A stretch of 63,912 bases of DNA, counting the filler, from Dimorphilus gyrociliatus (lineage: Eukaryota > Animalia > Annelida), in the NCBI GenBank assembly GCA_904063045.1. It is 7 parts of 7 records of this genome, joined end to end, with 100 filler letters (N's around TTAATTAATTAA, not from the genome) between each part and the next. Parts side by side here need not be neighbours in the genome. Positions count along the whole stretch, not along the records: positions 46,595 to 54,989 come from CAJFCJ010000205.1; 6 more parts are not named here. One strand, given 5' to 3'. A program made the position numbers and the translations under genes. Each line of letters starts with the position of its first letter. Positions within the stretch are counted from its first letter, which is position 1. The notes under the pieces are model-generated. The model made no database searches and had not been told where the DNA came from. It saw only the letters and a program-made list of their open reading frames with translations. Below, in pieces: positions 1-63,912 of the stretch.

Positions 1-123
1 ATGAAAAATTATCTGAACATCAAGCAAAAATCTATAAAACTAAACCTGTTGAAATAGACTTCTATAGAGAACAACTTTAGAAACTCAATTAATGTATGTT
101 CTTAACTTTATCAAAATTCAAAT

Positions 124-3100
124 CTAAAAATTATCATCCGATAATTCCTCTTGAGTGGCCTGTCTATAATGTTTATCTTTTCTATATCCTACACCATGTC
201 TATAAAGAACCTCTGTTTTGAAAGGTGCATTTTCAACCATCATGCAGTCAGGGGAATCATTTTCTATTTTAAAATTATAACCTAGCTTAGGACAACATGA
301 AAATATTGTCCTATAAATTTTGTTAAGGAGCACCTTTCCAAAGTTGTTGCAATTCAATAGAAGCTCTTGAAGATGACAGTTACAAGCAATTGCATAAGCA
401 ATAACAGGTCCAATATCATCATTAAATGAGCAATTGGATAAATATAACTCCTTTAGCTGAAAGCAATATTTATGTATATTTTTAAATATTTCATATCCCA
501 CATTAGATCCAAATTTGTTATTGTGCAAAAGTAATATTTCCAACTTTGGATTACATCCAATTGCCTCACCAACTACGGAACCAATGTCTTCATTAAAAGC
601 ACAATCATTTAGAAGTAATTCTGTTAAATTGTGGCAGTTATTTTTTATATTTGAAAATATATCTTTTCCAATTTTTGATCCCAAGTTGTTTTTATGCAGA
701 GAAATTATATCAATATGTGGATTCTTACCAATTGCCTTACCAACTATTAACCCAATATCTTTGTTGAATGAACATTCCGATAAATAAAGTAATCTTAAAT
801 TGGTACAAAATTTTTCTATGTTCATAAATATTCCTTTTCCAACTTCTGATCCTAACTTGTTATAGTTCAAAGAAAGCTGTCTAAGTTGTGGATTAGAACC
901 AATTGCTTCACCAACTACAGAACCAATACATTCATCAAATAAGCATTCTGATAAATTTAGCACTTTCAGCTTAGTACAATGATCTCTGATATTTTGAAAT
1001 ATTACTTTTCCTACATTTGACCCAATTCTATTTCTTTGTAAATTGATCTCTTCAAGATTTGGATTACAGCCAATTGCTTCACCAACAATAGGATGAATCT
1101 CTTCATCAAAAGCACAGTCAGATAAATAAAGTACTTTTAACTTTGAACAATGATCTTTTATATTTTGGAAAATTGCTTTGCCTATTCTTGATCCAAGCCT
1201 ATTGTTTTGCAAATTGAGCTCTTCAAGGTGTGGATTACAGCCAATTGCTTCACCAACAATATGACCAATTTGTTCATCAAATGAACAGCCAGTTAAATAA
1301 AGTATTTTTTTATATACAATGATCTTTTATATTTTGAAATATTACTTTCATATTATCTTTTTGTGTTTTTGGAATAAATTGTAATAAAATTTCCTCAAGT
1401 TGTGGATTACAGCCAATCACCTGACCAAATAGAGAACCAACCTCTTCATCTAAAATACACACTTCAACACATAATACCTTTAAGTTTCCACAATTTGTTT
1501 TTATACATTTAAATAATTTTCCAGCAGAGCCTGCCATAAAAGTACTATCGAAAAGCAGAACTTGTTCAAGCTTTTCCAAATATTTATAATCTTTTCCAAT
1601 TGTAGAATTAGTTTCTATGGAGATGAAAAACTTTCTTAACAGTAATTGTCTCAAATCAGGACTGTTAATTATTACATTTTCAAGTATATTTGAATGTAGT
1701 TCTCTTTGTAAAATAAAATGTCCAAATTGATAAATATTAGTATTTTCTTCACTCTGTCGATTTGGTATTAAAGGAGAACTTGAAAGAATAGCATTTTGTA
1801 ATGTTTTACTTTGGAATAGTATTCCAAGTGAATGTTCAATAGAAGCAATAATTTTTACAATCTTGTGTATTGAATGAAAATTTTTCCTTTCATTATAATT
1901 CACATTGTATATATTTAAATTGAGAGTAATCTCTTTTAAGTTGATATTTTCAGATAAACATTTTAATAGCTCATCTAATTTTTCCAAATTTTTAATGGTT
2001 AGACACTTTTCAGGATGTAATGTTATATTCACTTTTTGAATATTTTGCTGAGATTTTAATAATTGAATAGCATTTTTAAAGACATCCTCATTAAAAAAAT
2101 TTTCATCTATTTTACAATTCTTAATTGATATATTTAGTTGTCTTAAAATTTCTAGTTTACTATTCATTCCAATTTTCTTACATTTTCCAATAAAGATTGT
2201 ATCCTGATGAAAAAAATCATTTAAATCAGTTAAAATATCTTGCATCAGTGAAAAATTTAAATTTTTTGAATTTAATTGTTCAGTTAAAATTTGATTGTTC
2301 AATGAAATTTTTTTGTCATCTAAATCAATTGAATTAAATATTTGTAAATTTGTTATTTGATTCACTTGTATATTTGTGATAGTTTTCTCTTTTTCATATC
2401 AACAATTGCTTTGAAGAATTTTATTGCAACACAGCCTTGAAAATTATTTTCTGATAAATCAATAACTTCAAGAAAATTAAATAAATTTAAATGCTTTGTA
2501 AAATTAATCAGGAATTTATTGCTTAAGTTGCATTTTTTCAAATATAATTTCCTTAAGTTATTCTTTTGAAATGAATGAAACATTTGACTTCCATTATTTA
2601 ATTGATTATTGGAAAAGTTTACACAGTTAAAATTGTCAAATGAATATTTAGCATTGAAAAGTTTCTCAGTCAAGTTACATTTGCAAAAGTTAACTTCAAT
2701 ATTATTGTTATTTGAAAATTCATTCAAATAGTATAGAATATTTTGTGTAGAAATTTCAATTAGATTATTCTGATTGATTATTAACTTTGACAAATTCTTT
2801 AATTTTGGTAAACATTTGCATAGATAATCAGTAGATTCATCACTCAAATTACAATTTGCCAAATGTAATTCATTTAATTGATTTGAATTATTGATTATTT
2901 TTTGAAAAATCAAAAATATTAATTTGTTGTTTGTCATATCATTATTTGTAAATGATAAACATTTTAAATTTAGATTTACAATTTCATTATTAAAATCTAA
3001 TTCATTATTTGATAATTCTATTTTAGGAAATTTCATATCTTCTAAAGAATCCATTGCTATTAGACATTTTATAAATTGAAACTGTTCAGATTCAATTAGC

Positions 3101-5475
3101 TTATTTCCCATTAGCTCCAAGATTTTTAGAAATGGACAATTGTTAAGTAAATCAACCAATTGCTTTGCAAAAAATGTTAAATTACAATTATTAAGTTTTA
3201 AAATTTCCAAATAATTAAGATTGTTAATAATTATTAATATTAGCTCTTCACCAGAATTATTAATAAAATTTGATTGACATAGACCCAATTCAGTCAATTC
3301 TGTAAAATTTTTCAAATAATTTAACATTGAAAATTGAAAATTTACTTCATAACATTCAGATAGATTGATTATTTCAATTTTCTTTGGTGACATCATACTA
3401 AATAGCATTTCAATGTTTCTCTCTTAAAAATAAAGAAAAATTTCATATTTTTTAATTTTTAAAATTTTAAATTTTAAAAAATATTTACCTAAAATTTCAC
3501 ATGTAGTTAATTTAATTTTTTGTAAACTGGTACATTTAAATTGTTGATTGTCAAACACGTCTAGTTGAAAAATGTTACAATTTTCTAGTGTAAAATACTT
3601 GAGATGATGATTGAATAGAGATTTTTAAATTTTTATCATCTTTAAAAAGAATATCAGAGAATGATAGACATTCAAGTTTGATAAAACTTGCCAAAATAGA
3701 TTGAAAATATTGAATATTAATAGAATTTTGTATTCCTCCCCTTAGTATTAAACTCTCCAAACATTCATTTAAAGTTGTCTTGATTATATTAAAAAATTCA
3801 TCAAATTTTATTTTGACAAATTCAAAATTGATAATTGTAATATTTTTAGATGTATATTCTAATATCAAATTTAAAAGTGATTTGTTCAAAAAGATACTTT
3901 TCATGTAGAACTCGGGTGCATTTGTATGATTGTAATTTTTGAGTAAATCAATAACTTCCTTATCAATATCCAATTTGTCTGTTATCTCAGGATTTCTTTT
4001 TATTATCATTGAGAAAATTTCACTATCCATATCTTGTAGAAATGTGAAAATACTCTGACTAAAAATAATATATTTGGTTGCTTTTAATGCATTATCAATT
4101 TTTAATCTTTGATGTTCATTATCAGTTTCATACTCCTGTAGAATGTAACATGCAGTTAGATAGTGTTGAATTGAAGAATGCATAAATGTTAATGATTCTT
4201 CTCCATTCCTATCAACTTTGTATGGACTAAGAATTCCATTGAAATAGTTATATTTCATAATAAGATTTGTATTTATAATTTGTGAAGAGAAAAAAATGAT
4301 TGTTAAAAGCAATTTTTGAACAATTTTCTAAAAATTCATTTTTATCCAATACATTCCTAGTCATAAGTTTAATAAATTCTTTATAAATATCTGTATAAGT
4401 TACAAAATCCATATCTGAACTTTTATCTTCCCAAATTGAAGCAGTTAATGAAGCAATAAGGGGAATACAGCAAGCTTTAAAGAGGAAATCACCTTTTTCT
4501 TCTAAAAAGTTCAATAAATTTTCAGATTTAACATTTTTTTCAGTAAATTTGTTGCTAATCCGATTTCGCTCTCCAAAAAAATATTTAAAATAAAGTTTTA
4601 AACATTTTTCATTAAATTGAATAATTTCAAATATATAATCATATGTGTCTTTAATTTCTAACCATATTGGTGTCCTTGACCAAACTATAACTGGAAAATT
4701 GGTAAAACCTTTATTAAATATTATATTGTAAAATTTTGTTTTATCTGCTTTTAGTTCATCAGCTCCATCAAATAACAATATAATATTTCTGTGTTTATCA
4801 GCTAAATAATGGTTAAAAAGATCTTTTGATATCCACGATTCGTATCGAATATTTTGACTAAATAATTGTTGTTTAAAATCTAAATTATTATTTATCTCAT
4901 TTAGTTTTGCATATAGAATAGTATAATCTTTTAGAATTGTATTTCCGGTTGCCCATGCATTTAACATTTTAGTGAAATGATGAGTTTTTCCAATTCCAGC
5001 ACAACCGTGTTATTAAAATTCTATTGTTTTCCTTTACAATTTCATTAATAAATTCAATATCATCATGTGTATTACTTTCTGATCCTTTTTGTATTGTAAG
5101 GTGAATTGGTATTGTAAGATCTCTAAAGTTAATTCTCTTTTTATTATTGTTTAAATACGGAAATTCGAGAATTGTTTCCGATTCTTTTTTCACTTGTTCC
5201 TTTATTCCATTTTTAAAATTTTCCCATGTATTTTCAATATTATTGATAAGGCGTTTTTTATTCTCAGAAAGACAATCATGTTTTCTTAATAAATCAAGAA
5301 AATGTTGAGTTTTTAGTACAGAAATATGTTTATCAAATAGTATTTCCAATTTGTCCAATTGCACATTATCCGAAATTACATTTTCCTGTCGAAGGAGTGC
5401 GTGGAAGAGGAGATTATCTTCTAAAAATGCAATTATATCCGTTTTGTGGGTGGTTAACTTTGAATTTACTTCCAT
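124..5475 (-). pseudogene. NLR-like gene (putative death-fold/CARD-like N-terminus, NACHT, LRRs) broken by several 1-2 nt indels; pseudogene or assembly errors
   Basis: Walker A GCAGIGKT (5006-4983) lies one base out of frame with upstream RILIT (extra base at 5007). Walker B IILLFDGADEL, sensor VIVWSRT, CCIPLIASL and winged-helix FMHSSIQHYLTA are spread over ORFs 4248-4967 and 3575-4312. LRR blocks are in 2362-3408, 1310-2365 and 124-1212. A putative 66-nt intron lies at 3488-3423. Confidence 0.8.
300..1440 (-). repeat. 171-bp (57-aa, 28+29) ribonuclease-inhibitor-type LRR repeat array
   Basis: AATTGCTTCACCAAC recurs at 901 and 1072 (171 nt apart). Unit is LKVLYLSDCAFDEEIHPIVGEAIGCNPN + LEEINLQRNRIGSNVGKVIFQNIRDHCTK. 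Confidence 0.85.
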
Positions 5476-6102
5476 AATGATGATAAATTATTAAAGAATG
5501 TTACACCTGTCTCAGAATTATACAACAAGCAAATGATTACAATGCAACCAGGTGCAAAAAGATAATTTTGATATTTCAAAAGATATGGGAAACGCCTACA
5601 AAAAGATAAATTTCAATTATTCAATAACACAAAGACTTTAGATAATTTACAATTGAAACTATGGTTATAACCTAAACCTTTGACCTTTTGAACCCAACCC
5701 TTCAGAGATGCATTTCTAAATTTTATAGATTAATTCAAAAACTCCTTTTAAGTTTTCTTAAACAAGAATTGTTGAATGGCTTATTGAGTAATAGTAATAA
5801 ATATAAAAATGCAATAAAATGTCAGAAATAGGCACAATTGACATTTTTTCCTTTTGTGTCAATTTTCAATTGATTTATTAAAAAAACAAAATCACAGAAA
5901 ATCTTGTAGATACAAAGAAAAATTTGATGAAAAAAAATTTAAGATACTACTTGTAAAAAAAAAAAACAGTAAATGGTTAGTTTAGGCTTACATTTCAAAT
6001 TTTAAGTAAATTATCACAATTAACTGACATTGTTAAAAATTATTAAAAAGTTTTAAGAATGTTTTATTTTGAAAATATAAAATTGTGAAAATGTTAATAT
6101 TT

Positions 6103-7428
6103 TTAATTAAGTATGAAATATTTAGGTTGTTTTGGAATTATTATACTTTTAAAATTGATTAGCCAACATTCAATATTCTTTCTCTTTTGTAATTCAACAA
6201 AATTTGATTCATTATTAACTTTAAGCATAGCAAATTGATTATCTTGAATTGAATCAAGTAAGACAATGAATTGCTTTCCAATATATCCAATTAAACCACT
6301 ATATCTCTCAGATGTTGGTGATAAATTACCAAATGTAACATCCAAGTATTTTCCAATTAAAGTGTTACTATATCTCTTAATTATAATACTCAGTTTATTA
6401 TATCTGTTATTTCTGATATTAATAAAAATATTTTGATCTTTTTTGAACATTTCTAGCAAATTATTGTCATCTTTGTAATGAAACATATTTTTCCATGACA
6501 ATTTATTATTATTTTTCAACTCAATTTCATTGGTATTAACAGTATATATTCCATATTGTTGATAAATTTTTATTGAATGAATATAATAATCATTCAATAG
6601 GATACCAGTTACTTTTGTTTCTGTAAATTTATCTTCTAAAATGTAAATTTCATTTCCAGATTCACCAGTGACATCATAACATATTTTAAGTGGTTTCTTA
6701 GTGTTGGCATCAATGACAGTTTGAACAAAATGCGGATCACCACTTACACCTTTAATAATTAAATATTTAGATATAAATTATAAAAATTCTTTTAAAAAAA
6801 AACTATTCACACACCATTTGCGGAATCAGGCGTTCCGACGGTTACCACTTCCCAATCCAATGGCATTTTTTCAGTTTCTCCATTTCTTGCAAAAATTTTA
6901 CCACTTTCATACATTAAATATTTGTTATCCCAATCAGGTGCAATAGATGAAAAACGTTGTTCATTTGCACCGGCCTCAACTTTGAATACTAGACTATCGA
7001 GATAACAACATACACCTAGAAGAAAAGCAATAATGAATAATATTAAAAGTAATTCTGCCAGAAATCTCATGAAATTTACCTTTATAAATTCCTATAAATC
7101 TGCTGCCAGTAGGAGTGATTGAAAAATCTATACTACCACCAGCACTTCTTTTTTTTCGTTGTCCTGTAGCGAAATTAAATATGATATAGTCACTTGGAGC
7201 AATTACTCCAGTAAGGAAAGTAGCGGATGTTAAATCTTTATCTCTTGGTCCTGAATAGGCTTCCAATAGAATTTTATTTGCAGACAAATCATAAGAGGCT
7301 ACTGGGTCTACATTTTTCAATTCAATCCATCCGTTATCAATGTCCAATTCATTGATTATAATATTATCTGCACTTCTGACCTGGACAAAAATTGTCCAAA
7401 ATACCAGAAAATTAAAGAAAAAGTTCAT
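6103..7428 (-). CDS. Secreted protein: signal peptide, lamin-tail-domain-like Ig fold, GDPHF and ITI heavy-chain C-terminal-like domain (3 exons: ~7428-7080, 7018-6815, 6749-6103)
   Basis: Hydrophobic N-terminus MNFFFNFLVFWTIFVQVRSA, then IIINELDIDNGWIELKN. Splicing two GT-AG introns of ~61-65 nt joins the three ORF-track pieces and gives GVSGDPHFVQTVIDANTKKPLKICYDVTGESG. Confidence 0.65.
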
Positions 7429-8098
7429 TTTTTTGAGCTTTAAAAATTTTTTCCAGATTACACGTTTATATTACAGGTAAGTGGCCTTACTCAAGGTAGG
7501 ACATTTTTTTATAACTTATTGACCTAGGCCCTTTTTTCATGCACATATTCATATACATCATTATTATTTAAATGGGTTAAAGATTTCAAGGCATAAATTT
7601 AAATGTAAATCATAATATATTCACTGTATTTAATAAAAAATAGTTCTTACATATCCTATAATTTGACAGAATAATATGATATTTTACATAGTTAAAGTCA
7701 AGAAAATGAAAATCTGATATATAATAGTTGTACTTTTGTAATATGAGATTCAATCAGATTTCTGTCATCTGATCATTAGGGGTTTACAGTTGAGACGTCC
7801 TACATATCTAGTGTTTTGCTAGCAGTAAGGATTATTGTTTTTTTAGGTAAACCACTTAATTTACACAAACACTAACAGATATTAAGCTATAACAGGTAAA
7901 GTCTAGAAAATTGGCATTACACAATTAAAGCATATCAAAGTAATAATTTCATGCTCTGTATGAATACATGCTTGTATTAAATATCTGTTAACATATGGAA
8001 GTAAATTTATATATATATATATATATGTTTCTATAAATAACTTAATGAATATTTAAAGATGAATATCTTTAAAACTCATAAAAGTTGAAAGAAATCAA

Positions 8099-8927
8099 AA
8101 TTTAGAGTCTTTTTCATAATGCTAGAATTGATGATAATAAAACCTACATTCAGTTTTTCATCAAAGTAATAAAACTTTTGAATGACATATTTTATTTTAT
8201 TGAATGTTTTTTAATTAAACAAACTATGAATAGCCCAAAAAATGTTGGTCATTGTTCTTTTCAGCTTACTAAGAAAGTTCACAAGTGAGGTAAAACATTC
8301 CTGAATCTATGAATAATATTTAATGAAATGTTCTTTGAAAATGTTATTGAATAAAGTATATAAATATTATTTAAATGCCATTTCCAACTTTTTTCAATTC
8401 ATAGAAATATATTTGAACTTAGTCTATCAAGACAGTTTTACAAAATGAAAATCTCTTGCTGGTGTCATCTATGTAAAAACACTCAGATCAAATATAAATT
8501 CTTTTATAAATTGGCCTGGTGATATAATTGTTAGTAATGGAGCTTCAATCAGTAGATGTTGTAACATTCAATATAGAGTAAGTTCCTTGGTAATTTATGC
8601 CGCTGCGACTCCACAACTACTAGGACAATCTTCCCAGTTGACCTACACATTGTGAATGAATAGAATGAAATTAGTTAGGATTTATATACTTAGAGGTTTT
8701 TATTAAATATTATTCAAAAATTAAAAAATGGTTAATTTCATTTGTGAACTTCCTTAGCAAGCTGACTAGGACAATGACCATCATTTTTTGGGCTATTTAT
8801 AGTTTGTTTAATTAAAAAACATTCAATAAAATAAAATATGTCATTCAAAAGTTTTATTACTTTGATGAAAAACTGAATGTAGGTTTTATTATCATCAATT
8901 CTAGCATTATGAAAAAGACTCTAAATT
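8099..8927. mobile_element. Foldback/inverted-repeat element with ~250-270 bp imperfect arms
   Basis: 8099-~8255 (AATTTAGAGTCTTTTTCATAATGCTAGAATTG...GGTCATTGT) is nearly the exact reverse complement of 8771-8927. Weaker matches continue inward to ~8373 and ~8679. Confidence 0.8.
8420..8655 (-). pseudogene. Degenerate PIF1/Helitron helicase fragment inside the foldback
   Basis: Minus strand gives RSTGKIVLVV/(shift)GVAAA and later CFYIDDTS...LID, resembling PIF1 motifs Ia and II; contains stops and shifts. Confidence 0.4.
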
Positions 8928-9291
8928 GATCTGATCTTCTCTTTTTCTTCTCTTTTTGAGCGTTAGCAATAGAAATTCAGATTTATCTAGACAATCAGGT
9001 CAACCATTTACAAACATGTCTCTCATGTATACAATCATGTCTGTTTAACAGCATAGGCAATTTCTTCAGTGTTTCTTGCCACTCTTTCACTTAAGTTTAA
9101 ACTCTTATATCTTATTAATACACTCTTGTATTAATTTTTTCACATAATCTAAAAGCTTCTTTTGTATTAAATGAACAAGGGATTGCTAAAGGCTCAATAT
9201 TTCTGATGAATGATAATATGACATTTTGTGGTAGATACAAACTTCTTTAATGTTGTTATATCTAATTTTTTCAGACTAAATGGATGTAATT

Positions 9292-9380
9292 GTGTGTGAG
9301 TGAGTGAGAGAGAGAGAGACAGAGGATGAGACACACAGAGAGAAAGAGAGTGAGACAGACAGACAGAGAAAGAGAGAAAT
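9292..9380. repeat. (GA)n/(GT)n/(CA)n compound microsatellite
   Basis: tgtgtgtgagtgagtgagagagagagagacagagg...; accounts for spurious ORF 9194-9385. Confidence 0.9.
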
Positions 9381-10722
9381 AACATTTGAGTACTTTTTAA
9401 ATATATCTAGACTATCAAATGTACTATATTGTTTGTTACTTTGTTAATTCCATAGTTGCACCATCTGTTATGATCAAAGAATCTATCCTTTTCAATTAAC
9501 AACTATAAAAACATTGTAGTAATAAATGGAAAGCATATTGACTTGGTAGAACTGAGGCTTACATGTTACACTATTGATCAATTGATAAGTTTAACAAGGC
9601 TGATAATGGGACTACTGTCCAAAAGCAACCAATAACATTTGTTGGCTGAATTGAACACATAATAAAAGGTTTACACACAAATAATCTATTGAACAATAAA
9701 GGTATTCTTTTCTAGTGAATATCATTAAGAATATTCAACTAAGGTATTTGAGTAAATAGTGGATTGTCAACATTTATTAATAATTCATACTTAAATAATT
9801 GAGAAGAAGGAGAAAATTCCATTTGCTGTAAATTTTAAAATAATAACCCTAACCTAAATTCTATTTATTTACAATTAAATTCAATAACAAAAGAATACTC
9901 AGAATTGGGTTCAAGTTTTGAATAAAACTACAAAAGCTTCACAGTGAGCTATCAACAATGTATATTTTCAATAATTGACAAAGTATATATTGATACGTTT
10001 TTCTTTGAATTAACAATTTTTTGTATTATATAAACAAAGATAAGTCAATATTTTAATAAAATTCTTCCAGTTCAATATTTTGTAGAATACATACAATGCT
10101 TACTTTATTGAAAATTTTCTCATAAACTTGACATATCTAGAAGGAATGTTAGCTAAAGTGTTAATACTTTATACTTTTATTATATTATCTAGAAATTTGA
10201 TTGAGGGAAGAAGTAATTTCATTTCTTTAATTTAAATTTCATTTCTTATTTGTTATTACAATCTTTTAACCACTTTTAGACTGCTCTTATTCAAGCATTA
10301 AAGATAGAAAACTCTTAAATAATGGTTTTTTAGCAGTATACTTGTTTGAATTTGGTATGGATGGATGTAAAATTGCGTGCAATAACTTAAATATCTGCAA
10401 GTAATTAGTGAATTTATTGATAAAAAATTGTCATATTCTTTACCTTTTTTTTATTTTTATTAGATCATTCAATCATTTTAAAGTATTAGCAAAATGTCTC
10501 TTAAAATTTATAATAAAAGATGAAGCTATACTAAATTTTCGCAGTTCTGGAAATGTTGATTATTATGAAAAGGTCACACTTTGTAGTCAGTTTTTACATT
10601 TATTAACATTATAGAAATTATCTAATTATTTTCTCAAATTTTAGCCAATGAAACGATATCAGGTATTCAAAAGAAAGTGAGTAGTATTTTAATATCATTT
10701 ATATGAATTACATATCTAACAG

Positions 10723-11019
10723 ATTATACTTATTTGGAAAATGATAACTTCCGGTCAAATTTGACTAAGAATATATATAGATTTCAATCTACAAATGGAG
10801 TACCAGTACAAATGGAGACTTGCAAGACAGTTTGTAATTCTTTTTCAAACTGTGTGTTAGTTTTACAATTAGAAAAAAATTTGTTTTTTAAATGTTAAAT
10901 TTTATTTAGAGGATTTGACTTTTACAAAAATAATTCAGAATGTCAACTAAAAGCCAATATTGATGGTAGTTCTATTACATTTACTCAAGAAAATGGGACA
11001 ATTTTCTATAAGAAAGCTT
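10723..11019 (+). CDS. Two exons encoding a PAN/apple-like domain (gene fragment)
   Basis: Exons 10723-10855 and 10910-11019 splice to ...METCKTVCNSFSNCVGFDFYKNNSECQLKANIDGSSITFTQENGTIFYKKA(C), with the CxxxC...C..F......C pattern and a GTAAGT donor at 11020. Confidence 0.55.
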
Positions 11020-11421
11020 GTAAGTTTCTTTTCTATTTGAAAATTCAAATATTCAACTTTATTACATTCATCTAATCAAATCATCTTTACATGAATCAGT
11101 CAGATAATTTCTATTTAACAGAAATATATTTCATCAAATTTTTAGAGTTTTGCATTACCTGTTTACATTCAGATCTTGCCTGTTCAATTTTTCAAAGATT
11201 TTAATAATATATTTTAAATTCAAAAAAACAATTCTTCTTTTCTATATATAAGTGAACATAGCAACATGAAAATATTCCCTTACAAAAAATAAACAGTGAA
11301 GGGGGGAGATCAAATCAACAATGTATATGTTGCATAAAATAATAGAGTTCAAGCATGTAAAATATAACCAAAGTTGTACAACTTCCCCCTTCTTTGTGAA
11401 GATGAGTCCCTTCATCTTGAT

Positions 11422-12013
11422 TTATATTTTACATGCTTGTACATCTTAAAACCTACGCAAGAAAATGCTATAACATTGGCCAAACATAAGTCTGATTAGT
11501 CAGCTTGAAGGATCATCTTTAATTACCAATAAAGGTTTGGCCAAGTTATAATTTAATTAACTTGCCTAGCATGTGGCCAAGTTATAATTCAATTAACCTT
11601 CCTAAATGTTCAACCTTGTAACATCCTCTTACTAAACATAAATATGAACTACACATTTCGGCAACTGTAAAGTGATGATTGGATGTCAGAGACAAACCTC
11701 AAAGTATATAAATCCTCATTATTCTCATTTGGCATGCAGCTTCCATCTGGACCCAAGGACCTGGGAAAATCATCTGGAAACAACCTCCACTGGAACCATC
11801 CATCTACTCCTCAACATTGGAAGACAGTTTGGTAATTTGGCAACCTGCTATTACAAACTATCTACTCTGCTATTGAACTCTCATATTGTTACTTGCTTAA
11901 GTATTATTATTGTGAATAAACCATTTTAATTTAAACATTTGTTTAAAGGTTCGAGTAGAACCAGTATTATTATAACTTGCAAACGCATAGATTTTGCCAG
12001 CAAGAGCAGTACA
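11422..12013 (+). mobile_element. 5' LTR of Ty3/Gypsy copy A (first ~13 nt missing, ~30-nt internal deletion)
   Basis: Near-identical to 48706-49334; ends ...GCAGTACA at 12013. Confidence 0.9.
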
Positions 12014-12017
12014 AATT

Positions 12018-12035
12018 TGGAGCAGTCGACAGGAT
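12018..12035 (+). promoter_or_regulatory. Primer-binding site (tRNA-Ser-like), mutated at position 4
   Basis: TGGAGCAGTCGACAGGAT, versus TGGCGCAGTCGACAGGAT in copy E. Confidence 0.75.
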
Positions 12036-12073
12036 ATTCTTTTGGTTTATTCAAAAGTTTTGAGAAAGTAAAT

Positions 12074-13574
12074 ATGGCAGAAGGAGAAAATGGAAATGCC
12101 ACTGGGGCAGTTACAGACTCTAACCCTTCAACCCCAGCAACTCCAACAATTACAATTCAGCCAGCAGGAATGTCAGAAAGGCAACAAAGACTAATTGAAG
12201 ACTATGATAGATTGGTGAGTGAAATGAAAAGAAATCGAATCACAATTCCAACAGATCATGGAGATGGAACACATCACCCAGCACAGAACCCAAATGTTGA
12301 TATCACAACAGTAATTCAAGCATTAAGGGCTGCTTGGGACTGCCCTCAAAGAACTATTCTCAAGTTGTATGATGGAAGCAAGGAGTGTTCAAAATTCAAA
12401 GAAGACTTTAATCAGGCATGTTATACTTATGGTTGGATAGGAGAAGATGTTGTGAAAGCAAATCTTTTAGATTATTTAACTGGTCCTGCAAAGGATTTGG
12501 TGTTGGCTCTGGATGGAGAGCCTACTGTGGAGGAAATATGGAAAGCCCTCCATGACGAATTTGATCTGGATCCTTTGGAGTATCAAGAGAAATTGCTTAA
12601 CTTAAAGCAAATGAATGGCGAAAGTGTGGTTCAGTTTGTTAATAGAACAAAGAAATTGATAAAGAGGTTTTCTCCACCTAGACCAATGGAACCACAATTG
12701 CTTGCAACTATGAAAGAAATAAAACTGATGGAAGTTTTACAAAGAGGATTACAACAGGATATTCTACATTTAGTGTACACCTTACATCCTAAATGTCAAA
12801 CATTGGCAGAACTATATGAGGCTGCTAAGCAAGCAGAAACTTCATTAAAACTAACTCAAAGAAAACCGATCACAATGGTGTCAAAATTGGAAACTCAACA
12901 AAGAAAAGAGACCAAAAAGACCCAGGTAATCAGAAAAGATGCTTCTACAGAAACCCCAAATTTTTGGAATAGAAAGCATGTACCTGACAACAAAAATGCT
13001 ACTAAAGAAAAGTTTTCAAGCCAAAAAGTACAAAAGTATGCACCAACTACAACAAACAGGTATTATAAGAAAAATCAACCAGCAAAGATGATACTGAAAG
13101 AGGAACCTAAGCTACAAAAATTAGAAACATTAGACAATGAAAGCATGTCAGAAAACGACGAAGTTCAAGATATTCTCTGTTTTTCAGATAGTGACGAATC
13201 CACTTGTCAGCTGTTACAAAGCAAACAATCTGAGCGAAATGCTTCAACATTTATTGGACAATTTGAAACTAATACTGGTTTTAAGTTGATGCCTTGATAG
13301 ACTCTGGTAGTGACAGATCTTTCATTTCAAAAAAGGTATTAAGACAAGTTCAAGGAAAAGCATCCTTCCCAGAAGAAACTGTGAAAAATGCTAGAGATGC
13401 TTCAGGAAATAGCATCGAGATATGTGGAGAAATCATTCTCAGACTTTATTTTAATGGAAAGATTATTAAACAACACTTTCTGATCAACAAAATCATTACA
13501 CAACAATGTATTATTGGGTGTGACTTTCTACAACAAAATGGAGCTACCCTTGACTTTGGCAAGAGACAGATTAT
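12074..13574 (+). mobile_element. gag-pol: Ty3/Gypsy gag-protease, copy A, truncated at contig end
   Basis: ATG GCA GAA GGA at 12074; near-identical to copy E; DSG protease follows a 1-nt deletion (AAGTTGAT versus AAGTTTGAT) at ~13285. Confidence 0.9.
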
Positions 13575-13674
13575 NNNNNNNNNNNNNNNNNNNNNNNNNN
13601 NNNNNNNNNNNNNNNNNNTTAATTAATTAANNNNNNNNNNNNNNNNNNNNNNNNNNNNNNNNNNNNNNNNNNNN
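13575..13674. other. Artificial contig spacer
   Basis: N44-TTAATTAATTAA-N44; stop codons in all six frames. Confidence 0.97.
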
Positions 13675-14971
13675 AAAATACGAAAATATTTATTACAATT
13701 ACGAAGAGAACTGGAAAAATAGCCTGTTGTGTAAGAGTTTAGGTGTAACAATAAGATTTTCAATGATATTTACAATTGGTAATTTATTACTAATAAACCT
13801 TAATACATATTTGGCTGCCAATTTCCCAACAAAATATATATTCAATAAGAAGAAAACGTTCCTAGTCTTTTCAACTTTATTCCTACAATCGCTCCTATTA
13901 TCGCTCCTTCCCATTTTGATAAATGAGGTTAAGTTGTTCAAATATATACTGCATGTATATTAGACGCTTTAATAGAACGCTTTTTCTACATAGTCTTATA
14001 TGAACCACTCTTTCTATTGTTTTCATCTTATTGGTAAAATTCCGAAGGAAAGCGGGTGGCAAACAACTCTTCTAATATTCGGAATAGTTATTCCAATAGA
14101 GACGATAGCAGCTGAAATTTTGAACACACTATTGTTTAGAAGCAGCGTGAACTTATCAAATACTAGCAAATACAATTATAAATTTCTCTTTGCATTCTCA
14201 AATTTGTGTAGCATAATTTTGGTGTTTTTTCTCAGTTTTCAAAGTATTGTATAGCGTAGTTTTGCTCTTAAAATAATAATCATTTTTTCTCCCACCTTTA
14301 CCCGTTTAGATTTTAAAATTTTCACTTCAGAATCTCCTGTTACAATGACATTTGAATCTTTCACCATTCTACTGTTTATAATACATTTCTCTATATTAAA
14401 ACCATGCTGTTTACTTATTGTGGAAATCAAGAAAATGCTATTCAATATGAAGATGAAGAAGGTTAAAAAAGATCAAAGAAGATTTTTTGAAATGTCTTCA
14501 TCAGCTGATGAATATTGTTAGTTGAATTATCTCTTTTCATTCTTTAATCGTCTTTTTCTTCTTCTTCTTCATAGATTTGAAGTTTTTACAAACGGAAAAA
14601 TTGAAGAATTTAACTACGATAAATTTGGACAGTAGACACCTAGTTGCCCTAAAAAAGAAACACTTGGCAAACATTTGGGTTTTGTATTCTTGCTTGAATT
14701 CAATTTTGAAAGCAATTACTTTTATGCATAAAAAGAAACTATCATTTCACGACGATTTAACAATAAGTGATATTGTTGTTGAAGTGAGTTTTGAACTTAA
14801 ATTTTTAAGATTTGTATTTTTGTATTGTTTACATATATTTTACAGGTGAAAAATGAAAAGATTGTTGAATTTTATCTCTGCGCTACAAACCTCTGTATCT
14901 TAGATGATAAACAGGCCAGAGAAAACTCATTTGCCATTGGTCTATTAATTAAAAATAGCATTTCGAAATAA
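13675..14971 (+). CDS. 3' part of GRL101/LGR-like class A GPCR (paralogue 0) with kinase-like tail
   Basis: NYEENWKNSLLCKSLGVTIRFSMIFTIGNLLLINLNTYLAANFP aligns to paralogue 1 TM3 (YEEEWKESVMCMGLG...LDRYFVVKFP). TM7 HFSILKPC; introns at 14517-14574 and 14784-14845. Confidence 0.75.
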
Positions 14972-15196
14972 AAACAAGCATAGGCGTTACGTTATTTTTA
15001 CCTTATGTATTCAACATCAAAACTGATAGGCTTAGAAACAACAGAGAACATCTAAATATGTAAATTTTTATTAAAATAATGAAACGTGATAGGAAAATGT
15101 TTCATTTAAATTTTAAAATTAATAAAAAAAGGAAATATTTTTATAATATATAAAAATAATTGTTTTCAAACTCACACATGTTTGAATTGTTTGAAC

Positions 15197-18100
15197 ATGT
15201 ATTATAGATTTTTTTCGCTTGATCTCCTTATATTGTTTGTTAAAGTATACTGTATAAGGGGAGCACTTGTAGTAGATAAGAATAATACAGTAGTTCGATT
15301 AAATAGAGAACGTTCTTCCACGGTTCCGGTTAATTTTTCACCCCAATTTCTATCTTTAGAAAATAATATTTGTCAAAATATTGATGGCCAAAACACTAAA
15401 TCAATGGTTTTTGGTTGTGAAATTACAAGTTTGGTATTATTCTTTATTATCGCTCACCTTATTATTTTTGTGTCTTTTGAAGAAGGAGATGAATATCTTA
15501 CATTGAATTTTTATGGAGACCAAGAAGACCTTAGAATTGCTGATGATAGAATGATCTTAAACTGTATAAAGTGCGGTCGTACACAAAGTACTATCTTTGC
15601 TTTTCTGTCATCTATTATGTAATAAATTAAACATTCCCTTTCATATTAAAAGTGGTATATGGTAGCTTCGCTAAAGAAATACACCCTCTATTAAGTATTC
15701 AATTTTTTTTCTTTTTGAACGCCCTTTGTCAATTAGACGCCTCGGAATCTTAGACGCCGAGTATTCTTTGCAGTTGAGGAATAATGATTATATTTTTAAG
15801 ACTGACAACGAAATAAGACAAGAGACTATACATGGAAGATTAAAAATTAAGCAAATTGGAGTGTGGTGGAACGCTTATTTGTCAGATCGATCAGATAGAG
15901 GAGCTCAGCTTATTTGCAAATATTTCGGATATCCTCACGGCTCAATAGAGCTTGGAATAATTCAAAAAATACATTCATTCCACATTGTTGAAATAATCTG
16001 CAACAGAAATGAAACTAAAATTTCAGATTGTAAATTTAAATTTCGAAGGTTCGTTTTGTTTATTTATAAATAATATTTGAAAATTTTTGTTCTATAAATA
16101 GAAATAGATATAGAAATGGAAACAGAGTTAATCTCTACGATTCGTTACAAGTGAAATGTTCTAGAGAACCTAACCAACGTATGGAAGAGTTTGAATATTT
16201 AAATATTTAGAATTTTATATCATAAATATTTATTAGACAAATGTCCCGGATCTCATAGTTTAAGTATACAGGGTATTTGTTATTACTTTTTCACGACAAA
16301 TACTTTATTATCTGTAAATGATGCTTATGAAAAATGTCATCAAAGGAATTTTACTGGTCCAGACGTTTCTAATAGCAACTTTATAAATCACATGAGACTG
16401 CTCAAGAGATTGCGTTATCGCGATCTTAAATTTCTTTATTTCCTAAGTTCAAAATTAAAAAATCATTCAATCATTTCTTTATATAATAAAAACTAAATCC
16501 AACATATTCAGAAATTAAGAAATCACCTATACACAAAGACAAATACGTAACTGAATTAAATAGGCCTATTGATATGTTTGTACCAGATATAACGGAGGTG
16601 GAAAAAAAATAAATTTGCTATATCGGCGTTGTTGAATAATTCTTTTCTTTTTTTTTTACAGATTGATCACCTACTCACATACGACATTCATGTTATTTCG
16701 GAAGAGGAATTAGTACAAAAACAACTAGTGTTGTCTAAAGATTGCCTCTCAATAAGATATGTTGCTACAAATATCTATAGAAGTGTATACACGTCCAGCG
16801 TCTCTTGTGAGAGGAAAATTTTGAGCTACTATATATGCCAGTACATTCCAAGTTAAAAGTTGCTTACACTTTATGAATTGATTGAGTTAAGAAATTATTT
16901 TTTCAACAAAACAGAATTTGCTATTACAGAACAACCAGAATTTTATTGGAATAGTCAATTAAAGCTCAAGAATTACTCTCCTTGTTCATTTCACAATACC
17001 AAATGTGCAGAAAAGGGTAAATACTTATTTGTTGCAATTCAGGGGAAGGTGGGTTAATACTGGGTCAGTGAATGTAAATAATACTAATAGCGGTTAGGTT
17101 AATTGTAAAACATTAAGTGTATGCTCTCAATACCATCTTCAAACCAAAAAATACAGATAGCATATTTAGCTATAATTTTTCTGCTGAAACATTCTTCATC
17201 TGTCCTCCTTTAACTTACAACTGTACTCAACATTCAATATGCATCAATATTTTCTACGTTTGTGACGGACTTCCGGATTGTCCGAATGGAGAAGATGAAC
17301 GGAATTGTTCATATCACTATTTCAAATGTTTAGAGTCGGGCGAGAGAATATCAATAAATCTGGTTTGTAATGAAAATGCTGATTGCGCTGATTCGTCGGA
17401 CGAAACAATTTGTGGTAATTACATTACACAACTTCCAATGTTGACGGAAAGCGTTGACTATTTGTATGGACGTTTTCTGTTGCATTCACAACTATCACGA
17501 AGTACATAATCCTTAACCTATTGCTGTTTTACAGACAAAACAGACGATTGCACAATGGAAGGGTAACCAATCAACACGTAGATAAAAATATACGTTATAT
17601 GATATTTATATGCGTAAATAATACTTTCAGCATTATATGCGACAATGAAAGGAATTGTTTAGATTCAAAAGATGAAAGCGAATGCAACCGATTAGTTCTT
17701 AGAAGGGGTAAATAGAAATGATTATGGTGATAACAACTTTTATATATAAATATAAATCCATAAATAGAATGTTTGTCTGACGAACAATTTTCTTGCGGAT
17801 ATAATTGTTTAGCGAACGATAAATTTTGTGACTTTCGATTCGATTGCACTAAAACTGACGACGAAAGAGACTGTTTTGATGAGTTGGTATATCAATAGTT
17901 CAGATAAGAAATACATTTGTTTATTTTCTTTTGATCAGTTTTGATAGGCCTAACTACAAACTATTTATTTATGAACTCACATCTTATTTTCAAGAAGAAG
18001 AGTAGACAATTCATTTTTCATTCTATTCAGAGAGAATAATTATTATATTATTCAGATATATCGATCCTTCCCGACTTTGGGAAATTTGCAAGAGAACCAC

Positions 18101-20945
18101 TAATATTATAAGGTTAGTCTGGTCCTTTGAATTCCTATTGAAAAGGTTAGGAAAATAGATAATCTCTTTTATACCAACAGATATCCAACAGGAAGTAGAA
18201 TATTCAAAAATAATTCAGAGAGTGGTTGTATATCCCTCTTTTATAGCATAACACGGTAATATAGCATTTTTAACTGATTGATCATAATCCTCTAAATTGA
18301 CAGTCCGAATCAGAAAAGATCAAGACATTTCTTTCCAACAAAATGTCGGCTAACCTACGATTCAATGGGAAATTTATTAAATAAATTACACTTTCCTTTC
18401 CATGATTTAATGAATTGCGAAGAGGCTGAATGTGATCCTGGTGAATATCAGTGTAAAAGCACTAGATATTGTATATCTATTGAACAAATCTGCGATGGAT
18501 ACAATCACTGTTGGAACGAGGATGACGAAATTAATTGTGGTAACTTCAATACAAAAGCCTCTCATCCGTTTTTATAAATATTACAAAATTTTTAGAACAT
18601 TTCATTCCATCTGGATTTTTTAAATGTCGCTATGGCGGCAAATATATTGAAACTGTAAAAGTTTGTGACGGAATTGTTGATTGCAGTAAGGGAAGCGACG
18701 AATTATTCTGCATTAAAAATATTAAATGTCACCAGTCTTGTCTCTGTCTCCAACCTTACGTTATTGAATGCAATTTTGAACCAGAAAGTATCATTGAAAC
18801 GTTCAACGTTTCTTGGTTTTCTCTCAATTCTTGGTTTAAAGTCATTGTACTAAAGAATTACAAGAACTTAAATGGTTTCATAAATTCGAGTCAAGTGGTA
18901 TATGGTCATTTTGAAAATGTGAATATAGATAATTTCAGTATAATCGCCTCAGCACCCAACATTATAAAATTAATTTTGAGAGGAAATCACTTTAGATCAT
19001 TAGAGAATTTCGAATTGAATTCCTACAAATTGCAATATTTAGATTTATCCAAAAATCCTTTAGATAAATTGGCTAATTTCTCATTTGAAACATTTCAAAA
19101 TTTAATTTATTTAGATTTATCAAATACAAAAATTCTTCATTTTCATAATAGTTTATTTCTGAAATTGAATAAATTACAAGTATTAAAATTATCAGAATTA
19201 AACATAAAAATGATTGAATTCAACTGTTTTGAACCTTTAATCAATTTGAAAGAAATACATTTGAATGGAACGATTTTTCAATTAAAATTTATCAAGAGAA
19301 TATTAAAACATTTGAAAAATATTCAAAAGGTTTATAATGAGTTCTATCAAGTTTGCTGTTTAATAAACATGTTCAAGAGTAATTTAACTTGCACACCGGA
19401 TTTATCAAAAGTTGAACCATGTTATAATTTCCTATTGAAAAACTATATTCAGATTTTTTGTTTCGTTTCGAGTGCTGTTGGATTACTAACAAATGGTATG
19501 GTATTAATTATCCTTGTTAAAACGTTCTATAGGCCGTCGCAGATTTTCTCAATTCTATTTTCAATTGGTAATATATGTATCCTGCTTTGTTTGCTCATCA
19601 TCTCCTTTTACGATTTGAAATATCAAGGCGTCTATTACAAATACGAAGAGGAATGGAAGGAGAGTGTTATGTGTATGGGTTTAGGGGTTGCAATGACGTT
19701 TTCAATGTTGTTTACAACTGGAATTCTATTATTAATAAGTCTTGATAGGTATTTTGTTGTTAAATTTCCATTAAAAAAGCTCATTGAAAAGAGAGAAGTT
19801 TTCTTATTATCTTTGTTTGTCTTCGTTGAAGCTTCTTTATTAGCATTCCTTCCAATTTTTGTCAATCAGGTAATAAGTAGACTTTTCACAGCTTAATACT
19901 TCTTACAAGTTTCTATTTGAAAAATAGTCTTTTTTCCAAGATTCACGGATCTGTTTTTATCTGTTTACAAAAAGTACCAAAGATACTGGATGGCAATTTA
20001 CTCCCCTTATTTTCTCTGTCATTATTCCATTAGAGACGCTGGCGACAGCTGTCATCTATATATTACTTTATACAGCCGTTTATTTTTCGAGAAAGAGCTT
20101 CAGTCACGGCACAAAGGCTACAACTCTGAACCTATCAACCCACCTGGTGATTGGAAATCTAACTAGTCTTATAATATGGACAATTTTATCTGTTATAAGT
20201 AGAACTGTTCCCATAATTGAAGCATATTTAAGGCTAAAACGATTTGCAGACATCACAAGAATATTTATCAATCAGAAACTATCATTTACGGAGGATATCT
20301 GGATTACTGTTTTTGTTATCTTTGTACAGCACGTCTGCAATCCTATCATATTCTTTTTTAAAGAATGGAAAGATTATATATCGTTTAGTGAGGAGAAAGA
20401 AAGACTTTTACATTTGAATTTAAAGGCCCAAGCTTTTTCAGAATCTCACGAAAGATGTTGTTTGAAACACCTTCTCTTCTAAGATTCCAATTGTAGTATC
20501 TTCTATTTCTCATTAACAGATATGTCATTTATTAATGAAAAGGCGAAGCACAATATAATATCATACCCATCTCAAATTCGTATGATTCCCTTATCACTAA
20601 ATAGATTATATCTAATCAATGTAAAAGAGTTTTTCAAATGCATAAAAGTATTGACAAAAGTACTAGCTTATCTTCACAATCATAAATTTTCACCAACTGA
20701 TGATTTTTCCAATGATTCTATGAAAAAGGTAAAAGTAACAAAATTTACAGAAAGTATAAAAACAACTGAATGAAAATTTCGAAAATTTTTCACCGGTAAT
20801 AAAGATAAATGAAAACAGAAATATTGAGTACTATTTTGTTGTAAAAAACGTATGTGCAGCAACAAATGAAACTAAAAGAAAGGATGTACTCAAACTTGGT
20901 TCGCTGATGAGAAGAATATTAGTAAAAACTAAGCAGGATATATAA
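15197..20945 (+). CDS. Multi-exon GRL101/LGR-like GPCR (paralogue 1): signal peptide, SRCR-like, C-type-lectin-like, multiple LDLa, LRR, 7TM, kinase-like tail
   Basis: SRCR-like AQLICKYFGY (~15900); CTLD-like CPGSHSLSIQGICYYF (~16240) and YYICQ; LDLa CDGLPDCPNGEDERNC and others (17190-18790); LRRs (18895-19400); LDRY in TM3; CNPII in TM7. Exon boundaries are approximate. Confidence 0.8.
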
Positions 20946-21472
20946 AATGATGAATATGAAATTATGTTTGTCAATAATACATTCTTAAAATCTACAATCG
21001 TTCTTTCAATTCAATTTTTGTTGCCCTATATCAAAGTTTAGTATATCTAGGCAATAAAATTCATATCTTCTTTTTTAAAGATTCAAAATCGGAAATAGAA
21101 TCTGATCATATTTTGAATAATAATTAATTCATAAATTCAAAATTATCTGTTCATTTTATAAATTCTATTACAAAATAAAGAATATTTTAAACCGGATCAT
21201 CCTAATTTACGCGATTATTCAAAGATAAAATAGTGTTCTGAAATGAGCGCCACGGCAAAACTCGATATGAATAATAAAGGCCTATTAAAAACCCAATATC
21301 TTCAATTAGTTTAGTTTTTTCTCTTTTTTTGCTATCAATGCTGGAATATAATGCAGTTGGATCAAAAGATAAGTCCAATTAGGAGAGAAATATGCAAACT
21401 ATATTTTACAAGGTGAAATATCTAATAATTATTTTCGTCTTCGTTTTGAATTGAAGATAAGAATAGAGAAAG

Positions 21473-24400
21473 ATGAGAAAAATTGAATATTTCATCATAA
21501 ATAACTTAATAAATATTGTGTATATTATGCCAATAAATTCGAAACAGAATTTTACATTGGAGATAATAGAAGATGGTGGATCTTTTGTTGTTGGAAAATT
21601 ATTTGCAACTGCTCAGAATCAGAGGTTTACTCTTCCAATTGCCTATGGCGGTTGCGCAATTAAATATACAAACGATATATGTAACTATTTAGGATATGAC
21701 AATTTTCATCACGTGGCTTTTAAATGTCAAAATCAAAGTTAATATAATACGAAAATATTTCAAGAAAATATTTCTATAATTCTTACTTTTAGATCCATTC
21801 AGAAGTGCATTCTACATTCTCCTTGAATCTTTCCATTGCTGTAGAGTGTGAGGATGATATGAGTAGAAATATCGTCCCTTATAAATGCTGACATTTTCCA
21901 GGGAACATTTTAGGAATTTTTTCAGAATACCAGGACAATATTTCTGTTTAAAATGCTTTAAAACAAATGTTGCATGTAAATTGAAATATTTTTTGCTTAT
22001 TTTGTTTGTTTTTACCTGTTTAAAATAATTGAATTTTTCCAGACTTATTCGCCAATAAGATAACAAAATTTCAGTATTCAATATTTCATAGATATCAAAA
22101 GTCTTCTTCCTATTTGGTTGGTGTTAAAAATCTAACAAAGGAACAGTGCGAAAATGTGAATTTCTTTAAAACTTACAAGAGTTATACAACGAATAAATAT
22201 GAAATATTAATAAAATTTGATAATAATACTTTAGAAACTAAAGTCTGGAATTTTGATAAAACAGTTCAAAAGCTTAATTGCTCATTTAACGATATGAAAG
22301 GTTTGTTTTGAATGTATGAATGAATGAATTGAATTCTGATGTTGCTTTTTTGCCATATTTCGACGATAGATTCAAAAATTATGTTGAAAGAAATTAAAAA
22401 ATCTCACAAAGATTTTTTTACCGAGTGGAGAGTTTCGATTTGGTCGAAAACCTATGGTTTATTACCTCTAGTTCAAGGTCATTCGCCCAAATACGAATCA
22501 ACTACTAAACAAATGCTTTGCAAAAGTAAAGGACTCTTAGCCGTATCATTCGGCGGTAGCAGTAGAGCTTTCAATGACACAGGAAAAGTATAGCAGATGA
22601 CAAATTTTCTCCTTTTTAAACAAGAATATAGAATAGTTAATTTTTTGTTCTCGTAGTTTTTCCATTGTCCAAGAGAGTTGGACGATATACCTTTCTTTGT
22701 AAGTTATCGCTAAATAATAAGTTAATTAATAAACTAATTAACTATCATTCTAAATATATATAGAATCGTGTTTTATATTTCTGTGATTGGTTAGCCGAAC
22801 ATTTACTCGGTTGTGAATATATGGAAAGGGATTTCGGCATCTTCATCGACAAGATTGTTTGTGAAGAGAATATGAATTTTAGAGGTTTAAAATACAAATA
22901 GAAAAAAATTAAGAAATGTCTCTAACATGTATCTTATCTTCTTCCCTTATCATGAAGAAAATGATTTTAGATTATATAATCCATCGGTTAATTATTATAA
23001 TTATAATAAGAGTTTGTTACTTGAACAAACAAGCATAATTGGCTATCCTCAAATCTTTAAGGAAAACACATGGAAAAATATATTAATTTTTGATTTAAAA
23101 CAACACATTCCGATTCTAATTTGTAAATATTTTGGCTACGAAAATGGCTATTTAGACGTCACGTCTGAAAAAAAAAAAAAACAACAGAGTATTGAAATAT
23201 TTGGATCTAGAGAGATTATTTGTAATTATTCAACTACGCATTTAAGAAATTGTCAAACATTTCCATCCAATAAAATATATACAGAAAGGTAAGTTTATCA
23301 ACATTAACAAACAAGGAGAAATGTTTGTCTTCCTTTAAGAAAAGTTCCAGAACTGCTATCATACGTATTACAAGATGTTCTAATCTTTTGTTCAAATTCA
23401 AAAATCAACAGTAATTTCAATACAATTTTTCAATCGATGTGTTTTTGTTTTTGTCTAAATTTCTCATTTATAGAATGTCCATACAACGATTCGATTAAGA
23501 TTTCGTACATTTGTTATACGTTCTTTACGGATAAAGTTAAGTTATCAACTGTTGACATTCAAGAAAGATGTAAAGATAGAAATTTAACAATGCTTGATGA
23601 GTCATTTATCGGTTTTGTTAATGTTTTAATGGTTTTGAAAATGTATTATAAAAAAATTATTAAAGATAAAAATATCAAAAAGTTTAATGAAAATATCGTA
23701 TTTTCAACAGGTAGATTCATTTTGGGGTTATTTTCGGTGATGGTAGTTCACCATTAGGATGGCCAATGTCATATTTTAGAGTTAATAAAATCCATTTTCT
23801 TTAAAGATTGTATTATCTACATAAATTGCCTCTTTTAAGTGAACTAGCCATCAAGCTAATTTAATAAATATATTGCTTTAACTTCTCTCTTGAACAGCTT
23901 TGCAGAAGATTAAATATGCACAAGATGAACATCTTATAACTCCATCCCATCTTCCATTTAGTTATTGGTCACCTCTAATTCCAAAGAAGAAATCAGGCCG
24001 CATAAGACGAAGAAAGTTTTAATAAATATGGAATATGTAACCAGTTTAGGAAGGGTTTTCTACATGAGTTATATATTCTATATAAAGCTCTATATGAATT
24101 TTAAACCTAATGTTTAAGTTTCTTGCTATCTCTCTCTCTCTCTCCATAGAAATGAAATTAGACATTTTGGAAAGTACCGATAATTTAATGGACGTTCTGA
24201 ATCCTCAAGATCATTGCTACTACTTTCTTCCTTCGAATTTCGATGAAGAGAAAGGGATTAGTATTAAAAAAAAGATTATTCCCTGCTTAATGACAATAAG
24301 GAATGAATACATTTGCCAAAAAGTGCTTCGTAAGAAACCAAATTAGAAATTATTTCTCGATTAATCCATTCTCTTTAGATACTGGACAAATGCTATCAAA

Positions 24401-27400
24401 ACTATTAATAAATAGTACATTTGAATGTCCAAAGAACACTTTTCAATGCTCTACGAGCGAATTATGTGTAAGCTATTTACAAGTTTGCGATAATTTTACA
24501 GATTGCAGTGCAGGTGAAGACGAATTAAACTGTACAATTGGAAATAAATTTCGTTGTGTTAAATCTAATGAAGAAATCCCATCGCAGTTGGTTTGTAATT
24601 ATAAAGAAGATTGCAATGATGGCAGCGATGAGAGACAATGCTTTGGTAAAACCAGTTTACATTTCAATTTAACAGGTTCATCATATACGAATAGAACATG
24701 GAGGCAAGTATCTAAATATTTTATCAATTTCTATCGACCAAGTGATTTTTGTCGTTTAGTTGTGATCATTGGAGAAGTTTAGACAGTAACCAAGTGTGTG
24801 ATAATCAGTACAATTGCTTCGATAAGACTGATGAAAAATGTACAGAATATTGGAATGCTAGCATCAAGAAGATTGAATGTAAGTTATTTATGAAGATAAG
24901 ATAAGAGGAAAAAACGGATGATGTGTGAATATATGTTTTCAGTTTGTAGATCTGAATATCAGTTCAAATGCAATAATTATTGCCTACCACTTCATATGCA
25001 CTGTGATAAAGCAGTTCAATGCGAAGATAGATCAGACGAAAGCAATCAGTGCGAAAAGTTTATTAATATCAGAAAATTCAATTCTATTGTTTCAAGACAT
25101 AAATTTACAAGATGTAATATCATTTACGATTCAATTGGGAATTTAATTACAAAAGCTCACTTTCCATCCTATCCAAATGGAATATTTAATTGTAAAAAGA
25201 CTAATTGTTTCGGTGATTTTCTATGCTCAAAACACCAATTTTGCATTCCGATAGAAAATGTTTGCGACGGTTTAAATCATTGTTGGGATAACGAAGACGA
25301 ATTTAATTGCGGTTGATTGTTCTATCTAAGCCTATTCGAATAACCTTAACTTATTTTTAATTTTTAAAGGAAATATCCAGTTCAAAGGCTTTTTTCAATG
25401 TAAAAATGAGAGGAAGATCGTAAACGTTAGTAAGGTTTGCGATGGCATAATGGATTGTAAATGGGGGAATGATGAGATTTATTGTCCTGATAAAATACTT
25501 GAATGTCCAAACATGTGCTATTGCAGTCCAATATTCTTTTGGAATTGTACAACAGTGCAAAATCTTGCAAATATTTCTGCTAAATTAACAGCATCAATAT
25601 CATTAAGATATTTAGAGATTCATAATTCAAACATCTTTGATGTTTATCTATATTCTTTACATTTGATATCTTTAACATTAATTGATTGCAATTTATTTGA
25701 ATTTCCGAAAAATTTTATGACACCAAACGTAGTTTTATTGAATTTGAGGGAAAACAATTTTCAACAGTTGAAAATTTTAACTCTGAATATGTTGATTATT
25801 ATTCAGCACTTGGATATTTCCTATAATCCATTGAAGGATATATCAAATTTTATGTTGTTAAAAACATTGATATATTTAGACTTATCGTATACAAAAATAG
25901 GATATTTTAAATATTCATACTTTAAAAATATGAATTTATTAAAAATACTAAAATGTGTTAGTTGCCTTTTGAAAGTTGTTGAAGAGAATTCGTTTAATAA
26001 TCTATTGAAATTGGAGGAAATACACTTGAATTTAACAATTTTACCGATGAAAAATGAATATTTATTATTAAAATACCAAAAGAGATTAAAGATATTGCAT
26101 AGCGAATATTTTCCGCTGTGCTGTTATATTTTCTCTAGAACAAAATCAATTGAAAAGTGTACACCTTCTAAGATATCATTTAGTACTTGTTCTGACCTAT
26201 TGCGCAATAATTTAATAAGAATAATATGTTGGATAGTTGGAATATTTGGCCTAATTGGCAATATCATATCAATTTATTTTAGATTATCTCACTTTAAAAG
26301 ACAATCTCATACACTATATCTTTTGCTATCAGCATCCGATTTACTTATGTCAATTTATCTATTCCTTATCAGTTCTACAGATTTCTACTATAGAGGAAAT
26401 TTTTACAAATATATAATTAATTGGACATCTGGCAGTGTCTGTAAACTCTATGGATTTATAATTAACTTTTCATTAATCTATTCAATGATTAACCTGTTAC
26501 TTATAACAATTGAAAGATATAACGCTATCTTTTACGGATTTGATCATAGATTTTCCCTAAGAGATATAAATCTAATTCTATTGATTGTAGTATGTTTGAT
26601 AATGAGTACTGTACTTTCGTTATTCCCTGTTGTATATTATTCCGTAAATACGCGTACATGTCAATAATCGAGTGTGCATTGAAGTCTCTTTTCTTCTCTA
26701 TACAATTCCAGAATTATTTTTCATCTGTACCAATATGTTTCAAGTTATTTATTAGAAGTGAAAAGACGAGCGGATGGCTCTATTCATTTTTTGTGTTTTC
26801 AATAACAACTCTTGTTGTTATTTTAGTAATAACCGTTCTATATTTAAGAATTATCTTTGTAGTTAAGAAGAAAGATGATACAATTCAAAAATCAAATCCA
26901 GGAAAATCCAATTTATCATTGGCAATTTATTTAATTATTTTAACTAATCTATTATCCTGGATACCATTATCAATATTGGGTAATATACATAGTTATATGA
27001 GAAATAGTCACGCACATATTTTAAGTATGCCTCAACTTTTTTCTTGATAGGAATCCTTTCAACTTTTATAAGTATTTCTATGAATAATTTTACATATTTC
27101 CTAATAATTGTTACGCTTGTTCCAATTAATTCAACATTGAATCCATATTTTTTTTCCTTGTCTGAATTTCATTCGTTGAGGAAAAAGCGAAAAAAGAACA
27201 AAAAATTACTGTTGGAGACAGAATTGAAAAATCAAAAGAATATGGGAAAGAATCAATGCAAGTATTACCATCATCGTGTACTTGTCTTTTTTCCTTTTTA
27301 ATATTCAAATGTCTTTCTATTCGAAAAGGTATGAACTTTTTTAGATATGACAAACTCAACCACTTACTATGTTTATATACAACTGAACGCTTCTTTAATG

Positions 27401-39677: not shown

Positions 39678-40691
39678 TCAGATATAGACTATACACCCAG
39701 ATTTCCTCAGTTTAGATATTAATCCAAAATCTTTACCATATAATTTTATATTATCTCTTAGATATAATTTCTTAAGCTTTGTAAGTGTTTTTAAGGGCTC
39801 AAGAAGGCCGCTTGATAAATTACAATTAGATAAATTTATTTCTTGGAGATTTACCATTCCAGATATTCCTTTGAAATCTTTGTTATTTAAATTTTTGTTA
39901 GATCTTAGATATAATTTCTTAAGTTTTGTAAGTGTTTCTAAGGGCTCAAGAAGGCCGCTTGATAAATTACAATTAGATAAATTTAGTTCTTGGAGATTTA
40001 CCATTTTAGATATTTCTTTAAAATCTTCGCTATTTAAACTCCTATTATATCTTAGGTCTATCTTTTTAAGGTTTGTAAGTGTTTTTAAGGGCTCAAGAAG
40101 GCCACTTGATATATTACAATTGGATAAATTTAATTCTTGGAGATCTACCATTTTAGATATGCTTTTAAATCTTTGTCATTTAAACTCCTATTATAACTTA
40201 GATATAATTTCTTGAGCTTTGTAAGTCTTTTTAAGGACCCAAGAAGGCCGCTTGATAAATTACAATAAAGTAAATCTAGTTCTTGAAGATTTACCATTTT
40301 AGATATTCCTTTTAAATCTTTGTCATTTAAACTCCTATTATATCTTAGATATAATTTCTTGAGTTTTGTAAGTGTTTCTAAGGGCTTAAAAAGACCGCTT
40401 GATAAATTACAATTGGATAAATTTAATTCTTGGAGATCTACCATTTTAGATATGCTTTTAAAGTCATTGTTATTTAAGTTCCTACTATATCTTAGATCTA
40501 TCTTCTTGCGGTTTGTAAGTCTTTTTAAGGACCCAAGAAGGCCGCTTGATAAATTACAATCGTGTAGTCTTAGTTCTTGAATTCTTAAACCTTCATATAT
40601 TCCTTTAAAATCTTTGTCATTTAAACTTTTATTATAACTTAGATCTATCTTCTTAAGGTTTGTAAGTGTTTCTAAGGGCTCAAGAAGGCGC
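39678..40691 (-). CDS. LRR protein built from ~7 tandem 147-bp (49-aa) units; 5' end lost at contig edge; one -1 indel near 40150-40170
   Basis: The AAGAAGGCC motif or a variant recurs at 39801, 39948, 40095, 40241, 40388, 40535 and 40682. Unit is MVDLQELNLSNCNISSGLLEPLKTLTNLKKIDLRYNRSLNSEDFKEISK. Confidence 0.85.
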
Positions 40692-40791
40692 NNNNNNNNN
40701 NNNNNNNNNNNNNNNNNNNNNNNNNNNNNNNNNNNTTAATTAATTAANNNNNNNNNNNNNNNNNNNNNNNNNNNNNNNNNNNNNNNNNNNN
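40692..40791. other. Artificial contig spacer
   Basis: N44-TTAATTAATTAA-N44. Confidence 0.97.
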
Positions 40792-41109
40792 AAATCAAAT
40801 GTTTTTTTAAAATATAGAAAAAAGGAGAACGGATCTGATAAAAATGCCTTTTGCCCCTTTTTTATATTAATAATGATTGGTTATACTTTTGAATCTACTG
40901 AATACAGTTCTAAGAAATACTTCTAATCATACAATAATTTTCTATAACAATAGATTTTATATTTATATATTAAAGTAGAAGATGTGAAATATATGTGTGA
41001 CCGGTTTATAATACCGTTTTATTTCAAAATTTTTTCAATAAATTAATAAGTAACAATTATCTGATTACCCTAGAAAAGCATATTTATAAAAATTTATAAT
41101 CCCTTTTTT

Positions 41110-43275
41110 ATGAATATCTTAAAATCTACACTTCTATTCTTATTAAACATATGTTTAATTTACACTACACTTATAGAAAAAAAGTTAAAACAAAACAGTG
41201 TTAATCACTTAGATAGAATATTCCAACTAGACACTCTCGAATACTTAAACATATCAGATTGCAATTTTATAAAAATAGACTAATAAATATCAATAAGCTA
41301 GAAAATCTATACATATTAATAATCAAAGAAATAAGTGGTTTGACTCGAGAAGAACTTCAGTCAATTTTTGACGTAAAAACTTAGAATGTCTTGACTTAAG
41401 TAGTAGTACTATAAAACCAGTCCATTTAAAAAATATTAACAGAGCAGGGTCGCTAAGAAAGCTAATCCTATACTATACTGATCTCAGCGATAGCCAATTC
41501 TTATCTGATTTATTTAAATTAAAATGCTTAACAGAATTAAAAATGGAAATTTGTTATTTGAGTACAAATTCATTGACTAATATAAGTATATTGGAGAATT
41601 TGGAGATATTAAATGTAGGTGGAAATGAAAACCTCGGAAAAAAGACTTTGAAGGTATTGCTAACTTAAAAAATTTAGTTGAGTTAAATATTTCCGATTGT
41701 AATGCCCAAATACAATTAATTTTTCACGAATGCAAAAATTAAAAATACTAGATCTTAGTGATAATAATTTTACAAAAGATGATTTTGATATCATAAGTAA
41801 ATTATCAAACCTAGAAAGATTATTTTTAAAGTTCTGTAATCTCGAAACAAATTCACTAGATAGTCTAAAAAATACAAAAAGTCTTAAAAGCATTAAATTG
41901 CTTTTAATGAATAGTAATTTTGAACAACAAATTTTCAAAAAGATATACGAATTGTATAATCTCGAAGAAATCAATTTTTATTATACAACAATGAAGAAAT
42001 AAGCATACTAAAAAATTTTAATAACCTAAAAAAATTGATAATACATTTAGATGAACCTTTACAAAATATGTTCTCTAGAAGATGTATTTTTTTGCACTAC
42101 TATAGAAGAATTAACAATTAATTACCTCAAATAAACAATGATACGTTATATGGAATTGAAAACTTATCAATTCTTAGAAAATTAAGTTTAGTAGATTGTA
42201 ATGTTGACTCATACGGTCTTAACCAAGTCTGGAATTTATCTAATTTAAAAGAAATTTTTATTAGAGGTTGTAACTTTTCTAATAGTTCTCTTGATGGTAT
42301 TAGTTCATTAAATAAACTACAAAACCTAAATATCCATAATTGTTCAGGAATAGATCAAATGGCTACCAATCCATCTTTTCTATACAAAATTTAGAAGTAC
42401 TCTTTTTATATAAATGTGAGATACCAAAAGATTCTATAAGAACTTTAAATAAGCTCACAAAGCTTCAACTACATGATATTAAAGGATTAACAAATCAAGA
42501 TTTCAAATATATCACCAATTGTCCAAAACTTTTATATTTAAGTTTATCTCATATAAATTATACCAAAAACATGTTAACCGATCTTTACAAACTTACTAGT
42601 CTTAATATTTTATCTTTAATGTTTGTGAAAAACTTGTCTTCTGATGATATACTGTCTATATTCAAGCTAAAAAACCTTAAAGTCTAGAATTACTTTGTTG
42701 TAATCTGAAAAGCGGTTCTGTAGAAAACGTTCACAAATTGATTTGTTTAAGAGATTTACAATTGGAATGTGGTATTTCACTGAAAAAGAGATGTTGAAGG
42801 AATATCTAGCTCACTTATTTGAATGAATTAAAAAATAAGTGCATGTCAATTTGAGGATGGATTAACGCGAAAACCTAAAAAAACTAAAAAGATTACATAC
42901 TTTGAATTTGAGTGAGACTTCATCTTTGACTAAACAAGATATCACTTACATATCGGAAATCCCAAATATAAAAGATTTAAACTTAATGAGGCTTAATGCA
43001 ACAGGAGATTCATTTATAAGTCTTAAAAAAATTGTATTTCTCAAAGAGTTATGCTTAACCAGAAATCAAAACTTAAGTGATGAAGATTTAAAATCCATTT
43101 TTGAACTAAAAAGGTTGAATTCTCTAACTCTAGCAGGTTGTAATCTTAATGATCATACAAAAATAACTTTGAATAAGCTAAAAATTTAAAAAGCGTATAT
43201 CTTTGTGGAAATCAGTTATCAAAGGAAGATTTAAAGAAAGATTTAGAAAATAAGAATTTGTTTATTGGAATTTAG
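41110..43275 (+). pseudogene. Intronless signal-peptide LRR gene with many frameshifts (pseudogene or low-quality consensus)
   Basis: CCCTTTTTT|ATG, then MNILKSTLLFLLNICLIYT. LRRs continue across frames (LEYLNISDCN, LEILNVGGNENL, LKILDLSDNNF, LKELCLTRNQNLSDEDL) and end NLFIGI* at 43275. Confidence 0.75.
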
Positions 43276-43332
43276 TCTATCAATATTTACTATTATGTAA
43301 AAACAATGTTTATACAGGGATTGGGATGTTCT

Positions 43333-43787
43333 CTTATTAAATTGGTTTTACATTTAAGTCTGTTTTTATAAGACATCATTAAGAATCTGTTTTTATAAAA
43401 CAATGTATTAGGTTTCATTACTTATTAAATTGGTTTTACATTTAAGTCTGTTTTTATAAGACATCATTAAGAATCTGTTTTTATAAAACACATGTATTAG
43501 GTTTCATTACTTATTAAATTGGTTTTTAATTTAAGTTGTTTTTATAAGACATCATTAAGAATCTGTTTTTATAAAACACATGTATTAGGTTTCATTATTA
43601 TTAAATTGGTTTTACATTTAAGTCTGTTTTTATAAGACATCATTAAGAATCTGTTTTTATAAACACATGTATTAGGTTTCATTACTTATTAAATTGGTTT
43701 TACATTTAAGTCTGTTTTATAAGACATCATTAAGAATCTGTTTTTATAACACATATTAGTTTATTATAACACATGTATTAGGTTTCA
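43333..43787. repeat. Tandem minisatellite, ~5 copies of 87-89 bp
   Basis: (C)TTATTAAATTGGTTTT at 43333, 43421, 43510, ~43598 and 43685. Confidence 0.9.
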
Positions 43788-45064
43788 AATTTCTATCTAA
43801 TAGTAAAGTTAAATTGTAATGTTAATTATATGTCATTAAAAGATTTTCAAACTTTTTAAAAACTGTTATGACGTAAATTTCGAATACAATGGTTCAGTTT
43901 AAAATATAATGTTTTAATTATAAACCATTGCTTAAATGAAGTTGTGATAAAAACTCGACAAGCTCTAAAATTTTAACATAGTAGTGTTATACAGTTTGTA
44001 ATAAAAAAGGACATCTCTGCAAAAGGTTATTTTAAAGGTAACATTATTAATTATGTCATAAAATCCGTCTATTTAGGGAATTACAGCTGTTTATTGTTTT
44101 TGATTAAAATGGATTTTCTATTAATATAGTTTAAAATTATATCTATCAAGTAATTAATACCTTTACAAAAAAATAAGTTATAATTTATTTTTTTATGAAA
44201 AAGACAAGTTCTCTATTACTATTTCTTATATCAGCTACATTCATATGAGTAGTAAACTCTCTGTTCTCACCTTTCTATTAAAACAGGTCTACATATTATT
44301 TAACAGGTTTTGAAGCCATGGCTGGTATTCCAAATCTATAGTGAGATACTGTTTTGACGAAAATGGACTTTTTTTATTCATTAGTGCCTCATTAGTATCA
44401 TATTTATTATAATATTTATTTAGTCTGATTTCTACAACAGCAAAAGGTACTTTTCAGTAATAATTTCAAGCATAACATGTAATTCTCAAGAAACTATCTT
44501 TTTTATTAGAAAAATGTATTTGGTACTTATTAAATGATAGTTAATTACATCTTATAGCAAATAATTTTTTGTTTATTTTTACAGTTTGTAAAAAAATGAT
44601 ACTTTGGTATAGACCTCAGTAATACTGTATTTTTAAAACACCTTGTTCTCTTAAAATAAATATAACATCATTGATTGATTCTATAACGTCAATATATTGT
44701 AAATTCTAAATATTCATAAAGACTAAAATTTGAAAAGTTGCACATTAAGATTAATATTACTTTAGAAATGATATAGATTTAATGTGAATATAATAAATAA
44801 AATGATGGTGAATACTATTGACTTATTTTATATTAAAGATTAAATGCTATAATTATTTATCGATTTCTATACTTGTCTTTTATATTAAAATTAAGCAAGC
44901 CTCAACTATATCTCGTTCATTTTTTATTCTTCTAAGTAAAACTTACTGTTACTTTTTTCCCTCGTAAAAAAGTGCTCAGAAATTACGTCTCTGTAATTTA
45001 AACTAGAGATTATTAAATTTTAAAATACAATTTTTTTAAGTATCATATGCTGATCCCCAGAATC

Positions 45065-45177
45065 AAAGCAGTATAAAATCAATTAGCAATATATTGTTAA
45101 TAAATTCACCATTAAAGATATAAAGCAGTATAAAATCAATTAGCAATATATTGTTAATAAACTCACCATTAAAGATA
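45065..45177. repeat. 57-bp tandem duplication
   Basis: AAAGCAGTATAAAATCAATTAGCAATATATTGTTAATAAA(T/C)TCACCATTAAAGATA at 45065 and 45122. Confidence 0.9.
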
Positions 45178-46494
45178 AAATTATTTAATCAGACAAAAAA
45201 AATAAACTATCAGGGCGAATTTATTATTATAAATATTAAATTTTAATAGAAGCCGGTCGGTTTTAGAGATTAAAAAGTAAATATTCTTTTAAAAAATATA
45301 TTTTGATGACTCATTAAATATCACACAGACTACCTAAAACACCCAATTTACTTAATACAATTATTAAAGAAAAAGGACCAAAAATGATTATAGTGCTGAT
45401 TTATTTAGTTATTTCTCGGAAGTAGAAACGGATTTAAAAGATTAAAAGAAAGAGTACTAACTGTTCCTATTAAATTAGTCTCATTGGTAATACAAAAGCC
45501 AATACGTTTTAAAAATATATGTAATATGCGTATTTAAATAACGCACGATAATTAAAGATTTGAATTTGATTTATTCTTAACAGAAGCTTTTTTTATTTAT
45601 CGGCAATTGCACATACTAATAATCACATAAAGTCTTGCAATAATATCAAAATACTATTTATAAATAAGAGGAATCCAAAGTTTATTAAACGTTCTAGATA
45701 AAATTAGATAGTCTCGATAAAAAAGGGGTTTTTAGAAGAATTGGAAAGAATTAATATTCAAGTCATCATTTACTCAAGTGACATATCATTCAAGTCATCA
45801 TTTATTCAAGTGATCATACATTTGGAGCAATGTATTCAAGATTTTAAAATGTCTCTTTTGAAAAAAATAAAGATTCAATAATTACGCAAACTATTATCAA
45901 AAGAAAGAATCGGCTGATATTGAAAATCGCCTTAATTCAATAAATATAATGAAATTGGATATATTGAATCTTTTTTTATAGAAGATTGTAATTTATAGTG
46001 TTAATGATAATAGCATATATAAGAAAGGTCCTGATGAAACAAAAAATTCTGATTTTTTAAAAAATGATCAGAGAATAAACTTAAACCATTAATTTATAGT
46101 CTAAAATAAGAGAATTCTAGTCTAAAAAAACTTAAATCAATTTTTGGGAACTGCAAAAAGAGAAAAAAGGGGGAATTGTAAAATATTTTTAAAAAGGAGA
46201 AAATTCACTATTAACTAAATTCGTATATCTTCTTTTTTTACATGTTTACTTGCAAAGAATAAGAGTAAACAAATTGTTATTATCTAACATTTTAAAAAGA
46301 AAGTATAAACTATTATAGTCTTCTAAATAAATGTACATTTAAAATTTTTTAGGCACGTGTTTTCCATAAAGAATTTTGTTTTTTTTGGTATACTCTTTTT
46401 GGAAGATACTAAATGTGTTTTTTTATTTCATTAACTTTTCTTGCTATATTCTTTTTTATTGGAAAGTATCTCCTTTTACGTCACATTTTTTATA

Positions 46495-46594
46495 NNNNNN
46501 NNNNNNNNNNNNNNNNNNNNNNNNNNNNNNNNNNNNNNTTAATTAATTAANNNNNNNNNNNNNNNNNNNNNNNNNNNNNNNNNNNNNNNNNNNN
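46495..46594. other. Artificial contig spacer
   Basis: N44-TTAATTAATTAA-N44. Confidence 0.97.
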
Positions 46595-46599
46595 TTCAT

Positions 46600-46713
46600 G
46601 TGCATTCACTACTCAGATTTAGATGTACAAGTGGTCAATGCATTGGTAAAGGAGAAAAGTTCAATGGTGAAAGGAATTGCTTGGATTTATTAGATGAAAT
46701 ATGTCTCAATGGT
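46600..46713 (+). pseudogene. Isolated degenerate LDLa exon
   Basis: FRCTSGQCIGKGEKFNGERNCLDLLDEIC followed by a GTAAAT donor; one conserved Cys is replaced by Phe. Confidence 0.45.
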
Positions 46714-46914
46714 AAATGACCAGTTTTATTTGGATACAACAGAAAACCTCCCCAAATGCATGGTTTAACCCTAACCCTAACCTAGCCCTTGTCTCTCCTT
46801 AATCTTTTTGATTGCCCCTAACCCTTAGATGGAAGCCCCCTAACTACAAATCAAAAGCTACTTTACTCCTCCTAACCATTTTTCAATCCGAAATGTTGCT
46901 TTCAAAAATCTCAC

Positions 46915-48643
46915 AGGTGTTCCAGGTGTTGAAGATGTGTGTAATGCATACCTACTGACGCAGTCAGAGCAAGCTGATACTTGATTAACTGGAGAGGATG
47001 CTAAGTTACAATTTTTACAGTTGGAGGTTGCACTACCAGGACCAGTGTTACAAGCAACACATTCTGATTTATCTGCTTTCATAACAAAATTGGCATCACA
47101 TGTTTTACACTCGCATGCATCTGCATTCAGTTGTACCTCTGAACATCCTGTTTTTCCAGCTGTTGTACAAGCAATACAATCATCACCAGCACTGTTTAAT
47201 AATCTTGAAGCACCGCAATCACATGTGCATGATGTTGCTCCAGCAGCAACTATTTTTGTTCCTCCAGTACAAGTTTTTGAGCAAGCCACACATGATAATC
47301 CATCTTCAGCCAAAACATTTGCACCTGAACAGGCTGTACATGCTACTACATAGGCTCCATTTTTGAGTTTTAAAGTGAGAAGAACAATTGGGAATTTTAT
47401 CATTTTCTGTGCATCCTGGTAATGTAGGATGTTTATGATATACTTGTCCTGCTGTATCAGTAGTACATCTTCCACACATACACGTACCTCCTGAAGATAC
47501 AGCAAAAGCACAATTATTGAATTCAGCAGCAGTACATGCTACACAATCATATTTTGTTGGAGAAAAATCTAGAACAAATCCGGTAGTGCAACCCACACAT
47601 CGACCATCAGGTCCTGTAGCAGATGAAAATGGTCCTATTGAAATATATCCTTTGCAATTGCCTGACGCTTTTAGCTGCAGCAGCAACTGCACATGAAGTA
47701 ACTGATCTTCCTTCTCCCAGTGAGTAATTCTCTTTGCAGTTAGGTATTGATGCACATGTACCATCTGATAACAGTACTATATTATTAGCACATCTTACAC
47801 AATCGAGGGTAGATCCTGTGGGATTGTTATATTGCTGTAAACAATCAGGTATTTGAGTAGCAGAGGGAGGTGAACCAGTAACACAATCTCCGAGTATTCT
47901 ATTTGTATTTGGAATCTCTGTACCAACTGCAAATGTATCTCTGCATCTAATACATGCACAAGATGAAGCAGATGCTGGGCTACCAACTGATGCCCAGTTG
48001 GTATTACAATTGGGAATTGTAGCAGAACATGTAGCTACTGGCATTTGACAGTCAATACCAATTTTAGTTGGATCTGTACAAGCAGTACATATAATTGTTG
48101 CTGCACCACTTACAGTTTCACAATCAGTACAGCCAGCAGGGCATGGTGTACAAGAACCAGAAGCAACCAAATATCCTTTGGTGCATACTGCACATCTTGC
48201 ATGTTCTGGTGACCCAACTGCAATACTTGAAAATAATTTGCAGCCAGTAGGAATTGCTAAAAAAACATGGGAAACATACAGTTTAGAAAAGTTGTTTTCA
48301 TTAAAGTAATTATATATGTATGCATGTATCCACTCCATTTTTCTGAATAAAGTCCTGTTGACACTCAACAACTACAGCTGAACCAATGCTACCAGAACAC
48401 CAGAGAGCATTTGGAATTTCTTCAGCACAAGCTGTAAATTGTATTGAATGAATATATTTTGGATATCTATCTGTTAAATTATTTAAAAGCATTACCTTTA
48501 CAGGCTTGAATTCCAGAACTACCTTGTAGAAAAGAGTGTTTGCCAGAAATACTTACATCACCAATGCACTCATTTGCTTTGCATCTACAAGTACTTCCAG
48601 AAAGTTCTAAGAGTTTGCATTGAGGTGATGCAGGAGTACAATC
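46915..48643 (-). CDS. Multi-exon cysteine-rich (CXXC/furin-like repeat) extracellular protein, partial and frameshifted
   Basis: Repeated CxCxxC/CxxC units (CTPCPAGCTDCETV, CACIRCRD, CECKTCDANF). Exon 48643-48497 (DCTPASPQC...QACK) is bounded by AG and GT; donor GTGAGA near 46915. Confidence 0.7.
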
Positions 48644-48705
48644 TATAGAATATTTTTATTTGTTTTAGTATTTTTTTCTATAAAATATTCATTTTGTATA
48701 AGTAC

Positions 48706-49334
48706 TGTACAACTTTGGTTATATTTTACATGCTTGAACTCTATTATTTTATGCAACATATACATCTTAAAACCTACGCAAGAAAATACTATAACATTGG
48801 CCAAACATAAGTCTGATTAGTCAGCTTGGAGGCTCATCTTTAATTACCAATAAAGGTTTGGCCAAGTTATAATTTAATTAACTTGCCTAGGGTGTGGCCA
48901 AGTTATAATTCAATTAACCTTCCTAAATGTTCAACCTTGTAACATCCTGTTACTAAAGATAAATATGAACTACACATTTCGGCAACTGTAAAGTGAGGAT
49001 TGGATGTCAGAGACAAACCTCAAAGTATATAAATCCTCATTATTCTCATTTGGCATGCAGCTTCCATCTGGACCCAAGGACCTGGGAAAATCATCTGGAA
49101 ACAACCTCCACTGGAACCATCCATCTACTCCTCAACACTGGAAGACAGTTTGGTAATTTGGCAACCTGCTTTTACGAACTATCTACTCTGCTATCGAACT
49201 CTCATATTGCTACTTGCTTAAGTATTATTATTACGAATAAACCGTTTTAATTTAAACATTTGTTTAAAGGTTCGAGTAGAACCAGTATTGTTATAACTTG
49301 CAAACGCATAGATTTTGCCAGCAAGAGCAGTACA
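48706..49334 (+). mobile_element. Complete 629-bp 5' LTR of Ty3/Gypsy copy E
   Basis: TGTAC...GTACA termini; 36-bp internal duplication (48860/48896); TATATAAA at 49026; AATAAA at 49236; immediately followed by a PBS. Confidence 0.92.
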
Positions 49335-49338
49335 AATT

Positions 49339-49356
49339 TGGCGCAGTCGACAGGAT
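49339..49356 (+). promoter_or_regulatory. Primer-binding site complementary to a tRNA-Ser-type 3' end
   Basis: TGGCGCAGTCGACAGGAT, 4 nt after the LTR end; its reverse complement ATCCTGTCGACTGCGCCA ends in CCA. Confidence 0.8.
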
Positions 49357-49394
49357 CTTCTTTTGGTTTATTCAAAAGTTTTGAGAAAGTAAAT

Positions 49395-52300
49395 ATGGCA
49401 GAAGGAGAAAATGGAAATGCCACTGGGGCAGTTACAGACTCTAACCCTTCAACCCCAGCAACTCCAACAATTACAATTCAGCCAGCAGGAATGTCAGAAA
49501 GGCAACAAAGACTAATTGAAGACTATGATAGATTGGTGAGTGAAATGAAAAGAAATCGAATCACAATTCCAACAGATCATGGAGATGGAACACATCACCC
49601 AGCACAGAACCCAAATGTTGATATCACAACAGTAATTCAAGCATTAAGGGCTGCTTGGGACCGCCCTCAAAGAACTATTCTCAAGTTGTATGATGGAAGC
49701 AAGGAGTGTTCAAAATTCAAAGAAGACTTTAATCAGGCATGTTATGCTTATGGTTGGATAGGAGAAGATGTTGTGAAAGCAAATCTTTTAGATTATTTAA
49801 CTGGTCCTGCAAAGGATTTGGTGTTGGCTCTGGATGGAGAGCCTACTGTGGAGGAAATATGGAAAGCCCTCCATGACGAATTTGATCTGGATCCTTTGGA
49901 GTATCAAGAGAAATTGCTTAACTTAAAGCAAATGAATGGCGAAAGTGTGGTTCAGTTTGTTAATAGAGCAAAGAAATTGATAAAGAGGTTTTCTCCACCT
50001 AGACCAATGGAACCACAATTGCTTGCAACTATGAAAGAAATAAAACTGATGGAAGTTTTACAAAGAGGATTACAACAGGATATTCTACATTTAGTGTACA
50101 CCTTACATCCTAAATGTCAAACATTGGCAGAACTATATGAGGCTGCTAAGCAAGCAGAAACTTCATTAAAACTAACACAAAGAAAGCAGATCACAATGGT
50201 GTCAAAATTGGAAACTCAACAAAGAAAAGAGACCAAAAAGACCCAGGTAATCAGAAAAGATGCTTCTACAGAAACCCCAAATTTTTGGAATAGAAAGCAT
50301 GTACCTGACAACAAAAATGCTACTAAAGAAAAGTTTTCAAGCCAAAAAGTACAAAAGTATGCACCAACTACAACAAACAGGTATTATAAGAAAAATCAAC
50401 CAGCAAAGATGATACTGAAAGAGGAACCTAAGCTACAAAAATTAGAAACATTAGACAATGAAAGCATGTCAGAAAATGACGAAGTTCAAGATATTCTCTG
50501 TTTTTCAGATAGTGACGAATCCACTTGTCAGCTGTTACAAAGCAAACAATCTGAGCGAAATGCTTCAACATTTACTGGACAATTTGAAACTAATACTGGT
50601 TTTAAGTTTGATGCCTTGATAGACTCTGGTAGTGACAGATCTTTCATTTCAAAAAAGGTATTAAGACAAGTTCAAGGAAAAGCATCCTTCCCAGAACAAA
50701 CTGTGAAAAATGCTAGAGATGCTTCAGGAAATAGCATCGAGATATGTGGAGAAATCATTCTCAGACTTTATTTTAATGGAAAGATTATTAAACAACACTT
50801 TCTGATCAACAAAATCATTACACAACAATGTATTATTGGGTGTGACTTTCTACAACAAAATGGAGCTACCCTTGACTTTGGCAAGAGACAGATTATACTC
50901 CAGCCAGGTACAGAAAAGAATTACCCTGTTGGAACACAACACTTATCTTTCAAAGGATTTTACCCAGTTCCTCTTATTATGAAAAAGAATGAGAGTCAAA
51001 TACATACCCTTCAGACAACAATTGAACAAGAAAATCCCGAGATGAAGGACAAAGTTACCCAAATTCTGGCGAAATATAAAGAAACTATTGCAGAAGACAG
51101 ATTTGATATTGGCAATCCAGAGGTACCACCCTTGGAAATAACTCTTGAATCAGGTTCAACACCATATACACAAAGGCCATATAGAATGCCTCCTCAAAAA
51201 CAAGAAGAATGTAAGCAACAGATAGCTGAATTGGTAAAAAGCAAAGTTATTCAACCAAGCAAGAGCAATTGGGCTTCACCAATTGTTTTCGTAAGAAAGA
51301 AGGAAGGTAGTCTACGAATGTGTGTAGATTATAGAAAACTAAACAAAATGACAGTTAAAAACAAGTATCCACTGCCAAATCAAGATGATCTTTTTGACCA
51401 TTTGGGAGGAGGAAATAAATTCTTTTCTACAATGGATTTGACAAGTGCATACCACCACATTAACATCAAGAAAGAAGATAGGTCTAAAACAGCATTTATT
51501 ACACCTTTTGGCTTGTTTGAATTTATTAAGATGCCTTTTGGATTAACGAATGCCCCTCCTCATTTTAGTTATGTAATGAATTCATTTGTGCTAAAGGATG
51601 TAAAGCATTTGTGCCTAAACTACCTTGATGACATAATAATATTTACCAAGTCGCTGGACCAACATTGGGAAGCATTGGAGACCATCCTTCAACAGATTCA
51701 AAAGTACAATTTTAAGATTAAACTAAGTAAATGTGTGTTTTTGAAAGAACAAGTTCAATTCTTGGGACACATTGTATCAGAAAAGGGGATTGAAACAGAT
51801 AAGTCCAAGACAGATAAATTATATAATTTACAGCCACCAGTGTTTTGCAAATTCACTACTAAGCTTTGTTGCGTTTTGTGGCTATTACAGAAAATTTATA
51901 CAAGATTTTGCAAGAGTAGCTAAACCTCTGTATATGTTAATGAAACTACATGGGAAAAAGGATAAATTGCAATGGACTGAGGAAGCCAAGCAATCATTTT
52001 TCAAGTTGAGAGATGCAGTAGTTAACCCTCCTGTATTACAACTACCTGATTTTGCTAAAGATTTTCACTTAACAACAGATGCATCGAATGTAGCTGTAGG
52101 AGGAGTTCTTGAACAAGTTATGTAGATGAGAATGGGAAGAAAACAATGAAACCCATTGCCTATGCTTCAAAACAATTCAACAATAATCAAATGAAATATG
52201 CAGCCTATCAAAAGGAAGCATTTGGTGTTTACTGGGTTGTAAAGAAATTTTTACATTACCTTCAAGACAAGCCATTCTTTTTATATACTGACCATCAGAG

Positions 52301-54960
52301 TCTAGTACAAACATTTAAGCAAAACAAATTGAATGTCAGCACAGCAAAATGGGTCATGGCTTTAATGGATTTAAAATTTACAATTAACTATGTAACAGGA
52401 CGAAAAAATAGAGCAGATGCATTAACAAGATTAGAAGAATATACACCTCCAAGGAAAGTAACATTTGAAGAGCTAATTCATGGAAGAATCAAAGAGGAGA
52501 ATTCTCCCTCTATTTCAGTTAAAATGGAACAGTATGAACATACACCAGAGTTAACTTTTGTAGCTACCAGTGATAACAGTGAAAAGAAAATTGATTTGTC
52601 TTCTGTTGACTTACAGTCAGAGCAAGAAAAAGATGTGAATTTAAAATCAATTAAAGAATATTTAACACTGGATGGTCAGCTACCTATTCCTTATTTTGGA
52701 ACTTTTACACCTTTCATAATGGAGATGTTTGTTCACAAGGAAATGATCTGGATTATCCTTGAAGAAAGAAACATTCTGGTTTTACCTGACCATTTGATGC
52801 TAACTCTGCTCCCTAAATTCCATAAAAATAAAATTCACAATCACCATGGACCCAGAATGACATTACAAATAATTACAAAGACCTTTTGGCACCCAAAATT
52901 AAAGATTATGATTGAGAATTCAATAAAGGATTGCACTTTGTGTGAACAAATGAATGGTAGGAGTAAGTAGAGTATACCCTTTGGTAGAAACCTTTCACCC
53001 TGCATCACCAATGGAGTTGGTGGCCATGGATATAATGGGACCCTTACCCATGGTTAAGTCATACAGATTCATACTTGTGATAGTGGATCATTTCAGTAGA
53101 TACACAGTTTTATATGCACTCAAACAGCAAACCAGTAAAGAAATTGCAAACCTTCTTTTCAACAGATTTTTTCCCATTTTTGGAATTCCAAAACAAATGT
53201 TGACAGATCAAGGAAGAAACTTTGTTGGTAAAGCTTTTAAAGAGTTTATGAAGGTATTAGGTATTGAGAAAATCCAAACAACAGCTTATAGAAGCCAGAG
53301 CAATGGACTAGTTGAACGAAGAAATAGAGAAGTGAGGAAGGAAATCAATAAATTAGTGGTGGAAGAAAATCAGCATAACTGGGTTGCAAACCTACCCTTG
53401 ATTCAAGCATTTTTGAATCAATCACCTGTAGGAAGTACAAGACTACACCCAGGAACTTCTTTTTGGCACCAGCACAAGAACACTGATTGATGTAACAATG
53501 CATACTACCTCTCCTGAAACAAATGTACTATTTGTATTCAATCACCAGCAGCAATTAGTACAGTTAAGAGCTACAGCCTTCTGTAAATCCATCATGGCAA
53601 AAGAACAATATAGGGAAAGAAAGAATAGAAATCTCAATCTTCCAAAATATTTTGAGGTTGATGATGAAGTATTCTTAAGAAATGATGCTGCAAGAATTGC
53701 AATAACAAAAATCCCTTCTTTAAAATGGTTAGGCCCATACCGAATAACAAAAGTCAATCATCAAAAGTGGATATATGAAATACAAATGGATGATAATACA
53801 TGCAAGTTGGTACATGGTAGCAGATTAAGACTAGCCAATGAATCTAATAAGTTGGAAACAGGGAAAGAAGCAACAACAATCTTTCACCTTGTGGAGAAGG
53901 AAATAACACACCTCCAATATCTTTCTCAGGTAGAAGGAAGAAATGACTTCCAATTCCGTTTGAAGAATCAAAAAGGCCAAGAAGTCATTGCCTTGTGTGA
54001 CACAGGAGCATTGAGATCCTTTATTACTGAAAAAGAAATCAAGTTAATGGATGTTACAATTATGGATAAAGAAACAATTGGCTTACCAATTATAACTTCA
54101 GCTGATGGGAAAGCTTTAAAGCAAAAAGGAAGCGTAAAGCTGAATATCCAATTTGCTGGAGAAAGTATGGAACAAGAATTTATGTTATGGAAAATCTAGA
54201 CATAGCAATAATACTTGGTTGTGATTTCCTACAAACTGTGGGAGCAAACCTCAATTTTGAAGCTAAACAGTGTTCTCTCAAATTTGATAGAAGGAAAGGG
54301 AACCTGGCTGAAAGAATAAGGCAACCTCAACTAAACAAAGTCACTATAGCCATGATGGGACAGCATGACTCTTCATCAGAAAGCTTCAGATAGTGATGAC
54401 TCAGAGATGGAAGTTACTAATTCTGATACTGGTTATGACACAAGCAATACTTTCAAAACAGACAGTAATTACAGTCTCAATGAACCTTCAAGCTCATCTG
54501 AAAGTGATGACACAGAAACAAATAATGAACTGGATCAAAATACAGATTCAGAGGCAAACATTATCTCTGATAGAGAAGATGAAATACTAGTTCAGACATG
54601 AGTCAATAATTATTGAAAGCGAAATTATTGATATAACCCATTCGGATAATGAGTCAATAATTATTGAAGGTGAAATTATTGACATAACCCATTCAGATAA
54701 TGAGTCCCTCATAGTGGTAGATTCATCCCAAGATGAGAAAGAAAATACAAGTGACACAGACAATGAGTCAGTCATATTTTTTAGATGAGACTAAAATCAT
54801 CTCTGAACAATTAGATTCCCAACAAGAAGTGGAACCACAATATATAGAGTTAGAAGATGGAATAACTATCAGAGTGGAACAACAACACAAAATTTTCAAC
54901 CATTCAACTATAGCCAACACAGGAAGAGCTAACATGAAACAGATGTTTGGCTTCCACTAG
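49395..54960 (+). mobile_element. gag-pol: Ty3/Gypsy gag-pol: Gag (no CCHC), protease 1, RT, RNase H, integrase, GPY/F, protease 2, acidic tail; ~8 single-base indels after 51840
   Basis: DSG at 50622; RT LRMCVDYRKLN and YLDD at 51621; RNase H TTDASNVAVGGVL and KPIAYAS; integrase MDIMGP/TDQG/VER; WLGPY; second DTG at 53999. Domain order PR-RT-RH-IN is Ty3/Gypsy. Confidence 0.93.
54599..54706 (+). repeat. 51-bp (17-aa) tandem repeat in the element's acidic tail
   Basis: TGAGTC starts at 54599, 54650 and 54701; unit encodes NESIIIE(S/G)EIIDITHSD. Confidence 0.9.
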
Positions 54961-54989
54961 TGATGACTGTAATGGTGATCTGTGGCTGC

Positions 54990-55089
54990 NNNNNNNNNNN
55001 NNNNNNNNNNNNNNNNNNNNNNNNNNNNNNNNNTTAATTAATTAANNNNNNNNNNNNNNNNNNNNNNNNNNNNNNNNNNNNNNNNNNNN
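54990..55089. other. Artificial contig spacer
   Basis: N44-TTAATTAATTAA-N44. Confidence 0.97.
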
Positions 55090-55352
55090 GAATATCACTG
55101 TTTTTCAGCTTTCAAGCTTCATTCTAGCTTTTAGTTGCAAAACTCCAATCCTTTTTAAATTCGCTTCCTATTTAGAGCTGGCTTCTTTACAACAATTCTT
55201 CCATTCAACTAATACTTGCATAAAATTTCTATCCTGCAGAAAAAAGTATTCTACGTCACAAACTTCATTTGTAAATCGAAATATTTTGATGTTTAGAAAT
55301 TTTTACCCTTGTAACAAATACTTATTATCTCGACTGTATACATATTTAAATA

Positions 55353-55551
55353 CTTTTCAACAGGTTTCTTGTCCTATACTAAGACTATTGACCTTGATTA
55401 TGGAGTATTTGCTGGTATTATTGGTGGAATGGTACCACGCTGTTCAATGGTTAATCCTCTCATCTATACAGTTATTGATATTATTGATAAAACAAGGATG
55501 AGGAAAATAGAGAATACCAAAAAAACGTTGTCAACAAAGTTTTTTCTATAA
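55353..55551 (+). CDS. Last exon of a class A GPCR (TM7 and short tail)
   Basis: After acceptor TTTTCAACAG: GFLSYTKTIDLDYGVFAGIIGGMVPRCSMVNPLIYTVID (NPxxY motif). Confidence 0.55.
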
Positions 55552-56582
55552 ACCTTTTTTCAAACATATTTTTGAATTCTGTTTTTTCGATTTTACAGGT
55601 TTCAACTTGGACAATTTGAATTTCAGAGAGGAATTTCAAAAGGTTATACCAGTTTTCTTCAATTTATCTTATTCTTTTCACCATCTTTCACCAAAATAAT
55701 TTACTGTTGTATATTTTTGCAACAATCATCAATTTCATTCTCTAATTCATCAACATTGCATTGAAGATGCTGAATTTACAATTACACAGCATCTATATAA
55801 TAATTTTAAATATCTAACACTAATTTTTGACATTACTCAAGCATTCGTTTTTTGCCACGAAAATTCAATAACTTTTGAGAATGAAATTTCCAAGAAAAAT
55901 ATTAAAATTAATGTAATGACGATGATGGTGTTTTTTAAAAAAATAAAATATTTCATTGTCTTTTTTCTTTTTTCACTGAACGTTCAATTCAAAAGGAGAA
56001 AGGAACACTTTGTATAGAATGGAAGAGTTTAGTACTTTTGGACGAGAGAGATTCTTTTTCAATTGGGAAAATTTTTCGAAAAATTTTACAAAAGAAATTC
56101 ACTTTTTTTCCCCAGATTTTGTCATTTCTTGAATAATATTCATTTCTTGTTATTCATCAGAGTAGTATTTTCAATCCTTTTTATTGTTGTATTGCGCCTC
56201 TTAATAGGTTAACATTAGCCATAAAAATGGTAAAAGTACCATATACTACTTGTCCCATTCATATTAACATAATAAAACAACTACAGGTGGCAGCACTCGA
56301 ATAAAAACTAACAGTAACTGCTGGAAACTGGAAATATTTTTCCTATTAAATATTGAAAAGAGCATAGAAGGGATCAATAATATAAATAGCCAATTGGCTA
56401 AGGAATGAATGAATTTCTTTAATAAACAATAAAAGAAATGACATCATTAATTTTAAATTGACGATATTTTACTACAAATACTAAACTATGAATAAGAATT
56501 CAAAGAGAAATGAAAAGCTCTCTATCATTTTACTGTTTCAAACAAATCTATCTCTCTTTGGGAAAATTGATAAATCAAGAAT

Positions 56583-57566
56583 ATGAAATATCTGTTGATT
56601 TTTATATGCTACTTTCTACAACTGTTTAGTTTTCAAATATTTGAAAACTTTTATGAAAGTTGTACTGAAGCTCTAATTGCCAACAATTTTTTAAATTCAA
56701 CATATAAAATTCAACCTATTTCGAATGGAAGAGATTTCAATATTAAGTGTTCATTCAGTCTGAATGATGAATATATAACAGAAATTGATAATGATGTTGA
56801 ACAGAATAAAATTTTTACAGACACAAATTCGGATGAAGAAGTTGTTGCTACAAATATTAAATATCAAGATATGAATAATGTAGAATTAAAGTCGATGATT
56901 GAAGCTTCCGGTTTCTGTTCACAACATATGAAATTAACTGTTAGAAATTCTAAAGCACATCTTTTAATATTTGAATTCTTTGATGGTGTAAATTATACGT
57001 TAAGTGATTTTCAAGATGGTATTTGCAAGTGTCTGACGTCAGAGGTCTGTTTAGAGAAAAAAAACTCAAGTCAAATGTGTATTGATACTGGTTCGGAAGA
57101 TTTTAATCAAATGTATGATTTGGACGGTCAAATTTCTGTTTTACCTAAGCGGTTACCACTAATTAAAACATCTTACGCCGATTTAGACCATCATTCTGAA
57201 TGGATCAAACACTATATAGGCTCTTTGAAGTGTGTCCTAACTGTTGCGAAAATTGTAGCACCTGGCGGATGTTTTGGCAATTCATTTCTTTTACTAGACA
57301 ATGATTTAGATACGTGTATTCAATTTAATACTAAAGCCATTTTCCTTGAAATATCCTATTTTGAACAGTTTGAAATATATTCAAACTCATCTAACGAACT
57401 CAGTATAATATCATATATGAAGACGGAAGACGACAAAAAAAGAATGTGCTTTGAAATTGATAAAAAAACGTTTAAATGTGATTTTAATTCGGAAAAGATT
57501 GTTATTTTTATAACAAACAATGCAGATAATATTTTTAAACTTTGTGAAATTAAAAAAAAACTATAA
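56583..57566 (+). CDS. Secreted intronless protein with a CASPR/neurexin-IV-type fibrinogen-like domain
   Basis: Signal peptide; YESCTE...FNIKC...IKY...LKSMIEASGFCSQ...CKC...C...C...LP...IGSLKC follows the cysteine and motif spacing I recognise from that domain. Confidence 0.55.
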   Translation: MKYLLIFICYFLQLFSFQIFENFYESCTEALIANNFLNSTYKIQPISNGRDFNIKCSFSLNDEYITEIDNDVEQNKIFTDTNSDEEVVATNIKYQDMNNVELKSMIEASGFCSQHMKLTVRNSKAHLLIFEFFDGVNYTLSDFQDGICKCLTSEVCLEKKNSSQMCIDTGSEDFNQMYDLDGQISVLPKRLPLIKTSYADLDHHSEWIKHYIGSLKCVLTVAKIVAPGGCFGNSFLLLDNDLDTCIQFNTKAIFLEISYFEQFEIYSNSSNELSIISYMKTEDDKKRMCFEIDKKTFKCDFNSEKIVIFITNNADNIFKLCEIKKKL

Positions 57567-57644
57567 TTGATTATTGATTGGTCTTCATCAGCCCATACAG
57601 ACAGGACAGACAAAGTCCTCCTGCAGTTGAATTTTGTTACATAA

Positions 57645-59447
57645 TTAATACATAATAAGACATGTTTGGTGTGTTTTTTGAAAATCATACTTTTGTTGAG
57701 AATTTACATTACAACTAGCTAAATTGAGTTCTTTCAAAGTATTGGAAGATGATTGAAGTCCCTTATGAATTATTTCAAATCCTTTTCCTATCTTCAAATT
57801 TGAAGATAAATCAACGTAACGCAATGAAAAACAATGATGGAATGTGTCTCCTAAATATTTCACATTTTCATCATCTAATTTACACAAACGTACATTTATT
57901 TGTTTTAAAGTTTTTGAACAGGAAATGAGCTGTTTAAAAACAGTTTTAAATCCATTTCCCCCCTCTTCATTCGAAGATAAATCTACATTTTCCAACAAAG
58001 AACAAAGGCGAAACATAACTCCTAGACATTCCATTTGCTCGACGCTTAGACTACAATACCCAACATTAATCTGCCTTAAAGACTTTGCTGATGATTTGAG
58101 TCCTTTACAAATCATTTTAAATCCATATCCAATGCATAGATTTGAAGATAAATCAACCTTTTTCAAAGAAGAACAAAGATGAAATGTTTTGCCTAAATAT
58201 TTCATTTGTTCATCATTTAAATTACAATAACCCAGATTAATTTCTTTTAAAGTTTCACAACAAGATTCCAAACATTTACAAAGAGTTTGAAATTCATTTC
58301 TCATATCTTCATTTGATGATAAATTAACATTTTCCAATGATGAACAAAGTTGAAATGTTCCTTGAAGATGTTGTAATTGATTATCATTTAATTTACAAGA
58401 ACCTAGATTAATAGATTTTAAATTTTTGGCAGAAGATTTTAATCCATGACAAACAAATTTAAATCCATTTCCCATCTTGTCATTTGAAGATAAATTAACA
58501 TTTTCCAATAAAGTTAATTCTTCAAATGTTTCTCCTAAGTATTTTATCTGTTCATTAGATAAATAACACCATTCTAAAGTGATGATTTTTAAAGTTTTAG
58601 AAGATGATTTCAATCCTTGACAAATTATTTTAAATCCATTTCCCATTTTTTGATTATTGGATAAATCAATATTTTCTAATGATGACAATTCTTCAAGTGT
58701 TTCCTCTAAGCATTTTACTTGTTTTTCATTTAATTTACAAGATCCTAGACAAAGTTTAGTTAAAGTTTTGGATGAGTTCTGCAGTCCTTTACAAATCATA
58801 TTGAATCCATATGACATATATGAATTTGAAGATAAATCAATATTTTCCAAAGAGGAGCAAAATTCAAAAGTTTCACCTAAAAATTTTGTCTGATTCTCAT
58901 TTAAATTGCAATAACGTAAAGTAATATACTTTAAAGTTTTTGAAGATGATTTTAATCCTTTGCAGATCGTTTTAAATCCTTTACCCATGTGTTGATTATT
59001 GGATAAATCAATATTTTCCAATGATGAACAATGATTGAATATTTCTCCAAGATTTATTGATTCTTCATCAAGTAAACAAGACGAATGAATACGAATTGTA
59101 TTTAATGTATTAGAAGAGGATTCCAATCCTTTACATATCATTTTTAAGCCATTTCTTGTATTAGAATTAACAATTATATCAACATTTTCCAATGAAATAC
59201 ATTTTTCCAATGTTTCTCCCAAACATCTTTCTTCTTCATCATTCATAGAATACAAATGCAATTTAAGTTGTTTTAATGTATATGAAGAGAATTTTATTCC
59301 TTCACAAATTATCTTCAATACAGATTCCATGTTTTTTGGCAATCTGCCAAAAAGAAAAAAAAATTTAGATTTTTTATACCTTCTTTTTCTAAGATAAATA
59401 GTTCCTTGATTGATTGAATAATTTTTATAATTTTCTTCGAAATTCAT
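57645..59447 (-). CDS. RI-type LRR protein (57-aa repeats), probably the LRR part of an NLR-like gene
   Basis: 600-aa ORF of repeated LENxDLSSNxxMGxGFxxICxGLxSSSKTLKxIxLxxCxLxxxQxxxLGETF; splice-like signals around the 5' end. Confidence 0.85.
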   Translation of the reverse strand: MNFEENYKNYSINQGTIYLRKRRYKKSKFFFLFGRLPKNMESVLKIICEGIKFSSYTLKQLKLHLYSMNDEEERCLGETLEKCISLENVDIIVNSNTRNGLKMICKGLESSSNTLNTIRIHSSCLLDEESINLGEIFNHCSSLENIDLSNNQHMGKGFKTICKGLKSSSKTLKYITLRYCNLNENQTKFLGETFEFCSSLENIDLSSNSYMSYGFNMICKGLQNSSKTLTKLCLGSCKLNEKQVKCLEETLEELSSLENIDLSNNQKMGNGFKIICQGLKSSSKTLKIITLEWCYLSNEQIKYLGETFEELTLLENVNLSSNDKMGNGFKFVCHGLKSSAKNLKSINLGSCKLNDNQLQHLQGTFQLCSSLENVNLSSNEDMRNEFQTLCKCLESCCETLKEINLGYCNLNDEQMKYLGKTFHLCSSLKKVDLSSNLCIGYGFKMICKGLKSSAKSLRQINVGYCSLSVEQMECLGVMFRLCSLLENVDLSSNEEGGNGFKTVFKQLISCSKTLKQINVRLCKLDDENVKYLGDTFHHCFSLRYVDLSSNLKIGKGFEIIHKGLQSSSNTLKELNLASCNVNSQQKYDFQKTHQTCLIMY

Positions 59448-59783
59448 CTAAAAACATTTAAAAATTTAATAATCTTTACCTACAAACCAAAAATTGAAAA
59501 TATTTTCAATAATCTACAAGTGATAAGGTGTTGAGCAGCCTATAAAACAATATCTATGGACAATATATATATTTTCATTTGGAAACACATTCCATTGAAA
59601 GAAAGTGTCCATAATCAGATAACAATATTTTGGATAGAGAGATAATTTAGACAGCTCTTAATAGCATCTAGAATAATCAATAGACAATATAACTAGATTT
59701 ACATGGAAAGCAAAGATTTATGGACGTTTTTTTTATTTTCTATCTATTGATAGACACGTGATAATACATTGCCAAGAGAACAT

Positions 59784-60157
59784 TGTACAACTTTGGTTAT
59801 ATTTTACATGCTTGAACTCTATTATTTGATGCAACATATACATGTACATCTTAAAACCTACACAAGAAAATGCTATAACATTGGCCAAACATAAGTCTGA
59901 TTAGTCAGCTTGAAGGCTCATCTTTAATTACCAATAAAGGTTTGGCCAAGTTATAATTTAATTAACTTGCCTAGGGTGTGGCCAAGTTTTAATTCAATTA
60001 ACCTTCCTAAATGTTCAACCTTGTAACATCCTCTTACTAAACATAAATATGAACTACACATTTTGGCAACTGTAAAGTGATGATTGGATGTCAGAGGCAA
60101 ACCTCAAAGTATATAAGTCCTCACTATTCTCATTTGGCATGCAGCTTCCATCTGGAC
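59784..60157 (+). mobile_element. LTR of the same Gypsy family (copy F), truncated at contig end
   Basis: Starts TGTACAACTTTGGTTATATTTTACATGC, as at 48706. Confidence 0.92.
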
Positions 60158-60257
60158 NNNNNNNNNNNNNNNNNNNNNNNNNNNNNNNNNNNNNNNNNNN
60201 NTTAATTAATTAANNNNNNNNNNNNNNNNNNNNNNNNNNNNNNNNNNNNNNNNNNNN
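60158..60257. other. Artificial contig spacer
   Basis: N44-TTAATTAATTAA-N44. Confidence 0.97.
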
Positions 60258-60599
60258 CCTTTGGACTTGGCTATCTACAAGGATTATCCCTCTCTACCAC
60301 AATGCTCAAAAATATCTTCAAAGAAAATGTCCTGTGATATGTGTTGTAAAATTTTTTTGTTTATACAATGTTTTACTTGAAACAAATATACCTGTGTGAC
60401 TTGAAAATATCAATGTGCCAATAAAAAAGTGAACTTACATGTTGTGCTAAAAAATTAAAAAATAAATGTACATTTTGTTTTTTTTAAATTGAAAAAAAAA
60501 CATATATGAATTGTGATAAAAAACAAATATCTCTTCAAAAGATGTAACAGATTAAAATCTAAAAAAAATGTTTTTCTATGGCTTTAAAATTATACAAAA

Positions 60600-61620
60600 C
60601 TTTAATGCCAAATATCTCAAAAATGATAAAAGATAATTAAATTCTGTAAAAAGATTTAGGATTGTCAGGTGTAAATTAGTCTATATACAAAATTTCCAAA
60701 CTCTATCTTAATTAATAACAAAGTTAATTTTTGTATGACGAATGTTTTGTATTGGCTTAGAAGCCAAAATATAGACCAAACTTTATGGCTCCATAACTCA
60801 TGAACCACAAAAGATAATTGAATTCTGTAAAAAGATTTGACATCTGCATAACGATATTGAGCTATATCTCGATTTTCAAATTCCTACGTTTACAAATAAC
60901 AAACTTAGTTTTTACATGACGAATATTTCTTATATAGGCTTGAATGACAAAATACTGACAAAACTTTACGGTGCCATAACTCTTGACTGGTAAAAGATAA
61001 TTGACTTCTGTAAAAAGATTTGACATCAGCATAACAAAATTGAGCTATATATTGATTTTCAAATTCCTACATTTATTAATAACAAAGTTAGTTTTTACAT
61101 GACGAATATTTATTGTATAAGTTTTTATGCCAAAATATTAACCAAACTTTACAACGCCATAGCTCTTGAACTATAAGAGATAATTGAATTCTGTAAAAAG
61201 ATTTGTGATCAGTGTACCAATTATAATTTTTATACCAAGTTTGAAAGTTCTACATCTTATAATAACAGAGTTATTTTTTGTATGACGAATGTTTTGTATG
61301 AACTGTATAGATGATATTTAATAGTGAAAAGTTTACGGTGCCATAACTTTTTAACTGTAAGAGAGAATTGAGTTCTGTAAAAAGATTTATTATCGATGTA
61401 GAGATATCAGCCTATATACCAAATTTCAAATCTCTATGTTATGTAATAACAAAGTTAGTTTTTTTCTGCCAAGTATCTAATACATAGGCTTTTATGTAAA
61501 CATTATAATGGTGCTATAACTTTTGAACTATAAAACATTTACTGAATTCTGTAAATGGATTTGAAATCATTATATAAATATCAGTGAATGCATTGAATTG
61601 AAAAATTGTATGTTGATTAT
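60600..61620. repeat. Diverged satellite-like array, ~6 units of ~182 bp
   Basis: TTCTGTAAA core at 60642, 60823, 61006, 61189, 61373 and 61547; recurring (G/C)CCATAACT-like and TGACGAAT motifs. Confidence 0.85.
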
Positions 61621-61767
61621 TGACAAATGTAAAATTTTGCACAAGTATTTTTTAAATATTCAACTGTACTCTTGTTTGAAAATGTTTGTTTTATTAACAT
61701 TTTAAGAGACATTTGCACATACAAGTTTACCAGAGAAACAACATAAAGAAATAAAAAATGACAATAT

Positions 61768-62407
61768 TTACACTAATTTCCTTTCCAAAAAAATATGATT
61801 AAACAATTTAAGAAGCTTAGTCTGCTCTTTTTTATATTTACTTAGTTTAAAATCAAGGAAGTGAAAGCCATTCCAACTTAAATAATTTTCTATATGAGTT
61901 GGAAAGAACTGTTTGAAAAAGTAAATATCTTTAGGCATGTCACATTTCAACTTTAAAAAGTCAATCATTTGAAACTTAAGTTTTTTTGGAAAATTTTGGA
62001 GTAAAGCTATAACTTTTTTATCCTGCAAAGGCCAGTGAAGAAGTAAATATGGAAAAGCATTGAATGATAATTTTTTGAAAACCAATACTTGAACATTCTT
62101 AATATTGTTATATTTTTTGAAAATTTTTGTAAAGTCTTGTACTTTGAGAGAATTGAAATAATCAGTTATAATTATAATATCAGAATTAAAATTTAAGGTT
62201 GTAGGTTGGAATGTTTTTAAGACTCTTCTTTGTTGATCCTTTGATATAAAGCCTTCAATTTCTTTAACAAAATTAAAAGATCTGAAATTTAAATAGTTGT
62301 TATTGTCAAAATTATAAAACCTTTCATTTTCAGATTTTAATTTTTTTAAATGTTCAGATGATGTTGTTGTTGTTGTAGATGTAGATTCAATAGTTGTATT
62401 GGATAGC

Positions 62408-62444
<37 letters not shown>

Positions 62445-62967
62445 GCTCTTTTTCTCCTTCTTCTTCTTCATCAAAATATCTATCTTTAATTTCAGATATT
62501 ATATTTTCAAACAGTTCTGCTCCCTCCATTACATTTGGTTTAGTTTTCAAAACTTGATATGTAATATATCTTATTGACTTTTCCAGTTGTCCCCAGCTTT
62601 CAGGTGTTTTAAGAAGAGGTTTCAAATAGAAAAATTGATTTAAATCTACCTGCTGTCTGTAATAATTCTTCATTTCAATATTAACATTTTCTTGAAATAT
62701 TTCAAAATGGTTTTTGATTCTATCATAAAGTCTTTTGTTTTCACTGATTTTTACATTTCCAAGTAGAGGATATTTTAAAATATGATTATTGAAAATAGTT
62801 TCAAAAGATTTTCCAAAATTGTTGTTTGTAGAATTGAAAACAATTAAAAATATGTGTTTGATTTGAATTAAAAGGTTACTATAAGTATAGTTGATGAAGG
62901 TAGGATATATTCCTTTTATGTGGGGATATCTTTGAAATGTCATATTCAATGTCTGTGATAAAAGCAT
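61768..62967 (-). CDS. Intronless 399-aa orphan ORF with poly-Glu/poly-Gln/poly-Thr tract
   Basis: Long ORF in AT-rich DNA; (CAA)n encodes the Q run; no recognisable domain. Confidence 0.6.
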
Positions 62968-63383
62968 TGAGTTATATATATATATATATATATATATTGT
63001 AATACTTAGAGAAATAATAACACATAATCAAGTTGACTAAATACTGTACTTATATTTTGTTGTCTCCTGTTGAAAGAAGCTTGTTCAAATGACTTTGTCC
63101 AAACATTGTTTGGTTTTAAACATGGTGAAAGAGGGTAAAAGTTGACCTATAGAGAACTTTACTTAAAACTAGAACATGTCAACCTAGAACATTGTATATA
63201 ACTAAGTATATATATAAAACAATAACATATTACATAAGAGAAAACCTCCAGAAGACCCTCTAATCATGTTTCCAAACCCTAATTAACTAACAATAATACA
63301 CTAAAAACATTTTAAAACAAGGGCCAATTCAGTTTATACTTGGACTTTAGCAAGGATTGACTGAATAATTGCTCTAAAAAATA

Positions 63384-63912
63384 ATGGATAATCAATGGTG
63401 CATTCCATCCTCAAAATATTATCAAGATATTGAATATACTGTCCAAAATTTGAAATATCAAATGAATTATATTTTTTCTACAGAGTTTAACATAAAATAT
63501 TCAAAATTCCATATAAATTTAGAAAATCTTTTAACAACACATATTGACCAGTATAGACTTTTAGGAGCTACAAATATTAAAAAAGTCACAGAAGATGGAG
63601 AAGGATTCCTTGATTTGAGAAAAGGTATTTCAAAATTGGTGAAAATTTCTAAGAAAAGCATGAAAAAATATAATGAAAGTAACAGAGATTTGTCAAAATA
63701 TGTTCATTTGTCAAAATTAATGGAAACAATTAAAAGAGAAATGGATTTTAAGGAAATTCTAAATTTATGTGAAAAAAATCTTTTGAGAAGAAATAGAAAA
63801 TTTATTGAAAAGTCTGTTGAAAAAAAAGAAAAAATTTGTTCTGGTCTGAAGAAAGAATTATTATCCTTTTATAGAAAAGTTCATCAATTAGAAGAGAATA
63901 TACCTCAGGTGG
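63384..63912 (+). CDS. Orphan ORF open to the window end (at least 176 aa), absent from the supplied ORF track
   Basis: ATG at 63384: MDNQWCIPSSKYYQDIEYTVQNLKYQMNY...HQLEENIPQV, with no stop. Confidence 0.55.
   Translation, partial: MDNQWCIPSSKYYQDIEYTVQNLKYQMNYIFSTEFNIKYSKFHINLENLLTTHIDQYRLLGATNIKKVTEDGEGFLDLRKGISKLVKISKKSMKKYNESNRDLSKYVHLSKLMETIKREMDFKEILNLCEKNLLRRNRKFIEKSVEKKEKICSGLKKELLSFYRKVHQLEENIPQV

Follow-up and report, generated by a model that had tools for sequence, protein, structure and literature searches.

In the annelid Dimorphilus gyrociliatus, one sublineage of an env-bearing Ty3/gypsy LTR retrotransposon carries a second retropepsin (PR2) after its integrase, and sequence comparison indicates that this protease and the acidic linker behind it were very probably captured as a block from a sister sublineage. 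The element lies in the part of the window (the whole 63,912-nt stretch of DNA that was analysed, filler included) that comes from CAJFCJ010000205.1 (positions 46,595 to 54,989). It is one copy of an errantivirus-like element which, when unbroken, reads gag-PR1-RT-RNaseH-IN-PR2-acidic linker-env in a single frame (Table 1). The window element most likely belongs to Dingle, a published Ty3/gypsy family of this annelid, which comprises at least two sublineages in D. gyrociliatus: B, with the canonical domain order, and A, with the extra block. Taken as a whole, the best explanation combines capture of a sister-lineage block with a role for PR2 as a self-trimming module, a composite that we consider evenly poised between right and wrong.

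The A-type reference copies were the window element and L001, a public assembly copy from GCA_904063045.1, which we take to be the D. gyrociliatus assembly used by Martin-Duran et al. 2020. Element B lies on the minus strand of L001, elements C and D and a protease fragment (P0006) served as further family comparisons, and three short-read contig sets (X2, X3 and X5) were compared with the window.

Table 1. Features of the A-type element, in window coordinates.
Feature	Position	Strand	Basis or remark
5' LTR, TG...CA, terminal TGTAC/GTACA	48706..49334	+	97.5% identity over 636 aligned nt to L001:4174-4809
PBS-like stretch, starting TGG, 4 nt past the LTR	49339..49356	+	sequence read directly
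gag, from the first ATG of the long frame	49395..50540	+	ORF 49260-51923; weak PNMA/gag-like Pfam match
PR1, canonical protease; DSG 50622-50630, IIGCDFL	50571..50897	+	Pfam RVP 24.6 bits, cut-off 20.7
Reverse transcriptase and RNase H; window reading split over three frames	51291..52367	+	Pfam RVT_1 E 8e-34; RT_RNaseH, RT_RNaseH_2
Integrase: H2C2 zinc domain, rve core, GPY/F module, end ...GSRLRLAN	52785..53842	+	Pfam Integrase_H2C2, rve; WLGPYRI read directly
Probable captured block: protease N-flank, PR2 and acidic linker, ~1.05 kb	53843..54890	+	colinear with Dingle B protease and protease-RT linker
PR2 retropepsin core; DTG 53999-54007, IILGCDFL 54208-54231	53942..54282	+	one frame break ~54183, window only
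Acidic Ser/Asp/Glu-rich linker, ~200 aa	54283..54890	+	51-nt tandem repeat at 54598-54699
Short stretch, integrase-tail remnant	54891..54933	+	weak homology to the last pol codons of B (L001:14640-14900, minus strand)
env start: ATG and signal-peptide-like hydrophobic stretch	54934..54989	+	clipped by the edge of the piece; window-only break near 54947

The element has the anatomy of a Ty3/gypsy retrotransposon, with TG...CA LTRs, a PBS-like site after the 5' LTR and a polypurine tract, AAAGAAGGGGGAAG, upstream of the 3' LTR; in L001, the stretch that matches the window LTR comes after the env stop and the polypurine tract. The Pfam order RVP, RVT_1, RT_RNaseH, Integrase_H2C2, rve corresponds to PR-RT-RNaseH-IN with an H2C2 and DDE integrase, as in Ty3/gypsy pol, and Pfam found no chromodomain in any piece after the integrase, which sets the element apart from chromoviruses. 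The A-type gag is 29-30% identical to that of element B, and the Cys-rich ORFs flanking the element have no Pfam match.

The original prediction described an ORF (53498-54199) leading from the integrase C-terminus (WLGPYRITKV ... VHGSRLRL), by way of a short linker, to the N-half of a retropepsin, and direct reading confirmed it, together with the presence of a second complete retropepsin after the integrase, besides PR1 (DTG at 53999, ILGCDFL at 54211, same frame as GPY/F). The catalytic context is ALCDTGAL at 53990-54013, with the Asp of DTG at 53999-54001, and the domain is a full single lobe, with a flap and the C-terminal I-I/L-G-x-D-F-L helix, and it is colinear with the canonical B and C proteases for ~134 residues. 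In the window, PR2 resumes in the -1 frame from 54187, and its halves were joined with an X at the break for the PR1 alignment and the tree; the Pfam scan covered the N-half only. The joined sequence aligns with PR1 across the whole domain (111 residues, 30% identity, E 1e-11), and the N-half by itself gives E 6e-7. The N-half alone matches Asp_protease_2 under threshold (E 0.033), and the canonical protease of element B, the closest relative of PR2, clears Pfam RVP and RVP_2. A profile including the PR2 halves matches the solved retroviral-like aspartic protease 1 (E 1.5e-5) and DDI1/DDI2. The motif GCDFLQ..GA..F...Q is family-wide, being found also in elements B and C and in the P0006 fragment, and as a variant in element D.

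An assembly chimera, or the start of a truncated second element inserted after the first, is a rival explanation, and the window assembly is indeed error-prone, with about ten indel breaks in its copy of the element. Such an artefact is nevertheless scarcely credible, given that IN-PR2-linker-env is spanned by the short-read contigs and by the second public assembly copy, that both junctions are in frame and that one LTR pair encloses everything. All three contig sets cover IN-PR2-tail (X2 53068-54989, X3 50780-54989, X5 51687-54874), as does L001 at 99% identity, and the join, for which a chimeric origin had been raised as a check, is thus genuine. A nested-element boundary, the other check proposed, was also sought, and the IN-PR2 linker holds no LTR, PBS or target site duplication; with the single LTR pair, this rules out a nested or tandem second element.

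The frame breaks in the window are assembly errors, a statement that covers every break that could be compared with the contigs or L001. Those in RT/RNase H near 51843 and 52117 are sites of length differences in the short-read contigs, those in the integrase near 52962 and 53445-53447 occur only in the window, and further breaks lie in the linker near 54384, 54586, 54597 and 54777; from one ORF piece to the next, the frame moves by the net difference in length that the short-read contigs show. Because the breaks are peculiar to the window assembly and are not in the contigs or L001, the A-type element is read as one frame. The -1 indel originally noted in PR2 was upheld as a continuation in the -1 frame, but not as a genuine frameshift, L001 and the three contig sets differing in length from the window at that point. 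Element C also switches frame in the same protease loop, a few bases away and in the opposite direction. A programmed frameshift inside the protease was ruled out, the window break being in neither L001 nor any short-read contig.

More than one insertion appears to have this layout. The flanks of the A-type copies differ (GTAC before the window 5' LTR, ATAA after the L001 3' LTR) and the copies are separated by 7 substitutions, which suggests that the window and L001 are two separate insertions, each with PR2. A derivative that is ~89% identical joins the A-type RT start to the tail, in two runs, and its divergence would make the A-type layout older.

Where PR2 came from had been framed as an old duplication or a capture; the capture, from sister lineage B, stands, while the old duplication of PR1 falls. 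PR2 shares 65-72% of its residues with the canonical B protease, depending on the stretch aligned (76% in nucleotides over 357 nt), and 44-59% with the proteases of C and D, against only 26-27% with PR1 in the family comparison. In the tree, PR2 and the canonical B, C and D proteases cluster together, and PR1 stands alone on a long branch. Searched against L001:19089-17812 (minus strand), the block gives 53% amino acid identity over 144 residues by tblastn and 76% nucleotide identity over 357 nt by blastn, and its tail is 53% identical over 191 codons to the protease-RT linker of B, through ...YIELEDGITI(K/R)VE. The synonymous difference (pS) between A and B is 0.55 (CI 0.48-0.65) in the block, compared with a saturated 0.77 (0.73-0.82) in RT-IN, and the lower value suggests that the block diverged later than the rest of pol. 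A within-element duplication, which would make PR2 a paralogue of PR1, can point to the retropepsin fold and the GCDFLQ..GA motif that the two have in common, but is very improbable: it is contradicted by the identity to B, by the isolation of PR1 in the tree, by the lower block pS, and by homology to B that runs ~200 codons past the protease into a linker that PR1 does not possess.

Element B is organized as gag-PR-acidic linker-RT-RH-IN without PR2; its pol stops ~25 codons past RLRLA, and its env is a separate overlapping ORF with its own ATG. By RT identity, A is the most distant of the three elements (B-C 66.5%, A-B 60.6%, A-C 56.8%). The long acidic linker is a trait of the B lineage, the protease-RT spacing of C being just ~56 residues longer than that of A, and the direction of transfer is therefore taken to be from B to A. 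In A, the block is placed in frame within the last ~20 integrase codons, just upstream of the env signal peptide, and among the copies compared this arrangement was seen in sublineage A only. The block may have entered A by copy-choice recombination during reverse transcription of co-packaged A-type and B-type RNAs, and its B-type partner could have resembled element D, a gag-PR-...-env derivative with an internal deletion. Among A, B and D, each pair of env N-termini shows a similar distance (47-51% identity, noisy pS).

PR2 is not the C-terminal end of pol: a ~200-aa acidic linker follows, and then a class III (gB-like) env in the same frame, mostly beyond the piece. In L001, a single 1055-aa ORF (L001:975-4142) comprises the C-half of PR2 and the linker, followed by a hydrophobic segment (residue 253), an ectodomain that holds 19 Cys and, at residue 978, a C-terminal membrane segment, which places a gene for a membrane fusion glycoprotein between the integrase and the 3' LTR. 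The assignment of env as a class III (gB-like) fusogen is a prediction from language-model features, which match class III fusion glycoproteins (scores 0.93-0.95); a phmmer search against solved structures gave no match, and Pfam gave insignificant matches only. Env may be produced from a spliced mRNA at its own ATG (54934), in which case PR2 would be unneeded at the Pol/Env boundary. No second protease is present in lineage B or in any other env-bearing gypsy element examined here or met in the literature, and PR1 appears intact.

PR2 would be made within every Gag-Pol chain, and it probably still folds and dimerises, as suggested by retention of the catalytic Asp-Thr-Gly and the ILGxDFL helix. 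The block would have come with boundaries that are processing sites in the donor, so that PR2 could trim itself and the linker from the integrase; it would also separate Pol from the env signal peptide. Such self-trimming is proposed as the reason why an in-frame insertion was tolerated at this spot. That PR2 is still active and used is plausible, though we place it slightly short of an even call. The uses first suggested for PR2 would be to process a new C-terminal product, to form heterodimers with PR1 or to cut host proteins. The main competitor, tentative yet serious, holds that an illegitimate template switch left the block behind as a by-product and that PR2 is unused and as yet undecayed, with the integrase tolerating a C-terminal extension or with PR1 or signal peptidase doing the trimming. 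Recombination by itself accounts for the anatomy, deleted and rearranged derivatives are common in the family (element D; 51344->54386 joints), and lineage B lacks PR2. The PR2 branch is longer than that of B (maximum likelihood terminal branches: PR2 0.36, B 0.05, C 0.55, D 0.30; unique residue changes: 16 in PR2 vs 7 in the B protease, p 0.06), which fits relaxed constraint, though the branches of C and D are comparable or longer. X5, from one run, has a 60-nt in-frame gap within PR2 (54027-54086), and a copy of this type would be missing part of the PR2 fold if X5 represents DNA; the gap might otherwise be an antisense intron. Against an idle PR2 stand the ~350 codons without a stop or real frameshift in any independent copy, the intact catalytic and structural motifs, including DTG and ILGCDFL, a pairwise dN/dS of ~0.23 relative to the B protease, and the occurrence of the layout in at least two insertions and the ~89%-identical derivative. 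None of these arguments is decisive, since the capture could be of any age.

Two further readings give the block a different use. The acidic linker could be the selected part, steering integration from the integrase C-terminus as chromodomains do, with PR2 as a hitch-hiker. The linkers of A and B contain repeats in which Ser and acidic residues come after a hydrophobic core (...SLIVVDSSQDE in A; SMIVIDSSEEE, three times, in B). These look like SUMO-interaction motifs, and the block occupies the position of the chromovirus targeting domain (cited in PMC13524379). This is improbable, as the argument is one of motif likeness, as the same linker in B lies between the protease and RT rather than on the integrase, and as self-trimming by PR2 would remove the linker too. 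Somewhat less improbable, but still unlikely, is that Env arises by proteolysis of a single Gag-Pol-Env polyprotein, instead of or besides a spliced mRNA, with PR2 as a dedicated Pol/Env cutter that frees the integrase. If true, this would be a retroelement with the logic of a plus-strand RNA virus, achieved through a protease borrowed from a sister element.

Few traits of retroviruses and LTR retroelements are as conserved as the domain order of pol, and no described layout was found to have a second protease after the integrase. The present case shows a probable route to a new order, in which one sublineage acquires a protease and linker block from another in the same genome, inserted in frame at the boundary of integrase and env. 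A-type and B-type elements occur together in a genome of 74 Mb, which offers a tractable system for the tolerance or use of two proteases, and for env expression when pol and env share a frame. Should PR2 be a mere passenger, the element would still illustrate cleanly how errantivirus-like elements recombine by modules, and nothing beyond.

The original prediction knew of no described family with this order, and a search of the literature on LTR retrotransposons likewise found no paper on a second protease. An exhaustive protein search with the integrase C-terminus and PR2 N-half gave 9 matches among 1.8 billion representatives, none of the nine with a protease following the integrase; word-based protein searches with the whole PR2c-linker-env ORF and with env only, and a metagenome scan with IN-PR2, gave no match. 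The Dingle paper (PMC7854359) reports from the same host genome a Ty3/gypsy pol and, past the integrase, a protein modelled on herpesvirus gB (HHpred). Its text and the supplements examined mention no second protease or acidic linker, though a second protease may be drawn in its domain figure (Extended Data Fig. 3d); relative to that description, sublineage A has an extra block and B is canonical. The metazoan env-carrying Ty3/gypsy 'errantiviruses' (PMC13524379) likewise have GAG-POL-ENV, a tRNA primer site, HSV/gB-type env, annelid clades and within-host recombination between elements, but that survey gives their pol as PRO-RT-RNaseH-IN with one protease, whereas the element described here has another protease between IN and ENV and reads pol and env in one frame. 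A precedent for two copies of one pol enzyme in LTR retroelements is the duplicated RNase H known from retroviruses and insect errantiviruses (Malik and Eickbush 2001, cited in PMC13524379); there, however, the copies are in tandem and one has degenerated to a tether, while PR2 comes, as proposed above, from another lineage, is at a distant site and keeps its catalytic motif.

Chromoviruses also carry an extra module on the integrase C-terminus after GPY/F, which in their case is a chromodomain and here a protease with an acidic linker. In the alphavirus capsid autoprotease and at the flavivirus capsid-prM junction, a protease within a polyprotein lies immediately ahead of the signal peptide of the envelope glycoprotein, and it is cleavage, not a separate mRNA, that parts the cytosolic from the translocated portion. 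Those proteases are unrelated and belong to RNA viruses, and for Dingle A a mechanism of this kind would be conjectural, by analogy with them.

The second retropepsin after the integrase, put forward in the original prediction, was borne out and is a genuine feature of the window element. ORF 53498-54199 opens in the integrase C-terminal region (WLGPYRI, VHGSRLRL) and holds, ~35 residues past VHGSRLRL, the N-half of this protease (PR2), with its catalytic Asp codon at 53999; the C-half follows in the -1 frame from 54187, with IILGCDFL at 54208-54231. With an X placed at the break, PR2 aligns over 111 residues with PR1, the canonical protease of the element (DSG at 50622; 30% identity, E 1e-11). 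PR1 scores above the Pfam RVP cut-off, the N-half of PR2 scanned alone is sub-threshold, and the closest relative of PR2 passes both RVP and RVP_2. A profile from the PR2 halves and relatives matches solved retroviral-like aspartic protease 1 (E 1.5e-5), and also DDI1/DDI2.

The 3' part of the element is supplied by L001, a sequence of the same Dimorphilus gyrociliatus assembly (GCA_904063045.1), which was reached via the gene model P0006, a match of the exhaustive protein search, and which extends past the edge of the window piece. In its 1055-aa ORF (Table), a Ser/Asp/Glu-rich linker of ~200 aa is followed by a hydrophobic signal-like segment at residue 253, a large, 19-cysteine ectodomain and a C-terminal membrane segment at residue 978, and its language-model features match those of class III viral fusion glycoproteins (rhabdovirus G, gB, gp64; 0.93-0.95). 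This env is followed by a polypurine tract and a 636-nt stretch 97.5% identical to window 48706-49334, which is an LTR with TG...CA ends, giving the full order LTR-gag-PR1-RT-RNaseH-IN-PR2-linker-env-LTR. The LTR contains a 36-nt tandem duplication (window 48855-48925), and its depth relative to the interior is ~28x in the public run X5 and 3-4x in X2 and X3.

Coordinates of related elements, the env-containing ORF and frame breaks
Feature	Location	Content or basis
Element B (second Dingle element)	L001, minus strand	
Single 1055-aa ORF	L001:975-4142	PR2 C-half, linker, signal-like segment, ectodomain, membrane segment, short tail
Element D	L004:1-1521	gag C-term, complete protease, short linker, integrase C-terminus, env start
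Window frame breaks with short-read length differences	near 51843, 52117, 52962, 53445/53447, 54183, 54384, 54586, 54777, 54947	
Further window frame break	near 54597	L001 comparison only

Contigs of four public runs were aligned to window 49000-54989, including the short-read sets X2 and X3 (organism A) and X5 (organism B). These three sets differ in length from the window by 1-4 bases at or beside each of its frame changes, and the running sum of the differences equals the frame offsets of the successive ORF pieces. L001, a second public copy 99% identical to the window over 1.78 kb, matches the short reads at every window break downstream of 53214, and carries two further breaks, private to it, at other places in PR2. 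The published genome is a PacBio assembly, consistent with indel errors, and the frame breaks are a property of the assembly, not of the element. Because no checkable break is common to independent sources, the element has a single frame from gag through PR2; the -1 indel first reported in PR2 exists in the window near 54183, but not in the element, the short reads and L001 both differing there. Upstream of the element, a cysteine-rich repeat protein gene (window 46858-48371, minus strand; no Pfam match) is split over three overlapping frames, by what may be assembly indels of the same kind or short introns. A frame change is also seen in element C, a relative from two marine metagenome assemblies (L003:2190-2230, also L002), within the same loop of its canonical protease as the window break. 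A conserved frameshift signal in this loop was considered and rejected, since the break in C lies a few bases off and in the opposite direction, and is probably a lesion.

Element B, a sister of the window sublineage (A), has the ancestral layout. Its 1436-aa ORF encodes gag, protease (DSG ... IILGCDFL), a long acidic linker in which a SMIVIDSSEEE-type repeat occurs three times, RT and RNase H; integrase comes next, with the pol stop ~25 codons past ...RLRLA and no protease after the integrase. B encodes env separately, in an ORF that begins at its own ATG, includes a signal peptide and overlaps the pol end in a different frame; an assembly gap (a run of N, L001:11960-14280) removes most of it, limiting the env comparison to the first 116 residues. 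The PR2 block is colinear with the canonical protease and protease-RT linker of B, the match starting right after window ...RLRLAN and ending at ...YIELEDGITI(R/K)VE, with identities of 65-72% in the protease, varying with the segment compared, and of 53% across 191 linker codons. On its 3' side lies a short stretch like the last codons of B pol (...KQM), followed by the env signal peptide in the pol frame. The colinear match and the flanking pol remnant identify the block as an in-frame insertion of ~1.05 kb (~53843-54890) in the integrase tail. Tandem repeats in the acidic linkers of A and B (window 54598-54699; L001:17800-18400, minus strand) consist of a hydrophobic core followed by Ser/Asp/Glu, e.g. 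SLIVVDSSQDE and SMIVIDSSEEE, which resemble SUMO-interaction motifs.

An old duplication or a capture had been suggested as the source of PR2. Its identity is 65-66% to the protease of B, 59% to that of D (a metagenome relative), 44-45% to that of C and 26-27% to PR1, and in the ML tree PR2 groups with B and (C, D) (C+D support 96/97), leaving PR1 alone on a long branch; these results speak for capture and against duplication of PR1. RT identities are 66.5% (B-C), 60.6% (A-B) and 56.8% (A-C); the RT of A being the most distant of the three, its own pol falls outside B+C, whereas PR2 groups with them. Between A and B, pS is 0.55 (CI 0.48-0.65) in the block and 0.77 (0.73-0.82), saturated, in RT-IN. 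The long acidic linker is a trait of the B lineage, the protease-RT spacing of C being short. Together, these comparisons make it a well supported reading that PR2 and the attached linker are a copy taken from a B-like lineage, later than the A/B split. Copy-choice recombination between co-packaged RNAs would be the most economical route, and one template switch from an internally deleted derivative to an A-type genome would yield the observed order. Element D, a non-autonomous gag-PR-env derivative without RT, RNase H or the integrase core, shows that gag-PR-[deletion]-IN C-term-env forms occur in the Dingle family. The start of P0006 (L001:9986-11550) lies within a fragment of a Dingle protease that is truncated at its 5' end and has 61% identity to PR2, and the rest of the model encodes a TIR-domain protein (Pfam TIR_2, E 7e-20); the gene model is a chimera made in annotation or else a host gene with an acquired transposon fragment.

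The window and L001 copies differ in their flanks (GTAC beside the window 5' LTR, ATAA beside the L001 3' LTR) and by 7 substitutions in 1.78 kb, and are thus probably separate insertions, each carrying PR2. A second internally deleted derivative is present in X5 and X6, where contigs ~89% identical to the window link the RT start to the acidic tail (joint 51344->54386) across 21-24 other letters, with RT-IN-PR2 missing; this derivative implies an older, ancestral A-type element whose tail lay 3' of RT. Among the joints listed from the run contigs, none deletes the block alone. C>T and G>A changes are over-represented in X6, which looks bisulfite-converted.

The role of PR2 is unproven. Its use is favored by a complete domain with DTG and ILGCDFL intact, the absence of a true stop across ~350 codons in any source, and a dN/dS of ~0.23 against B. 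The preferred reading, held tentatively and at slightly less than even chances, is that PR2 acts as a self-trimming module: the block would have brought along boundaries serving as processing sites in the donor, so that PR2 could release the C-terminus of integrase and separate Pol from the signal peptide of env, which would explain how the insertion is viable despite pol running into env. Counted against use are the 16 unique changes on PR2 versus 7 on B (p 0.06), a tree branch of 0.36 versus 0.05 for B (the terminal branches of C and D being comparable or longer), the fact that B works without PR2, and a 60-nt in-frame gap within PR2 in X5. The main rival, that PR2 is a passenger still undecayed, is a real possibility, if a doubtful one; a benefit from the acidic linker instead is improbable. 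The main X5 contig (depth 677) omits exactly 60 bases, window 54027-54086, which on the minus strand start with GTAAG and end with TTTTTCAG, like a short intron (the host median intron is 66 bp); X5 is either RNA with a spliced antisense transcript over the element, or holds a copy with an in-frame 20-aa loss in PR2.

A second protease is mentioned neither in the text and supplements of the genome paper, as distinct from its domain figure (PMC7854359), nor in a 2026 survey of env-carrying gypsy elements (PMC13524379). The genome paper (PMC7854359) describes, for the Dingle family, a gB-like protein downstream of the integrase, and the window element, with its gB-like protein 3' of the integrase, has just this layout and most likely belongs to that family.
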